DNA of 64,000 nt from Candidatus Bathyarchaeota archaeon. GTDB lineage: Archaea; Thermoproteota; Bathyarchaeia; TCS64. The notes under the pieces are model-generated. The model was given only the letters and a program-made list of their open reading frames with translations. It was not told the DNA's origin and searched no databases. A program made the translations under genes and the position numbers. The stretch covers positions 15,138-79,137 of the forward strand of contig JAFGHP010000083.1 in NCBI GenBank assembly GCA_016930055.1. Reading direction: 5' to 3'. How positions within the stretch are numbered: position 1 is the stretch's first letter; the number at the start of each line of letters is the position of its first letter. Positions 1 through 64,000 of this stretch are shown here, piece after piece.

Positions 1-259
1 CATTATCGTAATCTAATACTGCACCACCACCAAGTGCTATTACATGTTTATCTAATGTTGATATTTCTAAAATTTTGTCTTTTTCAATTTTCCTGAATCC
101 TGATTCTCCATAAATGTTAAAAATTTCAGATATACTCTTTCCAACTTCTTTCACTATTTCTGAATCCAAATCGATAAAAGGATAATGAATTTTTAATGCT
201 AATAATTTACCTACAGTGCTTTTCCCAACACCCATAAAACCAAATAATACTAGATTCAA
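1..259 (-). CDS. aroK: shikimate kinase (partial; the gene continues beyond the window start)
   Basis: Minus-strand translation reads ...LNLVLFGFMGVGKSTVGKLLALKIHYPFIDLDSEIVKEVGKSISEIFNIYGESGFRKIEKDKILEISTLDKHVIALGGGAVLDYDN, with the GxxGxGKST P-loop typical of AroK. The likely TTG start at 257-259 overlaps the aroE stop (TTGA); an alternative ATG lies at 233-235. It is absent from the ORF track because the window edge truncates it. Confidence 0.7.
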   Translation of the reverse strand, partial: MNLVLFGFMGVGKSTVGKLLALKIHYPFIDLDSEIVKEVGKSISEIFNIYGESGFRKIEKDKILEISTLDKHVIALGGGAVLDYDN

Positions 260-1095
260 GCTTCACCCTTCTCCAACTGATTTTTAACTAATTTCAACAT
301 TAAAGATTCATCAGGATTCAAGCCAGTCCAAATTTTAAAAGACTCAACTCCCTGATACACAAGCATGTCGGCTCCTCCCAAAAATATTGCACCTGCTGCT
401 TCTGCATCAAGTAAAAGCCTAGTTTTTATTGGGTTATAGACTAAATCAAAAACGAATAAAGTTGAAGGTATAGTATTATTTCCTATCGGAGACGACTCCA
501 TATCGGGATACATGCCAACTGGAGTAGCATTTATTAAAATATCAGAAACATTGAGTAAGTTACCTACATTATCTAATTTTTCAGCAGATACTTCTGAATT
601 TCCATATTTTTTAAGGGATTTTACCAAAGATTCTGCTTTTAATAAGTTACGATTAAGAATTGTTAATTTTTTAACTTTATTAACTATACTGAAACCCACC
701 GCTCTTGCAGCTCCTCCAGCTCCTAGAAGTAGTACATCGGTTCCATTAATAGAGCCATATTTATTAGTAATCGCTTTAATTGCGCCTAAACCATCAGTAT
801 TATATCCTTTTAGGAGCCCATCTTGATTATTAATAGTGTTAACAGCACCAATATTCGCTGCAAGATCATCGATTATGTCAATGAATGGAAGAATAGTTAT
901 TTTATGAGGTATGGTAACGTTTGCGCCTTTAACGTTTGAGTTCCTCAAAGATTCTGCAGCTGTTCTTAATTTTTCAGGTTTCACAGATAATAATTCATAT
1001 TTTATTTTCAAATTTAGTTTTTGAAAAGCAGTATTATGCATTAAAGGACTCAACGAATGCTCAACAGGATACCCCAATAAATAACAAAATTTCAT
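256..1095 (-). CDS. aroE: shikimate 5-dehydrogenase
   Basis: The 279-aa ORF has an AroE-like N-terminus (GYPVEHSLSPLMHN) and a GAGGAARA Rossmann motif. It lies in an aro operon. Confidence 0.9.
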   Translation of the reverse strand: MKFCYLLGYPVEHSLSPLMHNTAFQKLNLKIKYELLSVKPEKLRTAAESLRNSNVKGANVTIPHKITILPFIDIIDDLAANIGAVNTINNQDGLLKGYNTDGLGAIKAITNKYGSINGTDVLLLGAGGAARAVGFSIVNKVKKLTILNRNLLKAESLVKSLKKYGNSEVSAEKLDNVGNLLNVSDILINATPVGMYPDMESSPIGNNTIPSTLFVFDLVYNPIKTRLLLDAEAAGAIFLGGADMLVYQGVESFKIWTGLNPDESLMLKLVKNQLEKGEA

Positions 1096-1769
1096 TGATG
1101 TAACTCCATTAATTCATAAATTCTTCGAAGCCTCTCCAAAGGTAATTGACCAGGAGCTACTGCTTCATGTTGATTAGGTGAAGCATATGTCCATTCTCCT
1201 CCTACCAAGGGAGATATTATTCTAGACAATACTCCCGATGTAGACATCCCGAAAGCTATGTTTCCTGGATGATTTTTTAAAAATTCTAAATAAACGATGT
1301 TGTCATAATAATTATTTGCGTTACCAACAATTTTACAAATACTACAACCAGAGTTTTTTGCTCTAGTGTACATTTCTTCCATTTCATATATTGTTGGTGT
1401 TTTATTGAAGTCATGATATGAAATTATTAATTTTGAAGATGTGCTTTGAAGATCTGATGCAACATTAAGTATGTTTGGAGTTGATGCTTCTAAATCAACA
1501 TAAGAAAAACCCGAATTACAAGCATTTATTAAAAGATTAATTCTATCTTTTTCAGGTTTTTTCCATAATCCACCATCATTTTTGATTCGTGCAGTTGCTA
1601 TTAACGGGATTTTTGTTACTTCAACGATTTTATAGGGATTAATATCCTTTTTGCTGTAATCGAAACGTATTTCTATTAAATCTGGAGATAGAGGTTCTAG
1701 TCTTTTAATCGTTTTTATTATTTTTGATATATTTAATGCTTGTAGAGTAACACAAATCTTGGGATTCAT
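1092..1769 (-). CDS. aroD: 3-dehydroquinate dehydratase, type I
   Basis: The 225-aa ORF has type I DHQase length and TIM-barrel-like sequence. It lies between aroB and aroE with 4-nt overlaps. Confidence 0.85.
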   Translation of the reverse strand: MNPKICVTLQALNISKIIKTIKRLEPLSPDLIEIRFDYSKKDINPYKIVEVTKIPLIATARIKNDGGLWKKPEKDRINLLINACNSGFSYVDLEASTPNILNVASDLQSTSSKLIISYHDFNKTPTIYEMEEMYTRAKNSGCSICKIVGNANNYYDNIVYLEFLKNHPGNIAFGMSTSGVLSRIISPLVGGEWTYASPNQHEAVAPGQLPLERLRRIYELMELHQ

Positions 1770-1771
1770 GA

Positions 1772-2863
1772 TTATAACTCCAAAACTTTTAAAATAGTAT
1801 CTTCTGGAACTGGTTTAATTATTGGTGTTTTACCTATCCCTGTTGGTAAAATAAAATTTATGCTTCCAGCTTCTGTCTTTTTATCCCTTTTCATAACAGA
1901 TATCAATTCATTATAATTTAATTTCGGTAACTTTATGGGTAAACCCAATGATTTCAACAGATTCTCTTGACGTTCAAAATCGTTATATTTTAAATATCCA
2001 AGATTTTCAGAAATTTTTGATGCAGCTAACATTCCTATTGAAATAGCTTCTCCATGATTAATTTCATGATTACTTAAAGTTTCTATTACATGTCCTAAAG
2101 TATGTCCATAATTTAAAATCGCTCTCTTTCCTTTAGAATCTTTTTCATCTTCTTCGACAAGTTTAGCTTTAATTAATACACATTTTTTTACTATTTGAGT
2201 CATCAGTTTTTTATCAGCTTTAAGTATAAAGCTACCCTTGTTTTCAAGGAGAGTAATTAAATCTGGATCAGAAATTACACCATATTTAATAACTTCTGCT
2301 AAGCCTGAACGTAATTCTCGAAGAGGAAGAGTTTTCAGAACAGAAGTATCACATATAATTAAAGTAGGTTGATAGAATGAACCTATCAAGTTTTTACCTT
2401 TAGAATGGTTAATAGCTGTTTTTCCACCAATAGCACTATCCACTTGACCAAGTAAAGTGGTTGGAATCTGAATATATCTTATACCACGTAAATAAATTGA
2501 TGCAGTAAAACCTGCTGTATCACCTACTGAACCTCCACCAAGTGCTATTACTACACTTTTTCTGTCTAATCCTTTTTCAATATAATCTCCAAGTAATGCT
2601 TCAACAACATTCCATGATTTTGCTGCTTCTCCATCGGGAACCAGTATTTTTTCGATCTTTAATTCAGATAAGTGTTCAAGAATAGATGTACCATATAAAT
2701 CAAAAATTGAAGATGAAGTAACTAAAACACAACTAGTTATTTCATGAACGTTTTTTTTAATTAATAGTTCTATATTTTCTAAAACTTTTTCTCCTATGAA
2801 AATGTGGTGGCTCCTTTCTTCTAACTCTACTGTTATTGGAGCCGGCATTTTATAGCCGGTCAA
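1772..2863 (-). CDS. aroB: 3-dehydroquinate synthase
   Basis: The 363-aa ORF carries a GGGSVGD nucleotide-binding motif and HGEAI metal-binding residues typical of the classical DHQ synthase. Confidence 0.9.
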   Translation of the reverse strand: MTGYKMPAPITVELEERSHHIFIGEKVLENIELLIKKNVHEITSCVLVTSSSIFDLYGTSILEHLSELKIEKILVPDGEAAKSWNVVEALLGDYIEKGLDRKSVVIALGGGSVGDTAGFTASIYLRGIRYIQIPTTLLGQVDSAIGGKTAINHSKGKNLIGSFYQPTLIICDTSVLKTLPLRELRSGLAEVIKYGVISDPDLITLLENKGSFILKADKKLMTQIVKKCVLIKAKLVEEDEKDSKGKRAILNYGHTLGHVIETLSNHEINHGEAISIGMLAASKISENLGYLKYNDFERQENLLKSLGLPIKLPKLNYNELISVMKRDKKTEAGSINFILPTGIGKTPIIKPVPEDTILKVLEL

Positions 2864-2864
2864 T

Positions 2865-3701
2865 TTACATCTGCTTTCCTATTGCTCTAGTTAGGGGATA
2901 TAACTCTTTCATTAAAGTCATGAATTCATTTGGATGAAGACTTTGATCTCCGTCACTTAGAGCTTTCTCTGGTTCAGGATGAACTTCGATTAATAAACCA
3001 TCTGCACCAGCTACAACTGCTGCTTTTGCCATGGGGTTTACTAAACTTCTTACGCCAGTACCATGGCTTGGATCAACAATTATAGGTAAGTGACTTAATT
3101 GTTTAATGACAGGCACTGCAGAAACATCTAGAGTGTTTCTAGTAATAGTTTCATAAGTTCGGATACCCCGTTCACAAAGCATTACTTGTTGATTACCTTC
3201 ATTAAGAATATATTCAGCGCATCCAAGCCACTCTTCGATTGTTGCAGACATTCCTCGTTTGAGTAATACAGGTTTATTTGCTTTACCAACTCTTTTAAGA
3301 AGATTATAATTCTGCATATTTCTGCTACCTATTTGAAGAATATCAGTATAATTTTCTACCAGTTCAACATCCTCAGGACTTAAAACTTCAGTGATTATGG
3401 GTAGATTAGTTTCTTTTCTGGCTTCAGATAGTATTATTAGTCCTTCTTCACCTAATCCTTGGAAACTATATGGTAAAGTACGTGGTTTGAAAGCACCTCC
3501 TCTAATTATGTGGGCTCCAGCTTCTTTTACAGCTCTCGCTGATTCAAGCATCTGTTCCATTGATTCAACAGAGCATGGTCCAGCCATAACAACAAGTTGA
3601 TCTCCCCCAATTTCGATATCTCTTACTTTAATTCGCATGGTTTTATGTTCGCCAGGACTAACAGCTAATTTAATTTTCTGAGATACATTTAACTTTGACA
3701 T
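2865..3701 (-). CDS. 3-deoxy-7-phosphoheptulonate (DAHP) synthase, KDO8PS-like class I-beta
   Basis: The 278-aa ORF reads ...[10 protein letters not shown]...[12 protein letters not shown]..., the DAHPS/KDSA fold signature. It is the first gene of the aro operon. Confidence 0.85.
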
Positions 3702-3792
3702 TATTCTAACCTCAAAATATTTTTAAAAAATAAAAAACATCATATTGAATTTATGTTTAATTTTAGATGTTTTCAATACATCGTTAACATGC

Positions 3793-3805
3793 AGGACAAT
3801 GTCCT
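3793..3805. promoter_or_regulatory. perfect 6-1-6 palindrome AGGACA-A-TGTCCT in the divergent aro / ykgJ intergenic region
   Basis: Seen directly at 3793-3805, about 95 nt upstream of the DAHP synthase start codon. It is GC-rich relative to the surrounding AT-rich spacer, and is a candidate transcription-factor operator. Confidence 0.25.
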
Positions 3806-3966
3806 TGGAAATATTTCTAAGAACTAGGCTTAGAGAAGTTTTTTTATTCGATTTTAGTGAAATTGGCGCATTTATCGCACCGTCCAATATATTGCCTATG
3901 AAGGTACCAATTACATATATTTAACCCTAGTGGAAAAAATATTTAAAATAAGTACTTATTTCAAAG

Positions 3967-4010
3967 TAAGACTTTAAGTGTGCAAAATATTTCATTTAGA
4001 TAAAGTCTTA
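3967..4010. promoter_or_regulatory. 10-bp perfect inverted repeat TAAGACTTTA ... TAAAGTCTTA with a 24-nt spacer
   Basis: The arms lie at 3967-3976 and 4001-4010, about 26 nt upstream of the 4036 start codon. This could be an operator or an RNA hairpin, but AT-rich context raises the chance expectation. Confidence 0.2.
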
Positions 4011-4035
4011 TTAATTATAATGTGGAGTCCCAAGT

Positions 4036-4716
4036 ATGTTATCGAAATCCCCTCTTGACAACATTCTTGAGAAACCGGGTTTTAAACCATTTTCAGGAAA
4101 AAGAGCATTTAAAATTTTAGAATTAACTAAAAATAACCTTAAAACCGTATCTTATAACATGGAAGATGTCTTGAAATCAATTTCTAGCCTAAGTTCAATT
4201 TCAGATAAAGAAATATCATTACTTGTTAACCTCCAATCACAAATATGTACAGGTTGTGGTAATTGTTGCCTTTACAGAGGATCCATTGATATTAATAAAA
4301 ATGAACTTCTTAAGATTGCGTCTTTTCGAAATAAATCGTATAAAAAAATGAAGCAAGAATTAAAAGCTATTCCTTTAGGAAATGGAAAATTTAGAATTCA
4401 ACAACCATGCAAATTTTTTACCGGGAAGAGTTGTGAAATATTTGAAGTTAAACCATTTACTTGTCTTAGTTACCCTACAATTGAAATTTTAAAAAATTTA
4501 AGCACTGGAATATATGATGATTTTTGTCCAATTATTAATGATATTCTATCAGAATTAGTAATTAAACGGGTTATTGAAGAGAAATTATATAAAGAAAATC
4601 CTGAAGAATTTAATGAAATAACAGAAAAATGGAAAAAAGAAATATTATCTTATTCAGAGTTATCTCAAAAAGAACGTTTAAAACTTATGATTCTGAAATA
4701 TAATAATAAAGATTAA
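4036..4716 (+). CDS. YkgJ/UPF0153-family putative Fe-S or Zn-binding protein (CxxCxxCC)
   Basis: The 226-aa ORF contains CTGCGNCC plus downstream Cys residues, the signature of the CxxCxxCC family. Confidence 0.55.
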   Translation: MLSKSPLDNILEKPGFKPFSGKRAFKILELTKNNLKTVSYNMEDVLKSISSLSSISDKEISLLVNLQSQICTGCGNCCLYRGSIDINKNELLKIASFRNKSYKKMKQELKAIPLGNGKFRIQQPCKFFTGKSCEIFEVKPFTCLSYPTIEILKNLSTGIYDDFCPIINDILSELVIKRVIEEKLYKENPEEFNEITEKWKKEILSYSELSQKERLKLMILKYNNKD

Positions 4717-4739
4717 TAAAATGAATAAAATTAGTATTT

Positions 4740-5588
4740 TTAAGATTTGTCTTCAATTTTTGTTTTCAAACTTGATGCTTGGGCATTAGCTTTAGCAATT
4801 AACTCAGATACAGTCTCCTTTGTTACATAACCTGCTTCAATAGCGACTTTCTTAGCATTCCCAAATACATAACTGATTATACTTGGTGCAGTTTCTGGGG
4901 TTACATAAACTGATTTAATTGCTAATTGTAAGGCATTACTGTATGCTTCCTTTAATTTCGTTGCATAACTGGAGATATCAATTAGTAAGTCTGATCCTTG
5001 AATTATTGAACCCTTCTCATAAACTGCTTTAAGACTCAAGCCCATGTAAGCAGCTTTTATATTTAATCTTTGTAAAAGATCAGCTAAATCAGAGTTGATT
5101 ATTTCACCTTCATTAGCTACTAAAGTATCTTGTTGAACCCAAATATTTCCACTTTCAATCCGCGTTTTAATACCTAAAGTACCAAATTTAGCAATCATTG
5201 GTCCTGGAGATATTCCTGTGTTACCTGATGGAATATAAATATCAGTAAGCGCTTTATCTCCAGCTTTTGCGAAAACCTGAGCTTTACTCTTCTCAAGAGT
5301 CATTGCTAGTCTGAAGGGGTCACCATTAGTGAAAAGGAATAAGTTTGGACCTTCAATGGTTTTTATCCATTGTTCAACGCCTTCTTTATTGGCTTTTTCC
5401 ATACTAATTCGCATTAGAGTGTTTTTTATTGCCTTTATCTCAAGTTGCCCTCTGAGGCTTTTCCTCATGTCCATAAGCATACCACTTTGGACTTTGTTGA
5501 GATCTGCAGCAGCAATTATGTGATATTTATTTAATAAATCAACTGTTGATTCAACTATCTCTGTTTTAACTTTAGATACTTGCGACAT
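4740..5588 (-). CDS. rpl10: 50S ribosomal protein L10 (acidic P0)
   Basis: The 282-aa archaeal P0-type L10 has a typical N-terminal domain. It lies downstream of L1 and L11. Confidence 0.9.
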   Translation of the reverse strand: MSQVSKVKTEIVESTVDLLNKYHIIAAADLNKVQSGMLMDMRKSLRGQLEIKAIKNTLMRISMEKANKEGVEQWIKTIEGPNLFLFTNGDPFRLAMTLEKSKAQVFAKAGDKALTDIYIPSGNTGISPGPMIAKFGTLGIKTRIESGNIWVQQDTLVANEGEIINSDLADLLQRLNIKAAYMGLSLKAVYEKGSIIQGSDLLIDISSYATKLKEAYSNALQLAIKSVYVTPETAPSIISYVFGNAKKVAIEAGYVTKETVSELIAKANAQASSLKTKIEDKS

Positions 5589-5598
5589 TATTGTAACC

Positions 5599-6243
5599 TC
5601 AGTATAATTTTACTGCCTCTCCCATACTTGTTTTAATAAACATTGTTTTAATGTTTCCGAAACCACGTTTAGTAGAGCTGGTTAAGTTACTTATAATTGC
5701 TTCAATATTTTGAGCAACTTCTTCATCCGTCATTGATTCTTTTCCAACCATACAATGAACGAAAGGTTTGTCTCTACTTCTTAGTACCACTGCTTTTCTT
5801 TCTCTCTCAATGACATTATCCACTGGAGCTTGAGATGGTACAGGTGTTGGCATTTTGCCACGTGGACCTAATATGGGACCAGCTACACGACCCACTGTTG
5901 GCATTAGTGGGGCTTCACTTATGAAGATATCAAAGTCTTTTAGCCTCTTTTTTGCTGCTTTTTTATCTTTAGCAAGCTCATTTAATTCCGTTGGTTCAAT
6001 AACTTCATCTGCTCCACTTCTACGAGCTCTTAAAGCAAGGTCTCCACCTGCAAAAACAAGAACTTTTTGTCCCTCTATTCCATTAGGTAATTGGACACGT
6101 AGATTAATCCTATTTTCTGGACGTTTCATATCGAGTTCACGGAGGTTAATGACGAGCTCAATTGTCTGCTCGAAGTTGCGTTTAGGTGAGGCTTTTCTAG
6201 CCTTCGATATCGCTGTTAAAATTTGTTGTCTTGGTAACGACAT
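5599..6243 (-). CDS. rpl1: 50S ribosomal protein L1
   Basis: 214 aa, with L1 signature and the conserved L11-L1-L10 order. Confidence 0.9.
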   Translation of the reverse strand: MSLPRQQILTAISKARKASPKRNFEQTIELVINLRELDMKRPENRINLRVQLPNGIEGQKVLVFAGGDLALRARRSGADEVIEPTELNELAKDKKAAKKRLKDFDIFISEAPLMPTVGRVAGPILGPRGKMPTPVPSQAPVDNVIERERKAVVLRSRDKPFVHCMVGKESMTDEEVAQNIEAIISNLTSSTKRGFGNIKTMFIKTSMGEAVKLY

Positions 6244-6283
6244 TTCTAAGCCTTCTATTTCTCCTTTTATTAGATAATAAAGA

Positions 6284-6772
6284 TTATGTGGTTTCTAAGA
6301 ATTTAGAATCATAATCTCCATTACTTATGAGATTTTGCATCTCTTTAGCGGACTTTCCTTCAACAGTTACACCCATACTTTGGCAAGTCCCAAGAACCTC
6401 CTTTGTAGCAGTTTTTAGTGAAGATGCATAGATTCCTTGCATTTTCTTTTTAGCAATACTAACTAACTGATCAAAAGACAAATCCCCAACATATGATTTA
6501 TTGGGGGTACCTGAGCCTTTTTTTATTTCCAGTACTTGTGTTATTAAAGCAAAAGTAGATAACATACCAACTTTTACTTTAAACGCTCTAGAATCTGTAT
6601 CAATAATTACGTCAACAGGTACAGGTGTTCCATTATATTCGGCTGTTAATTTATTGATTTCATTAACTATAGCCATAATATTAACACCTAGTGGACCTAA
6701 TGCAGGTCCTATTGGGGGACCTCCTGTTGCTTGCCCTCCATTTACTATGAAATTAAAACTTTTATCAACCAA
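6284..6772 (-). CDS. rpl11: 50S ribosomal protein L11
   Basis: 162 aa, with the GGQATGGPPIGPALGPLGVN motif of L11. Confidence 0.9.
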   Translation of the reverse strand: MVDKSFNFIVNGGQATGGPPIGPALGPLGVNIMAIVNEINKLTAEYNGTPVPVDVIIDTDSRAFKVKVGMLSTFALITQVLEIKKGSGTPNKSYVGDLSFDQLVSIAKKKMQGIYASSLKTATKEVLGTCQSMGVTVEGKSAKEMQNLISNGDYDSKFLETT

Positions 6773-6774
6773 TA

Positions 6775-7239
6775 TTATGCTACTCCTTTAACTTCTCTAA
6801 CATAATCAGCGTGGACAGTGATGGGAAGACTAAACGCAGCTTCAAGTATTTCAATTGTTACCTCTTCTTTAGATGAATCAACTCTAACTATACGAGCTTG
6901 CATTCCTTTGAAAGGACCAGCTACAACATCCACAAGAGTACCTTCAGAAAGTCCCTCTATTGCTGGTTTAGTCTCTAGATACTTGTCTACCTCTTCAGGT
7001 GTAACAACGCCTTGCACTCTTGATCTGGCATAACGCATTCCGCGAATAGCTTCATCAACAGTATGAGGGGTCATTGATTCAACAATTATGTACCCCTTCA
7101 ATTCAGAAGGTGAAAGGATTGAGAAGATGGGTAAATTCTCAACTTTTGCTTTATCAGCAAGCATCTCAGCTACCATTCGCTCTTGTCCATTAGTCACCTT
7201 CACGGCGTATAGAGAGGTATTAGGTTTATCTTCTGGCAA
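6775..7239 (-). CDS. nusG: transcription elongation factor Spt5/NusG
   Basis: 154 aa with an NGN domain plus a C-terminal KOW-like region. It sits in the position upstream of L11 conserved across archaea. Confidence 0.85.
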   Translation of the reverse strand: MPEDKPNTSLYAVKVTNGQERMVAEMLADKAKVENLPIFSILSPSELKGYIIVESMTPHTVDEAIRGMRYARSRVQGVVTPEEVDKYLETKPAIEGLSEGTLVDVVAGPFKGMQARIVRVDSSKEEVTIEILEAAFSLPITVHADYVREVKGVA

Positions 7240-7361
7240 TTATGCCACTTCCGGCGCAACGTATGCGTAAGTACAGCGTCAATATTAATATTGCTGATTT
7301 TAAGAAGATTATTATTAATGTTGGAATGTTCTAAAGGAGAAATAATATAATAAAATACTTT

Positions 7362-7526
7362 TCAAGCGAAAGATATTGAAATTAATTTAACTAAAAATCC
7401 TATTGCGCCTAAAATACCAATGCCAGCGAATACAATTTTTACACTTAATGAATATGTTTTCCAATCAGGTTTAGACAGAGTTTTCAAAAGTCTGTCAGCA
7501 CTTTGTAGAAAATCGTTTAGGCCCAT
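7362..7526 (-). CDS. secE: protein translocase subunit SecE (Sec61-gamma); a small gene missed by the ORF track
   Basis: The minus-strand ORF encodes MGLNDFLQSADRLLKTLSKPDWKTYSLSVKIVFAGIGILGAIGFLVKLISISFA (54 aa). It has the KPDW motif and a single C-terminal TM helix typical of archaeal SecE, and sits in the canonical position upstream of nusG. Confidence 0.65.
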   Translation of the reverse strand: MGLNDFLQSADRLLKTLSKPDWKTYSLSVKIVFAGIGILGAIGFLVKLISISFA

Positions 7527-7569
7527 TTTTTTCGCATCTAACCGATCAAATCAAGACTTAAATCCTTTA

Positions 7570-8478
7570 CTAATCTTGAAGCAATTTTTCAGCAAACCAA
7601 TGCGAATTAAAGGGTTGTAAATCATCGTATCCTTGTCCAACCCCTATGTAAATTATTGGCTTGTCGGTTAAATAACTTACACTTAAACTTGAACCCCCCT
7701 TAGCATCAGCGTCAACTTTTGTTAATATTGCTGCGTCGAAACCAACTGAAGCATTGAAAGTTAAAGCTTGTTCAGTTGCATCATTTCCTATTAAGCTATC
7801 AAGAATCATTATAGTCAAATTTGGTTTTACTACTCTTTTAATCTTAATCAATTCATCCATAAGATTCCTGTTGGTCTGCATCCTCCCTGCTGTATCAATT
7901 AACACGACGTCGATTCCTTTCGCTTTTGCATGTTGTACTGCGTCAAATCCAACAGCAGCTGCATCGGAACCATATTGATGTTTAATTAATTTTACATCTA
8001 ATCTATTAGCGTGCTCTTCTAATTGCTCAATTGCTCCTGCTCGATAAGTATCTGCTGAAGCAATGACTACTGTGTATCCGTTTTTCATTAAAAGTTTAGT
8101 GAATTTAGCTATTGTAGTAGTTTTACCTGTTCCATTTATTCCTACAAACATTATTACAAAAGTTTCGGTTTTTTTCTTTGACTCACTAATCATATTTAAT
8201 AGATCAATTTGATTTTTATTCATCATTACTGCTTCAATTGACTCTTTTAGTGCTTTTTTAACAGTGGATGATTTATCACCAAATCTCGGTGCTTCTTGTC
8301 CTATCAATCGGTTTTTGAGTTCCTCACAAATTTTTTCTGCAACTTGGACAGAAACATCGTTACTTATTAACTGTATTTGTAAATCCCATATTAGGGGATC
8401 AAGATCTTTTTCTGATAAGCCAGTTGAAGAAATCTTTTCAACTAGATTTTTAAAACTCTGTTTGAGTTTTTCAAACAC
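7570..8478 (-). CDS. ftsY: signal recognition particle receptor FtsY
   Basis: 302 aa with an SRP GTPase NG domain (GINGTGKTTT, DTAGR). Confidence 0.9.
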   Translation of the reverse strand: MFEKLKQSFKNLVEKISSTGLSEKDLDPLIWDLQIQLISNDVSVQVAEKICEELKNRLIGQEAPRFGDKSSTVKKALKESIEAVMMNKNQIDLLNMISESKKKTETFVIMFVGINGTGKTTTIAKFTKLLMKNGYTVVIASADTYRAGAIEQLEEHANRLDVKLIKHQYGSDAAAVGFDAVQHAKAKGIDVVLIDTAGRMQTNRNLMDELIKIKRVVKPNLTIMILDSLIGNDATEQALTFNASVGFDAAILTKVDADAKGGSSLSVSYLTDKPIIYIGVGQGYDDLQPFNSHWFAEKLLQD

Positions 8479-8480
8479 TA

Positions 8481-8915
8481 CTACGATACTCCTTGAAGTT
8501 CAGCACTTAATCTATTAGCTACATTCTGATATATTTCCATTTGTTGTACTATCTGACCTAATTGTTCTTCTACAGAAGTTTTGGTTTTTAGCACTTCATC
8601 TAATCTATTAGCAATTTCTTTTAATGCGTCTTCTACTTTCATTTCAACCGAAATATCTGCACCAATTCCTACAACTACTAAATTTAAATCGCCTGTTTTT
8701 CCTCTGACAAAGGTTCCTCCACCAATAGGAATTAAAATTGGATTATCATGAGGTAGATTTTTCATATCTTGGAGAGTCTGTTGCGAGATCTGTAGATCTG
8801 TTGAAGCAGATGATAAAATTTGGTATCTTTGTTGCAGAATTTGTACGGAACTCTCCATTAACTGATATTCGTATAGTATTCGATTAAGTTGCTCCTCTTT
8901 ACTAGGAGAAGTCAA
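8481..8915 (-). CDS. pfdA: prefoldin alpha subunit
   Basis: 144-aa coiled-coil protein with a central beta hairpin region. It sits in the pfdA position of the conserved ftsY-pfdA-rplX cluster. Confidence 0.8.
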   Translation of the reverse strand: MTSPSKEEQLNRILYEYQLMESSVQILQQRYQILSSASTDLQISQQTLQDMKNLPHDNPILIPIGGGTFVRGKTGDLNLVVVGIGADISVEMKVEDALKEIANRLDEVLKTKTSVEEQLGQIVQQMEIYQNVANRLSAELQGVS

Positions 8916-8917
8916 AA

Positions 8918-9136
8918 CTAATACCCCGAATTCTCTACTTTATTATCGAGTTCTTCAACACTCAAGATAGTAATCTGGTTTCTTTTTGCCCTATGTCGAC
9001 TACCTAATTCAGTATAAATTTTTTCTAATGCATGTTCTAGTTTTACAGCTTTAATTTCTTTCTTAAATGAAAGAGGAATAAATAATTTATGTTTATTAAT
9101 TACACCAGTTATTTTAAAGGTTTTAGTTTCAGTCAT
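8918..9136 (-). CDS. rplX: 50S ribosomal protein LX (L18Ae/L20A family)
   Basis: The 72-aa ORF resembles LX (..KITG....KEI.A...EHALEKIYTELGSRHRAKR.QI.I..VEEL). It sits in the conserved position between L31e and prefoldin. Confidence 0.6.
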   Translation of the reverse strand: MTETKTFKITGVINKHKLFIPLSFKKEIKAVKLEHALEKIYTELGSRHRAKRNQITILSVEELDNKVENSGY

Positions 9137-9399
9137 TTATCTTCAGCCTCTGCCAATGTTACTTTAACTACACCTTCCGTATCTTTGTTGAGTTTTACCC
9201 TAATCTTATGCGGTGGTGATTTTATCCCTCTTGCCCAAATAGCTTCGTTTACAGAAGGGTCTAAAACAACTTTTTCAGCCTTCATATGGCGTTTAACAAA
9301 TTCTTTCAAAACAGTAATGGCTCTCTCTGATCTACGATAACGTTGAGCATTCCAAGCTTCTTTGAGAGGAACTGTATAAATACGTTCTATTTCAGACAT
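9133..9399 (-). CDS. rpl31e: 50S ribosomal protein L31e
   Basis: 88 aa, with an L31e-like sequence (RIYTVPLKEAW...RA..A...LKEFV.RH). Confidence 0.85.
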   Translation of the reverse strand: MSEIERIYTVPLKEAWNAQRYRRSERAITVLKEFVKRHMKAEKVVLDPSVNEAIWARGIKSPPHKIRVKLNKDTEGVVKVTLAEAEDK

Positions 9400-9408
9400 T
9401 ATTCATCA

Positions 9409-9567
9409 TTAATCCTTTAATTTTCTTGTACGCCAAGCACGAACACTTTTAGGGCTATACCTAATACTACCCTTTGTTTTAGCAATTATCCAGGCAGGTA
9501 CAGATTTTGATTGTTTACCCGCCTTAATTAAGCGAAGCTTGTATGCTAGTGGTTTATTTCGAGCCAT
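9409..9567 (-). CDS. rpl39e: 50S ribosomal protein L39e (a small gene absent from the ORF track)
   Basis: The minus-strand ORF encodes MARNKPLAYKLRLIKAGKQSKSVPAWIIAKTKGSIRYSPKSVRAWRTRKLKD (52 aa), a clear L39e signature. It sits in the canonical position next to L31e. Confidence 0.8.
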   Translation of the reverse strand: MARNKPLAYKLRLIKAGKQSKSVPAWIIAKTKGSIRYSPKSVRAWRTRKLKD

Positions 9568-9569
9568 TA

Positions 9570-9923
9570 TTATTTTCTCCTTATACTGATTTCTCTCTTC
9601 TGTTGCTGAGCCTCTAATTGTGAGAGGATCCTTTTTAATATCTCGTCTGTGATAGGGACAGGTACTTTACCAGCTTGAGCTAATTGAAGCAACTGAAGTT
9701 CTAATTGTTCACCAAACTCAGGACGTACCATCTTTATATTTGTGAGTCTTAATCTTGCTTCAGGAGTTAAAAGCTTCCTCATCAAAGCTTGTTTTTGAGC
9801 TTCAGCCTCTGCAATAGCTTGTGCTCTCTGTTGTTCTTCGCTTTGATTTTGCCTAGCTTGTAACTCAGCTAGACGCTGAGCTCTAAGCCTTTGAAGCTCT
9901 TCTTCGGAAGACATAGACTCCAC
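9570..9923 (-). CDS. PDCD5/TFAR19-like dsDNA-binding protein
   Basis: The 117-aa ORF has a Glu/Gln/Ala/Arg-rich N-terminal helix and a C-terminal ..PVPITDEILKRIL.. region typical of archaeal PDCD5 homologs. These are conserved next to rps19e and rpl39e. Confidence 0.7.
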   Translation of the reverse strand: MESMSSEEELQRLRAQRLAELQARQNQSEEQQRAQAIAEAEAQKQALMRKLLTPEARLRLTNIKMVRPEFGEQLELQLLQLAQAGKVPVPITDEILKRILSQLEAQQQKREISIRRK

Positions 9924-9927
9924 ACAT

Positions 9928-10383
9928 TTAATATATCTTAAGCTCTGGTTTATCCCTATCGAGATCTTTCTTGATTTGGGTAGACATAGCGTCTAATAAA
10001 CTTCGACCTTTTTTACTAATTATACGACCGTTTTTCTCAACCTTCTCCACCAACCCTGCTTTTTCCATTTGTTGAAGAGAAGTACGAATAATATTACCAC
10101 CAGCTAAGCGATGATGAGCTGGAAAATTGCCTATTCTTTTACGACCACCATATTCTTTTCTAAGTCTTTGAACCCCAATTGGACCATTAATATACAATTT
10201 TCTTAAGAGTGAGGCACTTCTAACATACCACCAATCACTTATTTGGGGAACCCTTTCCACATGGCTTCCAGTCTTCACATAATCTGCCCAGTCAGGAGGG
10301 GTCACTTCTTTAATGCTCTCTTTAATATAGCTACTAAGTTTCGAAATTAGTATATCTGCTGGCACGTCGTATACAGTCGTCAC
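9928..10383 (-). CDS. rps19e: 30S ribosomal protein S19e
   Basis: 151 aa with the S19e signature (DWWY.R.ASLLRKLY..GPIGV..LR..YGG). Confidence 0.9.
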   Translation of the reverse strand: MTTVYDVPADILISKLSSYIKESIKEVTPPDWADYVKTGSHVERVPQISDWWYVRSASLLRKLYINGPIGVQRLRKEYGGRKRIGNFPAHHRLAGGNIIRTSLQQMEKAGLVEKVEKNGRIISKKGRSLLDAMSTQIKKDLDRDKPELKIY

Positions 10384-10659
10384 GTTTATATCCCTTTTCC
10401 AGATGCTAAGTTATCGAAGTTAAACAAGCATATATGTATAGCTTTTTTACATCGAGTTTTAGCAATCCTAAACCACACAATTAAAATAAAAAGGTTTAGG
10501 CAAAAAAAGATTATATATAAAAATCTAGAATAACTTGATTAAATTTACTATTAAATATATTTTAGTTTTGGGTGAACAAATTTTATTCCAACCAACCAGC
10601 TCTCAGCGAAAGGGGTATGCACGCATATTTTTTATTAAAAGCACCTGATAATTAATACT

Positions 10660-10854
10660 ATGAAAAATAGAAAGAAGACCGCTAGATGTGAGATATGCTT
10701 ACAGCCAGCAACAAAAGATTACATGTTTAAATTAGCATATTACGAGGTTAGAAAAAAAGTTAATAAAGTGTTCTGCGGAGCATATTGCCTTAAAGACTTA
10801 GTTGAAAAAGAACTTGATAAAACGCACCTAGATGAACTGTACTCACCAGAATAA
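10660..10854 (+). CDS. small zinc-ribbon protein (hypothetical)
   Basis: The 64-aa ORF has CEIC ... CGAYC Cys pairs. It lies at the left edge of the R-M island. Confidence 0.35.
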   Translation: MKNRKKTARCEICLQPATKDYMFKLAYYEVRKKVNKVFCGAYCLKDLVEKELDKTHLDELYSPE

Positions 10855-11078
10855 TTAGTTGATGAAAACAGGATTCATTGATGATTAAAATGATCTTTAT
10901 CATAATAGCTCAATTATTTTGAAGTACTTCAACGAACCATTCAAAAACAAGTACTATGATCTTCCAGTATTTCGTTTTGCTAGAAACCATGGATGTAAAA
11001 ATTGTACAAATCAAAAATGTGACCTCAAAACTATGAAAAATTGTGAGGAAATAAGGTAGATGAGTTTATTTTATAAAT

Positions 11079-11684
11079 TTAACTTCCCCTATAAGTTGCT
11101 TTTTGAACAATTGTAAAAATCTCATCATCATTATATAAAGCATCAAGAACTTCTTTAAACATATAAGCTTCATGATTACTTGTTTTTTCTTCAATCATCA
11201 TAAGCTCGATAACATGTCCTATAAACTCAACGGAATATTCACCATATTTATCTAATTTTTTAAATCTCTTAAAATCCTTGTCTTTAGTTAATTTTAATTC
11301 ACATTTTTGCTGTTCTTCTTTTGTTGTGAAAGGTTTAATATTTTCCCACATATCAGACAGATATTTAATACACGATTTAGTTAATTTGGGACTGTGTTCC
11401 TTTTTAAGCAATAGATCAATTGCCCAATGAATATGTTGCGGAGTTCTAACTCTTTTTCTCAGCTCCTGATACTTTACAATTATATCTAAATCAGGATGGT
11501 TACCATAACTTCCTTGAAAAACACCGATAATTGTTCCATTTTTTAATCTGAATTCTTTAAACGCAAATAATTTTCTATGTTTTCCATTTCTTCCTTTTAC
11601 TGAACATTCCATCAAAATATTATCATCTGTATGTTTTATTTCTAAATCAGGTTTAAAATTTTTTGTATTTTTTAAATATTTCAA
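11079..11684 (-). CDS. hypothetical protein (R-M island; divergent from the Dam-like MTase)
   Basis: The 201-aa ORF has no recognisable family. The clean ORF shares a 114-bp divergent promoter region with the Dam-family MTase gene. Confidence 0.5.
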   Translation of the reverse strand: MKYLKNTKNFKPDLEIKHTDDNILMECSVKGRNGKHRKLFAFKEFRLKNGTIIGVFQGSYGNHPDLDIIVKYQELRKRVRTPQHIHWAIDLLLKKEHSPKLTKSCIKYLSDMWENIKPFTTKEEQQKCELKLTKDKDFKRFKKLDKYGEYSVEFIGHVIELMMIEEKTSNHEAYMFKEVLDALYNDDEIFTIVQKATYRGS

Positions 11685-11798
11685 AAAGTTAATACTCTCC
11701 GTTAAAATACATGAAACTTGTTTTAATAAATAAAAGTTTAGTACTAATAAATAATAGGATATAAATTATATGATTGATTATCTCAAAATCAAGGTATC

Positions 11799-12623
11799 AT
11801 GATCGAACCAATATTGAAATGGGCTGGGGGAAAAAGAAGTCTCATACCAGAAATAATATCATTGTTACCTAAAGATTATAGAAACAAAAAATATCATGAA
11901 CCCTTCTTTGGTGGTGGAGCCTTATTTTTTGAGATCCAGCCTAAATCTGGTTCTATCAATGATATAAATAGACAATTAATGAATTTTTATAGGGTAATTC
12001 GAGATAAACCAGAAGAAATCATTGAATTAGCATCTAGTTATAAATACGAAAAAGAAGAATTTTACAAGCTTCGAGATAAATATAATACACCAAACCTTAC
12101 AGATGTTGAATATGCCTCACTTCTACTATACTTGAACAAAACTGCATTCAATGGATTATATCGTGTAAACTCAAAAGGGCTATTCAATGTACCTTTTGGT
12201 AGATATAAAAACCCGACAATTGTAGATGAAAATCGAATAAAAAAAGCTAGTAAAGCTCTAAAAAATGTCGAAATCTTAAACAAAGATTTCTCTTATGTAA
12301 TTGATTATTCAAAAAAAGGTGATATCTGTTATTTTGATCCACCCTATTCCCCATTAAATAAGACTGCTTATTTCACTTCATATTCGTCAGATGGTTTCAG
12401 TTGGGAAGATCAAATAAGACTTAGAGACACTTGTATTTCACTTGATAAAAAAGGTGTTTTATTTGTTTTAAGTAATTCATATGTTAAGGAATTAGTTGAA
12501 GAATACCGAAAAATAGATTCATTTTATATTAAAACTGTTAAAGCTAATCGAGCAATTAATTCAAAAGCTAGTAATCGAGGACCCATTAACGAGATTCTTG
12601 TAACAAATATACTTGTAAAATAA
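11799..12623 (+). CDS. Dam-family (D12 class) DNA N6-adenine methyltransferase
   Basis: The 274-aa ORF has the N-terminal KWAGGK motif and the DPPY catalytic motif (FDPPYSP), and collinear similarity to E. coli Dam and DpnM-type enzymes. Confidence 0.85.
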   Translation: MIEPILKWAGGKRSLIPEIISLLPKDYRNKKYHEPFFGGGALFFEIQPKSGSINDINRQLMNFYRVIRDKPEEIIELASSYKYEKEEFYKLRDKYNTPNLTDVEYASLLLYLNKTAFNGLYRVNSKGLFNVPFGRYKNPTIVDENRIKKASKALKNVEILNKDFSYVIDYSKKGDICYFDPPYSPLNKTAYFTSYSSDGFSWEDQIRLRDTCISLDKKGVLFVLSNSYVKELVEEYRKIDSFYIKTVKANRAINSKASNRGPINEILVTNILVK

Positions 12624-13271
12624 TTATTTTTTAACTTTTTCAAATACTAGAAAATATGTATGCATAATAACTGAACAAGGACGATTTTTTACTTGAAAAG
12701 CAGTTGGCGACATACGATGATGAATAAATATGAAAGTATCTATTAATCTAAAATTTGAAAGTTTACTAACCCAAGTTATATGGTGAGCATAAAATTTACG
12801 CTCTTTTGTTTGATATTGATCAGCACATTTTAAAATGAGCTTACCATCATCTTTTAACCAATCAGGAAATTTATCATTAGCAAAAACTATGAACCATAAT
12901 AAATCATCATAGGTTTGTATATAATCTCCGTAATCCTGTCTTCTGGGATCATTTGAGTTTTTATAACCAAAGAAATAAGGTGGATCATAAATTATACCAT
13001 CAAATTGTTTATTAAAATTTAGATCTTTGATAGCGCTAACAACTTCTTGTCCATAATTAATTTTATCTGAGAAAATTACTTCTCCATATTCACTAATTTT
13101 ATTACTTCCATTAATATCTGGTTTATAATATTCAACCCAAAGATGCTTTTTACCACATGTAGGATCCAGAATTATCTTATTTTTTGTAGGAGGAATATGA
13201 AAATTTAAGATATCATAAAAATATTCGCCTAATTTTTTATTGGCATTGTGAGATAAAGGATATTTAGCCAT
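12624..13271 (-). CDS. putative small DNA methyltransferase (N6A/N4C, DPPY motif)
   Basis: The 215-aa ORF has an AdoMet motif-I-like DPTCGKK followed by IIYDPPYFFGY (motif IV). It is convergent and abutting the Dam-like gene and divergent from the MutH-like nuclease gene. Confidence 0.55.
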   Translation of the reverse strand: MAKYPLSHNANKKLGEYFYDILNFHIPPTKNKIILDPTCGKKHLWVEYYKPDINGSNKISEYGEVIFSDKINYGQEVVSAIKDLNFNKQFDGIIYDPPYFFGYKNSNDPRRQDYGDYIQTYDDLLWFIVFANDKFPDWLKDDGKLILKCADQYQTKERKFYAHHITWVSKLSNFRLIDTFIFIHHRMSPTAFQVKNRPCSVIMHTYFLVFEKVKK

Positions 13272-13424
13272 TTTAAAGATCTAGATCATAAGAATAAAAA
13301 AAGATATGTGTATTTTATCTATCTAAAGTTAGTTTAAAAAAATATATTACTTTCAATATTTTAAAAGTTTTTTAATAAATTCGGTATTCAGAAAAAATAA
13401 ATCTTTTAAGATTAAACTTAAATC

Positions 13425-14030
13425 ATGAATCGACAAGAAGCTATTGAAAAATTAAATTGTTTAATAAATCAGGATTTAGTTGAACTAGCAAAAAAATTTA
13501 ATGTTACTATCTGGACTGGAACAACTAAAAATAAAGGGTGGGCTGGACATACAATTGAAAAATATTTAGGTTTAGAACTAAATTCAACTCAAAAACCTGA
13601 TTTTGGTGATTGGGAATTAAAGATAGTTCCGTTACTATATGATTCATTTGGTAAATTAAAAGTAAAAGAGACAATGGCAATTACAATGATTAATCCTTCT
13701 CATGTTATTCAACATGATTTTGAAGATAGTCATTTATTAGCAAAATTAAATAGACTTGTTATATGTTCAAGAATATTTGAAAGTCAATCTGAAGATCATT
13801 CTTTATTTCATAGTGCAGCGATTTTTGATTTATCGAATAATGTGTTATTTGAACAAGTAAAAAAAGATTACGAAGAGACTAAAAGTTGTATTATTACGAA
13901 TGGATTTAATAGTTTATCAGGTAATATGGGTCAACTTGTACAACCAAGAACAAAAGGACCAGGTCATGGAAGTACTAGTAGAGCTTTTTATGCTAGAATT
14001 GGGTTTGTAGAAAAAATCTTAAAATTATAA
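13425..14030 (+). CDS. MutH/Sau3AI-family GATC-type endonuclease (putative restriction subunit)
   Basis: The 201-aa ORF reads KNKGWAGHTIEKYLGLELNSTQKPDFGDWELKIVPL, aligning with MutH KGWIG..LE.WLG......P...ALGVELKTIPV including the D..ELK catalytic motif. The C-terminus (PRTKG...SRAFYARIGFVEKI) matches the MutH ...LPRGFYLKKNF tail. Confidence 0.8.
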   Translation: MNRQEAIEKLNCLINQDLVELAKKFNVTIWTGTTKNKGWAGHTIEKYLGLELNSTQKPDFGDWELKIVPLLYDSFGKLKVKETMAITMINPSHVIQHDFEDSHLLAKLNRLVICSRIFESQSEDHSLFHSAAIFDLSNNVLFEQVKKDYEETKSCIITNGFNSLSGNMGQLVQPRTKGPGHGSTSRAFYARIGFVEKILKL

Positions 14031-14246
14031 TTTTAAAATTATAAGAATTAACTTAATTATTAAATTAAAAATATAAAAAATTTAAATAACATTGTTTCGT
14101 TAATTTGATATATTATTAGATTTATTTAAAGATATGAGTGGAGGACGATATAATATTAGGAGAACCTTGGTACAGTTCAGAGCAATTAAGTCAAGAACCA
14201 TAATCCATTTAATTACCTAAGGTAAATATAATAGAAGAGGTTTTTT

Positions 14247-14600
14247 ATGCAACTAATAGAAAACATCGCCTATATATTAATAAATTATTCTAAAATATTT
14301 AATAATGGTATTTATTCAACCTCAAATATACTTAAAAAATATTTGGCAACATATTTTTTTTCTCTATTATTATATTCAATAGATTTTTCAAGTTTATTAT
14401 TCTCAATTTATTGTTATGATGCTTTCGGAGGAGGGCTTCTTGATATATATATTTTATTAATTATACCTATATTGTTTATCCGCTCATATAGTATAATTAA
14501 GTTGAACTTTATAAAATTTAAAAAAAATGCTCATTTGATTTATTTATTTCTAATTTATGGTTTTCCATCAATTCCCTTTGTTTTTTTTTGGAGAAATTAG
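14247..14600 (+). CDS. hypothetical small hydrophobic protein (doubtful; in an AT-rich spacer)
   Basis: The 117-aa ORF is low-complexity Ile/Leu/Phe/Tyr-rich. It could be spurious in a 730-bp AT-rich region. Confidence 0.2.
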   Translation: MQLIENIAYILINYSKIFNNGIYSTSNILKKYLATYFFSLLLYSIDFSSLLFSIYCYDAFGGGLLDIYILLIIPILFIRSYSIIKLNFIKFKKNAHLIYLFLIYGFPSIPFVFFWRN

Positions 14601-14763
14601 GAATATTATCCTTGTTCAATTGGAATCTATCCCAATTAGATCAAAATAAAGCTAATCTTGCATTTATTTTATTGTCTTTAATACCACAAATATTGATTGA
14701 TTATCCTAGACTAATTTTATTAATTTATATATTTAAAGAAAAAAATAACAGCTCTAAGTAGAT

Positions 14764-15042
14764 TTATTCTTTTACATAAAATTCAATATATCCACATACA
14801 CTGCATCTATAAGTTTTAATGTTCATTATTGCTGTTGATTCTCTACCTAGAAACCCTTTTTTGCCTGTTTTTTCTTCCCAATAAGGATACACCGTTGCAG
14901 GTTGCCCTATTTGTGTTGTACCAAAACTACTCATAGGACTCATTGGATTCATTGAAGATGTACTAGGTGGGATATCTATTCTGAAATCACCACTTTTCAT
15001 AGTTCCTCCACATTTAGGACAATTTGTATTTTGATTGGACAT
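14764..15042 (-). CDS. zinc-ribbon domain protein (hypothetical)
   Basis: The 92-aa ORF has an N-terminal CPKCGG and a C-terminal CSVCGY, forming a C4 zinc ribbon. It lies at the right edge of the island. Confidence 0.45.
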   Translation of the reverse strand: MSNQNTNCPKCGGTMKSGDFRIDIPPSTSSMNPMSPMSSFGTTQIGQPATVYPYWEEKTGKKGFLGRESTAIMNIKTYRCSVCGYIEFYVKE

Positions 15043-15199
15043 CTCAGAATATTGTTGTAATACTTTCTATTAAGCTTCATCTCTGGAATCTCAGTTTTTA
15101 TTATATTTGTTTAAATATTAAATAGGAAAGATTAAAAAGAACCTGTATTGCTCCTATCATAGCAGTTCCACTAAGGAATAGCATTTAGAGGTAATAAAG

Positions 15200-15496
15200 A
15201 TGGAATACATGTATGCCGCTATGCTCCTCTACAGCGCAAAAAAACCAATTACAGAGGAGTCAGTTACAGCGATACTTAATGCCGCCGGTGTCACAGCTGA
15301 CGGTATACGCGTTAAGGCACTTTGTGCTGCACTTGCAGAAGTCAACATTGAAGAGGCTCTCAAGGCACCAGTTTTCGCTACAGCAGCAGCTACACCAGCT
15401 GCAGAAGTTAAGAAAGAAGAAGCAAAACCTGCAGAGAAGCCTAAAGAAGAGAAGAAAGAAGAAGATCTTCAAGGTTTGGGCGCACTCTTCGGTTAA
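15200..15496 (+). CDS. rpl12: 50S ribosomal protein L12 (acidic P1 stalk protein)
   Basis: The 98-aa ORF has an [21 protein letters not shown]-terminus, an Ala/Pro hinge, a KKEE-rich acidic tail and a GLGALFG C-terminus. Confidence 0.9.
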
Positions 15497-15596
15497 CCCC
15501 CTTCAAATTTTCTTAAATTATAATAATAGTATCCTGTTTTTGGAGTATATCCCAAAATGCTTGGGAGTATCTTAAAGGTAACTGAATGAAGTGTAG

Positions 15597-17372
15597 GTGG
15601 TAAGGTTGATCAATTCTATAAAGTTAAAAAAGATGTTTCTGGAATTCTTTAAGATAAATGGGCATGAAGTAATCACTAACGCATCTCTTATACCAGAGAA
15701 TGATCCTTCAGCTCTATTCACTTCAGCAGGGATGCATCCACTCGTGCCATATCTGCTTGGTCAGCCACATCCAAATGGTAGAAGGCTCGTGAATGTACAA
15801 AAATGCCTTAGAACCAGCGATATAGATGAGGTTGGTGATAGCTTCCACCTAAGCTTTTTCGAGATGTTAGGCAACTGGTCACTAGGAGATTATTTCAAAG
15901 AAAAATCTATTCCATGGAGTTACAAGTTTCTTACAGAAAAAAAGTGGCTAGGTATAAATAAGGAGAGGCTCTATGTCACCGTTTTTGCTGGAGATGAAAA
16001 GGTACCTAGAGACACTGAGAGCGCAAAAATCTGGGAGGAACTTGGTATCCCTAATGAAAAGATATTCTATTTGTCAAGAAAAGACAATTGGTGGGGTCCG
16101 GTGGGAAATACTGGACCTTGTGGACCTGATACGGAGATATTTTATGATACTGGTAAAGAGCCATGTGGAACCGATTGTAAACCTGGTTGTTCCTGTGGCA
16201 AGTATAATGAGATATGGAACAATGTTTTCATGGAATACAACAAGACTCTTGATGGTGAGTACATTCCTCTTCATCAGAGAAATGTAGATACCGGTATGGG
16301 GGTAGAGCGAACTGTTGCGGTCCTTCAGGGTAAGGACAATGTTTACGATACTGAGATATTTTTCCCTCTTATAGAGAAGCTTAAGAAACTCATGGATGTA
16401 GATGAGGTTCCAGAAACCCAAACTAGAAGCATTAGAGTAATATGTGACCACATACGTGCAGCGACATTTATCCTAGCTGAAGGGATAACACCCCTTAATG
16501 TAGAGCAAGGGTATGTCTTGAGAAGGCTAATCAGAGGAGCTATCAGACATGGCAGAATGATAGGATTAGATAAAGAATTCCTCAGTAAGTTATCCCAGAT
16601 TGTGATACTGTCGTATAATGATGATTACCCTTATCTTAAGCAGAAGGAGGAGTTCATTGTCTCAGAGCTAGTGAAGGAGTATAACAGATTTAGTAATACA
16701 TTAGCAAGAGGTTTGAACAGATTCAATAGGATTGCTGCTGAGAAAAAGAAGATTGATTCCAAAGATGCTTTTCTCCTCTATCAGAGCTTTGGCTTCCCTA
16801 TTGAGATAACAAGAGAACTAGGGTATGAGAGTGGTATTGATGTCGATGTGAATGGGTTCCACGAGGAGCTAATGAAACATCAACAGGTTTCTAAGGCTGG
16901 TGCTGACAAAAGGTTTGGTAGTGGCTTAGCTGATACTGCAGAAGCAACAGTTAAGTTACATACAGCAACACATCTACTAAATGAGGCATTGAGACAGGTT
17001 CTTGGTAAAGAGATCTACCAGAAAGGCTCAAACATAACACAGAAACGCCTCAGGTTTGACTTCAACTTCGACAGGAAAATTACAGATTACGAACTAAAAC
17101 AAGTAGAGGATTTGGTTAACAAGCAAATTAGTAAAGCTCTTCCCGTAAAAAGAATTGAGACGACTTTGGATGAAGCAATCGAGATGGGTTGCCAAGCTGT
17201 TTTTGAACAGAAGTATGGTGAGAAGGTCTCTGTTTACATTATAGACGATTTCTCAAAGGAGCTCTGTAGTGGTCCTCACGTAGAAAACACCCGTGAACTC
17301 GGTAGATTTAAGATAGTTAAAGAAGAAGGGATCTCAGCAGGAGTACGACGGATAAGAGCTATTTTGGAATAA
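15597..17372 (+). CDS. alaS: alanyl-tRNA synthetase, bacterial-type, lacking the C-Ala domain
   Basis: The 591-aa ORF has an N-terminus (FLEFFKINGHEVITNASLIPENDPSALFTSAGM...FFEMLGNWSLGDYFK) nearly collinear with E. coli AlaRS. The editing domain carries the HxxxH (HTATH) and CxxxH (CSGPH) Zn motifs, and the ORF ends right after the editing domain. The true start may be GTG at 15597 or the ATG at 15633. Confidence 0.85.
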   Translation: MVRLINSIKLKKMFLEFFKINGHEVITNASLIPENDPSALFTSAGMHPLVPYLLGQPHPNGRRLVNVQKCLRTSDIDEVGDSFHLSFFEMLGNWSLGDYFKEKSIPWSYKFLTEKKWLGINKERLYVTVFAGDEKVPRDTESAKIWEELGIPNEKIFYLSRKDNWWGPVGNTGPCGPDTEIFYDTGKEPCGTDCKPGCSCGKYNEIWNNVFMEYNKTLDGEYIPLHQRNVDTGMGVERTVAVLQGKDNVYDTEIFFPLIEKLKKLMDVDEVPETQTRSIRVICDHIRAATFILAEGITPLNVEQGYVLRRLIRGAIRHGRMIGLDKEFLSKLSQIVILSYNDDYPYLKQKEEFIVSELVKEYNRFSNTLARGLNRFNRIAAEKKKIDSKDAFLLYQSFGFPIEITRELGYESGIDVDVNGFHEELMKHQQVSKAGADKRFGSGLADTAEATVKLHTATHLLNEALRQVLGKEIYQKGSNITQKRLRFDFNFDRKITDYELKQVEDLVNKQISKALPVKRIETTLDEAIEMGCQAVFEQKYGEKVSVYIIDDFSKELCSGPHVENTRELGRFKIVKEEGISAGVRRIRAILE

Positions 17373-17513
17373 TTTTCTAATACTAACAACTTTTATTTTT
17401 ATAAGTAAAAGCAATGTCATCTTATTGCCCCTTAATTGTAATACGTAAGTCTTTTTGCCCATAATGTTTATTCTAAATCTCAGTTGAATTAGTATTGGTA
17501 GAGGTTACTCTGT

Positions 17514-20429
17514 ATGATTGACTGGAAAAAAATTGAAAATAAATGGCAACAGCGTTGGGCTGAAGCAAGAGTTTTTGAAACCGATCCCGACCCTGATAAG
17601 CTTAAGTATTATCTAACTGTAGCATATCCATATCCTAACAGTCCTCAACACATAGGTCATGGAAGAACTTACACACTAACTGATGTACATGCTAGATTAA
17701 TGCGAATGAAAGGATATAATGTACTCCTACCAATGGCATGGCATTATACAGGTACTCCATTATTTGCTATGGTTGAAAGACTAAAAGAAAAAGATCCAAG
17801 TATAATAGATACGTTTTGTAACCTCTATAATATCCCTGAATCAAAACTACCTGAATTAGAAACACCTGTATCTATGGCAAGGTATTTTGCTAAAGAAATT
17901 AAAACTGGAATGCAGAAAATTGGTTACAGTATTGATTGGAGAAGAGAATTTACAACAATTGATCCATATTATAGCAAATTTATTGAATGGCAATTTACTA
18001 AATTAAGACAACGCGGTTACATAACTCAAGGAAGCCATCCAGTAGGGTGGTGCCCTCATTGTGGTAATCCAGTAGGGCAACATGATACGGTTGGTGATAT
18101 GGAACCAGAAATTGAAGAATTTACATTAATAAAATTCAGAAAAGGAGAACTAATTTTTCCTGCAGCAACACTTCGCCCAGAAACGATTTATGGCGTAACC
18201 AATATGTGGTTAAACCCCGATGCTCTTTATGTAGAAGCTAAAATCAATGGTGAAATATGGCTAATAAGTGAAGAAGCAGTTAATAAATTAGAATATCTAG
18301 GTCATAAAGTTACAATTTTATCAGAATTGAAGGGTTCGCGTTTTATTGGTCAAAAGTTAGTTAATCCAGCAACTGGTAAAGAAATAATAATTTTACCCGC
18401 CTCTTTTGTTAACCCTAGAAATGCAACGGGAGTTGTAATGTCAGTACCTGCACATGCTCCTTTCGATTATGTTGCTTTAGAACAACTTAAAAAGGAAGTA
18501 AAAGCTAATCCTGATTCATTTAAAATTAAACCTAGTGATATTAACAAGTTAGATCCAATTAGCATAATTGATGTCCAAGGTAACAACGAGGGTTTAGCTG
18601 TTGAAATCGTTAAAAAAATGAAAATAACTTCACAAGATAGCCAAGACCTTGAAAAAGCAACTAAAGAAGTTTATGGCACCGAATATCATGGAGGCAGAAT
18701 GAAGACAAATACGGGTACTTATAGTGGTTTAAGTGTACAGGATGCTAAAGAAGCAGTAAAAATGGATTTAATTGCTAAAAGTGACGCATCAATAATGTAT
18801 GAACTTAATGAACCAGTTAAATGTAGATGTGGAACAGATGTCTTAGTAAAAATATTCGAAAACCAATGGTTCATTAATTATGGTGATCCAGAATGGAAAA
18901 GGTTAGCAAAAGAAAATATTGAAGAAATGGAGATCATCCCCCGAGAATTAAAACAAGAATTCGTAAATGTAGTTGATTGGTTAAAAGAAAAAGCCTGCGC
19001 AAGGAAAGCAGGCATGGGTACACCTTTACCATGGGCAAAAGATTGGATTATTGAATCACTAAGTGATTCAACAATATATATGGCGTATTATACTGCGATA
19101 AATGGTTTAAACGAAATTAAACCTAAGCCTGAGCAACTAACAGAGGTTTTTTGGGATTATGTATTCTTGGGTAAAGGTACATCTTCAAATATCGAAATTG
19201 AAACAGGCATACCTAAATCTAAATTAGAAGAGTTACATAATGAATTCGAATATTTTTATCCACCAGAGGCAAGACATAGTGGTAGAGATCTAATTCCTAA
19301 CCACCTTACTTTCATGATATTTATTCATGATGCAATTTTTCCACACGAAAAATGGCCTCAAGGAATAGTTGTAAATGGATCAGTTTTAATGGAAGGCCAA
19401 AAAATGAGCAAGAGCCTAAATAATATTATACCATTAAGTAATGCTATTGAAAGATTTGGGGCAGATCCTTTAAGATTAAGTTTAATGATAACAGCGGAAC
19501 CACTAAAGGATGCTGATTTTAGCCCAGATTTAGCTAAAAGCATGGGTGATGTTTTAGAAAAACTCTATAATCGAGCTCAAAGAATTATTAAAGAAAAACA
19601 TGAAGATGATGTAGAATTTACTGAAGTAGATTTATGGATGATGAGTAGACTTCAAAACCATATACAAAATGCAAACGAAGCCATGATTGATATGAAAGTA
19701 AGAAAAACCATTCACTCAGCAATTTATGACTTAGAACAGGATTTAGAATGGTATACAAAAAGAATTTCTTTTGATAAAGAGCATGCTATTAGACGTAAAT
19801 CAATAAGTAAAGTAGAGTGGGAAGTCCTTTCCTCACAAATACGAATGTTAACACCTTTTACACCACATATCTGTGAAGAGATATGGGAGGAGATGGGTTT
19901 TGACCCCTTCGTATGTTTTGCAGAATGGCCTATAGTAAAGAATGAACTGGTTAGACCCGATGCAGAAGAATTAGAGTTAATGATAAAAACTTGCATAGAA
20001 GATGTTCAAAATATTATCAGAGTAACGGGCATAAAACCTAATTTAATTCACTACTATACAGCGGATAATTGGAAATGGAAAATGTATCTTAAAGCACTAC
20101 AACTACAGGAAAGAGGGCAACTTGAAATTGGTTTATTAATTCAAGAATCTTTCAAAGACGATGAACTAAAAACAAAAACTAAGGAAGTCCCGGGGATGGC
20201 AAGAAGTTTAGTTGACGAAATAAAAAAAATTCCAGAAAAAACTCTTGGCATAAAAAAATCTTTAGGTCATGTTAATGAAGTTAAATTAATACAGGATTCG
20301 ATAAACTTCATCAGAGCTGAATTTGGATGTGATGTGACTGTATCATCAGAAAGTGATCCATGGATAATAGACCCTAGTAAACGAGCTTCAAAGGCTAAAC
20401 CATACCGACCAGCTATCTATGTCGAATAA
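17514..20429 (+). CDS. leuS: leucyl-tRNA synthetase (archaeal/eukaryal type)
   Basis: 971 aa with the HIGH motif (PQHIGHGRTY), the KMSKS motif (QKMSKSLNN) and the CP1 editing insertion. The domain organisation is archaeal. Confidence 0.9.
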   Translation: MIDWKKIENKWQQRWAEARVFETDPDPDKLKYYLTVAYPYPNSPQHIGHGRTYTLTDVHARLMRMKGYNVLLPMAWHYTGTPLFAMVERLKEKDPSIIDTFCNLYNIPESKLPELETPVSMARYFAKEIKTGMQKIGYSIDWRREFTTIDPYYSKFIEWQFTKLRQRGYITQGSHPVGWCPHCGNPVGQHDTVGDMEPEIEEFTLIKFRKGELIFPAATLRPETIYGVTNMWLNPDALYVEAKINGEIWLISEEAVNKLEYLGHKVTILSELKGSRFIGQKLVNPATGKEIIILPASFVNPRNATGVVMSVPAHAPFDYVALEQLKKEVKANPDSFKIKPSDINKLDPISIIDVQGNNEGLAVEIVKKMKITSQDSQDLEKATKEVYGTEYHGGRMKTNTGTYSGLSVQDAKEAVKMDLIAKSDASIMYELNEPVKCRCGTDVLVKIFENQWFINYGDPEWKRLAKENIEEMEIIPRELKQEFVNVVDWLKEKACARKAGMGTPLPWAKDWIIESLSDSTIYMAYYTAINGLNEIKPKPEQLTEVFWDYVFLGKGTSSNIEIETGIPKSKLEELHNEFEYFYPPEARHSGRDLIPNHLTFMIFIHDAIFPHEKWPQGIVVNGSVLMEGQKMSKSLNNIIPLSNAIERFGADPLRLSLMITAEPLKDADFSPDLAKSMGDVLEKLYNRAQRIIKEKHEDDVEFTEVDLWMMSRLQNHIQNANEAMIDMKVRKTIHSAIYDLEQDLEWYTKRISFDKEHAIRRKSISKVEWEVLSSQIRMLTPFTPHICEEIWEEMGFDPFVCFAEWPIVKNELVRPDAEELELMIKTCIEDVQNIIRVTGIKPNLIHYYTADNWKWKMYLKALQLQERGQLEIGLLIQESFKDDELKTKTKEVPGMARSLVDEIKKIPEKTLGIKKSLGHVNEVKLIQDSINFIRAEFGCDVTVSSESDPWIIDPSKRASKAKPYRPAIYVE

Positions 20430-20513
20430 ATTTTTTTATAAACTATTTACAAAAATATTTTAGGTTAGATTTATTTCCTTAATCATATTTAATCTGCAGA
20501 GTTTGGTACTATT

Positions 20514-21071
20514 ATGAATAATAAAATAGACATTGTTTCTCTTTTCAATGAAATTAACCAAATTTTTAAGAAATATAATATGCCCAAAATGATCGGTTTC
20601 ATTCCAGACAAAATCAATATTTTTCTCGAAAGAGAAAACAATTCATCTTTTAGTTTAATATATGAAGAATTCTTTACATATTTACCTAAAGAATTATTAG
20701 ATCTTTCAAGAAAAAACGCTATAGAGCTTTTAACTAAAGTAGGGATCCCCTCTGAAAAAATAACTTCATTAGATAAAGGGATACAAGTGAAAATTACTGG
20801 CGATGCTAAAATAATTCAGTTTCCTATTCTTGAATTAATTCTTCAAGATAAAAAAATCAATAAAAATTCTAAATCATTTTGCGAGGACCTAATAAAATCA
20901 ATTAACAATATTTCTGAATTTTATGAATTAATTTATAGTACAAATATTGAAGAATCGATTAGTTTAGTAGATTATATTGAGGATATTTCAAATAATATTG
21001 AAAAAAAACCTGAAATCCAACAAGAAATTGAAAAAATAGTTAAAAAATATTATAACCAAAATAACATGTAA
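20514..21071 (+). CDS. hypothetical protein
   Basis: The 185-aa ORF is Asn/Ile/Glu-rich with no recognisable motifs. Confidence 0.35.
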   Translation: MNNKIDIVSLFNEINQIFKKYNMPKMIGFIPDKINIFLERENNSSFSLIYEEFFTYLPKELLDLSRKNAIELLTKVGIPSEKITSLDKGIQVKITGDAKIIQFPILELILQDKKINKNSKSFCEDLIKSINNISEFYELIYSTNIEESISLVDYIEDISNNIEKKPEIQQEIEKIVKKYYNQNNM

Positions 21072-21118
21072 TATTTTTTATTAAACTTTTTATCTTTCCA
21101 TAGTTGTTGCAGTAAAAG

Positions 21119-22123
21119 GTGAATAATTTGAGCCCCTTCCTTTGCCTTGGAATCGAATCTACAGCAGACAATCTTGGAATAGGTATTGTTTCTTCAGAAG
21201 GAATAGTTTTAGCAAATGAAGTGAAAGTACATATACCAGAAGAAGGGGGAATACACCCTCGAGAAGCTGCAAGACATCATTCAGAAAATATTGGAGAAGT
21301 CATGAATAGAGCTTTAAATAAAACAAAATTAGGTATCGATGATATTGATATTATTGCTTTTTCACAGGGGCCTGGCTTAGGTCCATGTCTTAGAACAGGA
21401 GCAACAGCAGCGAGGGCAATTTCATCATATTTAAAGAAACCGTTAATTGGTGTTAATCATTGCGTAGGTCATATTGAGATAGGTCGTTTAACAACAGGTG
21501 CTAAGGATCCACTTACATTATATGTTTCAGGGGGCAATTCCATTGTTTCAGGCTATGAATCAGGAAAATATAGAGTGTTTGGTGAAACACTTGATATAGC
21601 AATAGGAAATTGTCTTGATACTTTTGCTCGTGCAGCAGGATTAGAATATCCAGGAGGACCAGCAATTGAAAAATTAGCTCTCAAGGGCTCTAAACTTATT
21701 CCGTTACCATATGTAGTAAAAGGAATGGATATGAGTTTTAGCGGACTTTTAACAGCGGTTTATAATGAATTTAAATCAGGGAAATATGAATTAGCTGATT
21801 TATGCTATAGTTTACAGGAAACGGGATATTCAGCTTTAGGAGAAGTGACTGAAAGAGCATTGGCACATACAAAAAAACCAGAATTACTTTTAACTGGTGG
21901 TGTTGGAGCTAACAAGAGATTGAGGGATATAATAAAATGTATTGCAGAAGAGCAGGGAGCACAACCATTTTATGTCCCAATTAATTTTGCCACAGATAAT
22001 GGAGCTATGATTGCGTGGACAGGAATATTAGCATATAAAGAAGGAATAACAACTCCAATTGAGTATAGTTATGTTAATCCAAAGTGGAGGCTTGATGAGG
22101 TAAATATACCATGGCGGATTTAA
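21119..22123 (+). CDS. kae1: tRNA N6-adenosine threonylcarbamoyltransferase Kae1 (KEOPS)
   Basis: The 334-aa ORF has LGIESTADNLGIGIV and HCVGHIE metal-binding motifs typical of Kae1/TsaD. The start is probably TTG at 21128, preceded by AAAGGTGA. Confidence 0.9.
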   Translation: MNNLSPFLCLGIESTADNLGIGIVSSEGIVLANEVKVHIPEEGGIHPREAARHHSENIGEVMNRALNKTKLGIDDIDIIAFSQGPGLGPCLRTGATAARAISSYLKKPLIGVNHCVGHIEIGRLTTGAKDPLTLYVSGGNSIVSGYESGKYRVFGETLDIAIGNCLDTFARAAGLEYPGGPAIEKLALKGSKLIPLPYVVKGMDMSFSGLLTAVYNEFKSGKYELADLCYSLQETGYSALGEVTERALAHTKKPELLLTGGVGANKRLRDIIKCIAEEQGAQPFYVPINFATDNGAMIAWTGILAYKEGITTPIEYSYVNPKWRLDEVNIPWRI

Positions 22124-22752
22124 AAATAATAGCTAAAGGAGCAGAAGCAGATATTATCCTCGATCCAAATTGGAATGGAAAAAAAGCTATTATTAAAAGA
22201 AGAAATCAAAAAAAATATAGACATCCTATGTTAGATGAAAATATTAGAAGAATACGTACAATACATGAAGCTGAAATCATACATAGAGCAAAAGAATCAG
22301 GAATTCCTACACCACTAATCTATCTAGTTAACCCCACAAAAGCAGAAATTATTATGGAATATATTGAAGGAACAAAAATAAGGGACATCGTTATGACAAA
22401 TAACGATGAAGAAAACACTAGAATTTTCTACCAAATTGGTATACAAGCTGGTAAATTGCATAAATTAAAAATAATTCATGGAGATTTAACAACTTCAAAT
22501 ATGATTAAATCGGGGAATAGAATAGTATTCATTGATTTTGGTTTAGGTGAAATCTCGGAAGAAGTTGAAAAAAGGGGAGTTGACGTAAATTTAATGAAAA
22601 AAATGCTTACAAGCACACACTATTTAAAACAAGATATACTTTTATCAGCTTTTCTAAAAGGATACGTTGCTTCAATGGATGAGGAGGCAAAAGAAGTGTT
22701 AGATCGAGCCGAGGAAATTTCTAAAAGAGGCAGATATATTGAAAAAGAATAA
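22111..22752 (+). CDS. bud32: KEOPS kinase Bud32 (PRPK/RIO-like)
   Basis: The 213-aa ORF has an atypical kinase fold (AIIKRR..., HGDLTTSNM, DFGLG). It overlaps the kae1 stop by 13 nt. Confidence 0.85.
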   Translation: MADLKIIAKGAEADIILDPNWNGKKAIIKRRNQKKYRHPMLDENIRRIRTIHEAEIIHRAKESGIPTPLIYLVNPTKAEIIMEYIEGTKIRDIVMTNNDEENTRIFYQIGIQAGKLHKLKIIHGDLTTSNMIKSGNRIVFIDFGLGEISEEVEKRGVDVNLMKKMLTSTHYLKQDILLSAFLKGYVASMDEEAKEVLDRAEEISKRGRYIEKE

Positions 22753-23293
22753 AATTTATTTGGGGACAAGTAATAAAAATAAAGTAAAAGAAGCATCAGC
22801 AATTCTTGAAAAATTTGGTATAAATTTAATACATTATCCTATTGAACGGATAGAAATTCAATCTGATAATCTGGAGGAGATTGCTATATTTAGTTTAAAA
22901 AATGTTCATGAAAAAATACCTATAGTTATCGAAGATGCTGGATTATTTATTAATAAATTCAAGGGTTTTCCTGGACCTTATAGTAGTTACGTTTTAGAGC
23001 GTCTTGGAAATCCTGGTATTTTAAAATTAATGGAAAATGTTGAAGACAGAACAGCGAAATATATTTCAGCAATTGCGTATAGAGATGAAACAGGAATACA
23101 TAACTTTAAAGGAATTGTTGAAGGATCAATAGCTTTCTCTATTAGAGGTTCAAATGGTTTTGGTTATGATCCAATTTTTATTCCAAAGGAAGGAAAAGAC
23201 CAAACATTTGGAGAGATGAGTGAACAAGAAAAAAATCTACTAAGTCACCGTTCAAGAGCTTTTATTGCCCTTGGAAAGTGGTTAACTGAGTAA
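22739..23293 (+). CDS. non-canonical purine NTP pyrophosphatase (Ham1/RdgB/ITPase)
   Basis: The 184-aa ORF has GTSNKNK, FGYDPIF and SHRSRA motifs of the Ham1 family. Confidence 0.85.
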   Translation: MKKNKIYLGTSNKNKVKEASAILEKFGINLIHYPIERIEIQSDNLEEIAIFSLKNVHEKIPIVIEDAGLFINKFKGFPGPYSSYVLERLGNPGILKLMENVEDRTAKYISAIAYRDETGIHNFKGIVEGSIAFSIRGSNGFGYDPIFIPKEGKDQTFGEMSEQEKNLLSHRSRAFIALGKWLTE

Positions 23294-23359
23294 AGCTTTT
23301 TAAACATACCTTCACTTTAACTCAGAGCTATCGGGAGATAAAGAAAAGGCGGATCATTA

Positions 23360-23806
23360 ATGGTCGGAAAATTGTCTAATATGCGTGGGCGTTCACTATC
23401 ATCTAGACCTGTTTCTAAAAGGCCTCCTACTTGGGTTCAGTATCAGCCAGATGAAGTTAAAGCCTTAATCATTAATCTTGCTAGAGAAGGAAGAAAACCC
23501 AGTGATATTGGTAATATATTAAGGGATGAACACGGTGTTCCATTAGTAAAACCAATTGTAGGTTATGGTATATCGAAAGTACTTACTGAAGCAGGAATCG
23601 CACAAACAATACCTGAAGATTTGTACAACTTAATGATAAGGGCTACTCGTTTAAGACGCCATATGGATAGAAATCCAAAAGATTTTTCAAATAAAAGAGG
23701 ATTACAAATAACCGAATCTATGATTTATAGAGTAACTAAATATTATAAAAAGATCGGGAGACTTCCAAGAGATTGGAATTATAGAAACGAAATTGTTACA
23801 ATATAA
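23360..23806 (+). CDS. rps15: 30S ribosomal protein S15 (S13e)
   Basis: 148-aa archaeal S15/S13e with an N-terminal extension and a C-terminal S15 domain. Confidence 0.9.
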   Translation: MVGKLSNMRGRSLSSRPVSKRPPTWVQYQPDEVKALIINLAREGRKPSDIGNILRDEHGVPLVKPIVGYGISKVLTEAGIAQTIPEDLYNLMIRATRLRRHMDRNPKDFSNKRGLQITESMIYRVTKYYKKIGRLPRDWNYRNEIVTI

Positions 23807-23817
23807 TCTGAACAATC

Positions 23818-25242
23818 ATGGATCCTCCTCTAGATTTTTTAAAATCTTTTGAATCAGCAGTAGATGTTATAAAAAAACACATAACTGAAGGAAATACTAT
23901 TCACATAATAACGCATAATGATGCAGATGGTATAGCTTCTGCTGGAATAATAAGTAGAACAATTCTAAGAAGTGGAGGATTATTTAAAACAACTGTCGAA
24001 AAAAGATTAGATGACGTTGTTTTTAATAGATTGGCTGAAGAAAATCCCAAAATCATAGTTTTTACAGATTTTGGGAGTGGATATTTAGAGAAAATTAGTC
24101 AAAGTCTTCCTAATCAAGATATCATTATACTTGATCATCATTTAATAATAGGTGAAAAACCAGACAACATTATACAAATAAATCCATTAAATCATAATAT
24201 CGACGGGTCAAGAGAGATTGCTGCATCTGGTGTCTGTTATTTATTATCAAAAATGATAGATGAACGAAATAAAGATCTTGCTCATTTAGGTTTAATAGGA
24301 GCACTCGGAGACCAGCAGGATAAAGGTAATCAAAAAAGCTTCATAGGATTAAATATTTTTTTAGAAGAAGAAGCAATAAAAAATAATCAACTAAAAAAGA
24401 AGGTTGATTTAATTTTTTATGGATATGAAACCCGACCAATTCACCGTGCAATTGCTTATACAACATTTCCATTTATTCCAGGTTTAAGTGGAAGAGAGGA
24501 TAATTGTGTAGCTTTTTTAAATAATGTAGGAATAGAATTCAAAAATAAAGAAAAACTGAGAAGTCTAAGTGATTTAAATGAAGAAGAAAAAAGACTACTA
24601 TTTAGTTCATTAAGTAATTATATGGTTAGTCAAGGTTGTGATTCATCAAGTGTTCATAATATTATTGGAACAGTCTACACTTTCGAAAAAGAAACTCCAT
24701 CAACTCCATTAAGAGATGGAAGAGAATATGCTAGCCTTCTAAATGCATGCGCAAGAATGATGCGTCCAAGTATTGGTTTAAGTATAGTTCTAGGGGACCG
24801 AAACGAGTCAATAATTGAAGCTGAACAAGTTGTTGAGGAATATCGACGGAAAATAGGAACATATCTGGATTGGGTTCATGAAAATAATAGGATTAAAGAA
24901 CTATCTAACATATATGTTTTAGATGCTGGTTTTGAAGTAGATGAAAATATTATTGGTGTAATTGCTAGTATACTTCAAGGACAAGGTATTTTAAAGAATA
25001 CTAAACCGATTATTTCAGCAGCTAATTCTAATGATGGCACAACGAAGATCTCAGCTAGAGGTACAGATTTTATTATTAATGCAGGATTACATTTAGGAAA
25101 AATAATGCAAGAAGCAGCGGAGCTGTGCGGTGGTAGTGGTGGAGGCCATGATATCGCAGCAGGAGCATTTATTTTACAAGATAATGTAGAGGATTTTATT
25201 AGAAGGGTAAATGAAATTGTCAGCAAACAATCAGTACGTTGA
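23818..25242 (+). CDS. DHH-family RecJ/Cdc45-like nuclease (GAN-like)
   Basis: The 474-aa ORF has a DHH motif region (HNDADGIASAG, LDHH) and a C-terminal DHHA1 GGGH motif (GGSGGGHDIAAGA). The gene is conserved downstream of rps15 in archaea. Confidence 0.8.
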   Translation: MDPPLDFLKSFESAVDVIKKHITEGNTIHIITHNDADGIASAGIISRTILRSGGLFKTTVEKRLDDVVFNRLAEENPKIIVFTDFGSGYLEKISQSLPNQDIIILDHHLIIGEKPDNIIQINPLNHNIDGSREIAASGVCYLLSKMIDERNKDLAHLGLIGALGDQQDKGNQKSFIGLNIFLEEEAIKNNQLKKKVDLIFYGYETRPIHRAIAYTTFPFIPGLSGREDNCVAFLNNVGIEFKNKEKLRSLSDLNEEEKRLLFSSLSNYMVSQGCDSSSVHNIIGTVYTFEKETPSTPLRDGREYASLLNACARMMRPSIGLSIVLGDRNESIIEAEQVVEEYRRKIGTYLDWVHENNRIKELSNIYVLDAGFEVDENIIGVIASILQGQGILKNTKPIISAANSNDGTTKISARGTDFIINAGLHLGKIMQEAAELCGGSGGGHDIAAGAFILQDNVEDFIRRVNEIVSKQSVR

Positions 25243-25477
25243 GACTTTGATTACACTAAAGTATGTTGATATAGAAACAGCAAAAATAATTTTAAATGCA
25301 GTTATACCTGACAACACCAAACTTCCCAATGATCTAGTAATTGAAATGTCAAGAAAAGACAAAGAAATAAAAATTTTAATAAAATGCAAAAAAGGAGTTG
25401 GAACAATGTTAAATACAATAGATGATTTACTTGAATGCGTTTCAACAGCTGAGAAAGTTATAAAAAAATTAAGTTAA
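25211..25477 (+). CDS. pcc1: KEOPS subunit Pcc1-like
   Basis: The 88-aa ORF shows pattern similarity to Pyrococcus Pcc1 (beta1 ETLITLKY, helix ETAKIILNAV.P, then EIKILIKCKKGVGTMLNTIDDLLECVSTAEKVIK). It overlaps the recJ-like 3' end. Confidence 0.5.
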   Translation: MKLSANNQYVETLITLKYVDIETAKIILNAVIPDNTKLPNDLVIEMSRKDKEIKILIKCKKGVGTMLNTIDDLLECVSTAEKVIKKLS

Positions 25478-25554
25478 TTTAAATTAAATTATGGAAAGCT
25501 ATATATGAGCGTTATGCATGACTAGGCTGCGTAAAAAGGAGAGACAAAATTAAC

Positions 25555-26136
25555 TTGTCAAAGGCTGTTAGAGACAAGTGGCGCCGGAAGGAGTGGTATG
25601 ATATTATCCTTCCACATTATTTCGGTGAGACTAAAGTCGGTGAAACCCCAGCGGAAGAAGGGGTTAATATAAATGGAAGAATATTTGAAACCACTCTAGC
25701 TCAAATCACCGGAGATTTTAGCCAAGAACACATTAAAATGTATTTCCAAGTAACAGATGTTGAAGAGCATAAAGCGAATACAATTTTTAGAGGACATGAA
25801 TATCTTCGAGATTATTTAAGGAGCCTAGTTAGAAGACGCAGCACTAAAATAGATGGCATATTCAGAGTAACAACACAAGACGGTTACAAAGTGAAAATCA
25901 TAGTTACCACAATGACTCAAACAAGAATACAGACAAGTCAGGAATATAAAATTAGACTGATAATGAAAGAAATCGTTGAAGAAAAAGCGAAAAATCTTAC
26001 ATTTGATCAAATAGCACATGAAATGGTTTTAGGAAAATTAGCTAGTGATGTATATAATTTAGCTAAAAATGTCACTAGTCTTCGTCACGTTGGAGTAAGA
26101 AAGAGTGAATTAATATCCTTGCCTATATCATCTTAA
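25555..26136 (+). CDS. rps3ae: 30S ribosomal protein S3Ae (S1e)
   Basis: 193 aa with the S3Ae signature (KEWYDI.LP..FG...VGET...). It has a TTG start preceded by AAAGGAGAG. Confidence 0.9.
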   Translation: MSKAVRDKWRRKEWYDIILPHYFGETKVGETPAEEGVNINGRIFETTLAQITGDFSQEHIKMYFQVTDVEEHKANTIFRGHEYLRDYLRSLVRRRSTKIDGIFRVTTQDGYKVKIIVTTMTQTRIQTSQEYKIRLIMKEIVEEKAKNLTFDQIAHEMVLGKLASDVYNLAKNVTSLRHVGVRKSELISLPISS

Positions 26137-26179
26137 GTGTTTATATCTGTAAATAATTATATATTAGATAACGGGAAAG

Positions 26180-26776
26180 ATGGAAAAACGTTCTTTAGTA
26201 GCTAAAGAAGCTGCAAGATTACTTTACTATAATATAGTTAATGAGTATATTCAAGCTAAAGAACTTGCTATAAAAAATATTGGTGTAAAAACTATCCCGA
26301 GTAATTTTGAAGTAGCAGAAGAACTCGATAAAATAACTGATGAGATAGAAGGCACCAATAGACAAAAAAGATTAATCGAAATGCGTCTAAGCGCAAAAAA
26401 GATTATGACCGATTTGGTTCAATTTGAACCACGTTTAATAGGAAGTGTTTGGAGAGGAACCATTAATCAAGGAAGCGATATTGATATAGTTGTACTGGCT
26501 TCAAATTATAGAAGCATAGACGAAATTATTAAAAAATACGATTTAATAGAAAAAGGAGAGGTCACTTTTAAGGGGGGTATTAAAGCTTATCATTATAAGA
26601 TTAAAGTTGATGAATTTTTAACTGAGATAGTAATCCGTCGACCTGATGAGTATAATCCAGAAACATGCGATATTTATGGAGATAAAAAAACGGGCTTATC
26701 CATTGAAGAGTTAGAAAAACTTTTGAAGACAGACTCCCTACGCAGATTTATTCCAAAGAGGCGGATTAAAGGTTGA
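26180..26776 (+). CDS. nucleotidyltransferase-domain (Pol beta superfamily) protein
   Basis: The 198-aa ORF has a GS...GSDIDIVV minimal NTase motif in the middle, flanked by helical regions. Confidence 0.5.
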   Translation: MEKRSLVAKEAARLLYYNIVNEYIQAKELAIKNIGVKTIPSNFEVAEELDKITDEIEGTNRQKRLIEMRLSAKKIMTDLVQFEPRLIGSVWRGTINQGSDIDIVVLASNYRSIDEIIKKYDLIEKGEVTFKGGIKAYHYKIKVDEFLTEIVIRRPDEYNPETCDIYGDKKTGLSIEELEKLLKTDSLRRFIPKRRIKG

Positions 26777-28125
26777 AGATATCTTTTGGTTCATCGGGTA
26801 TTCGTGGATTAGCTAATATCGAAATTACACCAAATTTAGCACAGAGACTTGGATCTACTATAGCAACAATCAATGATGGCGGTTACACATTGGTTGGACG
26901 TGATGTACGTGTAACGGGACCAATGCTTGAATATGCTCTTATTTCTGGAATAAATTCATGTGGTGGAGATGTTGGATTAGTTAATGTACTTCCAACACCC
27001 ATAATTGCTTGGTTAACTAAAAAATTGGATGCAGACAACGGAATCGCAATAACTGCAAGCCATAATCCTTCTGAATATAATGGTTTTAAAATATTTAATA
27101 ATAAAGGCATGAGTCTAACTAAAAATGAGAGAAAAAAAGTACAAAATATTATAAATTCACATAAATTTAGATCATGTTCATGGGATGAAATAGGTAAAGT
27201 TGAAAATCTTGATGTTTCAGGAATGTATCTTGATAATTTATTAGATTCAATCGATATTGCTAGATCGTGGAAAGTTGCATGTGATTTATTTTATGGATCA
27301 ACTGCATCAGTTGCAAAAAAAATATTTGATTGTTTTAATTCGAAAACGGTTTTTTTGAATAGTAATCCTGATGGATATTTCCCTGCTGGAAAACCAGAAC
27401 CGTCTCAAGAAAATCTGTTAAGACTTGGTCAATTAGTCAAAAAAACAGAAGCAGATATTGGTTTTGGATTCGATGGTGATGGAGATAGAGTAATGGTTGT
27501 TGATGAAAAGGGTATACCTATCAATGGAGATAGATTATTAGCAGCATATGCTAATCATGTAATTGAAAAAAATGGTGGAGGCATTATTGTTACGCATATC
27601 GGTTCCTCAATGAGTATCGAAGATATGGTAGAGCCAATTAATGGTAAAGTAATTAGAGTGAAGGTCGGAGATTCTTTTATTTCGGAAGAGATGGTTACAA
27701 GTGGAGCTGTTTTTGGTGGTGAACCTATAGGAGCTTGGATTCTGCCAGAGATAAATATGTGCCCTGATGGTATACTTAGTGCATTAAAATTGATGGAAGC
27801 TCTTGAAGATAAAGATATAAAGATTTCAAAATTTATAGAGAAAATTCCCGAATATCCTAATCAGAGTTTAAGTATTCAAACAGAAAATAAAAGCAAATTA
27901 ATGCAGTATGTTTTAAAAAATTATGAAAAATTATTTAATAATATTATAAAAGTGAATACTATGGATGGGCTCCGTTTAGAATTCGATGAGGGGTGGGTGT
28001 TAATAAGAGCATCTGGAACTGAACCCTTAATTAGAATAACTATTGAATGCAGAAACAATAAAAATTTAGAAAACTTGATGAAAAAAAGTATTACTATAAT
28101 AAAAAATATTGAGGAGATAATATGA
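26773..28125 (+). CDS. glmM: phosphoglucosamine mutase / phosphohexomutase
   Basis: The 450-aa ORF has the active-site TASHNP serine loop, a GFDGDGDR metal-binding loop and a C-terminal GTEP sugar-phosphate loop. Confidence 0.85.
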   Translation: MKISFGSSGIRGLANIEITPNLAQRLGSTIATINDGGYTLVGRDVRVTGPMLEYALISGINSCGGDVGLVNVLPTPIIAWLTKKLDADNGIAITASHNPSEYNGFKIFNNKGMSLTKNERKKVQNIINSHKFRSCSWDEIGKVENLDVSGMYLDNLLDSIDIARSWKVACDLFYGSTASVAKKIFDCFNSKTVFLNSNPDGYFPAGKPEPSQENLLRLGQLVKKTEADIGFGFDGDGDRVMVVDEKGIPINGDRLLAAYANHVIEKNGGGIIVTHIGSSMSIEDMVEPINGKVIRVKVGDSFISEEMVTSGAVFGGEPIGAWILPEINMCPDGILSALKLMEALEDKDIKISKFIEKIPEYPNQSLSIQTENKSKLMQYVLKNYEKLFNNIIKVNTMDGLRLEFDEGWVLIRASGTEPLIRITIECRNNKNLENLMKKSITIIKNIEEII

Positions 28126-29372
28126 AAGCTGTAATTTTAGCAGCAGGAAAAGGAGAACGCTTAGATCCTCTAACTAAAAATCGCCCTAAACATCTTCTAC
28201 CAATTGCTGGACATCCTTTATTAGAATGGTTAATAAAAGGGATCTCTAATGCAGGAATTCAAGAAATATTAATTGTAACCCATTTCATGGAAGGTAAAAT
28301 AAAAGAATTTTTCGAAGATGGCACAAAATATAATTTAAAAATAAAATATGTTACACAAAAAGAGATGAAAGGTACTGCAGACGCTTTTAGTTATGCAGAA
28401 GATTTTGTAGGAAATGAAAAATTTCTTGGTATATATGGAGACCTTTTCTTGTCACATAACATTTTAAAACAGATAGTTATTAATCAAAAAGAAGAACCAA
28501 TAATATCTGGATTACAGAGAGACCCTTACAAATATGGAGCACTTAAGATTGAAGGAGATAGAGTAATAGAAATAGTTGAAAAACCAACTAAAGGAACAGC
28601 TCCAAGTAACATAACAAACGCAGGGATCTACATATTTCCTCCAGAAATATTCAAATATATTAAAAAAACACGACCAAGCCTTCGTGGGGAATATGAAATA
28701 ACTGATTCAATAAATGAAATGATTAAAGAGGGCATAAAAACCAGATTATATATGCTCTCTAAAGAGGAGTGGCTTGATGTTGGGTATCCATGGTCTTTAT
28801 TAGAAGCAAATTCCAGAGCATTATCAAGTATGGTAACAAAAATCGAAGGGACCGTCGATGAAGGAGTTAAAATTCAGGGAGTAGTACAAATTTCAAAAAC
28901 AGCCCATATTAAAAGTGGTGTATATATTGAAGGCCCTGTATATGTTGGTGAAAACTCAGAGATTGGTCCAAACAGCTATGTACGTCCTGGAACTACTCTA
29001 AACAAAAATGTGAAAATCGGTGCTAATTGCGAAGTAAAGAATAGCATCATTCTTGATGGAACACATATACCTCATTTGAGTTATGTTGGTGATTCTATAA
29101 TTGGTGAAAGATGCAACCTAGGAGCAGGAACAATAATAGCAAATTTAAGATTCGACAAAAAAAATATTAAAATGACTATAAAAGATGAGAGAATTGATAC
29201 AGGGTTTAGGAAACTTGGCGCTATTATAGGGGATGATGTTCAGACTGGTATAAATGTAAGTATTTACCCTGGTGTAAAAATTGGTAATAATGTCTGGATT
29301 GAACCAGGAGTTAAAGTTTCAAAAGATATTAATGAGGGTATTTTATCAAATATCGATAAAAATAAGAACTAA
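28122..29372 (+). CDS. bifunctional sugar-1-phosphate nucleotidylyltransferase / acetyltransferase (GlmU-like)
   Basis: The 416-aa ORF has an N-terminal LAAGKGERL NTP-transferase motif and a C-terminal left-handed beta-helix with hexapeptide repeats. It is translationally coupled to glmM. Confidence 0.8.
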   Translation: MKAVILAAGKGERLDPLTKNRPKHLLPIAGHPLLEWLIKGISNAGIQEILIVTHFMEGKIKEFFEDGTKYNLKIKYVTQKEMKGTADAFSYAEDFVGNEKFLGIYGDLFLSHNILKQIVINQKEEPIISGLQRDPYKYGALKIEGDRVIEIVEKPTKGTAPSNITNAGIYIFPPEIFKYIKKTRPSLRGEYEITDSINEMIKEGIKTRLYMLSKEEWLDVGYPWSLLEANSRALSSMVTKIEGTVDEGVKIQGVVQISKTAHIKSGVYIEGPVYVGENSEIGPNSYVRPGTTLNKNVKIGANCEVKNSIILDGTHIPHLSYVGDSIIGERCNLGAGTIIANLRFDKKNIKMTIKDERIDTGFRKLGAIIGDDVQTGINVSIYPGVKIGNNVWIEPGVKVSKDINEGILSNIDKNKN

Positions 29373-29402
29373 AAAACCAAAAAATAAATAAATGGGTGTG
29401 AG

Positions 29403-29795
29403 GTGAACGAAATACCCATAATGAACAAGAAGGACTTCAAAAAACTCTTTCCAAACCTTTCTGATGAGATGGAGACAGGAAAGTCCCTAGCAGATATAGA
29501 ATTTGAATCAGATCCTCCAAAAAAAGAGAGAAGATATCAAAGTTATAATCCAGAAGCAGTGGATTTCCTCCGCCGTTGTAAAACTATTGAACAAGCAGAA
29601 GAGATAATAGCATATCTTGAAAAAAGAAAGGAAATTCAAAAACAAGAAGCCACTGCTCTTAGAAAACAATTAAAAGAAAAAGGATTAAAAAGTTTCGGAG
29701 CACCAAAAAGACTTGGTTTTTATGAAATTGACGAGAAAGAAGTAGATGATGAAGACGAAGACGATTTTGATGATTTTATCGATGAGGATGAATAA
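29403..29795 (+). CDS. hypothetical protein with acidic C-terminal tail
   Basis: The 130-aa ORF has a C-terminal DDEDEDDFDDFIDEDE tail. Confidence 0.4.
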   Translation: MNEIPIMNKKDFKKLFPNLSDEMETGKSLADIEFESDPPKKERRYQSYNPEAVDFLRRCKTIEQAEEIIAYLEKRKEIQKQEATALRKQLKEKGLKSFGAPKRLGFYEIDEKEVDDEDEDDFDDFIDEDE

Positions 29796-29857
29796 ATTTT
29801 ATGCATAATTAACCAAAAAGGTTTACATAAGTAAAATAGGGTTTATTCAATATAGAC

Positions 29858-31069
29858 TTGGCACCCATTGTTGGTTTAGTAGGAAAAGCAAACGTTGGTA
29901 AAAGTACTTTTTTTGCTGCTACCACTTTAAAACCAGTAGATATAGCAAATTTTCCTTTTACAACCATAAAAGCAAATAGAGGAATAGCTTATTTTAGAAG
30001 CAAATGTGTATGTACTGAATTTAAGGTAAAAGATAATCCAAATAATAGTGCTTGTATTGATGGGGTCAGATTATTACCTGTAGACTTGATTGATACTCCG
30101 GGGCTTATTCGTGGAGCTCATGAAGGAAAAGGGCTTGGAAACCAATTTTTAGATGAGGTTCGTCGTGCAGATGCGTTAATTGTTGTATGCGATGCAGCAG
30201 GGTCAACAGATGTGGGAGGACAACCTGTTACACCTGGAAGTAACGATCCTTTAGATGACATTAGATTATTTGAAGAAGAATTTGATCTATGGCTTTTAAA
30301 TATAATTTCTAAAGATTTTGAAAAGTTTTCAAGAACAGCAGAGATGAAAAGAGAAGAAATATGGAAATATATTGACGAGAAATTAAGTGGATTAGGGATT
30401 ACGCGTAACCATATAATTAATGCATGTGAAAAATGTAAATTAAATCCATTCAAAGCCACAGGTTGGAGTCGAGAAGACCTTAAAAGGTTTGCAGTTGAAC
30501 TTAGGAAAAGTTCTAAGCCTTTAATTATTGCAGCGAATAAAGCAGATAAAGAATTTGCACAAGAAAATATTGAAAGAATCAAAGCTGAAGGATATATAGT
30601 AATACCAACCTGTGCTGAAGCAGAATTAGCTCTTAGAAGAGCAGCGGATGCTGGTTTAATTAAATATACTCCAGGAGACAAGGATTTTAACATACTTCAA
30701 CCAGATAAGCTTAACCAAAATCAACTTAGAGCCTTGGAAAGTATTAGAGAAAAAGTATTCAGAAAATATGGTAACACAGGGGTACAAGATGCTGTTAATG
30801 AAGCTTTTAGTAAATTACTAGATATGATTGTCGTATATCCCGTTGAAGATGCAGATAAGTTAACAGATAGTAAAGGACGAATACTACCAGATTGTTATCT
30901 TGTACCAAATGGTATAACTGCTCGACAATTCGCGGGAGTAATTCATAGTGATCTTGCGGATAGTTTCATCTATGCAATCGACGCTCGTACAAAAAAACGT
31001 CTTGGTGAAGGGCAAACCCTAAAAAATAGAGACGTCATCCAAATAGTCGCTGCAAAAGCAAGGAAATAG
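29858..31069 (+). CDS. Obg-like GTPase/ATPase (YchF/DRG-like family)
   Basis: The 403-aa ORF has a G1 motif GKANVGKSTFF, a G2 FPFTT and a G3 DTPGL. It has a TTG start. Confidence 0.7.
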   Translation: MAPIVGLVGKANVGKSTFFAATTLKPVDIANFPFTTIKANRGIAYFRSKCVCTEFKVKDNPNNSACIDGVRLLPVDLIDTPGLIRGAHEGKGLGNQFLDEVRRADALIVVCDAAGSTDVGGQPVTPGSNDPLDDIRLFEEEFDLWLLNIISKDFEKFSRTAEMKREEIWKYIDEKLSGLGITRNHIINACEKCKLNPFKATGWSREDLKRFAVELRKSSKPLIIAANKADKEFAQENIERIKAEGYIVIPTCAEAELALRRAADAGLIKYTPGDKDFNILQPDKLNQNQLRALESIREKVFRKYGNTGVQDAVNEAFSKLLDMIVVYPVEDADKLTDSKGRILPDCYLVPNGITARQFAGVIHSDLADSFIYAIDARTKKRLGEGQTLKNRDVIQIVAAKARK

Positions 31070-31078
31070 ATAGGAACA

Positions 31079-32002
31079 ATGAAAGACAAGAAGATTTTGA
31101 TTTGTGATTCTATAGATGAATTAGGAGTAGAAATTCTTCGAAAATCAGAATATCATGTTGATGTTGAACCAAACATAACTTCAACAGATTTATTAAAAAA
31201 AGTAGCTGGTTATGAAGCTCTTATAGTACGGAGTCGTACAAAAATAACTAAAGAAATTTTACATGCTGGAAAAAAATTGGTAGTTGTAGCAAGAAGTGGG
31301 GTGGGTCTTGATAACATAGATGTTGAAGAAGCAAAAAAACTCAATATACAAGTGGTTAATTCAGCAGAAGCCCCAAGTAATTCTGTTGCAGAATTGGTAA
31401 TTGGATATATTTTATCATTAGCAAGAAACATTCCAAAAGCTGATTCTTCAATGAAAAATGGTTTATGGATTAAAAATAAGCTTACTGGATTTGAAATAAA
31501 AGGAAAAACAATTGGAATAGTCGGTTTTGGTAGAATTGGTTATTTGGTAGGAAAAAAAGCTAGAGCTTTAGGTATGAGAGTTCTTGCTTATGATGTAGTA
31601 CTAGAGAAGATAATTCACTTAACTAAAGAAATAGATGTTGAAGCATCAAATTTCGAAAAAATCCTTGAAGAATCGGATTTTATTTCAATTCATGTACCGC
31701 TTTTACCATCAACGACTTATATGTTTAATTCTTTGACTCTAGGCAAAATGAAGAAAGGAAGCTATATAATTAATGCTGCACGAGGAAAAATAATTGAAGA
31801 AAAAGCACTATTAGAAGCTATTAAATCGGGTCATATTGCAGGTGCAGCGTTGGATGTTTATGAAGAAGAACCTACTCAAAACATGGAATTAATTAAATTA
31901 GATAATGTAATTTGTACCCCACATATTGGAGCAGAATCAAAAGAAGCGCAACTGAGCAATAGTACCATAATTGCTGATAAAATAAAAAATATATTAGGTT
32001 AA
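31079..32002 (+). CDS. D-isomer-specific 2-hydroxyacid dehydrogenase (SerA-like, no ACT domain)
   Basis: The 307-aa ORF has an NAD-binding GIVGFGRIGYLVG motif, the catalytic R/E/H arrangement and a C-terminal PHIGA. Confidence 0.75.
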   Translation: MKDKKILICDSIDELGVEILRKSEYHVDVEPNITSTDLLKKVAGYEALIVRSRTKITKEILHAGKKLVVVARSGVGLDNIDVEEAKKLNIQVVNSAEAPSNSVAELVIGYILSLARNIPKADSSMKNGLWIKNKLTGFEIKGKTIGIVGFGRIGYLVGKKARALGMRVLAYDVVLEKIIHLTKEIDVEASNFEKILEESDFISIHVPLLPSTTYMFNSLTLGKMKKGSYIINAARGKIIEEKALLEAIKSGHIAGAALDVYEEEPTQNMELIKLDNVICTPHIGAESKEAQLSNSTIIADKIKNILG

Positions 32003-32796
32003 TCAATCATTTTATTTCTATTATCATTCATATCTTCATAAAAATCGTTAATATTATCAAATAAATAATATTGAACTAAAAATTTGAGATATTTTAATAC
32101 ATAACCAGTTTTAGTCCATTGTCTAATTCTTCTAGGAGAAGTATACATACTGGCTTTATTACATACTGAAAACTTACCTAATCTACTTAATCTTAAACTT
32201 AGATCCATATCTTCACAACTTAATAAATCATCTCTGAATCCATTTACCTTTAAAACATAATCTCTCATATAACAATGGCAACTAAAATAACTAAGTTGAT
32301 AAATACGTAATTTATTAGCGATCCATGCTAAAATATTATTAAATTCATACATAACTCGCTCTAACTTATTCCCCATGTAGGGTTGGATTTTAAGACAAAC
32401 ACCAATAATATTCTTTTTACAGAATTCTTCTTCTAAGACTTCTAGGGTATTTGGATCAATGCAAATATCTGCATCAACAAAAAAAACATATTTCCCTTTA
32501 CTTCTTTTAACACCTTCATTTCTTGCTCCACTGACATCATGTGGTCTATTTTTAGGTACAGAAATTAATTCAAAACCATTTTTTTTCACAATCTCTAGAG
32601 TACGATCCTTACTTCCTCCATCCATTATTAAAACTTCATAATTTTTATGCGTCTGATTAACAATAGATTTTAAGCATAGATCAATATTTTTTTCTTCATT
32701 AAGTGTCGGTATTATTATACTAAATAATATTTCATCTGTGCTTTTTTTGTTTTCTTCATCTGTTTTAGCACAGAGGTATGACAGCTTAGTGTTCAC
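31999..32796 (-). CDS. family 2 glycosyltransferase
   Basis: The 265-aa ORF has the GT2 fold FSIIIPTLNEEKNI...DGGSKD...FVDAD (DXD). Confidence 0.8.
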   Translation of the reverse strand: MNTKLSYLCAKTDEENKKSTDEILFSIIIPTLNEEKNIDLCLKSIVNQTHKNYEVLIMDGGSKDRTLEIVKKNGFELISVPKNRPHDVSGARNEGVKRSKGKYVFFVDADICIDPNTLEVLEEEFCKKNIIGVCLKIQPYMGNKLERVMYEFNNILAWIANKLRIYQLSYFSCHCYMRDYVLKVNGFRDDLLSCEDMDLSLRLSRLGKFSVCNKASMYTSPRRIRQWTKTGYVLKYLKFLVQYYLFDNINDFYEDMNDNRNKMID

Positions 32797-32850
32797 CTTT
32801 CATATGATTATTAAAACATCTATAACAAAACTTTAATGTTATTAAAAAAT

Positions 32851-33303
32851 TTATTTTCTTCTTGCCCAGTCTATTTCCTTATCAGCAATAATATGAGGAT
32901 TATTTGGGTCAACAAGAATTATTTCGTACCATTTATTTACTCCATCTTGCCAAACCCAATAGCTGTTTAGTAATTTTAGGTTGGGATATTTTCTTAAAGC
33001 ACGCTGTTCAGCTATTTTTTGTAAGCTTTGTGTTGTAGTATATTTTGTTACACCCATACGTTTTTGCCTATGCCCTAAAATTGGACGACTTTTTCTAGAG
33101 CCGCCTCTACGTATACGTACTCTTAAAATTACAAATCCAGTTTTAGCTTTGTACCCCAGCCTATGCGCCCTATCTAGTCTGGTTGGTTTGTCTACTCTTG
33201 TTATTGTTGGTTGTTTGCGCCAAATGACTACCCTTTGTCGCATTAGGTCTTTAACATAACTTTTATCTGGGCGCTTCCATGCTTGTTTAAGATATCGATA
33301 CAT
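32851..33303 (-). CDS. rpl15e: 50S ribosomal protein L15e
   Basis: 150-aa ORF with the L15e signature (YRYLKQAWKRP...). Confidence 0.9.
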   Translation of the reverse strand: MYRYLKQAWKRPDKSYVKDLMRQRVVIWRKQPTITRVDKPTRLDRAHRLGYKAKTGFVILRVRIRRGGSRKSRPILGHRQKRMGVTKYTTTQSLQKIAEQRALRKYPNLKLLNSYWVWQDGVNKWYEIILVDPNNPHIIADKEIDWARRK

Positions 33304-33367
33304 TAGATATAGCTCCTATGCAGAGCTAAAAATGAAGAGTTGTTGCTAATAAAGGTATAGGGATAGT

Positions 33368-35431
33368 TTATCGAAATAAAGCATAAATTAAGAATAGTGG
33401 TAAGAATATATTAGCAACTAGACCAATAACTGTAACCATAGTATTAAGACTTGGTCCTGCAGTGTCCTTAAAGGGATCACCAACAGTGTCCGCAATCACG
33501 GCAGCTTTGTGAGCTTCGCTATGTTTACCTCCATGATGACCTTCTTCAATATACTTTTTAGCATTGTCCCATAATCCTCCCGCATTACTCATTAATAAAG
33601 CGAAAAGTAATCCGCTGAAAATATTTCCTGCTAGATAGCCACCGAGCCCGTATACCCCAAAAATTAATCCAACCATTATTGTGACGGTTATGATAATTAT
33701 TGTTGCAGGCATCAATTCGTGTAGTGCACCAATTGTAGCAATATCAACACATTTAGCATAATCTGGAACAACACCTTCTTTTCCTTCACGTAAACCAGGA
33801 ATCTCTTTAAATTGTCGTCTAACCTCCTCAATCATACGTTGAGCATTTTTACCTACACCTAACATAAGGATTGCAGAAAAAATAGGTGGAAGAGCAATAC
33901 CAATTAACACTCCTACCATCACTATTGGATTCATTAAATCGAAAGTAATTATTTGATTTAATTGCACTTCAGCAACTTCTTTATATGCAGCTAAAATACT
34001 CAAGACAGTTAAACCTGCTGCACCAATGGCGAAGCCTTTTGTTATGGCTTTGGTTGTATTGCCAGCAGCATCTAGCTTATCTAAAATATTTATCGTTTCT
34101 TCAGTAAAACCACTCATTTCTGCAATGCCTTTAGCATTATCTCCAATAGGTCCAAAACTATCTCCTGCAATAATCATAGCCACTACACTAAGCATACCAA
34201 AAGCAGATATTCCTATACCATATACTCCATATCCAGGACCTATTGCTTCGCATAGTGTGTAAGAAATCCAGCTTCCTAATCCAATACCAACAAGTGGAGG
34301 AAAAACACTAATTAAACCATAACTAAATCCAGTAATTATAGTAACAGCTGGACCTGTAAGACTACTAGATGCTGTAAGTTGAGTTGGTGGTTTATTGGTG
34401 CTAGTGAAATATTCAGTAGTCATACCAATTATTACTCCAACAATTAATCCAACTGTACTTGCCCCCCAAAGCCTCCAATTATATCCTTGAAGATAAGTTA
34501 CAATTGAAGTCAGTATCAGATATAGAATACAAGTCACATATGTACCATTATTTAGGACTGCACCAGGATCTTGACCTTCTTTAACATTAACTAAGAAAAT
34601 TCCAATTAAAGCACTAGTTATACCTATGCCTGCAAAAATTAAGGGGAGTTCTACTAGATAACCACCTAGAATTACTCCTAAAAGCATTACAGCCATTAAA
34701 CTTGCTACGTAACTATCAAAAAGATCAGCACCCATTCCCGCACAGTCACCAACATTATCTCCAACATTATCAGCAATTACAGCAGGGTTTCTAGGATCAT
34801 CTTCTGGTAAGTCCATCTCAATTTTTCCTACAAGATCAGCTGCAATGTCAGCGGTTTTTGTATATATACCACCTCCAGCTTTAGCAAAAAGAGCCATTGC
34901 GGATGCACCGAAACTAAAGCCAACTATAATATTAGGATCTCCAGTGAAGAAATATATTGCACTTACACCTAACAGAGCAAGACCAACAACAGCTAATCCT
35001 GTAACAGCACCACCTCGAAAGGCTATTAAAAAGGCACGAGTAATACCTTTTTGTGCAGAGTGAGCGCTCCTCATATTACTATCGGTAGCTACATCCATTC
35101 CTAAATATCCGGCAAGACCAGAACAAAGTGAACCAAATAAATATGCGACCACTAAAAGGATATTATCTATTGGTGTAGTAGTTGACCAAATCGGGTGTGG
35201 TAAGAAAATTAATAGAATAATAGACATGACAACAACAAACATACCTAACATTTTATACATTCGTTTGAGGAATGCTTGAGAACCATCTTTGATCGCTTTT
35301 CCAATGAAACGGGTTCTTTCGTTTCCAGGATCTTGACCTTTAACCCACCGGAGAATATAAAGTCCGGTTAAAATTGATATGAGTGCCGAAATTGGCGCTA
35401 TTAGCCAAGCGTTATCTATTGCTATTTTAAT
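33368..35431 (-). CDS. hppA: membrane-bound proton/sodium-translocating pyrophosphatase
   Basis: The ORF has the canonical IADNVGDNVGDCAGMGADLFDSY motif and many TM helices. The ORF-track start (ATG 35260) lies inside the conserved ..AFLKRMYK.. motif. The first TM helix (IAIDNAWLIAPISALISILTGLYILRWV) is encoded in-frame upstream (35261-35452) with no ATG/GTG/TTG. GGAGGT lies 8 nt before ATA (35423-35425), so the exact 5' end is uncertain. Confidence 0.8.
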   Translation of the reverse strand: MKIAIDNAWLIAPISALISILTGLYILRWVKGQDPGNERTRFIGKAIKDGSQAFLKRMYKMLGMFVVVMSIILLIFLPHPIWSTTTPIDNILLVVAYLFGSLCSGLAGYLGMDVATDSNMRSAHSAQKGITRAFLIAFRGGAVTGLAVVGLALLGVSAIYFFTGDPNIIVGFSFGASAMALFAKAGGGIYTKTADIAADLVGKIEMDLPEDDPRNPAVIADNVGDNVGDCAGMGADLFDSYVASLMAVMLLGVILGGYLVELPLIFAGIGITSALIGIFLVNVKEGQDPGAVLNNGTYVTCILYLILTSIVTYLQGYNWRLWGASTVGLIVGVIIGMTTEYFTSTNKPPTQLTASSSLTGPAVTIITGFSYGLISVFPPLVGIGLGSWISYTLCEAIGPGYGVYGIGISAFGMLSVVAMIIAGDSFGPIGDNAKGIAEMSGFTEETINILDKLDAAGNTTKAITKGFAIGAAGLTVLSILAAYKEVAEVQLNQIITFDLMNPIVMVGVLIGIALPPIFSAILMLGVGKNAQRMIEEVRRQFKEIPGLREGKEGVVPDYAKCVDIATIGALHELMPATIIIITVTIMVGLIFGVYGLGGYLAGNIFSGLLFALLMSNAGGLWDNAKKYIEEGHHGGKHSEAHKAAVIADTVGDPFKDTAGPSLNTMVTVIGLVANIFLPLFLIYALFR

Positions 35432-35509
35432 TACCTCCTTTGGACCTTGAAATTACTCTTTGTGAATACCAGTAAAGAATATAAAAAGATAGATACAAAA
35501 AAGCCTATT

Positions 35510-35929
35510 TTAATTAATAATATAGCCATCTAAGGCTAAATGATTTTTTTGTCTAAGATAAATTACGGGTATACCTTCATTTCTTAGTCGTTGTCTTAAT
35601 TCGTTATCGGTTGTCGCAACGATATATGAATTTTCTTTGGCTAATCTTAGTAACTTTGAATCAACATCTTCATCATTATTACTGTTATCATCATCAATTA
35701 TTTTATATTTAGAAAGATTTGACAAAACAAAACTGATTTCTTTTTTAAAAGAAGGCTGACCTCCTTTTTTGAGACTATCCAATTCTTTTAAAACTGATTT
35801 TGTTATGGTTGGTTCATAAGCAATATCTAATAACATATCAAGTTGATCAAAAACATCTATACCAAATCTTATAGGCAATAATAAAAAATTTGTATCAAAA
35901 ATAATAATTAATGGGGCTTTGTGCATCAA
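35510..35929 (-). CDS. PIN-domain protein
   Basis: The 139-aa ORF has an N-terminal IIFDTNFLL PIN motif and conserved acidic residues. It occupies the position downstream of aIF2-gamma that is conserved in archaea. Confidence 0.65.
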   Translation of the reverse strand: MMHKAPLIIIFDTNFLLLPIRFGIDVFDQLDMLLDIAYEPTITKSVLKELDSLKKGGQPSFKKEISFVLSNLSKYKIIDDDNSNNDEDVDSKLLRLAKENSYIVATTDNELRQRLRNEGIPVIYLRQKNHLALDGYIIN

Positions 35930-35930
35930 T

Positions 35931-37169
35931 TCAGTTTCTCAATACCCCTGCTCCAATTAATCTCCATCTACCACCAATTCTACGACTTATTGCTACGTGA
36001 TCAGTTTCTTCTCCACAGATAGGAATAGATAATTTTGCCTCTATGTAGTCTTTCTTTACTAAAGTAATGTCCGCCATAGTCTTTGAGGTTCCTACATTTA
36101 GTAGAAGTTTTTCTCCTTTAGCAATTTTAGCTACTGCTTCCTGTTCTTTACTACCAATAACGCTACTAAAAAGTTTAATATCAAGATTTAGCTCTTCACG
36201 AACAGGTGGTAACATGCCAGGTATTCCAGCAATACTTCCAACTAGACCATCTGATTTGGTTAAAGATGGATCAAGAGTTGTCCCAACACCTACAAGACCC
36301 CCAGGCAAAGCCTCTGAAACAGAACTATCTCCTATATATAAACTGGTAATTTCTGTAGTTAATTCTCTCATTTTGACTTTATTTTTCTCTCTAGTGGGTA
36401 AACCGGGGCGAATTTCTATTTCATCGCCTACTTTGAAGCTGCCTTGATAAATTGAACCTCCAAGAACCCCTCCCATCAGATCTTCAATTAATGTTCCTGG
36501 ATTATTCACATCGAAACTTCGAATAATATGCATTCGTGCAGGTTTATTTGGGTCTCTTTTAGGGGTTAGTAAATATTCTTGAATTGCTTGTAAAAGGAGA
36601 TCGATATTTAATTTATGTTGAGCGGAAACAGGGATTATTGGAGCATTTTCCGCAATACTTCCTTTTAAAAATTTTAATATATCAGTATAATTTCTAATCG
36701 CTTCGTCACGATTAACTAAATCGATTTTATTTTGGACCACAATAATGTTTTTTAAACCAATTATATCTATAGCTGCTAAGTGTTCGCGGGTTTGTGGTTG
36801 AGGACATTTTTCGTTTGCTGCTATAACTAATATGGCTCCATCCATAACTGCAGCTCCACTTAACATAGTGGCCATTAAAATCTCGTGACCTGGCGCATCA
36901 ACAAAACTGATTGCTCTCTTAAACTCAGTATCCGAACCGCATTTTGTACACTCTGGTGTTACAGAATAACAATCAGGTTCATCACATTCTTTACATTTAT
37001 AAATAGCAAAATCAGCATAACCTAATTTAATCGTAATGCCTCTTTTTAATTCTTCACTATGTTTTGAAGCCCATTCTCCTGTAAGAGCTTGAACTAGTGT
37101 TGTTTTACCATGGTCGACATGACCTATTGTACCAATATTAATTTCTGGCTGCTTTGGTAGTTTAGGGAT
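35931..37169 (-). CDS. eif2g: translation initiation factor 2 subunit gamma (aIF2-gamma)
   Basis: The ORF track starts at an internal Met (36875). The in-frame upstream part encodes PKQPEINIGTIGHVDHGKTTLVQALTGEWASKHSEELKRGITIKLGYADFAIYKCKECDEPDCY...APGHE (P-loop and Zn knuckle). No ATG/GTG/TTG lies between the stop at 37200-37202 and the P-loop. GGGAGG (37179-37184) is followed 9 nt later by ATC (37167-37169). Confidence 0.85.
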   Translation of the reverse strand: MPKLPKQPEINIGTIGHVDHGKTTLVQALTGEWASKHSEELKRGITIKLGYADFAIYKCKECDEPDCYSVTPECTKCGSDTEFKRAISFVDAPGHEILMATMLSGAAVMDGAILVIAANEKCPQPQTREHLAAIDIIGLKNIIVVQNKIDLVNRDEAIRNYTDILKFLKGSIAENAPIIPVSAQHKLNIDLLLQAIQEYLLTPKRDPNKPARMHIIRSFDVNNPGTLIEDLMGGVLGGSIYQGSFKVGDEIEIRPGLPTREKNKVKMRELTTEITSLYIGDSSVSEALPGGLVGVGTTLDPSLTKSDGLVGSIAGIPGMLPPVREELNLDIKLFSSVIGSKEQEAVAKIAKGEKLLLNVGTSKTMADITLVKKDYIEAKLSIPICGEETDHVAISRRIGGRWRLIGAGVLRN

Positions 37170-37362
37170 ATTTCTTCGCCTCCCTGAATCTAAATGCGAT
37201 TACTATATTACTTACACTTAAATACGTTTAGCATAACTCGATGTATATTTCTTGTTTAAAAAATACTTTTTTTAATAAAAAAAAGTATTAAAAATATGAA
37301 AATAGTGATTATTTTTATAATGATAATCGATGCATCTAAACGTAGAGTGGGAAGAGCAATAA

Positions 37363-38529
37363 TTGGATAATTATTTAATAATTTGGATAAGACTACTAAA
37401 TAGTTTAATAACCATTGCTTTTTTCCCATATTTATATTTTATTTATAAAAAAACAAAAAAACATTTTTATCTACTTTGGGGAGGAGGATTTTTACTTTAT
37501 GGTATAGGCATTATAATTAGATCAATTTTACCTACAATTGGTTTAGAAGAATCTTTAAATGCACAAATCTTTTCCTTTATTTTCACTTTATCGGGATTCA
37601 TTTTTATTATAGTTGGAATCGGGGATCTTACAAATAGGATAAAATTAATGTTATGCACTTCGATGAGCATACCATTATTTTTATCTTATTTATTTTTTAC
37701 ATCTAAACCATATGAAATTGGTAGAGCAATTTCATTAATTCCCTTCATATTCATTAGTATAAGTTTACTGTTAATTAGGAAAAACTATACTTCAAGTCTA
37801 GATTTGTTAACAATAGGATGGATAATATTAACAATTGACAATATTGGATTAGCTTTAGAATTGATTTCTGAGATATTCGTAGAAGTTTTTGCGGTCTTAG
37901 GTAAGATTATAATTTTTTTAGGTATGACTTACCCACGTTTTTCACTGCTTGTGGATGATTTTAAAAGATTCTTAATATCAGGTTTACCAAATAATTATAC
38001 CGAAAATAATTTAAAACATGTTATTTTAGTGAATTCTACTAATGCAAATCGTGAAGTAGAATTAAAATGGATTAAAGAACAAGTTGAAGAAAATAAAATT
38101 CATGGTATTCGTACAATTCTTATTTCATATCATGATTTAATTTCAATTAATGATATAAAAAATATTAGAATAGATCAAAAGGATCTTTATATTGTTCGAA
38201 TGTTAACTGGAGGAAGAATTCTGCAAGAAATATTTACTAAAGATTCTATGACTATTAACGATGATCTTAACGAACTTGATATTTTATTAAATGAAATTAT
38301 TGAATTCTCCAAAGAAAAAAAAATAAAATGTTCAGTTATTCTTTATACTCTTTCTTCACTTATTCATATTCATGGGTGGAAAAGAGTATATTCTTTCATG
38401 GTTTCAAAGTTTCAATATATTAAAGATAGTGAGATTCATGTGATTGCTTTTTATTACCCTCAAACACATGAAAATATTGCAGATATAGTAAAATTTGAAA
38501 AAATTGTAGATGATATTATTGATTTGTAA
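37363..38529 (+). CDS. membrane protein with cytoplasmic C-terminal domain (possible KaiC-associated sensor/anchor)
   Basis: The 388-aa ORF has about 6 predicted TM helices in its first 190 aa, followed by a 200-aa soluble domain. It lies upstream of a GH3-like ligase and a KaiC-like ATPase. Confidence 0.45.
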   Translation: MDNYLIIWIRLLNSLITIAFFPYLYFIYKKTKKHFYLLWGGGFLLYGIGIIIRSILPTIGLEESLNAQIFSFIFTLSGFIFIIVGIGDLTNRIKLMLCTSMSIPLFLSYLFFTSKPYEIGRAISLIPFIFISISLLLIRKNYTSSLDLLTIGWIILTIDNIGLALELISEIFVEVFAVLGKIIIFLGMTYPRFSLLVDDFKRFLISGLPNNYTENNLKHVILVNSTNANREVELKWIKEQVEENKIHGIRTILISYHDLISINDIKNIRIDQKDLYIVRMLTGGRILQEIFTKDSMTINDDLNELDILLNEIIEFSKEKKIKCSVILYTLSSLIHIHGWKRVYSFMVSKFQYIKDSEIHVIAFYYPQTHENIADIVKFEKIVDDIIDL

Positions 38530-38554
38530 ACATTCGAGGTGTGAGAGATAATCG

Positions 38555-39979
38555 ATGTCAACATTAATTAAAAAAATTTTTGTTAAAACTTTAGAAAAAT
38601 ATGCTTTAAGATTTACTTCAAAAAAGAAAATTAGTGAAGAAATTACTAAAAATATTTCAGAAAAATTAAAAAAAGCTTCAAATTCAACACTAGGGAAAGA
38701 ATTAGGGATTTCTTATAATTCAAATATAGATAAATTACCATTAACAAATTATGGTTTTTATCAAAAATATTTCGAATTTCCGAATTCTAATAGTTTATTA
38801 TATCCAATAAATGATTATGTAAAAGTATCTACTAGTGGAACTATGGGAAAACCTAAAAGTTTCCTCGTTCCAAAACCTGCTTTAACAGATAATATGCAAA
38901 AAACAGGGTTTTCTAACCTTTTCCTTTATACTCATGATGGTGAAAAAGTGACATTTGAGTATGGAGATGTAGTTTATACGAATACTCCTGGAGGAAATCA
39001 CCTTGCAGCATACAATTCAGAGATTGGAGCTAAACAAAATAAGGGTCTAGTTAAATTATGTCCAGACATTAATCTTCTTTTTAAAGATAAAGTTGAGTTC
39101 TTTATTGAAAATTATAATAAAATTGATGTAGCTTACATGCCAGTAACCACATTGATTGATGATGTTTATCCAAAAATTGGGCATCCATTTAAATTGAAAG
39201 GGTTCATAACACAAGACAGTTCTGCATGTTTTCTGAAAGAAGAAATAAAGAAAATTATTGGAAGTTACCCAAAAGTAACTTATGGTTCAACTGAAACATT
39301 AGCTTCAACTATGCCTTCAATAGAAAATCCTGGTTCTTTCTTTTTTGATTGGAGGGTATTATTTATAGAGTTAATTCCCGAAAAAGACCAGATAAAAACT
39401 GATTTCCAAACTCTAAAGGAACCCAAAGAAACATTATCTTTTTTAGATGCAGAAGTAAATAAAAAATATCAAGTTGTAGCAACTCTCTATAAAACAGATT
39501 TAACAAGATATGTAATGCCAGATATAATTGAATGCACCTGTATAGGTGACGATGTTTTAGGTTTAGAAACTCCAGTCTTTAAATATTATTCTAGATCGGA
39601 TAAAATCATTAATTTACATAATTTTACTAGGATTGGAGAACCTGAAATGTTAGAAGTCTTACTAGCATCAGGGATTAAATTCGTGGATTTTGTCGTATCT
39701 AGAGAAGTTGAAGGTTCTAGAGAGTATATGATATTATATATTGAAACGGATTCTAAAATAGATGAAACAGATCTTTATAGGGCTATTGATGAAGAGCTTA
39801 CGACTTTTGATAAAGATTGGAGAGATCTAAAGAATTACTTTAATTATTATCCTTTAAAAATCAGATTTTTACCAAAGGGAAGTTTCAATAGATATTTATC
39901 TAATAAAAAAGGTATGCCTTCTATTGACCGTATTGGTATGAAAGAAGAAAATTTAAAACAATTATTAAAACAGGATTAA
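38555..39979 (+). CDS. GH3/ANL-superfamily adenylate-forming enzyme (putative)
   Basis: The 474-aa ORF has a VSTSGTMGKPKSF motif (ANL motif A3-like) and a YGSTE motif (A5-like), plus GH3-like length. Confidence 0.5.
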   Translation: MSTLIKKIFVKTLEKYALRFTSKKKISEEITKNISEKLKKASNSTLGKELGISYNSNIDKLPLTNYGFYQKYFEFPNSNSLLYPINDYVKVSTSGTMGKPKSFLVPKPALTDNMQKTGFSNLFLYTHDGEKVTFEYGDVVYTNTPGGNHLAAYNSEIGAKQNKGLVKLCPDINLLFKDKVEFFIENYNKIDVAYMPVTTLIDDVYPKIGHPFKLKGFITQDSSACFLKEEIKKIIGSYPKVTYGSTETLASTMPSIENPGSFFFDWRVLFIELIPEKDQIKTDFQTLKEPKETLSFLDAEVNKKYQVVATLYKTDLTRYVMPDIIECTCIGDDVLGLETPVFKYYSRSDKIINLHNFTRIGEPEMLEVLLASGIKFVDFVVSREVEGSREYMILYIETDSKIDETDLYRAIDEELTTFDKDWRDLKNYFNYYPLKIRFLPKGSFNRYLSNKKGMPSIDRIGMKEENLKQLLKQD

Positions 39980-40692
39980 ACTAAGACTGGTTCTTTATTA
40001 AAAACTTCGAAACCACGATAAGTAATTGAATATCTTCTAGGTTGTTCGTCATATTTTATTCCGCGCATTTTATCTACTCTTATTGTTTTTATTAAATTAT
40101 ATTCTCTTAGATCTTTATTCAATAAGATTACTCCATCAGCTAGAAATTGTTCCATATAGAAATCTCCTTCCTGTGGACTTGTTTCTGATGTTACTATAAC
40201 ATTACATCTTATCTTTCTTAATTCTTCAAACAATTCACTAATTAAGAATCGTTTTCGTCCAGAACGAGACTCATGAATCACGAGACTTGTTAAAGGGTCT
40301 ATTACTACATTTTTTGCTTTAGTTATCTTAATTGTATCTAGCAATTTTGTTATTGATAAATTAATTAGCTCATCAGATTCTTTGTCTCTATTTTTATTTG
40401 AACCAATTTCCGGTCGGGTAAATAAATCAAGTGTTATAAGTAGACCCTTCATCTCCCAACCAGTTAGATCCCATCCAAAGGAAGCGGTGTTTTTTTTCAT
40501 ACTTTCAATTGGCTCCTCAAGGCTAGCATAGACGCATATTTCTCCTCTATGAAGCGCTTTGATCAAGTATTGTATAGAAAATACTGTTTTACCTGTTCCA
40601 GGTCCACCACATAAAAGGGTGATTTTACTTTCTGGAAATCCTCCCCCAAGCATTTCATCTAATCCTAATATCCCAGTTGGAATGAAGTTCAT
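39976..40692 (-). CDS. KaiC-like RecA-superfamily ATPase (single domain)
   Basis: The 238-aa ORF has GILGLDEMLGGGFPE, a Walker A GGPGTGKT and a Walker B hydrophobic-D (NVVIDPL), the same arrangement as archaeal KaiC-like ATPases. Confidence 0.8.
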   Translation of the reverse strand: MNFIPTGILGLDEMLGGGFPESKITLLCGGPGTGKTVFSIQYLIKALHRGEICVYASLEEPIESMKKNTASFGWDLTGWEMKGLLITLDLFTRPEIGSNKNRDKESDELINLSITKLLDTIKITKAKNVVIDPLTSLVIHESRSGRKRFLISELFEELRKIRCNVIVTSETSPQEGDFYMEQFLADGVILLNKDLREYNLIKTIRVDKMRGIKYDEQPRRYSITYRGFEVFNKEPVLV

Positions 40693-40865
40693 TTAATCAC
40701 CTTAATTTTAACGGAATTATCTTAGGAGAATAATAACTAATACAAATATATTTCTAAAATATATAAAGCCTTTATGCTATTAGTAAAAGTTAAGTTAATT
40801 GAAAATATGATTATAATTGCGAAAGGGATGAGGTTCTATTAAGAACCAAAGTAATAGGTGTCGCT

Positions 40866-41468
40866 TTGAATAAGATCAAACATATTAAATATAAACCAAT
40901 ACCTGTGAGAGATACTCTAATTGAAATAAAAGATGTTTCTGAGTTAATGTTAGATCTTGCATATTCTGCAGCACTCTTTAATAATGTACAATTAGCAGAA
41001 GAAGTTATTCAGTTAGAAAAAAAAATTGATGATTTACAATACCAGTTAAATATGAATTTAATGTTAATAACGCATAATCCGAAAGATGCTGAAGCATTAG
41101 CGGGAGTACAAAGAGTTGGAAGTTTAGCAAACACAATATCTGACGCTGCTGGAGATATTGCTAAAATTGTTTTAAAAGGATTAAATGTTCATCCAATAGC
41201 TCAAAAAGCATTTGAATTAACTGAAGAAAAATTAGATTTAATGTTTGTTTCAGAAAACTCGATAATTATTGGTCATACAGTAGACGAATTACATTTGGCT
41301 AGAAAAATAGGTGCAGATATAATTGCAATTAGAAGAGGTCAACATTGGTTAATTAACCCTGGAAAAGAGATGATTATGCCTGAGGATATGATAATAGCTA
41401 GAGGAACATTTTCGGGACTGGAAGTTTTAAAGAAAGCATCAACGGGAGAGATAGATATTATTGAGTGA
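40866..41468 (+). CDS. PhoU-like / TrkA-C (RCK_C) domain regulatory protein, paralog 1
   Basis: The 200-aa ORF has an N-terminal helical PhoU-like region and a C-terminal TrkA_C-like barrel (..IIAIRRGQHWLINPGKEMIMPEDMIIARG). Confidence 0.55.
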   Translation: MNKIKHIKYKPIPVRDTLIEIKDVSELMLDLAYSAALFNNVQLAEEVIQLEKKIDDLQYQLNMNLMLITHNPKDAEALAGVQRVGSLANTISDAAGDIAKIVLKGLNVHPIAQKAFELTEEKLDLMFVSENSIIIGHTVDELHLARKIGADIIAIRRGQHWLINPGKEMIMPEDMIIARGTFSGLEVLKKASTGEIDIIE

Positions 41469-42054
41469 TGACGTTAATCGTATAGAAAAAGCAACCCAAA
41501 TTCTCGTAGAATTAAAAGATACGTCTGAATTAATGATGGATTTAGCCTATTCTTCAATTCTGTTAAATAATTCGTACTTAGCCGAAGAAGTTCAAATACT
41601 TATGGAAAAAATGAGCCAACTTCATTTCGATTTTGATTATATAATTTTGTCATGTAAAATAGAAAAAGATGATGTTGGTGGTTTAATAGGTCTACTTAGA
41701 ATTGGAACAGCTTCAGAAAAAATTGCAGATGCTGCTTCAGAAATAGCACAAATTGTTTTAAGAGGAATTGAACCCCATCCAGTTTTATCTATGGTTATAC
41801 AAGAAGCCGAAGAAACAGTGGAGAGAGTTACTGTTCCAGAAGGATCTCCAATAGTTAATAAGACATTAAAAGAAAGTCAAATTCCTGAAGAAACAGGTAT
41901 GTGGGTTTTAGCTATCCGCCGTGGGGATAGATGGATTCGACCTAAAGCAAATACAGTAATTGAAGCGAGGGACATCATTGTTGCAGCAGGTTATGCTGAT
42001 GGAGAAACCGATTTCAAACAATTAATTTGTGGGTGTGAAAACCCCTTAGACTAA
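41461..42054 (+). CDS. PhoU-like / TrkA-C (RCK_C) domain regulatory protein, paralog 2
   Basis: The 197-aa ORF is collinear with the preceding ORF (IELKDTSELMMDLAYSSILLNN..., VLAIRRGDRWIRPKANTVIEARDIIVAAG) and overlaps it by 8 nt. Confidence 0.55.
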   Translation: MSDDVNRIEKATQILVELKDTSELMMDLAYSSILLNNSYLAEEVQILMEKMSQLHFDFDYIILSCKIEKDDVGGLIGLLRIGTASEKIADAASEIAQIVLRGIEPHPVLSMVIQEAEETVERVTVPEGSPIVNKTLKESQIPEETGMWVLAIRRGDRWIRPKANTVIEARDIIVAAGYADGETDFKQLICGCENPLD

Positions 42055-42068
42055 TTTTAAAAAATTTT

Positions 42069-42461
42069 TTAATCAGTACTAACTGATTCGAGTTTGCTAT
42101 CCGTTTTTTTACGACTTTTAGGTTGTTCAGTGATCATTAGATTTAAAAATTTAATATCGGTACTAACCATATTTCCTCGAATTACTTTTCTCTTACGTTC
42201 ACCTTTTGTTTTTGGGTGGTATCCAACTCCTTCACTTAGGATCGGGGATATTTTTACACTCCCATGTATATCTGTTCTCATTGGTATACCATCTTTATCA
42301 TTTCCTCCAGTGATTTTTAATTTATAACCTGGCATATTAGCTATATTTCCATCAATTATTTCTCCAATTCGCTTACCAATAAGGGGGCTATACCTAGAAT
42401 CTTCTAAATCGATCTTTTGACTTTTTCCTGTTGAGGGATCCGATACTATGAGTGTTGGCAT
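42069..42461 (-). CDS. rps6e: 30S ribosomal protein S6e
   Basis: 130-aa ORF with the S6e signature (KLKITGGNDKDGIPM...). Confidence 0.9.
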   Translation of the reverse strand: MPTLIVSDPSTGKSQKIDLEDSRYSPLIGKRIGEIIDGNIANMPGYKLKITGGNDKDGIPMRTDIHGSVKISPILSEGVGYHPKTKGERKRKVIRGNMVSTDIKFLNLMITEQPKSRKKTDSKLESVSTD

Positions 42462-42471
42462 TTTTATTCAC

Positions 42472-44259
42472 CTATATTGCCCATAAGGGGTCTTTTTTCC
42501 TTTTTATTTGAATTAGTTCCTCGAGGGTTTTATTAGCATTCTCCGTCAAGCGTGTTACGAATTTTTGTCGTAACATCCTGACATCCTTCTCTGGAACGTC
42601 TACGTACAGAACATCTTTCTCTTTTATATGTCTACCTACGATTGGGGTAGGCATTGACACTGCTACTTCTTTTCCTTCATCGGCTTTGGATATAGGTTGT
42701 CCTTGATCTTGCATTTGAGTCAATTTTCCTAACCCTTCATTTTCTCTATTTATCATTGGTACATTTGAGTATAGTACACCTGCTTCAACTTTTGCACCAA
42801 AAATAGCAGGTTTTGCACGTCGAAAAATAAAACCTTCCATTACTTGTATTTTAGCGGGTTGAATTAAACTATTAAATTCTTTTCGTGCTTTAGCTTCACG
42901 TTCTTCCTCAATCCATCGGACATAATCATCAATGATATTATAAATTATTACTCCTTTGAACACTTTGATTCTTTGTGATTCAGCTTCTGATTCAGCATCT
43001 GGTAATGTTTTTACATTGAATGCAAGAATTGCACCATATAATGGATCTTCATATTTTACACTTAAAGCCTCTAAAACATCACGCCGACTAACATCACCAA
43101 TATCAGCTAATCTTATAGGAATATCTCTTGCACGTATGCTTTCAACAAGTGCTTCTAAACTTCCAAGCGTATCAGTTTTTACTATTACACCGGTTCGATC
43201 CGCTTTAATTTTAACACTATCAACTTCTTGATTTACATCAGCTATTGCTTTTTCAAGAGTAATATCATCACCAACTGCAATAAGAGGAGTACCAGGTAAA
43301 GCGTCTTCAATAGAAGGAGCAGCAATTTTAATACCAGAAGCAGCGTGTACTTCTTGAATTATATTAAATTTCTTTTTTGGGTCTCTAATTTCATCAAGTG
43401 GCTGAGGCATAAGTAAAGCTCTAATTTTTGTTACAATAGGTCCATTTTTCCCACCAATGACAATTGTGTCTTCTTGATGTAATATCCCGTCATAAATTAT
43501 TGCATTAAGCGTAATTCCTAAACCTACTTCTTCACGAACTTCAAGGACAGTGCCTAAAGCAGATCCATCAGTAACTCTTAATTTATCTTGCATGTATTGT
43601 TGAGTTAAACCAATTAAAACCGCTAATAAGTCACCTACACCTTCACCAGTTTTTGCACTTACAGGAACCATTGCTATTGATCGAGTAAAATCACGAACCC
43701 GATCATAACGTTCACTATAAAAACCTTCACGACTCAGCGTCCCCATCATCTGATAGAGACGATTATCAAGATCTTCTTTAACAAGAGGAAGTTGTTCATT
43801 ATAACTCTGTAGAAATGCAGTGTTTTCTTTAGAACGCCAGCCTTCAATTCTATCTATTTTATTCGCAGCAATGATAAAAGGTGTTTTTCTACTTTTCAAA
43901 ATATTTAAAGATTCATATGTTTGGTTTTCAAATCCGTGCATAACATCTACAACTAAGATGGCGATATCAGCAACACTACCTCCTCGTCTACGAAGATTGG
44001 CAAATGCTTCGTGACCCGGGGTATCAACAACTAAAAGTCCTGGAATCTGAACATTTACTTTAAAATTTTTAACTAATTGTTGTGTTATAGCAACTAAAGT
44101 ATCGAAAGGGAAGTAACTTGCTCCAATTTGCTGTGTCATTCCTCCTGCTTCACGTAACTGAACCGCAGTACCACGAATTTTATCTAACAAACTAGTTTTT
44201 CCTGTATCAACGTGTCCTAGCATACAAACAATTGGCTGACGAATTACCATACACGACAC
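42472..44259 (-). CDS. infB: translation initiation factor aIF5B (IF-2 homolog)
   Basis: The 595-aa ORF has a G domain (GHVDTGKTSLLD, DTPGH, NKID) followed by beta-barrel domains. Confidence 0.9.
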   Translation of the reverse strand: MSCMVIRQPIVCMLGHVDTGKTSLLDKIRGTAVQLREAGGMTQQIGASYFPFDTLVAITQQLVKNFKVNVQIPGLLVVDTPGHEAFANLRRRGGSVADIAILVVDVMHGFENQTYESLNILKSRKTPFIIAANKIDRIEGWRSKENTAFLQSYNEQLPLVKEDLDNRLYQMMGTLSREGFYSERYDRVRDFTRSIAMVPVSAKTGEGVGDLLAVLIGLTQQYMQDKLRVTDGSALGTVLEVREEVGLGITLNAIIYDGILHQEDTIVIGGKNGPIVTKIRALLMPQPLDEIRDPKKKFNIIQEVHAASGIKIAAPSIEDALPGTPLIAVGDDITLEKAIADVNQEVDSVKIKADRTGVIVKTDTLGSLEALVESIRARDIPIRLADIGDVSRRDVLEALSVKYEDPLYGAILAFNVKTLPDAESEAESQRIKVFKGVIIYNIIDDYVRWIEEEREAKARKEFNSLIQPAKIQVMEGFIFRRAKPAIFGAKVEAGVLYSNVPMINRENEGLGKLTQMQDQGQPISKADEGKEVAVSMPTPIVGRHIKEKDVLYVDVPEKDVRMLRQKFVTRLTENANKTLEELIQIKRKKDPLWAI

Positions 44260-44355
44260 CTGTCCTTTGCTTAGAAACTCTTCCTATTAACTTATTCTTA
44301 TTTTAAAAAGAACTATGTTTTTAGAAATAAATTTAATATAATAGATAATTTTTAT

Positions 44356-45225
44356 TTAAGTCAATTTTTTAACTAATTCTAATAGTTTTTCTTTACGGGA
44401 AGAATTTTCGATTGTATTCAGAGAATCGTTTATTACTTTTAAAGCTTCATTATAATATTCTTTAGATTTCTTTTTATCTCCTTTTTCGAAATATAAGCCT
44501 CCAATCCTGCGTAAATTTCTAAAATGTTTTATTTTTTCATCCTCTGAATAATTATTATAATTAATTTTATTACTGTGCAAATTTTTAATATAATTTAAAT
44601 TTTTATTTAGTATATCTAAATTGTTTGATGGTAAATCATGACCTGAAATAATAATTGATGGATTAATATTCAAATATTCTTCAAGACTTGATTGCCAATC
44701 TTTTAAATTTAAAAGATTCACTTGAGGGAAAGGTAATTCTAAATTATCACCAACAAATAATACTTTATCAACCTGATCAAAGCAACTAGCACTATCACCA
44801 GTATGACCTGGAGTGTAATTAAATTCAACCTCATCATAAGTTAGAATGATTTTTTTTCTAAAAAGAAGATTTGGTGGAGTTATTTTAACGTCTCCTTTTT
44901 TTATTTTTCCATATAATTCCAATGATTGCTTACCTTGAGCTTTAATCCTTTTATACGCTGAGTCGTGTGCAATTATTAAATCGTTAACAAATTCTTGATT
45001 GCCCCAATAATGATCATAATCTGCATGGCTGTTAAAAACTATAAAGGATTTACCATAAACCTCCTCTTCAATTAATCTCTTTTTAATTTCAATAATCGCA
45101 TTTGGACCAAGAAAAGTATCTAAAAAAATTATATGCTTTTTACCATTTATCACATATACATTTGTGAGGTATGGTTCATTAAAAGTAAATAGATGCCCAC
45201 GAGTACCTACTTTTTGATATTCCAT
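44356..45225 (-). CDS. metallo-beta-lactamase fold hydrolase
   Basis: The 289-aa ORF has an HADYDH (HxHxDH) motif and downstream His/Asp ligands. Confidence 0.7.
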   Translation of the reverse strand: MEYQKVGTRGHLFTFNEPYLTNVYVINGKKHIIFLDTFLGPNAIIEIKKRLIEEEVYGKSFIVFNSHADYDHYWGNQEFVNDLIIAHDSAYKRIKAQGKQSLELYGKIKKGDVKITPPNLLFRKKIILTYDEVEFNYTPGHTGDSASCFDQVDKVLFVGDNLELPFPQVNLLNLKDWQSSLEEYLNINPSIIISGHDLPSNNLDILNKNLNYIKNLHSNKINYNNYSEDEKIKHFRNLRRIGGLYFEKGDKKKSKEYYNEALKVINDSLNTIENSSRKEKLLELVKKLT

Positions 45226-45259
45226 ATCAATAATAAAATAATGTCCAATTTAATAAAAG

Positions 45260-45333
45260 ATGGGCCGGGCCGGACTTGAACCGGCGACCTCCGCGGTGTG
45301 AACGCGGCGTTCCACCAAGCTAGACTACCGGCC
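45260..45333 (-). tRNA. tRNA-Val (anticodon CAC)
   Basis: The GC-rich 74-nt minus-strand sequence is GGGCCGGTAGTCTAGCTTGGTGGAACGCCGCGTTCACACCGCGGAGGTCGCCGGTTCAAGTCCGGCCCGGCCCA. It has a 7-bp acceptor stem, a 5-bp anticodon stem with loop UUCACAC (CAC anticodon) and a T-arm GCCGG/TTCAAGT/CCGGC. CCA is not encoded and there is no intron. Confidence 0.75.
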
Positions 45334-45431
45334 CACAACACATGTAGCTAAAGAAACAAAATAAATTCCTTTTCATAAAAATTAAATTGTAAAGTCAATT
45401 TTCATTAATTAGAACAAAAGATTGTTTAAAA

Positions 45432-46820
45432 TTATAGATTGTCCATGTTTTTAATTATTGTATCACCGAAATCTGTACAAGACACTAACTTTGCATTTTC
45501 TAATTGTCTATAAAGATCTTGAGTCACAATTCTTGAACTGAATGTTTTTGTAATTGAAGATTGTATAAGTTCTGCAACTTCATTCCAATTCATATATTGT
45601 AACATCATAACAGCGGATAAAATTATGGAACTTGGATTTGCTCGATTTTGATTAGCATGTTTTGGTGAAGTCCCATGAGTTGCCTCAAATATCGCATGAC
45701 CTGTTTCAAAATTAATGTTAGCCCCCGGAGCTATTCCCAATCCACCAACTTCCGCAGCACATGCGTCACTTAAATAATCACCATTCAAATTCAAAGTAGC
45801 GATTACATCATATTCACGTGGTTTAATGATTAATTGCTGAAACATTTGATCAGCGATTCTATCATTTACTATTAACATTTTTTCTAAATTTTTACCACCA
45901 TTTTTTTCTTCTAAAAGTTCTAAAATCTTATTTATTTCAGTTTCTTTACCTTTAAACCCTAATTCATTAATTTTTACTGAAATATCTTTTAAACTCGTGT
46001 TCGGGTATTTATTTTTAATATCAAGAATTTGATATTCCATTTCTGTGACAATATAGTTTCTAAACTCACTTTGAGCTACTTCATAACCCCACTTTAGAAA
46101 TCCGCCTTCAGTATACTTCATTATATTTCCTTTATGTACTAGAGTTACAGATTTACGATTATTTTTTAAAGCATAATTTATGGCAGCTCGTACAAGTCGC
46201 TTAGAAGAGGATTCAGATACTTGTTTAAGACCTAATGCAGCATCTTGAGGAATAATTAGACCAAAATTTTTCAAAAAACCACGAATAGTTTTAGCTTCAT
46301 CCGAATTATGTGCCCACTCTATACCACAATATACATCTTCTGTATTTTCACGAAAAATAATCATATCAATTTTATAAGGATCCTTTATTGGTGTAGGGAC
46401 ACCTTCATACCATTTAATAGGTCTTATACACGCATAAAGATCTAATTTCTGTCTTAATGCTACGTTTAAACTTTTAAAACCATCTCCAACAGGAGTTGAT
46501 AGTGGTCCTTTAATACCAATCTTATATTTATTGAATGCTTCAAGTGTTTCTTTAGGTAAAAGAATTTTTTGATAAGAATCATCTGAAATGTTTGATAAAT
46601 AACCTTGATCTAATCCTGAAGTTTCAATTGCATCTTCACCCGCATATACTCTTAACCAATTTATTTTTCGTTTTTTTGCATAAATTTTGTCAACTGCAGC
46701 ATCTACAACCTTAATCATTACAGGCGTAATATCTTTACCTATGCCATCACCCATGATAAAAGGAACCACAGGATTATTACCAGTAACTTCTAAATCATTT
46801 TTAAAATTATGCATTGACAT
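45432..46820 (-). CDS. icd: NADP-dependent isocitrate dehydrogenase
   Basis: The 462-aa ORF has an N-terminus VPFIMGDGIGKDITPVMIKVVDAAVDKIYAKKRKINWLRVYAGED collinear with E. coli Icd (IPYIEGDGIGVDVTPAML KVVDAAVEKAY...ISWMEIYTGEK). Confidence 0.85.
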   Translation of the reverse strand: MSMHNFKNDLEVTGNNPVVPFIMGDGIGKDITPVMIKVVDAAVDKIYAKKRKINWLRVYAGEDAIETSGLDQGYLSNISDDSYQKILLPKETLEAFNKYKIGIKGPLSTPVGDGFKSLNVALRQKLDLYACIRPIKWYEGVPTPIKDPYKIDMIIFRENTEDVYCGIEWAHNSDEAKTIRGFLKNFGLIIPQDAALGLKQVSESSSKRLVRAAINYALKNNRKSVTLVHKGNIMKYTEGGFLKWGYEVAQSEFRNYIVTEMEYQILDIKNKYPNTSLKDISVKINELGFKGKETEINKILELLEEKNGGKNLEKMLIVNDRIADQMFQQLIIKPREYDVIATLNLNGDYLSDACAAEVGGLGIAPGANINFETGHAIFEATHGTSPKHANQNRANPSSIILSAVMMLQYMNWNEVAELIQSSITKTFSSRIVTQDLYRQLENAKLVSCTDFGDTIIKNMDNL

Positions 46821-48736
46821 TATTTACCTCTTAACTTATTTTTAATGAACTCCATTTTTCCACCTGCTTTAATGATTGATATTTCATGCTCACTTAAATT
46901 ATGTTTAACATAATATTTTTCACCAGAAGCTTCAACTAGAACAAGTTCATCAAAATTATCTAGGTTTAGTTCGAGTTCATTACCTTCTTTCAATTTATCA
47001 TAATCATCTTTATCTCTAAAAATAAGAGGTAATATGCCAAAATTAATTAAATTAGCAATATGAATCCTAGCAAAACTTTTAGCAATTATTACGTTTATCC
47101 CAAGATAACGAAGAACTATTGCTGCATGTTCTCTACTACTACCTTGACCATAATTTTCTCCTGCAACAATAAATCCCCCATTTTTTTGAATAGCTTCATT
47201 ATAAAAGGTACTTCGAATATTACTAAAAGTAAATTTTGTTATTTCAGGGATGTTACTTCTTAAAGGTAATATGTGAGCAGTTGCAGGGAGAATATCATCA
47301 GTAGTGATGTTATCTCCTAATTTTAATAAAATTTTACCATAAAATTTGTTATTCAGTTTTCTAAATATTGGTAAAGGTTTAATATTTTGTCCTCTAAAAA
47401 TCTGAATATCTGATCTATTATCTAAAGGGGTAACAATCATATTATCATTGACCATGAATTTTTTAGGCATTTTTAGTTTGATATCAATATTTAAAGACCT
47501 AGGATCGGTTATGTAACCCGTTAACGCCGATGCAGCAGCAGTTTCAGGGCTAACTAAATATACATTAGCATCGTTAGTTCCACTACGACCTTTAAAATTT
47601 CTATTAAAAGTTCTAAGGCTAGTTGATCCAGAAAAAGGAGCTTGCCCCATTCCTATACAGGGACCACAAGCACATTCTAATAACCTTGCTCCTGAATTAA
47701 TTATATCATTTAATTCTCCACTTTCAATAATATGTTGAAGGACCTGCCGGGATCCAGGTGATATAACTAAACTTAAGTTTTCGTTTATTTTTTTATTCTT
47801 TAAAATTTGAGATACAATTTTGATATCTCTTAAGCTTGAGTTAGTACAACTTCCAATACAAACTTGATTAACTGGTATATTTTTTAATTCATTTACTTTT
47901 TTAACATTTCCGGGGCTATGTGGTAAGGATATTAGAGGTTCAAGTTCGTTGAGATTGATTTCAATAATTTCATTATATTGAGTATTGGAGTCAGCTGTAA
48001 GTTTTATCCAATCATTAACACGGTTCTGTGAATACAGAAATCTTTTCGTTATTATATCAGAAGGGAAAATACTCGTTGTTGCTCCAGTTTCAACACACAT
48101 ATTAGTTATAGTACTACGTTCAGGAACACTAAGATTTTTAACACCAGGACCAAAAAATTCTAAAATTTTACCAACACCTCCCTTAACACCTAAAATTCTT
48201 AATAGCTCTAAAGCGATGTCTTTTGCTGAAACCATTGGTGTTAGATTTCCGATTAATTTTATTCCAATAAGTTCTGGCATTTTTATTGAAAACTTTTCTC
48301 CAGCCATTACTGCAGCTACATCTAGACCTCCTGCACCGAAAGCTAACATACCTATCCCTCCAGCTGTAGGAGTATGACTATCGCTTCCAACCAATATTTT
48401 TCCAGGTTTAGCAAAGCGTTCTAAAAAAACTTGATGACATATACCGTTTCCAGCTTTCGAAAAATATAAACCATGTTTAGATGAAAAAGATTGTAAATAT
48501 TGATGGTCCTCCATATTCTTATAATCTTCTTGAAACATGTTATGATCAATAAAACAAACACTTAACTCTACTTGAGTATTAGAAATCTCAAAAGATTCAA
48601 ATTGAAGCGCAGACATTGTTCCTGTCGAATCTTGAAGAAGCGTATGTGTAACTTCAAATTCAACTTCATCATTTTTTACGAAGTTATCTCTTGGTAATTG
48701 TTTTTTTATTATCTTTTCCACTATACTTTTACTCAT
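46820..48736 (-). CDS. aconitase-family hydratase, fused catalytic and swivel domains (~640 aa)
   Basis: The 638-aa ORF has the GSDSHT, CTNSS and SREHAA Fe-S/active-site motifs of aconitase/LeuCD. Its stop overlaps the icd start. Confidence 0.8.
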   Translation of the reverse strand: MSKSIVEKIIKKQLPRDNFVKNDEVEFEVTHTLLQDSTGTMSALQFESFEISNTQVELSVCFIDHNMFQEDYKNMEDHQYLQSFSSKHGLYFSKAGNGICHQVFLERFAKPGKILVGSDSHTPTAGGIGMLAFGAGGLDVAAVMAGEKFSIKMPELIGIKLIGNLTPMVSAKDIALELLRILGVKGGVGKILEFFGPGVKNLSVPERSTITNMCVETGATTSIFPSDIITKRFLYSQNRVNDWIKLTADSNTQYNEIIEINLNELEPLISLPHSPGNVKKVNELKNIPVNQVCIGSCTNSSLRDIKIVSQILKNKKINENLSLVISPGSRQVLQHIIESGELNDIINSGARLLECACGPCIGMGQAPFSGSTSLRTFNRNFKGRSGTNDANVYLVSPETAAASALTGYITDPRSLNIDIKLKMPKKFMVNDNMIVTPLDNRSDIQIFRGQNIKPLPIFRKLNNKFYGKILLKLGDNITTDDILPATAHILPLRSNIPEITKFTFSNIRSTFYNEAIQKNGGFIVAGENYGQGSSREHAAIVLRYLGINVIIAKSFARIHIANLINFGILPLIFRDKDDYDKLKEGNELELNLDNFDELVLVEASGEKYYVKHNLSEHEISIIKAGGKMEFIKNKLRGK

Positions 48737-50115
48737 TTTTTAACTTCCTTAATATATTGTTGTGTAGTATCAAACTCATCTTTTTTATTTACATTATAAT
48801 GTTCCCATAATTCTGGTAAATGATAGTGAACTAATTTAAGGATCTCTGAATCACTTATCGTAGTAACTCGTCCTTCATCATACTGGAAGGAAATTATTTC
48901 TACGATTTTTTGAATTCCATGATTATCCTTTGTTATCCATTCTGATCTTGGTATTTCAAGAAGTTCATTTATTTTCCAAGCAACACCACTAGATCCACTA
49001 TATTGTCCTATGGCAGATTTATAAGGTCTATTTAAAATTAATTCTAAATCATAGGAAGAATAAATTTCAGGATGCTTAATCATCCCATCCACGTGAATTC
49101 CAGCCCATGTAACATTAAAATTTTTACCAATTAAAGGATAAAAATCTGGGATTTTGTAACCAATCTCTTTATAATAATTAGCTATTTCATTAATAATTCT
49201 TGTATTAATCGATAAAGTTGGTTTTAATTGTAAAATTTGGAATATCATGCCTTCAATAGGAGTATTTCCTGCTCGTTCACCAATACTTAAAAGAGTCCCA
49301 TTCACCGCAGAACAGCCATATAACCAAGCAGATGCTGAGTTAACAACACTTAGATGGTAATCGTTATGTCCATGAAATTCAAGCCATTCGCTAGGTACAT
49401 TAGCTTCCTTATTTAAAAGATGCATAATTTTAGGAATACTTCTGGGAGATTTAACATTCGGGTAAGGTAAACCAACACCAAGAGTATCACATACTCTAAT
49501 TTTTACAGGTAATCCATACTCCTCAGATAATTTCATTAAACATTTAGCAAAGGGTAAAATCACTTTATCGATGTCAGATCTCGTTGCGTCTTCTAAATGA
49601 CAACGAGGAATAATCTCTTGGTTTAAACAACATTCAGCAATATTTAAATGATTATTAATCGCTTTCTCACGAGTCCAACCAAATTTAAAATATATATGAT
49701 AATCACTTAGAGAAGATAAAATACCTGTTTCAGTAATACCAGTATTTTTGACTAGTTCTAAATCTTTTACATTCGCTCTAATCCAACCAGTAATTTTAGG
49801 ATATTCGTAACCCAGTTCTTGACAATTTTTAACTGCTTCACGATCTTTTTTATTATATAAAAAAAATTCTGTTGCCCTAATTATGCCTTGAGGACCTCCA
49901 AGTTTATGCATGTATTTATAAAGTTTCTCAATCTGTTCAACTGTATAAGGCTCTCTTGCTTGTTGACCGTCTCTAAATGTCGTATCAGTTATCCAAATAT
50001 CTTCAGGAATGTTAATTGGTAAATATTCTTCATCAAAAGCTATTTTGGGTAAGTGAGGAAAAGGGAATACTTCTCTGAATAAATTTGGATTATTGGAAGA
50101 TTCATTTAATATCAT
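48733..50115 (-). CDS. LeuA/NifV-family DRE-TIM metallolyase (Re-citrate synthase-like or homocitrate synthase-like)
   Basis: The 460-aa ORF has TDTTFRDGQQ and HGHNDYHLSV motifs of the isopropylmalate/homocitrate synthase family. It has no LeuA regulatory C-terminal domain and is the first gene of an operon with aconitase and icd. Confidence 0.7.
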   Translation of the reverse strand: MILNESSNNPNLFREVFPFPHLPKIAFDEEYLPINIPEDIWITDTTFRDGQQAREPYTVEQIEKLYKYMHKLGGPQGIIRATEFFLYNKKDREAVKNCQELGYEYPKITGWIRANVKDLELVKNTGITETGILSSLSDYHIYFKFGWTREKAINNHLNIAECCLNQEIIPRCHLEDATRSDIDKVILPFAKCLMKLSEEYGLPVKIRVCDTLGVGLPYPNVKSPRSIPKIMHLLNKEANVPSEWLEFHGHNDYHLSVVNSASAWLYGCSAVNGTLLSIGERAGNTPIEGMIFQILQLKPTLSINTRIINEIANYYKEIGYKIPDFYPLIGKNFNVTWAGIHVDGMIKHPEIYSSYDLELILNRPYKSAIGQYSGSSGVAWKINELLEIPRSEWITKDNHGIQKIVEIISFQYDEGRVTTISDSEILKLVHYHLPELWEHYNVNKKDEFDTTQQYIKEVKK

Positions 50116-50207
50116 ATTCTAATCACTTTTCTCAAACGCATATTTGTTACAAAGAATTTTTATATAATAAAAACATATTTCCTGGAAAACTGAACATACG
50201 GTTATAA

Positions 50208-50699
50208 ATGAGGAGAATGTATGAACACATGAAAAATAATGAGAATGTTGTTAATTTTCTTAATGATGAGATAAATCGGAAAATTTTACAAGAATATTTA
50301 AACGATTCCCGGCAATCCTATAGAGAAATTTCAAGGAAATTAGGCGTAGCACCAGGAACAATAATTACTCGTATGAAACACCTTGAAGAAAATGGTTTAA
50401 TAAAAAAGTTTACAGTACAAATTAATCTTGAAAAAATGGGCTACATTATTACTGCAATAACCCACATGCAAATCCGAGGTTCATCAATTTTAGAAAAAGA
50501 CAATATATTATTTAAGTTAAAAGAAGCTAATGCAATTTACAAAGTTACAGGTGGAACAGACATCATCATTATTGCTAAGTTAAAAACAACAATGGAACTT
50601 GATAAATATCTCACAAAATTAAATAACAATAAAGCTATTAGAAGGACTCATACATACGTCGTATTAGATACTATAAAAGAAGATTTTAACCATATATGA
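50208..50699 (+). CDS. Lrp/AsnC-family transcriptional regulator
   Basis: The 163-aa ORF has an N-terminal HTH (SYREISRKLGVAPGTIITRMKHLEENG) and a C-terminal RAM domain. It is divergent from the citrate-synthase-like operon. Confidence 0.85.
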   Translation: MRRMYEHMKNNENVVNFLNDEINRKILQEYLNDSRQSYREISRKLGVAPGTIITRMKHLEENGLIKKFTVQINLEKMGYIITAITHMQIRGSSILEKDNILFKLKEANAIYKVTGGTDIIIIAKLKTTMELDKYLTKLNNNKAIRRTHTYVVLDTIKEDFNHI

Positions 50700-50701
50700 A
50701 T

Positions 50702-50866
50702 TCAACTATTTAATTTCTTAAATTGGTCTTTGGTTGCACCACAAATGGGACAAACCCATTCTTGAGGCAACTTTTCAAAAGGAGTATTTACAGGAACACC
50801 GTTTGAAGGATCACCCTCAGTAGGATCATAAATATATCCACATACAGTGCATTCGTATTTGTTCAT
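50702..50866 (-). CDS. rubredoxin
   Basis: [52 protein letters not shown] carries both CxxCG knuckles. The ORF-track N-terminal 20 aa (to 50926) are probably not translated. Confidence 0.8.
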
Positions 50867-51056
50867 ATCTAGAAACATTGTAGCAGAATAATTTAAAGGA
50901 ATCCAAAATACATAGTTATACATCAAAATACAAAGATATATACATCAGAAAACCAGTAATAAAATAAAGGTTTTAGCTAATTTCATTTAAAAATTATCAA
51001 TTATTTCATTAATTATCGAAAATTTTAAAATAAACTATATCGACAATAAAAGCATT

Positions 51057-51239
51057 TCAGTTACCTGAAGAAGCCTTTTCTGCTGTTCTTTTCATAATAA
51101 TTCGATATTTTCTATATTTATCATCCATTGAAAATTTTGCTGGGTGAGGTATAATTACAGGTCCGCTGCATTTAGGACATTTATCAGTATTTAGTGTATA
51201 AATACCACATTTTTTACACTGTCTTAAAAGCCATACCAA
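51057..51239 (-). CDS. nop10: H/ACA RNP protein Nop10
   Basis: The 60-aa ORF has CKKCGIYTL...CPKCSG...HPAKFSMDDKYRKYR, which matches the archaeal Nop10 Zn ribbon and C-terminal helix. It sits in the canonical position next to aIF2-alpha. Confidence 0.75.
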   Translation of the reverse strand: MVWLLRQCKKCGIYTLNTDKCPKCSGPVIIPHPAKFSMDDKYRKYRIIMKRTAEKASSGN

Positions 51240-51251
51240 TCAATATCACTT

Positions 51252-52052
51252 TTACATTCTTTTAAATGAAATCGTGCCTTCGAAATTTGTCCATAATTTT
51301 TCTGTATGTTTAACTAGCTTATCTATGGCTATTTCTGCTTTTTTATAATCATCAGAAGTGACTTCCAATTTGTATTTGGGAGCACCTAGAGTATATATAT
51401 TAACAGATGAGTCTAATTCGTCTCCTAAAGATTTTATATCCATAAATACGCCTTTGATGTCTTCGACGCCTTGCTCTCCCAAAGCGGTTGCTTCATAAAC
51501 ACCATGCACTGTAACTCCTTTAACAATTATTTTATCTTTTGCTACTTCAGTTAAAACCTGGGCAATTTTTTCTTTTATACCTAATTCTATAAATATTATA
51601 GAATTTTTTTTAGCTGCTTCTTCCAATGCATCGTAAATACTATTATATTTCGTACTGATAGGTGGGTTAATTTCATTAAACAAATCTTCAGGCGTCATCA
51701 TTAATGTTTGTGCTGCTAATTTAAGTAGGGTTTCTGCTTTACGGGTTTTCTTCCAGTGTTCGAGTTTCTTTCGTTTATCATCTCTATTAACTCGTCGCAA
51801 AGATAAATCAACTTGACCTTTAGATGCATCAACTCTAAGTACTTGAAGAACTACTTTCTGACCTTCTTTAACATGGTTCCTTATATTCCGTACCCAACGT
51901 GAAGAAATTTCAGATATATGTAGAAGAGCTTCCTTTGAAGCGTATTCATCAAGAGTAACATATGCTCCATAGGACTCAATCCGACTTACTGTTGCTACAA
52001 CCATCTCGCCATTTTCAGGCCATTCGGATCGTCCAAAACTCAAGTCTCTCAC
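51252..52052 (-). CDS. eif2a: translation initiation factor 2 subunit alpha (aIF2-alpha)
   Basis: The 266-aa ORF has an N-terminal S1 domain (EGEMVVATVSRIESYGAYVTLDEY), a helical domain and a C-terminal alpha-beta domain. Confidence 0.9.
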   Translation of the reverse strand: MRDLSFGRSEWPENGEMVVATVSRIESYGAYVTLDEYASKEALLHISEISSRWVRNIRNHVKEGQKVVLQVLRVDASKGQVDLSLRRVNRDDKRKKLEHWKKTRKAETLLKLAAQTLMMTPEDLFNEINPPISTKYNSIYDALEEAAKKNSIIFIELGIKEKIAQVLTEVAKDKIIVKGVTVHGVYEATALGEQGVEDIKGVFMDIKSLGDELDSSVNIYTLGAPKYKLEVTSDDYKKAEIAIDKLVKHTEKLWTNFEGTISFKRM

Positions 52053-52246
52053 CCTAATACAGCTAATATTGACCCATTAATTTTTGCTTTTCCACCAGTT
52101 GGTTCAGCTAGAATTTCACCACAAGTACGACATTTAACTATATTTGTGCAGTTACTAAAGACTAATTGTTCGCTTTCGCAATTTAAGCACTTTACTCGTA
52201 AAAATCTCGAGGTAGGTCTAGGGATCAAATCATTCCATTCTGACAT
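52049..52246 (-). CDS. rps27e: 30S ribosomal protein S27e
   Basis: The 65-aa ORF has a C4 zinc finger (CLNCESEQ...CRTCGE). Confidence 0.85.
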   Translation of the reverse strand: MSEWNDLIPRPTSRFLRVKCLNCESEQLVFSNCTNIVKCRTCGEILAEPTGGKAKINGSILAVLG

Positions 52247-52247
52247 T

Positions 52248-52523
52248 TTATACTATCTCCGCTTTCTTTAGACGTATCCCTTCTCTCATTAAATTATATT
52301 TACACTCTTTACATTGAAGTTGTAATGTAGTTTTTTTTGTTACTTTAGCTTGATTATGTTGCATAGGGAACTTTTGTCCACCATAACCCTTTTTTCGAAT
52401 TGCTTGATCACGTTCACCTTTACGAGCACCACGTCTTTTACCTGCTTTGTGGATTGAAACAGTAAATTCAGTATGGGTCTTACACTTTGGGCAATAAGTT
52501 TTTAGTGTTTTTGGTATTTTCAT
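52248..52523 (-). CDS. rpl44e: 50S ribosomal protein L44e
   Basis: The 91-aa ORF has CPKCKTHTEF...CKECKY Zn-binding motifs and a basic sequence typical of L44e. Confidence 0.85.
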   Translation of the reverse strand: MKIPKTLKTYCPKCKTHTEFTVSIHKAGKRRGARKGERDQAIRKKGYGGQKFPMQHNQAKVTKKTTLQLQCKECKYNLMREGIRLKKAEIV

Positions 52524-53128
52524 TGATCTATCTCCACCACCTTAGCTATGCCCTTCCTTATTAGGTTTTCAGCGTTTTGAGCTGGTAAAGTAGCAACATC
52601 CTCGATTTTAAATGGTCCATATGTCTTTAAATCAATGCCCATAATAGCTGGAAGGGCTTGAAGGAACCTAACTACTTTATAATTTATTTCTTGTTTCTCG
52701 ACTTTAACAGAAGGGGTTACTGGTTGATAGACTGGGGGTGAAAAAGTATCTTTTATTATTTCTCTCCCTATTAGAAGATGTTTTAATGATTGGTTATGAG
52801 AAGCTATTAAACGTCTTAAGTCTACTTGGAATTTTTTTTCATCATTTGTAAGATTAAGAGGTTCAACACTGTTTCCATCTAATTCAGCTTTAACTATTTT
52901 CTCCAATCTAAGTTCCCATAAATGGTTAATCATTGAATCAACATGTAATTTTTCTTTATCTATAATCTTATCAACAAGTAAAGAACTATCACTTTTACGT
53001 TTTTCTTCTTTTAATCTTTTAGAATATCCAGAAATTTGATCAAAAAAACCTTCTGGAAGAGGCTGAATATCCTTATTATTTTTTTCTTTTTTCCAATAAT
53101 CTAATAAAAGATAATAATATTCTGTCAA
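52520..53128 (-). CDS. putative GINS subunit (Gins51/Gins15-like) or other primase-associated protein
   Basis: The 202-aa ORF has a helical N-terminal half and a beta-rich C-terminal half. It is translationally coupled downstream of priS, the position where Gins51 is usually found in archaea. There is no direct motif proof. Confidence 0.4.
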   Translation of the reverse strand: MTEYYYLLLDYWKKEKNNKDIQPLPEGFFDQISGYSKRLKEEKRKSDSSLLVDKIIDKEKLHVDSMINHLWELRLEKIVKAELDGNSVEPLNLTNDEKKFQVDLRRLIASHNQSLKHLLIGREIIKDTFSPPVYQPVTPSVKVEKQEINYKVVRFLQALPAIMGIDLKTYGPFKIEDVATLPAQNAENLIRKGIAKVVEIDQ

Positions 53129-54378
53129 TTTATTACACGAGCCCCTTTTTTACATAATAAAAATATTGCAACAGCTAAAGGAAGAGTAACTTTCTCTTCA
53201 TTATATTCACCATAAGTTGTATCTCCTATCCTTATTTTAGGAGCCCATCTAACAAATAATTTTACTTCCTCTCCTTTAAACACAATTGCATTTGTAAATG
53301 GATCATAATCAGAGATATTTTCAGGGTTTATAGTCTGAGTTTGCCACCCTGTTTTACCATGAAGTGTATTCGGTAAACGTATTAGACGGTGAATATCAGT
53401 GGTTACAACTGTGTCAATATCAGCTGATTGTTGTTTAATAGCAATTTTTAATATTGTATCTAGGTCAGTAATTATTCGTTCTTCATCTCTACCAGCAAAT
53501 TTTTTTAATATAAAACTTGGATGGTTATTTTGTAGCGCGATTAAAAATTCACTCTTTTTATTAATTAAATTTTGAGTTAAAGTACGACTTAGGTTTAAAC
53601 TTTTTATCGTTTCAGAGGAAGAATCATCAACAAAATCATATAGAGCTTTACCTACTCTTCCCCTCCAACCTTCATCGCCTAGAATGCTTCTTCCCCCATG
53701 ACCTTTAGGATTGAATCCAATATATTCTGGTTTTATTCCAGTACCAAGAATATAATCAACAATTTCACGTCTTGAAGATTGATCAAAATATCTTACATTT
53801 TTATTTCTAACATGAACGTGGTATCCACGATTACCACTAAAGTTTACTACTAAATCATTTTTGGTTGTGAAACCAAAATCTTGTATTAAAATATCTAAAA
53901 GTTTCTGAGTCTCATTTTTTGCAGCCTGAAGACATTTTTCACATAACCATGTTTCAGTTTGAAACTGTGCTTTCCCACATTCACAAAGTTCAGGTGGTTT
54001 TCCAACCCCCGTTTTGCCACAATTTCTGCAAAGCCATTTATCGTGTTCAGTTTGGCAAGGTAAATTAAAATGATCAGCATCTATATCAAAAACTAAATCA
54101 GCTCCAATCCAACCTTTTTCATTCATATCATAGTCGGGATGTTTATAATAGCTTGATGAATGGTAACTATTTGCAGGTGCATTATCAATTAAATAACGAT
54201 GTAACACTACTTCATCTTTGAAGCTTATGTGACGAAACATTGTTCTTCCTTCGAAAGTAAGAAAAGCAAATTCTCTAAGCTTAATTTCTGTTGGGGCAGG
54301 AATAGTTTTTGCATTATTTCTATACCATTTACTAAATTGTTCAACTACAAATTTGGTGCTACCCCAATCGGATTCCAT
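53125..54378 (-). CDS. priS: DNA primase small (catalytic) subunit PriS
   Basis: The ORF has a Zn knuckle (CRNCGKTG...CECGK), a catalytic DIDADH and FSGNRGYHVHV. The ORF-track N-terminal 35 aa overlap priL and look spurious. The likely start is MESDWGSTKF at 54378. Confidence 0.85.
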   Translation of the reverse strand: MESDWGSTKFVVEQFSKWYRNNAKTIPAPTEIKLREFAFLTFEGRTMFRHISFKDEVVLHRYLIDNAPANSYHSSSYYKHPDYDMNEKGWIGADLVFDIDADHFNLPCQTEHDKWLCRNCGKTGVGKPPELCECGKAQFQTETWLCEKCLQAAKNETQKLLDILIQDFGFTTKNDLVVNFSGNRGYHVHVRNKNVRYFDQSSRREIVDYILGTGIKPEYIGFNPKGHGGRSILGDEGWRGRVGKALYDFVDDSSSETIKSLNLSRTLTQNLINKKSEFLIALQNNHPSFILKKFAGRDEERIITDLDTILKIAIKQQSADIDTVVTTDIHRLIRLPNTLHGKTGWQTQTINPENISDYDPFTNAIVFKGEEVKLFVRWAPKIRIGDTTYGEYNEEKVTLPLAVAIFLLCKKGARVIN

Positions 54379-54436
54379 ATCTAATTTTAATGCACACAGA
54401 AGTTTAAAAATTGGACTAAAATAAATTATTTGGATG

Positions 54437-55504
54437 TTAATTATTGATAATGTTTGTACCATTTTCTTTAGGTTGAGAAGCAATAACTCTCTTCGCTTTT
54501 ATTCTATAATAATTTAGGGGGTGTTTTATACGTTCACATATTTCATCTTTGTTACGGCAAATTCCATGTGTTCTTAAAGTATCACATAGAGGGGGAGTAT
54601 AGCGGGTTTTATTACCTTTTAAACCTGCAATGTGCTCTATTTGATAACGAGTTAAAGCTTCATCAAAATCAGTTACACTAACATACAAATCAACGATGCT
54701 CTCAATAGGCATTCCAACATTTATAAGAAAACTTGTTAAAGCAAATCTTTCCATGTGGCTAGCACGACGTCCAGAAAGCAATCCTTCCAAACAATAAGTC
54801 ATACAGGGTGGAAATGCTTCACGGATAACTTCTAAAGGTAAATCTTCTGCACCAATTTTTCGTCTATTTTCTTCAAAAATTTTGGAAATTTCCTCTAATT
54901 TGAGTTTAATAGGTGAAGGTAAATCAAAATTTACTCTATTAGAGACACGTTCTCTAATTAGCATTTCAACTTCTCCTTGTATTAGACGTGCAACTTCATT
55001 TTGTTGTAATAAGACATACCCATTCTTTAAAATGCGGTTAACTAGTTTCCATTTATCTTCATGAAAAATGCTACTGCTATGAAGATAATTATTAAAAAAT
55101 AATTTGAAGGGATATGTTTGTCCATCATAATTTTCTTTTGTGTTCTGAAGATCCCAATTAAACTCGTTTATTGCTATATCAAATAATGTTTTACTATCTT
55201 CCTTCATAAGCAAAAAATATATTCTTACGGCTTCAGCTAAAGCATATCTTCTATCAAGAAATGAATCGCCCTTTAGACTTACTAACATCGAAGCTACAGG
55301 ATATGAAAGCAACTCAGTCATATAATCTTCAAGCTTCGCTTCTACAACACCTTCAATAATAGCTTCAGTTACTCTTTCTGTTGCTCTATCAAGGATTTTT
55401 GAAAATGATGGATCAGCTAGGTCGTTTAATTGAATATTTAAAGCATCAACTAGTCTCACTGCTTCCTTTAAAAAAGGATATTTTGCAGCATCTCTTTCAA
55501 GCAT
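54437..55504 (-). CDS. priL: DNA primase large subunit PriL
   Basis: The 355-aa ORF has the C-terminal 4-Cys Fe-S cluster domain (PPCMTYC ... PPLCDTL ... GICRNK) and a helical N-terminal domain. Confidence 0.8.
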   Translation of the reverse strand: MLERDAAKYPFLKEAVRLVDALNIQLNDLADPSFSKILDRATERVTEAIIEGVVEAKLEDYMTELLSYPVASMLVSLKGDSFLDRRYALAEAVRIYFLLMKEDSKTLFDIAINEFNWDLQNTKENYDGQTYPFKLFFNNYLHSSSIFHEDKWKLVNRILKNGYVLLQQNEVARLIQGEVEMLIRERVSNRVNFDLPSPIKLKLEEISKIFEENRRKIGAEDLPLEVIREAFPPCMTYCLEGLLSGRRASHMERFALTSFLINVGMPIESIVDLYVSVTDFDEALTRYQIEHIAGLKGNKTRYTPPLCDTLRTHGICRNKDEICERIKHPLNYYRIKAKRVIASQPKENGTNIINN

Positions 55505-55708
55505 AAACGACCGCTAATAGATAAATGATTAGTATGTTTTAGAGTTTACCAAAATTTTTATCATAACATGTAAAAATTTAAAATCTTTATAGGTCTAATT
55601 AAAAAAATACCTAATAACAGAATATTATTTATAAAAATTAAATTTTAGAAATTAGTAAAACTGGAATGTTTTTATTTATCTCTATAGAATTTTTGTCTAG
55701 ATTTCTAT

Positions 55709-56908
55709 ATGGTTACTGAAATTTTACTAATATTGGGTATTTCAGTCATTATTTCAGTAATCGGACATGGATTTTTTGAAAAAACAGGAACACCTGAATC
55801 AATATTTTTATTAATTTTTGGTTTGATTCTTGGCCCAGGAATTGGATTTATTAGACCTTCTGATATAGAAAACCTTGTTCCCTTTGTTTTTACTTTATCA
55901 ATAATTATTATTCTTTTAGAAAGCGGATTATCTACCTCTTTATCAGATCTTTTTGAGACTATGAAAGTATCAACCTTTTTTACTTGCATGGTGTTATTAA
56001 TAACAACTCTTCTATGCAGCTTATTTTTTTACTTTCTTTTAAAATGGGATTTATTCTCAAGCATAATAATCGGTGTAATATCAAGCGGTACATCAACACT
56101 ACCAATAATGTATTTTATTAACCGAATGGAAATGGACATTAAAGTGACTCAATTACTTGTTTTTGAATCAATCATTAATGATGTTACAATACTCACCTCA
56201 GTAGCTATTATCCTTCAAATAATGACTCTAAAAATTGAAATTAGCAACATTATTACAAATATCATATTATACTTAATCGTTGCAGTTATCTATGGTTTAC
56301 TTTTTTCTTTAGGATGGGTTTATATTTTAATAAAATTTTTTGACGATTTACAATTAAAATATATTTTAACCTTAGCAGTAGCAGTAATTCTTTATTCGAT
56401 AGTTGAATCTCATGGAGGAAGTGGCGTCATTTCAGTTATGGTTTTCGGAATTTCCGTAAATAATTTACCAAACTTTTTCACTGAACATGGAGTTATTGCA
56501 ATAAAAACTAAAAATTTTTTCACACATATACAAGTTATGCAAGACGAGATCACATTCTTTGTAAAAAACATCTTCTTTCTAATAATGGGGCTTTTATTTG
56601 ATATACGATCTTTTAACAATTTTATTCTTTTAATTTCTATTTCCTTAATAGTTTTAATGGTATTAAGCAGATTAATTTGTGTAATAATATTAGGAAAAAT
56701 TGATTCTTTATACAATAAATATATTTGGAAAATTTCATTAATGTTGCCAAGAGGACTTACTGCTGGTTTAGCAGCTGTTATGCCAATAGAAAAAGGTATA
56801 AATATTCCTTATTTAAAAGACCTTGTGATTTTTCTGGTACTTTTAACAAATATTACTGCCACAGTAGGATTTATGAGCTTCATTAGAATGAAAAACAGGA
56901 TCGAATAA
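55709..56908 (+). CDS. Na+/H+ (cation:proton) antiporter, CPA1/NhaP-like
   Basis: The 399-aa ORF has about 11 TM helices and an LLESGLS region typical of NhaP-type exchangers. Confidence 0.7.
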   Translation: MVTEILLILGISVIISVIGHGFFEKTGTPESIFLLIFGLILGPGIGFIRPSDIENLVPFVFTLSIIIILLESGLSTSLSDLFETMKVSTFFTCMVLLITTLLCSLFFYFLLKWDLFSSIIIGVISSGTSTLPIMYFINRMEMDIKVTQLLVFESIINDVTILTSVAIILQIMTLKIEISNIITNIILYLIVAVIYGLLFSLGWVYILIKFFDDLQLKYILTLAVAVILYSIVESHGGSGVISVMVFGISVNNLPNFFTEHGVIAIKTKNFFTHIQVMQDEITFFVKNIFFLIMGLLFDIRSFNNFILLISISLIVLMVLSRLICVIILGKIDSLYNKYIWKISLMLPRGLTAGLAAVMPIEKGINIPYLKDLVIFLVLLTNITATVGFMSFIRMKNRIE

Positions 56909-56972
56909 GGAATCATAACTAAATGAATGTATAAATAATCTTTTACTTAAATATTGATTAATTATAAACGTT

Positions 56973-57413
56973 TTATCTTGCTGGTTTTTGAATTTTTCCT
57001 AAGACAAGTAATTTTAATGGTACACCATTTACTGAATGAACTTTATAACGGACGCCAGGAATATCACCCATAGAACGGCTGCGGGGGCCACTAATTCCTT
57101 CAATTGTCACTTCATCATGTTCATCAACGAAATTTAATGCTCCATCTCCGGGTAAGAATGCGGTTGCTAATCGACCATTTTTAATTATTTGTATACGAAC
57201 ACATTTACGAATGGCTGAGTTAGGCTGTTTGGATTCAACACCAACTTTTTGAAGAACTATCCCTCTTCCTATTGGAGCTCCTTCTAAAATATCCTTCTTT
57301 TCAGCTTTACGTTTCTTACGGAGGACATAGTCTTTACTTTTATATCGCATTGCTTTACGAACATTTTTCAACCTGCGACCTGCATACATACCGTTTGCCA
57401 AGTGATTCTCCAC
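56973..57413 (-). CDS. rps12: 30S ribosomal protein S12 (S23e)
   Basis: The ORF has a [37 protein letters not shown] core. The track start is GTG (57411-57413). A better-placed TTG lies at 57399-57401, 6 nt after GGTGGAG. Confidence 0.9.
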
Positions 57414-57573
57414 CTACCGGTGAAGACTGGAATGTTTAAACTTTACGCATTTAAAGACGTGAAAAAATGGTTTGATATTAAAAGTTAATCTAATCTTAAT
57501 TGAATTTATTATGCTAACAAACCGAACCTTTTTATTTTCCATATGTTTTCCAACTGTGTAGGAGAATAGAGAA

Positions 57574-58869
57574 TTGAGTGGAAAAGTTAAACCACACATT
57601 AACTTGATAATTATTGGTCATGTCGACCACGGTAAAAGTACAAGCGTTGGACATTTGTTCTATGATGCTGGTGCTATTGACGCAAAATATGCTAGAGAAA
57701 TGGAAGCAGAATCTAAAGCTATGGGAAAAGAATCTTTCAAATATGCATGGCTTCTTGACCGTCTTAAAGAAGAACGTGAGCGAGGCATTACAATCGACCT
57801 CGCGTTCTATAAATTAGAAACCGCAAAAAATTTCTTTACTATAATAGATAGCCCTGGACACCGCGATTTTGTTAAAAACATGGTCACTGGAGCAAGTCAA
57901 GCAGATGGAGCTGTTTTACTTATATCAGCTAAAAAGGGAGAATATGAAGCAGGTACTAACCCAGGTGGTCAAACAAGAGAACACGCATTCCTAGCAAAAA
58001 CATTAGGTGTTAACCAGATTGTTGTTGCAGTAAATAAGATGGACGACCAATCAGTAAACTGGTCAGAACAACGTTATCAAGAAGTAAAAGACGGTGTATC
58101 GCGTCTCCTCCAAATGGTTGGATATGATGTAAGTAAAGTCTATTTCGTACCAACAAGTGGTTGGGGTGGCGATAATTTAGTAAAGAAAAGCGAAAATATG
58201 CCATGGTATAAGGGACCTTCTCTATTAGAAGCATTAGATACTTTCACTATACCACCTAAACCAACTGATAAACCATTAAGAATACCTGTTCAAGAAGTTT
58301 ATACTATACGTGGTGTTGGAACAACACCTGTTGGAAAAGTTGAAACTGGAAATTTGAAAGTCGGTGACGATTTAGTATTTATGCCAAGTGGTGAAAAAGG
58401 TAAAGTAAACAGTATAGAAACACATTACACAAGATTAGATGAAGCAAATCCAGGAGACAATATAGGCTTTAATGTTAAAGGTGCTAGTAGAGACAAGCTT
58501 AAACGTGGAGAAGTAGCTGGACATCCAAATAATCCACCTAGTGTAGCTAAAGCATTCAAAGGAAGAATATTCGTTATTCATCACCCAACCGCAATTGCTC
58601 AAGGATATACTCCTGTACTACACATACATACAGCGCAAATAGCAGTTAGATTTGATAAACTTGAAAGTAAACTCGATGCAAGAAGCGGACAAGTTGTTGA
58701 AGAGAATCCAAACTACCTAAGAACAGGAGAAGCAGCAGTCGTACGTTTCGTACCACTACAACCAATATCTGTTGAAACATTCATAGACTTCCCACAGCTT
58801 GGTAGGTTTGCTCTAAGAGATATGGGTACTACTATTGCTGCTGGAGTCATCCTTGAAATAGAAAAATAA
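57574..58869 (+). CDS. tuf: elongation factor 1-alpha (aEF1A/EF-Tu)
   Basis: The 431-aa ORF has KPHINLIIIGHVDHGKST, DSPGHRDF and NKMD motifs. It has a TTG start with GGAG upstream. Confidence 0.9.
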   Translation: MSGKVKPHINLIIIGHVDHGKSTSVGHLFYDAGAIDAKYAREMEAESKAMGKESFKYAWLLDRLKEERERGITIDLAFYKLETAKNFFTIIDSPGHRDFVKNMVTGASQADGAVLLISAKKGEYEAGTNPGGQTREHAFLAKTLGVNQIVVAVNKMDDQSVNWSEQRYQEVKDGVSRLLQMVGYDVSKVYFVPTSGWGGDNLVKKSENMPWYKGPSLLEALDTFTIPPKPTDKPLRIPVQEVYTIRGVGTTPVGKVETGNLKVGDDLVFMPSGEKGKVNSIETHYTRLDEANPGDNIGFNVKGASRDKLKRGEVAGHPNNPPSVAKAFKGRIFVIHHPTAIAQGYTPVLHIHTAQIAVRFDKLESKLDARSGQVVEENPNYLRTGEAAVVRFVPLQPISVETFIDFPQLGRFALRDMGTTIAAGVILEIEK

Positions 58870-58933
58870 ATTTTTTAATTTATTTTTTCGATAGGTTTAA
58901 GTTCTTAGTTGTCTGACAAATCGGGGAACAATC

Positions 58934-59242
58934 ATGGCACGCCGTGCAAGAATAAAACTAACAAGCACAGACACTGATAAACTCGAGGCAGTGTGTGGAG
59001 AAATCAAAGAGATCGCTTCAAAAATTGGCGTAAAGTTAGTTGGGCCTATACCTTTACCAACAAAAAAATTAATTGTACCAACAAGAAAAACACCTTGCGG
59101 TGATGGTACAAGCACTTGGGATAAATACGAGATGAGAGTGCATAAAAGGTTAATAGAAATCGATGCTCGGGACCGTGTAATGCGTAGCATAATGCGTATA
59201 AGAGTACCCAATGAAGTCTATATTGAGATGGAAATCAAGTAA
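58934..59242 (+). CDS. rps10: 30S ribosomal protein S10 (S20e)
   Basis: 102-aa ORF, with the canonical position downstream of tuf. Confidence 0.9.
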   Translation: MARRARIKLTSTDTDKLEAVCGEIKEIASKIGVKLVGPIPLPTKKLIVPTRKTPCGDGTSTWDKYEMRVHKRLIEIDARDRVMRSIMRIRVPNEVYIEMEIK

Positions 59243-59349
59243 TTATAACATTAAGTTAACAGCCTTTTTAATGTTTATTATTTTTAAGATTTAAAACATA
59301 AATACTTACTAAGCTATTTTTTAAGTAATTTCAATTTAGGAGAAATTCA

Positions 59350-60291
59350 ATGAAAAAATTATTAATAGCCTTGGGTGGCAATGCTATCAAAAAAAACTAT
59401 GAAAAAGGAACATATGAAGAACAAATCAAGAACATTGATGTTGCATGTGAACAAATTGCTGAACTATCAAATCAGGGTTATAAAATCGTAATAACTCATG
59501 GTAATGGTCCTCAAGTAGGAGATTTAGCTATACAATCTGAAAATTCACTTGATTTAGTACCACCTCAACCCTTATCCGTACTTGGTGCGATGACTCAAGG
59601 ACAAATCGGTTATATGATTCAACAATCGATAAAAAATAAATTAAAAAATAAAGATAAAAATGTAGTAACAGTAGTAACACAAGTCTTAGTTAATGATAAA
59701 GATGAGGATTTTAAAAACCCTACTAAACCAGTAGGTCCATTCTTTGACGAAGCCACTGCTAAAACTCTTGCAGAAAAACAAGAATGGATAGTAAAAAAAG
59801 TTACAACAGAGGGGGAAAAGACCTGGAGACGTGTAGTTCCTTCACCTAAACCGATTAAAATTATTGAATCACAGTTTATTCATGATTGTATAGAAAAAGG
59901 ATCAATAATTATCGCAGCTGGTGGTGGAGGAATACCGGTTGTTTTTGATAAAAAGGGTAAATTAAAAGGAATCGACGCAGTTATCGATAAAGACAGGTCT
60001 GGATCACGATTAGCTATAGATATTAAAGTGGACATTTTTCTAATTTTAACTGACATTGAATATGTTATGAAGAATTATGGAAAAAAAACTCAAAGACCTT
60101 TTAGAAAGTTATCAGTAAAACAAGCTAAAGAATATTTAAATGAAGGTCAATTTGGTTTAGGTAGTATGGCACCAAAAATTGAAGCAGCATGTGATTTTAT
60201 TGAAGCTGGTGGCGAATTAGTCATTATTACTAGTTTAGAAAAAGCATTAGAAGCTATGGAAGGTAAAACAGGTACTAATATTTTAAGATGA
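59350..60291 (+). CDS. arcC: carbamate kinase
   Basis: The 313-aa ORF has LIALGGNA and ITHGNGPQVG motifs of carbamate kinase in the amino-acid kinase family. Confidence 0.8.
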   Translation: MKKLLIALGGNAIKKNYEKGTYEEQIKNIDVACEQIAELSNQGYKIVITHGNGPQVGDLAIQSENSLDLVPPQPLSVLGAMTQGQIGYMIQQSIKNKLKNKDKNVVTVVTQVLVNDKDEDFKNPTKPVGPFFDEATAKTLAEKQEWIVKKVTTEGEKTWRRVVPSPKPIKIIESQFIHDCIEKGSIIIAAGGGGIPVVFDKKGKLKGIDAVIDKDRSGSRLAIDIKVDIFLILTDIEYVMKNYGKKTQRPFRKLSVKQAKEYLNEGQFGLGSMAPKIEAACDFIEAGGELVIITSLEKALEAMEGKTGTNILR

Positions 60292-60411
60292 TTAAAAATT
60301 CATTTTATTTTAGTAATACTAATAATCGATGCCATAGTTGAATTCATTACTGCAATCATTACCCTGTTGGAGGTAAAATGGGGGAGTAAATGGATTATGT
60401 ATTGAATTAAT

Positions 60412-60963
60412 TTAGGATTTAAGATTGATTAATGGTTTCAGCAGTGCACAAAAAAGATTTTCAAAAAACAAATTTTGTTCTTCTAATACAATCCAATCGT
60501 AACCATAATTTTGATTAATTCCCGTCAGAGAAGAATAAATTATTAGTATTTGACCATTTTCGTTTAAATATTTTTTTGCTTGATTAAGGAAGCTACTAAT
60601 AAGTTCCTTTCCTGTTTCACCTCCATCCCAAGTACTATCATTTATGCTTTTCTCTGAGGGCAAGTATGGTGGATTAAAAAGTATCCAATCAAACTTTCCA
60701 CAAATTTTCTCAAATAAATTACTCTTAAACACAGTTATTTTATCTGAAACATTATTTTCTATAGCAAATTTTTTTGTAACTTCAATAGCTTCTAAATTAA
60801 TGTCAACGGCAACAACTTTTTGAACCACATTTTTTTTAGCTGCAGTTACTGCTTGTATACCACTTCCAGTGCCCATATCAAGAACTTTACCGTAAACAAA
60901 TTTTTCAACATATTTTTGTAATAAGAAAGAGTCTTCTGCTGGAAAATAGATGGAGCACATCAA
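60412..60963 (-). CDS. HemK/Mtq2-family protein (release factor glutamine) N5-methyltransferase
   Basis: The 183-aa ORF has IYFPAEDSFLL, motif I VLDMGTGSG and motif IV NPPY. Confidence 0.7.
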   Translation of the reverse strand: MMCSIYFPAEDSFLLQKYVEKFVYGKVLDMGTGSGIQAVTAAKKNVVQKVVAVDINLEAIEVTKKFAIENNVSDKITVFKSNLFEKICGKFDWILFNPPYLPSEKSINDSTWDGGETGKELISSFLNQAKKYLNENGQILIIYSSLTGINQNYGYDWIVLEEQNLFFENLFCALLKPLINLKS

Positions 60964-61034
60964 ATTTAAAACGAATCTGTTTAACTTAAAGAATAGGGTA
61001 TTGTATCATACGATAATTTAAAGAAATAAATTTT

Positions 61035-62486
61035 TTAATAAGTTCTTGATACGTATGCTATATATTTAGCAGAATTTTCACATAGAATACAATTATCAGT
61101 TGGTTCTTCAAGGTCAAGCCATAAAGTTCCTCTAATTTCACCACTGACTTTATCTTTTAGAGCTTCAGCGCAACCTTTATTTCCACACCAATTGATTCTT
61201 ACTAGTTTTCGTTGATCCATAAATTCCTTTAATTCATCCAAAGTGTATGCAGTCGCCATTCGTTCATTCATAATTTTCTTGCTTCTTTCATTCAAAGTCT
61301 GATTAATTGATTTGAATAATTCATGGACTGTATCAACTAAGTTTACTAAATCTGCTTTACTTTTTTTGAAAGTATCCCGGCGTACGAATGTTACAGTTTT
61401 TGACTCTGCTTCTCTTGGACCTATCTCAATACGTATTGGAACTCCATTCATTTCCCATTTATAGAATTTTTCTCCTGGTCTTAAACGATCATCTTCGTCA
61501 AGTACTGTTCTAATATTATTTGATGTTAAATTATGGTAAATTAGTTTAGCATATTCTTTTGATATTTGTTCTTTACCTTTAACGGGGATTGGTATAATTA
61601 CAACCTGTTTTGGAGCGACGATTGGTGGGAGAATTAAACCGTGGTCATCACCATGTTGACTTATCAAACACGCGAGGGTTCTACCAAAACCCATTCCATA
61701 ACATGTATTTGTGCAAAGCTCCTGTTTTCCATCTTCGTTTTCATACGTCATTTCGAAGGCTTTAGCAAAATTATTACCTAATTGATGTACTGTGCCAATT
61801 TGATTACTTTTACCATCAGGATTCCAAGCATCAAATGCAACACTATAATCAGCTCCAGCAAATTTATCAAAATCTGGTCTCCTAAGTTTAATATAATTAA
61901 GAGATAAGGAATCATAAACTTCACTGTATATCCTTATTGCAGTTCGTATCTGCTCTTCTGCTTCATTATATGTAGCATGCGCGGTATGCCCCTCATTCCA
62001 TAAAAACTCACGTCCACGATATAGTGGCCTAGTTGCCTTAGTTTCGTATCTGTAAACGTTACATGTCTGATTCATTAATAAAGGCAGATCTGCGTGGCTT
62101 CGTATCCACATTTTAAACATAGGATATATAGCTGTCTCACTGGTGGGTCTAAGAACCAGTCTGCGTTCCAACTCATTTTCTCCAGCATGTGTAATCCAAA
62201 ATACTTCCCCACTAAACCCTTTTATGTGGTCCTCTTCTTTTTGGAAAGCATCTTCTGGAATAATAACAGGGAACTGCATTGGTTCATGTCCTGATGAATC
62301 TAATTTTTCTTCCAACATAGAAATGATTCTTTTAACTATGCTGAAGCCCCATCCTGTATAGACTGTGAATCCTTTGACGGGGTATCTGTCGTCAACTATT
62401 TTTGCTTCAAGCAGGACATTGTCATACCATTCACTAAAGTTTTCTTTCGGAATCAATGTTTTCTGAATAGTTTTGTTGGCTGCCAT
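61035..62486 (-). CDS. proS: prolyl-tRNA synthetase (archaeal/eukaryal type)
   Basis: The 483-aa ORF has a class II core and a C-terminal Zn-binding domain (CGNKGCAE...CILCENSAKYIAYVSRTY). Confidence 0.9.
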   Translation of the reverse strand: MAANKTIQKTLIPKENFSEWYDNVLLEAKIVDDRYPVKGFTVYTGWGFSIVKRIISMLEEKLDSSGHEPMQFPVIIPEDAFQKEEDHIKGFSGEVFWITHAGENELERRLVLRPTSETAIYPMFKMWIRSHADLPLLMNQTCNVYRYETKATRPLYRGREFLWNEGHTAHATYNEAEEQIRTAIRIYSEVYDSLSLNYIKLRRPDFDKFAGADYSVAFDAWNPDGKSNQIGTVHQLGNNFAKAFEMTYENEDGKQELCTNTCYGMGFGRTLACLISQHGDDHGLILPPIVAPKQVVIIPIPVKGKEQISKEYAKLIYHNLTSNNIRTVLDEDDRLRPGEKFYKWEMNGVPIRIEIGPREAESKTVTFVRRDTFKKSKADLVNLVDTVHELFKSINQTLNERSKKIMNERMATAYTLDELKEFMDQRKLVRINWCGNKGCAEALKDKVSGEIRGTLWLDLEEPTDNCILCENSAKYIAYVSRTY

Positions 62487-62596
62487 TCCAAATCCCTACT
62501 GCAGGTTTTGATGATGAGAGATTATTAAATCATTATGTTCAAATATTAATCATTTGAATAATATTTTACAGATTTTTTGATTTTAGGTTAAAGTGG

Positions 62597-62821
62597 TTAT
62601 TTCTTTTTTATTATAATTATTGTTACTTCGTCTTCTTTTTTTATACTAACGACTTCGTGACCTAAACGTTCTGCTAGTCTACGTAAATCTTCATAAGCAG
62701 CAGGATCATCAGCATGTATTTCAATTGTTTGACCTTTTTCAAGCTCATCTAAAGCTAGACGTGTACGGAATACTGGTTCGGGACAAAATAATCCTATACA
62801 ATCAAGGGTCTTATCAACCAT
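62597..62821 (-). CDS. tusA: TusA/SirA-family sulfurtransferase
   Basis: The 74-aa ORF has an N-terminal LDCIGLFCPEP (CPxP motif). Confidence 0.75.
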   Translation of the reverse strand: MVDKTLDCIGLFCPEPVFRTRLALDELEKGQTIEIHADDPAAYEDLRRLAERLGHEVVSIKKEDEVTIIIIKKK

Positions 62822-62823
62822 GT

Positions 62824-63540
62824 TTATTCATCACCCCTAGATTTCGGTGGTTGCGTCATAGGAATAATTTCATCTCTTACATATTGAAGATATTGTGCTT
62901 GATCAACTGAGTTGAATATTGTAACCGAGCCGTCTCTAACTAATCCTACTGTATTACCAAATTTCCTGCTCTTTGTAAGGATATACCAAGGATCACCAAT
63001 TTTCGCGTATTCTTTAAAAAGTTTAGTATCAACAACATCAGGTCCATAAAGACTCAATTTATTAATATTAGGGATATCCATGTTTTCGAAAAAGATGACT
63101 TTAGTCGATTCAGGGTTTTCTAAATGGAATTTTTTAAGGGTTTCAGGAAGAATACGTGCTTCAACAATTACACCAATATCACCAAAAACAATTTCAGATA
63201 GTCTATTAACTACACGATTGGCAACATCTTTTTTATCAACAACCGCAAAATACGTTCTATTATCATATTCACTTACACTAAAAAGTACTTCTTTGGTTAC
63301 AGGACTTGGCGCAACTTTTCCTCGATGATAATAATAAATTACGTTATCAAAACTGTACAATCCCGTTAAGACTTCTTCATTTATACTTAGGTTGGCAACT
63401 TCTGTAATAAGAGTGATTTTAAAATCTCCTTCTACATAATCTTCTTCAACCTTATAACCTTCAAGAGCTGCAGATACATCAATAATTTTTTTATAGTTGG
63501 TCGAGACAAAAACTTTACCCGCTGTTGGCAATAAATACAC
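62824..63540 (-). CDS. hypothetical protein (cysteine-free, adjacent to tusA)
   Basis: The 238-aa ORF has no recognisable motif. It abuts tusA with a 2-nt gap. Confidence 0.4.
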   Translation of the reverse strand: MYLLPTAGKVFVSTNYKKIIDVSAALEGYKVEEDYVEGDFKITLITEVANLSINEEVLTGLYSFDNVIYYYHRGKVAPSPVTKEVLFSVSEYDNRTYFAVVDKKDVANRVVNRLSEIVFGDIGVIVEARILPETLKKFHLENPESTKVIFFENMDIPNINKLSLYGPDVVDTKLFKEYAKIGDPWYILTKSRKFGNTVGLVRDGSVTIFNSVDQAQYLQYVRDEIIPMTQPPKSRGDE

Positions 63541-63640
63541 CTAGAAAAGCAAATAAAAGCTACCTTTTAAGGCTAATGAAGATTCTGTACTAAGATAAAG
63601 AGAGTTTTAAGAATTCACTTAAAAAAATTTATGAAGTTTA

Positions 63641-64000
63641 TTATTTCCACACCTGTTTGAAAACTCTTAAATGGTTCCCGCCTAAAATTTTCTTAATATC
63701 ATCTTCTTCATAGCCTCGTCTTATTAGTTCTTTAGTAAAATTGAGTAATTTACTTGAGTCTTCTAATCCTGGGCATCCACCACCACCATCATAATCTGCA
63801 CCTAAACTTACGTGGTTGGGACCAACCAATTTTACAATATGATCAACATGATCTATCATTTTCTCAAGGTTTGCTCCTTCTTTAGCTATAAAACCAGTTA
63901 AGAAATTCATGCCCATTACTCCACCATCCTCAGCTAATGCTTTAATCATATCATCGGTTAGATTTCTTGGAGAATCACATAAAGCACGACAATTACTATG
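63641..64000 (-). CDS. membrane dipeptidase (peptidase M19 family), C-terminal part; the gene continues beyond the window end
   Basis: The C-terminal sequence ...HVSLGADYDGGGGCPGLEDSSKL...IKKILGGNHLRVFKQVW matches the M19 dipeptidase C-terminus (GxDxDG metal site). Confidence 0.65.
   Translation of the reverse strand, partial: HSNCRALCDSPRNLTDDMIKALAEDGGVMGMNFLTGFIAKEGANLEKMIDHVDHIVKLVGPNHVSLGADYDGGGGCPGLEDSSKLLNFTKELIRRGYEEDDIKKILGGNHLRVFKQVWK

Follow-up and report, generated by a model that had tools for sequence, protein, structure and literature searches.

A tentative Bathyarchaeia-restricted sensory module of a predicted seven-helix receptor, a GH3-type ligase and, usually, a KaiC-like ATPase

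The locus at 37363-42054 of the window (the whole 64,000-nucleotide stretch of DNA analyzed) is best explained, tentatively, by a three-gene sensory module restricted to Bathyarchaeia and consisting of a membrane receptor, a GH3-type ligase and, usually, a KaiC ATPase. All five open-reading frames that the initial annotation had described were found at the coordinates it gave, flanked as it had said by core translation genes, aIF2-gamma/PIN at one end and S6e/aIF5B at the other, and the conserved unit is three of these genes (receptor, ligase, and KaiC), not five. A small-molecule signaling reading of the locus is reasonable, and the pattern of adjacency suggests an undescribed archaeal signaling module around a small carboxylic-acid conjugate. 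The features of the locus are as follows.

37363-38529, + strand: complete receptor ORF, 388 aa
37363..37935, + strand: 7TM domain of the receptor, residues 1-191
37936..38529, + strand: receptor cytoplasmic linker and P-loop-less RecA/KaiC-fold domain ("iKaiC-like", residues ~192-388)
38555-39979, + strand: GH3-like adenylate-forming ligase (ANL superfamily), 474 aa
39976-40692, - strand: single-domain KaiC-like ATPase, catalytic motifs intact, 238 aa
40866-41468, + strand: first tandem PhoU + TrkA_C paralog, 200 aa
41461-42054, + strand: second tandem PhoU + TrkA_C paralog, 197 aa

Twenty-five independent loci were gathered from the receptor side, the ligase side, and a distant receptor subfamily. 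The ligase was present in all 25, with the receptor fully adjacent in 24 and only its 3′ end held by the remaining, truncated locus (L019), while KaiC was adjacent in 19; no gene outside the trio recurred in every one of the 25 loci. The distant subfamily keeps the trio at identities of 25-27% for the receptor, 36-38% for the ligase, and 41-47% for KaiC. The genes are found in four orders, among them one in which the ligase is flipped in place while its context is otherwise constant. Throughout, the ligase shares its orientation with the receptor or the KaiC gene and is separated from that gene by less than ~30 nt; in the window, the ligase and KaiC genes are convergent and overlap by 4 nt. 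Distance matrices of receptor and ligase correlate at r = 0.94 and recover the same clades, so that these two form an obligate, tightly co-inherited pair. KaiC is the looser third partner, and may even be exchangeable, given that it is absent beside the receptor-ligase pair in four loci that extend far enough in both directions (L018, L020, L022, and L024) and that its co-variation with receptor and ligase is moderate (r ~0.6). The functional link first proposed for membrane protein, ligase, and KaiC is supported, as their adjacency is kept through deep divergence and rearrangements, although the synteny may in part reflect inertia, since the module frequently lies among housekeeping genes (translation factors, ProRS).

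In the metagenome-assembled genome QDN_4, three receptors are accompanied by two ligases and two KaiCs (L009 and L011), with a single ligase common to two receptors in L009. Several copies per genome are typical of signaling systems. A PadR-type regulator was seen upstream in two of the three distant-subfamily loci, and in context-II loci an M20 amidohydrolase is a recurrent downstream gene; both are lineage-restricted neighbors of the module. Across the 25 loci, the module has no consistently linked transcription factor or other output component. Searches against anti-phage defense families returned no match for the receptor, ligase, or PhoU proteins, and for KaiC only a weak match over the P-loop region ("mad8").

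The membrane domain of the receptor was initially credited with six transmembrane helices, a count that the AF2 model, a hydropathy scan, and an alignment of ~190 residues to 7TM GPCR-like folds raised to seven. In helix count and fold, the domain is a GPCR/rhodopsin-type bundle, in a model of medium confidence (pLDDT 79.8, pTM 0.58). Polar residues conserved across the family include R10, N13, and T17 in TM1, R53 in TM2, and N160 in TM6, where W153 is also conserved. In TM7, K181 is invariant and sits mid-helix, with the conserved E/D174 two turns above it. Judging by the positive-inside rule, the N-terminus probably lies outside and the C-terminus inside, and R10, N13, T17, R53, N160, E/D174, and K181 are predicted to form a conserved, outward-facing polar pocket in the bundle.

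The soluble tail had been described as a degenerate RecA-like domain, possibly of the DUF835 type. The first part of this description agrees with the structural matches, which show a RecA/KaiC-like alpha/beta fold, and with the P-loop pattern, as Walker A ([AG]xxxxGK[ST]) was found in 0/89 receptors compared to 17/17 KaiC partners; the second part failed, since neither DUF835 (PF05763) nor MEDS (PF14417) matched even at E ≤ 10, whether the query was the whole receptor, the tail alone, or the family consensus sequences. The tail received no Pfam or NCBIfam assignment, its sole matches being to DUF7504 below threshold (E 0.013-0.05), and against the KaiC partners hhalign gave no significant alignment and HMMER no link. 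The resemblance to RecA/KaiC therefore appears at the level of the modeled fold only, where other RecA-superfamily members (DMC1, Csm2, and SsaN) score nearly equal to KaiC. The P-loop, the Walker-B Asp, and both catalytic Glu residues are gone from the domain: its post-β1 loop is weakly conserved, and the Walker-B-like strand, equated by the order of secondary-structure elements, reads IILYTLSS, with Tyr replacing Asp. D258, D300, Y343, and H369 are invariant, and the near-invariant residues include R279, S331, H335, H337, E379, and D383. The family is isolated: 1.84 billion proteins contain ~83 clusters of it at 50% identity. An active KaiC-like ATPase encoded nearby, as is looked for with an iKaiC domain, is present in the 19 loci noted above, distant subfamily included.

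The KaiC-like protein matched PF06745 over its full length (190.7 bits against a cutoff of 26.6, E 3.3e-56), and phmmer retrieved KaiC structures (E 4e-43) and PH0284 (E 3e-34), in keeping with its first assignment. The Walker motifs recognized at the outset are intact (GGPGTGKT, SLEE with the catalytic Glu pair, and VVIDPLTS) and are kept in 17/17 module-linked orthologs. The protein falls short of every NCBIfam equivalog cutoff (thermo_KaiC_1, KaiC_arch_3, and others) and so has no subfamily assignment.

The SGTxGKPK and YGSTE motifs reported for the ligase were likewise recovered. GH3 nucleotide-binding motifs have been defined as SSGTxxGxxK, YGSSE, and YRxGD (PMC12493201), and the corresponding motifs I-III of the ligase, T93-S-G-T-M-G-K-P-K101, Y243-G-S-T-E247, and R318-Y-x-x-P-D323, are invariant or near-invariant in 51 homologous sequences. 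Two Pfam models only just reached threshold in the window ligase, GH3_M at 23.8 bits and GH3_C at 23.6 bits (cutoff 23.6), while the N-terminal GH3 model PF03321 had no match there and faint ones in some homologs; the family profile matched plant GH3 structures at E 1.8e-6. The AF2 model (pLDDT 89.4) has the two-domain ANL/GH3/PaaK fold (Foldseek TM-score 0.62-0.69, E 1e-18 to 1e-15), with PaaK-type aryl/acyl-CoA ligases (BT_0428, PaaK1/2) as best matches and plant GH3s also among them. The enzyme is predicted to be catalytically competent, whether as an acyl-acid amido synthetase or as an acyl-adenylate former, and PaaK-type CoA-ligase chemistry may also apply.

Taken as a sensory module, these proteins would act together as follows. 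The 7TM domain would bind a small amphipathic or carboxylate ligand, and the resulting conformational change would be relayed via the dead KaiC-like domain, which could dock onto or co-assemble with the cognate KaiC ATPase and so modulate its output, whether ATPase activity or autophosphorylation. The GH3-like enzyme would adenylate a carboxylic acid using ATP and conjugate it to an amine, thereby making or inactivating the ligand that the receptor reads. Plant GH3s conjugate hormones. In planctomycetes, the prokaryotic GH3-like enzyme OlsH joins a fatty acid and ornithine to form an N-acyl amino acid (PMC12493201), and inactivated KaiC domains (DUF835, MEDS) are described, in the summary given in PMC5847659, as archaeal signaling domains linked to KaiC hubs.

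In a different reading, an unlikely one in our estimate, the locus encodes machinery for lipid or N-acyl-amino-acid synthesis and membrane handling, not a sensor. Here, N-acylation of an amino acid by the ligase, in the manner of OlsH, would yield an amphipathic product for the 7TM protein to accept, modify further, flip, or export, and KaiC would energize or regulate the process through the RecA-like docking domain. As judged from neighbor families in the 25 loci, however, no OlsI-like alpha/beta-hydrolase or other acyltransferase recurs, and the 7TM domain has neither a conserved His in its transmembrane region nor a conserved His/Asp metal site of the PAQR/ceramidase type. The receptor gave no internal 3+1+3 repeat signal and no transporter-family match, and the paralogous receptors per genome, together with the two receptors served by one ligase in L009, fit signaling better than lipid synthesis in bulk.

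Less likely again is uptake and trapping ("vectorial acylation") or detoxification of carboxylic acids, such as aromatic or lignin-derived ones, with the 7TM protein as channel or transporter, the ligase trapping its substrate through adenylation and conjugation to CoA or an amino acid, and KaiC and the iKaiC-like domain regulating flux. The PaaK-type enzymes at the top of the ligase fold matches are consistent with this, as are the PadR-type regulator upstream of two distant-subfamily loci, a family often responsive to phenolic acids, and the M20 amidohydrolase of context-II loci, which could reverse the conjugation. By sequence, however, the ligase appears to be a GH3 and not a PaaK, the PadR and M20 genes are confined to particular lineages, genes of a catabolic pathway do not recur alongside the module in the 25 loci, and no known transporter is built as a GPCR-like 7TM bundle joined to a dead RecA-like domain.

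The invariant lysine of TM7 raises the question of a rhodopsin-like or covalent-chromophore photoreceptor or chemoreceptor, in which K181 would carry a covalently bound cofactor and the GH3-like ligase would possibly activate a carboxylate cofactor for attachment, much as the ANL ligase pCL activates the cofactor of photoactive yellow protein (PYP). We consider this highly improbable: the 7TM bundle, the mid-TM7 Lys, E/D174, and the invariant TM6 Trp, all three residues being retained in the distant subfamily, would suit it, and the fold matches include bacteriorhodopsin along with other microbial rhodopsins, but class C GPCR bundles outscore them, the Bac_rhodopsin Pfam model gave no match even at E ≤ 10, the TM3 and retinal-pocket motifs of rhodopsins are not recognizable, and the hosts are mostly archaea of dark, anoxic sediment.

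The initial annotation had joined the tandem regulators to the other three genes in one neighborhood. As it had stated, both paralogs carry PhoU and TrkA_C domains, which score above Pfam thresholds, and they are 36% identical to one another, but the neighborhood did not hold up when its conservation was checked. The pair lies within ~3 kb of the module in three lineages only (the window, L005, and L022), adjoining it in the window and L022 and standing 3 kb off in L005; it is missing from all context-II and distant-subfamily loci. L008 and L010 have the same aIF2-gamma to S6e/aIF5B frame with no PhoU pair, and KaiC there directly abuts S6e. The ORFs that separate pair and module in L005 read, by eye from their translations, like a sulfate adenylyltransferase and a phosphatase. 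The PhoU/TrkA-C pair is thus a neighbor outside the conserved module, and its distribution is consistent with leftover synteny around S6e/aIF5B. A coherent module of five genes, with the tandem regulators acting alongside KaiC, ligase, and membrane protein, has in its favor the 173-nt intergenic region from which KaiC and the pair diverge in the window, and the pair's presence near the module in L005 and L022, but it is very improbable and already largely refuted by the synteny data, namely the absence of the pair from L008 and L010 despite identical flanks and the unrelated intervening genes in L005.

The sensory module that we favor can be compared with several known systems. The Rad51 paralogs Psy3-Csm2 and the archaellum protein ArlH/FlaH are non-catalytic RecA-fold modulators, and the receptor C-domain structurally matches Csm2, DMC1, and FlaH, similarly lacks ATPase motifs, and is similarly encoded beside an active family member; it differs in being membrane-tethered via a 7TM domain and in having no DNA or archaellum context. 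With 7TMR-DISM proteins and the GPCR/rhodopsin fold, the receptor shares seven transmembrane helices, a predicted N-out/C-in topology, a conserved network of polar residues within the membrane, and an output domain in the cytoplasm. Unlike 7TMR-DISM proteins, it has no extracellular DISMED-type domain, its output domain is a dead RecA/KaiC fold instead of a kinase, cyclase, or HD-GYP, and it has no significant sequence membership (7TMR-DISM_7TM, PF07695, E 0.03-1.2, with a best E of 0.032 in 2/31 members and 1.2 for the consensus; DUF5985 below cutoff).

The ligase resembles the GH3 acyl-acid amido synthetases (plant JAR1 and GH3.x, bacterial OlsH) in its ANL/GH3 fold, its three nucleotide-binding motifs, and the reach of its family profile to plant GH3 structures. 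Plant GH3s make (JA-Ile) or inactivate (IAA-Asp) the ligand of a receptor. The module ligase is ~100 residues shorter than the plant enzymes, passes only the GH3_M and GH3_C models, and those barely, is equally near in fold to PaaK-type CoA ligases, and is paired with a 7TM protein and KaiC, not with OlsI or a soluble hormone receptor.

The module also resembles the KaiC/iKaiC signaling hubs (DUF835, MEDS) of Makarova, Galperin & Koonin 2017, as summarized in PMC5847659. As in the hubs outlined there, an intact single-domain KaiC-like ATPase is encoded beside a P-loop-less RecA/KaiC-fold domain fused to a sensory input, in a system restricted to archaea that can occur in several copies per genome. 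The dead domain falls in none of the iKaiC families described in that summary, and the module differs further from those hubs in having a 7TM GPCR-like bundle as input and a GH3-type ligase as obligate partner; a literature search returned no report of such a ligase as partner of a 7TM/iKaiC protein. We rate the module as a variant on the known KaiC/iKaiC signaling theme.

The window is low in GC (about 32%), and the five open reading frames named in the initial annotation of this segment are present as follows:

37363-38529, plus strand, 388-aa membrane protein (the receptor)
38555-39979, plus strand, 474-aa GH3-like protein (the ligase)
39976-40692, minus strand, 238-aa KaiC ATPase
40866-41468, plus strand, first PhoU/TrkA-C protein
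41461-42054, plus strand, second PhoU/TrkA-C protein

They are flanked on the left by aIF2-gamma and a PIN_9/Fcf1 protein and on the right by S6e and aIF5B. Pfam confirmed the single-domain KaiC ATPase (PF06745, E 3e-56) and the PhoU plus TrkA_C architecture of both tandem paralogs, which are 36% identical to each other, while the GH3/ANL-type ligase just reached the GH3_M and GH3_C thresholds and carries three GH3 motifs. The window is part of a Candidatus Bathyarchaeota MAG, in which the membrane protein bears the NCBI locus tag JW865_07860 (identical sequence).

These five genes had been taken for one conserved neighbourhood, and comparison with homologous loci (numbered L001 to L026) reduced that unit to the first three. 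A receptor-pattern scan of one genome per GTDB species gave 18 loci, all from Bathyarchaeia but one, which was binned as Krumholzibacteriaceae. Among those of sufficient length, the ligase adjoins the receptor in every case and KaiC is adjacent except in L018; in a survey from the ligase side, all three divergent ligase homologs adjoin a receptor, with KaiC adjacent in 0/3. A distant receptor subfamily has the trio of receptor, ligase and KaiC in 3/3 loci, at identities of 25-27%, 36-38% and 41-47%, respectively. When all ORFs of 25 non-redundant loci were clustered for neighbour counts, the ligase was found in 25/25, the receptor in 24 (the remaining locus, L019, is cut and holds only the receptor 3′ end) and KaiC in 19, and no other gene was universal in this clustering. 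KaiC does not adjoin the pair in L018, L020, L022 and L024. The receptor-ligase pair is obligate and usually joined by the KaiC ATPase and, as far as sampled, is restricted to Bathyarchaeia and some unclassified metagenome contigs. Two contigs with the archaeal trio are binned as bacteria in public records, L013 (DATKWN010000017.1) as Krumholzibacteriaceae and P0146/L022 as 'Patescibacteria group'; the former also has an archaeal gene order (context II, below) and the latter has aIF5B/S6e, and both were probably misbinned.

With R, L and K for receptor, ligase and KaiC and arrowheads for direction, four gene orders occur (R> L> <K; R> <L <K; L> R> <K; <K ... L> R>), and the ligase always has a receptor or KaiC gene in the same orientation less than ~30 nt away. 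Both genomic contexts are made of housekeeping genes, namely aIF2-gamma, trio and S6e/aIF5B in context I, and MTase/ProRS, trio and Fer4/unk183/M20 in context II. Comparison of L003/L009 with L007/L013-L017 showed the ligase alone inverted in place between identical flanks (ProRS ... KaiC), a change that moves it from a transcript shared with the receptor to one shared with KaiC. The distance matrices of receptor and ligase agree closely (r=0.94) and yield identical clades; for KaiC the correlation with either is only about 0.6, and the KaiC of L002/L004 falls out of place in the tree. One MAG, QDN_4, has three receptors, two ligases and two KaiCs (L009, L011): at L009:9980-14776 two paralogous receptors flank a single ligase (R> L> R> <K), the second grouping with a different clade (L013/L014/L016), and a further complete trio lies on a second contig, L011.

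Receptor homologs form 77 clusters at 90% identity, and all named ones are Bathyarchaeota. This small family is narrow and isolated, since an exhaustive hmmsearch across 1.84 billion representative proteins yielded no more than 83 hits, all from the family itself and nearly all ~380 aa long with the same architecture. An AlphaFold2 model built on 74 sequences (mean pLDDT 79.8; 83-90 across most of the soluble domain) has seven N-terminal helices followed by a beta-alpha-beta domain, and a hydropathy scan likewise gave seven hydrophobic segments, one more than the six transmembrane helices counted at first. Foldseek placed PH0250, UvsX and KaiC CI/CII at the top for the C-domain (probability 1.0), and the Walker A motif is present in 0/89 family members. 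The early suggestion of a degenerate RecA-like tail accompanying KaiC was therefore right at the level of fold; it failed at the level of sequence family, and neither DUF835, which had been floated for the tail, nor MEDS was detectable in the receptor. The receptor had no Pfam match even at E<=10 and none in NCBIfam, and the entire protein, the isolated tail, 31 family members and consensus sequences matched nothing in either library beyond DUF5985, DUF7504 and 7TMR-DISM, all below threshold. Comparisons of the tail with the KaiC partners (hhalign, global and local, and pairwise protein comparison) were not significant, and a profile search of the tail against PDB sequences gave nothing relevant. 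The structural model shows the receptor as a 7TM bundle with a dead RecA/KaiC-fold domain attached. A role for the tail as Arg-finger donor to KaiC was rejected: judged by secondary-structure order, the receptor domain has no counterpart of the C-terminal region that holds the KaiC 'KxRG' hairpin (K208, R210).

Positive charges are found in receptor loops 29-34, 90-94 and 139-141, indicating an N-out/C-in topology and therefore a cytoplasmic RecA-like domain. The outer half of the bundle holds a cluster of conserved polar residues (R10, N13 and T17 in TM1; R53 in TM2; W153 and N160 in TM6; E/D174 and the invariant K181 in TM7), and the distant subfamily keeps them. Judged from conservation, this cluster looks as a ligand pocket would be expected to look, and we treat it as a candidate. 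A PAQR/ceramidase-type hydrolase was rejected for the 7TM domain, as its transmembrane helices have no conserved His or Asp metal site.

The ligase family profile matches plant GH3 structures (GH3.15, E 1.8e-6; JAR1, 2e-3), and the ligase model (pLDDT 89.4) is about as close to PaaK-type acyl-CoA ligases as to plant GH3 enzymes (Foldseek E 1e-18 to 1e-15). The three GH3 nucleotide-binding motifs as defined in PMC12493201, here TSGTMGKPK, YGSTE and RYxxPD, are essentially invariant in ligase homologs (n=51). Given this profile, fold and motif evidence, the ligase is predicted to be a competent adenylate-forming enzyme of the GH3 type. GH3 enzymes are familiar from the control of plant hormones, to which bacterial amino-lipid synthesis has recently been added, and the only characterised prokaryotic GH3-like enzyme is OlsH, which N-acylates ornithine with fatty acids (PMC12493201). 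The catalytic motifs of KaiC are intact, as are those of the ligase: the Walker A motif, the LEE catalytic pair and the DPLTS Walker B motif all occur in 17/17 module-linked KaiC proteins, and PH0284 is among the closest solved homologs of the neighbouring KaiC (E 3e-34). A PADLOC scan for anti-phage defence gave no hit for the receptor, ligase or PhoU proteins and a weak one for KaiC, to 'mad8' in the P-loop region (E 9e-6), which we regard as generic ATPase similarity.

In seven context-II loci (L003, L007, L009, L013, L016, L017, L019), a conserved divergent block lies downstream of KaiC and encodes a Fer4-domain protein, a 183-aa protein without a Pfam match and an M20/M25/M40 amidohydrolase; it is confined to one lineage and missing from context-I loci, the window among them. 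In plants, M20 amidohydrolases (ILR1/IAR3) hydrolyse GH3 conjugates, and by analogy this block could reverse the ligase reaction. A PadR-family regulator lies directly upstream of the ligase in 2/3 distant-subfamily loci (L025:6001-6327, L026:800-1195) and may be a local regulator or an output of the module. Rfam gave no riboswitch or structured RNA within or near the module, and a sigma-70 promoter/terminator scan, with counts at shuffle level, is uninformative as the host is archaeal.

Other features of the window were also recorded. At the aIF2-gamma 5′ end (36876-37199, minus strand), the frame is intact back to a stop codon, but in it no ATG, GTG or TTG precedes the G1 motif GHVDHGKT. At the position where the L005 and L010 orthologs read GTG (V-Y/D-x-D-I-P), the window reads AGA, and an in-frame ATC is preceded by GGAGG at a distance of ~8 nt. 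The 5′ sequence recurs unchanged in an independent Logan assembly (L001), and gene callers shorten the protein to 314 aa; the missing start could reflect a sequencing error, a mutation or the use of a non-canonical start codon. ARAGORN called a 92-nt tRNA-Tyr (1623-1714, plus strand) inside an opposite-strand ORF span (1092-1769) that Rfam did not report at its gathering threshold, and this would be an archaeal tRNA with an intron or else a false positive; both programs agree on a tRNA-Val (45259-45335, minus strand). Two genes upstream of the module, a 630-aa multi-pass membrane ORF (33368-35260, minus strand) looks by eye like a membrane H+/Na+-translocating pyrophosphatase, and L005 has a 60%-identical homolog ~3.7 kb beyond aIF2-gamma.

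For the function of the trio, we tentatively favour, at close to an even chance, a joint reading in which the 7TM domain would sense a small ligand, the dead domain would couple this input to KaiC, and the ligase would make or inactivate the ligand by ATP-dependent conjugation. The coupling step is modelled on non-catalytic RecA paralogs that modulate active ones and on the proposed hubs of KaiC with inactivated KaiC domains (iKaiC). The main rival, which takes OlsH at face value as the precedent, is synthesis of an amphipathic N-acyl amide together with its handling at the membrane, and it is rather unlikely. It is doubtful that the module goes as far as a self-contained, hormone-like circuit, in which the ligase product, an N-acyl or aryl-acyl amino-acid conjugate, would sit as cognate ligand in the conserved R10/R53/K181 pocket of the adjacent GPCR-fold receptor, which would then signal via the dead-KaiC/live-KaiC pair; such a circuit would be an archaeal counterpart of JAR1/JA-Ile perception or N-acyl-amide/GPCR signalling, possibly a Bathyarchaeial quorum-sensing or autocrine system. 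In a more extreme variant, the ligase would load a carboxylate cofactor covalently onto K181. Uptake-and-trap or detoxification of aromatic or other carboxylates, to which the PaaK-like ligase fold and the PadR and M20 neighbours point, though these neighbours are lineage-restricted, is more doubtful by a shade. A rhodopsin-like or covalent-cofactor protein, as the invariant TM7 Lys might suggest, is very improbable.

Equally improbable is a five-gene module, as the PhoU/TrkA-C pair is missing in L008 and L010 despite their sharing the window's flanks. Only three loci have the pair near the trio, namely the window, L022 and L005, where unrelated genes fill the 3 kb that separate the two, and we therefore regard it as a syntenic neighbour outside the module. 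L022, where the receptor-ligase pair lacks KaiC, has a multi-domain NRPS-like gene (AMP-binding, PP-binding, Thioesterase; L022:9926-11410) just past the PhoU pair.

How archaea transduce signals is poorly understood, and for the Bathyarchaeia, an uncultured group abundant in sediments, environmental sensing is, to our knowledge, essentially unknown. The anatomy of the module is solid, and its membrane input, dead-domain adaptor, ATPase and dedicated enzyme make it a compact, testable case for KaiC-hub signalling. The signal is probably the product or substrate of the dedicated ligase. An in vitro ligase assay on carboxylates and amino acids offers a direct route to the ligand of an orphan archaeal receptor family, and the result would extend GH3 chemistry into archaea. 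A literature search found no GH3-KaiC link in archaea, with overlap possible in the supplementary neighbourhoods of the 2017 KaiC-hub paper. KaiC-like ATPases with inactivated paralogs are proposed, not shown, to be hubs of archaeal signal transduction, and DUF835 and MEDS are recognised iKaiC families (PMC5847659). The module fits this general theme, but differs from KaiC/iKaiC systems in that its dead domain falls in no described family, its input is a GPCR-fold 7TM bundle, and a GH3-type ligase is its obligate partner.

Follow-up and report, generated by a model that had tools for sequence, protein, structure and literature searches.

What do three overlapping genes for a LeuA-like synthase, an aconitase-family hydratase and an isocitrate dehydrogenase (IDH) make in an archaeon: 2-oxoglutarate by way of citrate, or an intermediate of lysine, coenzyme B or branched-chain amino acid biosynthesis? 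The genes lie in a 64-kb stretch of DNA from Candidatus Bathyarchaeota, here called the window. With good confidence, we interpret them as an operon for Re-citrate synthase (Re-CS), aconitase and IDH that would form the anabolic oxidative branch of the TCA cycle of an anaerobic archaeon. The features of the locus are as follows.

48733..50115, minus strand: candidate Re-citrate synthase of the C. kluyveri type (EC 2.3.3.3), 460 aa, operon gene 1
46820..48736, minus strand: single-chain aconitate hydratase (PRK07229/TIGR01342 type), 638 aa, operon gene 2
45432..46820, minus strand: Icd-type isocitrate dehydrogenase, probably NADP-dependent, 462 aa, operon gene 3
50208..50699, plus strand: Lrp/AsnC-family (FFRP) transcription regulator, 163 aa, divergent from the operon
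50116..50207, no strand: divergent intergenic control region with a putative promoter role, 92 nt

Layout of the locus and the divergent regulator

The three minus-strand genes overlap as the first-pass annotation described: reading of the sequence gives an overlap of 4 nt (ATGA) between the synthase stop and the aconitase start, and of 1 nt (TAATG) between the aconitase stop and the IDH start. Because of these overlaps, co-transcription and translational coupling of the enzyme genes are very likely. NCBI contains the exact proteins, assigned to a Candidatus Bathyarchaeota MAG, so the open reading frames are not fortuitous but are real, conserved genes. The host is a marine Bathyarchaeon; some of the relatives were recovered from ocean water-column metagenomes (TARA). 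In agreement with the initial survey, no Si-citrate synthase was detected within the window, either by Pfam and precomputed annotations for every open reading frame of at least 350 aa or by a six-frame tblastn search with E. coli GltA, for which the best match had E=1.3.

The regulator contains the HTH_AsnC-type (PF13404), HTH_24 (PF13412) and AsnC_trans_reg (PF01037) domains of Pfam, that is, the Lrp/AsnC architecture of an N-terminal AsnC-type wHTH and a C-terminal AsnC_trans_reg (RAM) ligand domain. The gene caller places its start at 50229, which yields a 156-aa protein and an intergenic region of 113 nt. None of the NCBIfam equivalogs (Lrp, LysM, LrpA) is reached, the best match being halobacterial Lrp (97 against a cutoff of 190). 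The module of Lrp, synthase, aconitase and IDH genes is found in five independent Bathyarchaeia loci, and each of the five keeps a regulator ortholog (38-65% identity) at this divergent position. Because this position is kept while the other neighbours differ, the regulator appears to be functionally linked to the operon. An AT-rich, TATA-like box, TTTTTATATAATAAAAA, lies centrally in the intergenic region, at about 50157-50173, and a block around it is shared with L086, the closest relative; more distant relatives also possess AT-rich boxes, but no motif could be aligned by eye. The regulator probably controls the operon from the shared AT-rich region, and an amino acid is a plausible signal for it.

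The proposed pathway and its known counterparts

Under the proposed model, the product of gene 1, which as a DRE-TIM metallolyase is a relative of LeuA and NifV, would form citrate from acetyl-CoA and oxaloacetate with Re-face specificity; the [4Fe-4S] aconitase encoded by gene 2 would convert citrate to isocitrate; and the Icd-type dehydrogenase encoded by gene 3, probably with NADP+, would decarboxylate isocitrate to 2-oxoglutarate, from which glutamate is made. Neither the kinds of enzymes nor the pathway are new; what is new is the host. In C. acetobutylicum, the products of CAC0970, CAC0971 and CAC0972 have been purified and have the activities of Re-CS, aconitase and IDH, respectively; citA-citB-citC is a putative tricistronic operon, and glutamate prototrophy requires citB (PMC4669385, PMC4383383). 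The gene order of CAC0970-CAC0972 is the same as that in the window, and CAC0970 is about 45% identical to the window synthase. The first-pass annotation had likened the locus to synthase-aconitase-IDH clusters of C. kluyveri and C. acetobutylicum, and the literature bears this out for C. acetobutylicum (PMC4669385, PMC4383383) and only in part for C. thermocellum (PMC6115520). The two systems differ in that the C. acetobutylicum IDH is NADH-dependent, whereas the window IDH is a 462-aa Icd-type enzyme that has two insertions and whose pocket is mostly of the NADP type, and in that the former system is bacterial whereas the latter resides in an archaeon with a conserved divergent Lrp/AsnC gene. 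No Lrp/AsnC gene was found by tblastn in the bacterial loci sampled.

The same three enzymes might serve another purpose, for example, a full oxidative TCA cycle for the oxidation of acetate or other organic carbon, or the production of citrate or isocitrate, with the Lrp gene perhaps being a mere neighbour. The genes in the window leave the fate of 2-oxoglutarate unfixed, and the water-column origin of some of the relatives would fit such a role. However, the organisms studied so far use this branch anabolically, for 2-oxoglutarate and glutamate (PMC4383383, PMC6115520, PMC12016533), and the conserved divergent position of the regulator among otherwise differing neighbours argues against a chance association, so that we consider this possibility improbable compared with the anabolic role.

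Identity of the three enzymes

A different set of activities, homocitrate synthase, homoaconitase and homoisocitrate dehydrogenase of the lysine (AAA) pathway or of coenzyme B biosynthesis, would draw on the same protein families: the synthase belongs to the superfamily of NifV, LysS and AksA, enzymes of the aconitase and Iso_dh families function in the AAA and coenzyme B pathways as well, and the Lrp-family protein LysM is among the NCBIfam matches of the regulator (65 bits against a cutoff of 180). The evidence from each of the three enzymes points elsewhere.

The only Pfam domain of the synthase is HMGL-like (PF00682), and LeuA_dimer (PF08502) was not found by the Pfam search, in keeping with the original description of a LeuA/homocitrate synthase family enzyme without the LeuA regulatory domain. 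Over its full catalytic length of about 435 aa, the synthase is 50% identical to SYN_02536, 45% to CKL_0973, 45% to CAC0970 and 48% to the C. thermocellum homolog, as opposed to 24-28% for NifV, LeuA, CimA and a second Re-CS type (27% for H. modesticaldum NifV, 25% for LeuA and 24% for CimA); these values are approximate and probably underestimates because the sequences used as references (PMC12016533, Table S1) were machine-read from PDF and contain small errors. In a simple neighbor-joining (NJ) tree, whose outgroup is distant, the C. kluyveri-type Re-CS clade, including the window synthase, was recovered in 100 of 100 bootstraps, so that the phylogeny puts the enzyme with characterised Re-CS and apart from homocitrate, isopropylmalate and citramalate synthases, as the initial proposal implied. 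The window synthase shows the full set of 30 clade-specific residues, each of them at least 97% invariant among the members and found in none of the eight outgroup sequences. It carries the signature residues RDGQQ (not RDGEQ) and TxAGIH (not HxSGIH) and, in PRCHLED, the Arg, along with the clade motifs FFLY, SDYH, PRCH[LF]ED and WLYG, and retains the invariant metal/substrate core of R48, D49, H248 and H250 (the metal-binding Arg-Asp and HxH). Li et al. reportedly found in 2007 that Re-citrate synthase shows sensitivity to oxygen and dependence on Mn2+ or Co2+. Conversely, no NCBIfam cutoff for homocitrate, isopropylmalate or citramalate synthases was reached, with all scores at or below 136 bits where the cutoffs start at 413 (NifV TIGR02660, 127.4 against 462.9; LysS TIGR02146, 107 against 413.55; TIGR02090, the best of the LeuA and CimA models, 136.4 against 484.75; CimA, 70 against 950 and 54.6 against 450).

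Within this clade, CKL_0973 of C. kluyveri and SYN_02536 of S. aciditrophicus share the signatures of the window synthase and likewise are devoid of the LeuA regulatory domain. The S. aciditrophicus synthase (Table S1, PMC12016533) has about 170 additional C-terminal residues, an extension that is missing in the window synthase; many bacterial homologs contain C-terminal PF02743/PF22673 domains. The second Re-CS type, represented by Dehalococcoides mccartyi CAI83711, C. difficile AksA and Heliomicrobium modesticaldum HM1_2993, has likewise been given the wrong names of homocitrate or isopropylmalate synthase (PMC12016533). It has in common with the window synthase the superfamily and the proposed reaction but is a separate lineage whose tree position is nearer to NifV and LeuA; membership of the window synthase in this type is ruled out by the identity of 26-28% together with the tree position. 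A passage in PMC12016533 that cites Jahn et al. 2007 attributes the use of Re-CS to Ignicoccus. A homolog from Ignicoccus islandicus shares 53% identity with the window synthase and groups with other archaeal sequences; unlike the window gene, it stands alone, with no adjoining aconitase, IDH or Lrp gene.

The aconitase combines the Aconitase and Aconitase_C domains of Pfam in one chain of 638 aa, close to the fused enzyme of about 640 aa that was originally noted, as opposed to the two separate subunits of HacA/HacB and LeuC/LeuD. It passes the cutoffs of its own family, NF005558 (884.6 against 612) and TIGR01342 (789.1 against 719.15), and stays below those for homoaconitase and isomerase (HacA_Meth, 295.7 against 550; LEU2, 286.5 against 610.65; HacB, 93.5 against 230). 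Alignment with mitochondrial aconitase shows conservation of the three Fe-S Cys ligands and of the catalytic Asp-His, Ser and Arg, with DSHTP, SCTNSS, CGPCIG, NRNFKGR and GSSREH as the matching motifs. The protein is 58-62% identical to annotated aconitases of Thermoplasmata, Asgard archaea and Clostridia.

The third enzyme contains the Iso_dh domain (Pfam), passes NF005425 (539.5 against 490), falls narrowly under TIGR00183 (565.0 against 567.3) and is far from the homoisocitrate dehydrogenase cutoffs (AksF NF040619, 187.3 against 500; NF040626, 194.7 against 540; NF040855, 102.3 against 680). In the PDB, it best matches the IDHs of B. subtilis and E. coli (E about 1e-131 to 1e-134), and it keeps every one of the 10 residues that serve substrate binding, metal binding and catalysis in E. 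coli Icd (S113, N115, R119, R129, R153, Y160, K230, D283, D307 and D311), among them S113 and N115, which hold the isocitrate gamma-carboxylate. The first-pass assignment to the 462-aa Icd type rather than to homoisocitrate dehydrogenases is thereby upheld. In the pocket for the NADP 2'-phosphate, K344 and R395 are kept, and three positions are changed (R292K, Y345H and Y391Q); this mostly NADP-type, not fully canonical pocket suggests that the enzyme probably prefers NADP+. The C. acetobutylicum IDH is shorter, at roughly 330 aa, and one clostridial locus (L032) encodes such a short enzyme, 29% identical to the window IDH.

Taking into account the clade, signature residues, family cutoffs, active sites, gene context and the C. 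acetobutylicum precedent, the sequence evidence favours a predicted Re-CS route to 2-oxoglutarate, as first suggested, and makes the homocitrate pathway very unlikely. Least credible of all is the assignment of the synthase to branched-chain amino acid biosynthesis, as a 2-isopropylmalate (or citramalate) synthase under a leucine-responsive regulator, which is the reading behind the NCBI name of the identical protein ("2-isopropylmalate synthase") and would accord with the generic archaeal LEU1 subfamily as the top NCBIfam match and with the adjoining Lrp-family gene, but is contradicted by the low score of that match, the missing LeuA_dimer domain, the low identity to LeuA and CimA, co-translated partners that are an aconitase and an IDH rather than LeuCD and LeuB, and the presence, beside the same module in a related Bathyarchaeon (locus L082/L083), of a separate, true 516-aa LeuA with the LeuA_dimer domain.

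Conservation, origin and annotation of the module

Gene context is not universal in the synthase family because the homolog has no adjoining aconitase or IDH gene in 72 of 80 genomes, most of them bacterial. The Bathyarchaeia synthases are monophyletic (97% of NJ bootstraps) and form a subclade outside the monophyletic bacterial group (93%) that holds CKL_0973 and SYN_02536; all characterised Re-CS in the tree fall in the bacterial subclade and none in the archaeal one. Aconitases of the 640-aa type are common in Thermoplasmata and Asgard archaea. The acquisition from anaerobic bacteria that had been suggested initially finds no support in the separate Bathyarchaeia clade outside the sampled bacteria or in the wide spread of this aconitase type in archaea. 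Because the enzymes of Bathyarchaeia, along with those of Nitrososphaerales, Asgard and Ignicoccus, fall outside the bacterial Re-CS group, a tentative and still rather doubtful scenario is that Re-CS is an ancient citrate synthase of anaerobes, inherited vertically in archaea or passed in one interdomain exchange, and that in Bathyarchaeia it is perhaps the sole entry into this TCA branch, carried in a mobile, self-regulated four-gene module.

These findings extend the design of the clostridial Re-CS/aconitase/IDH operon to an abundant uncultured archaeal lineage, with a conserved, dedicated Lrp/AsnC regulator as a candidate sensor of nitrogen or amino-acid status. The NCBI label of the synthase is very probably wrong, and misannotation is spreading, as several homologs bear the name "histone-lysine N-methyltransferase"; if Bathyarchaeia metabolism were reconstructed from these labels, citrate synthase would falsely seem to be absent and the path to glutamate to be interrupted.

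Operon layout

Three open reading frames of 460, 638 and 462 aa occupy positions 45432-50115 on the minus strand of the window, and an Lrp/AsnC gene is divergent to them:

48733-50115, minus strand: synthase, 460 aa
46820-48736, minus strand: aconitase, 638 aa
45432-46820, minus strand: isocitrate dehydrogenase (IDH), 462 aa
50208-50699, plus strand: Lrp/AsnC gene, 163 aa (start at 50229 and 156 aa according to the gene caller)

As read from the sequence, the stop of the synthase gene and the start of the aconitase gene have ATGA in common, and the aconitase stop and the IDH start have TAATG in common. Because the genes overlap, the operon is predicted to be expressed from a single transcript with coupled translation. 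The NCBI entries include proteins identical to the synthase and the aconitase from a "Candidatus Bathyarchaeota archaeon" MAG (91-kb contig), labelled "2-isopropylmalate synthase" and "aconitate hydratase", respectively. The layout proposed in the first-pass annotation, three overlapping minus-strand genes with an associated Lrp gene, was thus borne out in every detail by the reading frames, the overlaps and the NCBI entries. The GC content of the window is low, about 32%, and archaeal housekeeping genes are found throughout, including those for aminoacyl-tRNA synthetases, aIF5B, eIF2 alpha and gamma, primase, GINS, ribosomal proteins and H+-pyrophosphatase.

Assignment of the three enzymes

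The only Pfam domain detected in the synthase is the HMGL-like catalytic barrel; the LeuA_dimer regulatory domain was not found by Pfam. Against the NCBIfam models for LeuA, NifV, LysS and CimA, the protein scores weakly (at best 136 bits, where the cutoff is 485; for NifV, 127 against 463; for CimA, 70 against 950) and therefore qualifies as a member of none of these families. The nearest solved structures, those of citramalate, homocitrate and isopropylmalate synthases, match with only 40-71 bits, so there is no closely related solved structure for this type of synthase. By BLASTP, the protein is about 50% identical to the characterised Re-citrate synthase (Re-CS) of S. aciditrophicus (SYN_02536, over 436 aa), 48% to the C. 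thermocellum homolog, and 45% to both C. kluyveri CKL_0973 and C. acetobutylicum CAC0970, compared to 24-27% for NifV, LeuA and CimA; all these figures are approximate, the reference sequences having been machine-read from PDF with small errors. Two unrelated-looking lineages of Re-CS, often misannotated, have been described (PMC12016533), and identity to the second of these (Dehalococcoides, C. difficile, Heliomicrobium, Thermoanaerobacter) is 26-28%.

In a neighbor-joining tree of 50 sequences, with bootstrap values derived from Kimura-corrected p-distances, the window synthase falls within the C. kluyveri-type clade with support of 100/100; such a phylogenetic placement had been named as a check when the gene was first annotated. 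We further defined clade-specific positions as those at least 97% invariant in the Re-CS clade and absent from all 8 outgroup sequences. The window synthase carries all 30 of these, among them RDGQQ (RDGEQ in the family), the Arg of PRCHLED, WLYG, and TxAGIH (HxSGIH in the family), and retains the Arg-Asp and HxH metal motifs of the superfamily. Membership in the Dehalococcoides/Heliomicrobium-type lineage is rejected on the low identity and the tree; a homocitrate-pathway enzyme, LeuA or CimA is likewise rejected on the NCBIfam scores, the identities and the tree.

The aconitase passes two NCBIfam aconitate-hydratase models, NF005558 (885 against a cutoff of 612) and TIGR01342 (789 against 719), and scores far below the homoaconitase and isopropylmalate isomerase models. 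Alignment to mitochondrial aconitase shows conservation of the three cluster cysteines and of the catalytic motifs DSHTP, NRNFxGR and GSSREH. The closest relatives (58-62% identity, 630-646 aa) are annotated as aconitase in Thermoplasmata, several Asgard lineages and Clostridia, so that, among the lineages carrying a name, the 640-aa aconitase is widespread rather than specifically bacterial.

The IDH passes the NADP-IDH model NF005425 (539.5 against a cutoff of 490), is 2 bits short of the TIGR00183 cutoff, and misses the homoisocitrate dehydrogenase models about threefold or more. Among solved structures, it is closest to the IDHs of B. subtilis and E. coli. In the alignment to E. coli Icd, all 10 substrate, metal and catalytic residues are kept (S113, N115, R119, R129, R153, Y160, K230, D283, D307, D311). 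In the pocket for the 2'-phosphate, K344 and R395 are kept, and R292, Y345 and Y391 are replaced by K, H and Q, respectively; given that the pocket is partly altered, a preference for NADP+ is likely but not certain. The protein owes its extra length to a 14-aa insertion and another of about 42 aa, both common to the Bathyarchaeia relatives. All three genes accordingly match their initial description as a LeuA/homocitrate-synthase-family enzyme without the LeuA regulatory domain, a single-chain aconitase of about 640 aa, and a dehydrogenase of the Icd rather than the homoisocitrate or isopropylmalate type.

From these assignments we infer the activity, stereochemistry, cofactor, physiological role and regulation of the operon. 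The Re-type synthase would form citrate from acetyl-CoA and oxaloacetate, the Fe-S aconitase would convert citrate to isocitrate, and the IDH would carry out the oxidative decarboxylation of isocitrate to 2-oxoglutarate, probably reducing NADP+. In C. acetobutylicum, Re-CS, aconitase and IDH are encoded by CAC0970-0972, which putatively make up one tricistronic operon, and transposon insertion into citB causes glutamate auxotrophy (PMC4383383). Next to the Re-CS homolog of C. thermocellum lies an aconitase gene, and labelling has revealed both Re- and Si-type activities in that species; a similar result for C. kluyveri is cited in the same paper (PMC6115520). Because the two activities occur together in C. 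thermocellum, the presence of gltA would be compatible with the Re-CS assignment.

Conservation and origin of the module

Exact-protein look-ups of homologs with 60-75% identity identified the four-gene module, that is, a divergent Lrp/AsnC gene, the synthase, an aconitase of 633-638 aa and an IDH of 456-477 aa, in five independent Bathyarchaeia loci. One of these, L086, the closest relative, is syntenic with the window; the flanks of the others (L082/L083, from TARA Oceans and GCA_030743655.1, as well as L084 and L087) are entirely unlike those of the window. Pairwise identity among the Lrp orthologs is 38-65%. Beside the module in L082/L083 lies the gene for a canonical 516-aa LeuA, regulatory domain included, implying a separate leucine enzyme in that lineage. 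What is shown are the assignments of the operon genes at the level of sequence, and the route to 2-oxoglutarate through Re-CS, aconitase and IDH that was originally proposed is most likely correct on this evidence (clade, cutoffs, residues and conserved module). The operon belongs to a known type, of which it is a new archaeal example, and its regulator is specific to the lineage. Searching the literature for Bathyarchaeota/Bathyarchaeia with Re-citrate or citrate synthase, we found no paper on the operon.

Because the divergent gene is conserved, the Lrp/AsnC protein probably exerts local control from the common promoter region, plausibly in response to an amino acid. The spacer that separates the operon from this gene is 92-113 nt long, with an AT-rich TATA-like box at its centre. 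By eye, no operator motif common to all the divergent intergenic regions was evident, and the window spacer could be aligned only with that of L086. Two AAATATG(N)TTT-like copies flank the AT-rich box (50135-50185); kept in L086 and unrecognisable in the more distant loci, they are candidate binding sites for the regulator.

Outside Bathyarchaeia, the arrangement varies. Among the matches listed, none of which came from Bathyarchaeia, 80 loci from mostly bacterial genomes encode a 48-55% identical homolog, and an aconitase or IDH homolog lies near the synthase in about 8 of them (including L022, L023, L031, L032, L035, L044 and L077), so that synteny of the three genes as a family-wide rule is rejected. 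The Asgard locus L088 ('Candidatus Asgardarchaeum californiense', GCA_003662835.1, 41-2637) differs from the Bathyarchaeia module in that the Re-CS homolog comes after a short Iso_dh-family gene (347 aa) and before histidine biosynthesis genes. Among other archaea, Ignicoccus is reported to use Re-CS (cited in PMC12016533); the I. islandicus homolog stands alone.

Acquisition from anaerobic bacteria, suggested in the first-pass annotation, finds no support: the Bathyarchaeia synthases are monophyletic (bootstrap 97/100) and are not nested among the bacteria, whose 26 sequences form one group of their own (93/100), and aconitases of this type are commonly found in archaea. Because the tree is simple and the outgroup distant, an ancient archaeal ancestry of Re-CS is only a possibility.

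Annotation of relatives and neighboring genes

The operon is of practical value for correcting annotation. Misannotations appear to have been propagated among the Re-CS-clade proteins from the protein search (P0037, P0046, P0051, P0059, P0079, P0096): in NCBI/UniRef, several go under the name 'histone-lysine N-methyltransferase', others under '2-isopropylmalate synthase' or 'triose-phosphate isomerase'. In many bacteria represented in the clade (Saganbacteria, Margulisiibacteriota, Latescibacterota, Elusimicrobiota), the protein is extended at its C-terminus by about 130 aa carrying PF02743/PF22673 domains (P0030, P0032, P0037, P0046, P0048, P0114 and others), an addition that suggests the enzyme is directly controlled by a ligand there. 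SYN_02536 also has a long C-terminal extension, whereas the archaeal proteins have none.

Several other features of the window merit mention:

35931-37200, minus strand: eIF2-gamma reading frame
37363-39979, plus strand: two adjacent reading frames of 388 and 474 aa
44356-45225, minus strand: metallo-beta-lactamase (MBL)-fold gene
45259-45335, minus strand: tRNA-Val(CAC) gene
50702-50866, minus strand: small rubredoxin gene, start possibly at 50923

The frame for eIF2-gamma, listed as 314 aa with an ATG at 36875, stays open for about 85 codons further upstream, where the G1 motif GHVDHGKT is encoded; ahead of this motif the open frame contains no ATG, GTG or TTG, which points to either a non-canonical start codon or a sequence error. 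The adjacent 388- and 474-aa frames had no Pfam match at E<=1e-5 and sit where the window is richest in AT (GC 0.27 at 38001-40000). The tRNA gene, on the strand of the IDH gene and about 95 nt 3' of its stop, before the MBL-fold gene, appears by eye far richer in GC than its surroundings (30% GC). The MBL-fold protein, with TPR at its C-terminal end, is also encoded after the IDH gene in L086 (8328-9197), and L087 has a different MBL-fold protein of 210 aa in that place (10723-11355); this may be a loose association or a coincidence. The rubredoxin gene and the Lrp gene are convergent, their 3' ends 2 nt apart, a pairing also found in L086 (rubredoxin of 54 aa) and absent from the more distant Bathyarchaeia loci; this fits an anaerobic or oxygen-stressed lifestyle.
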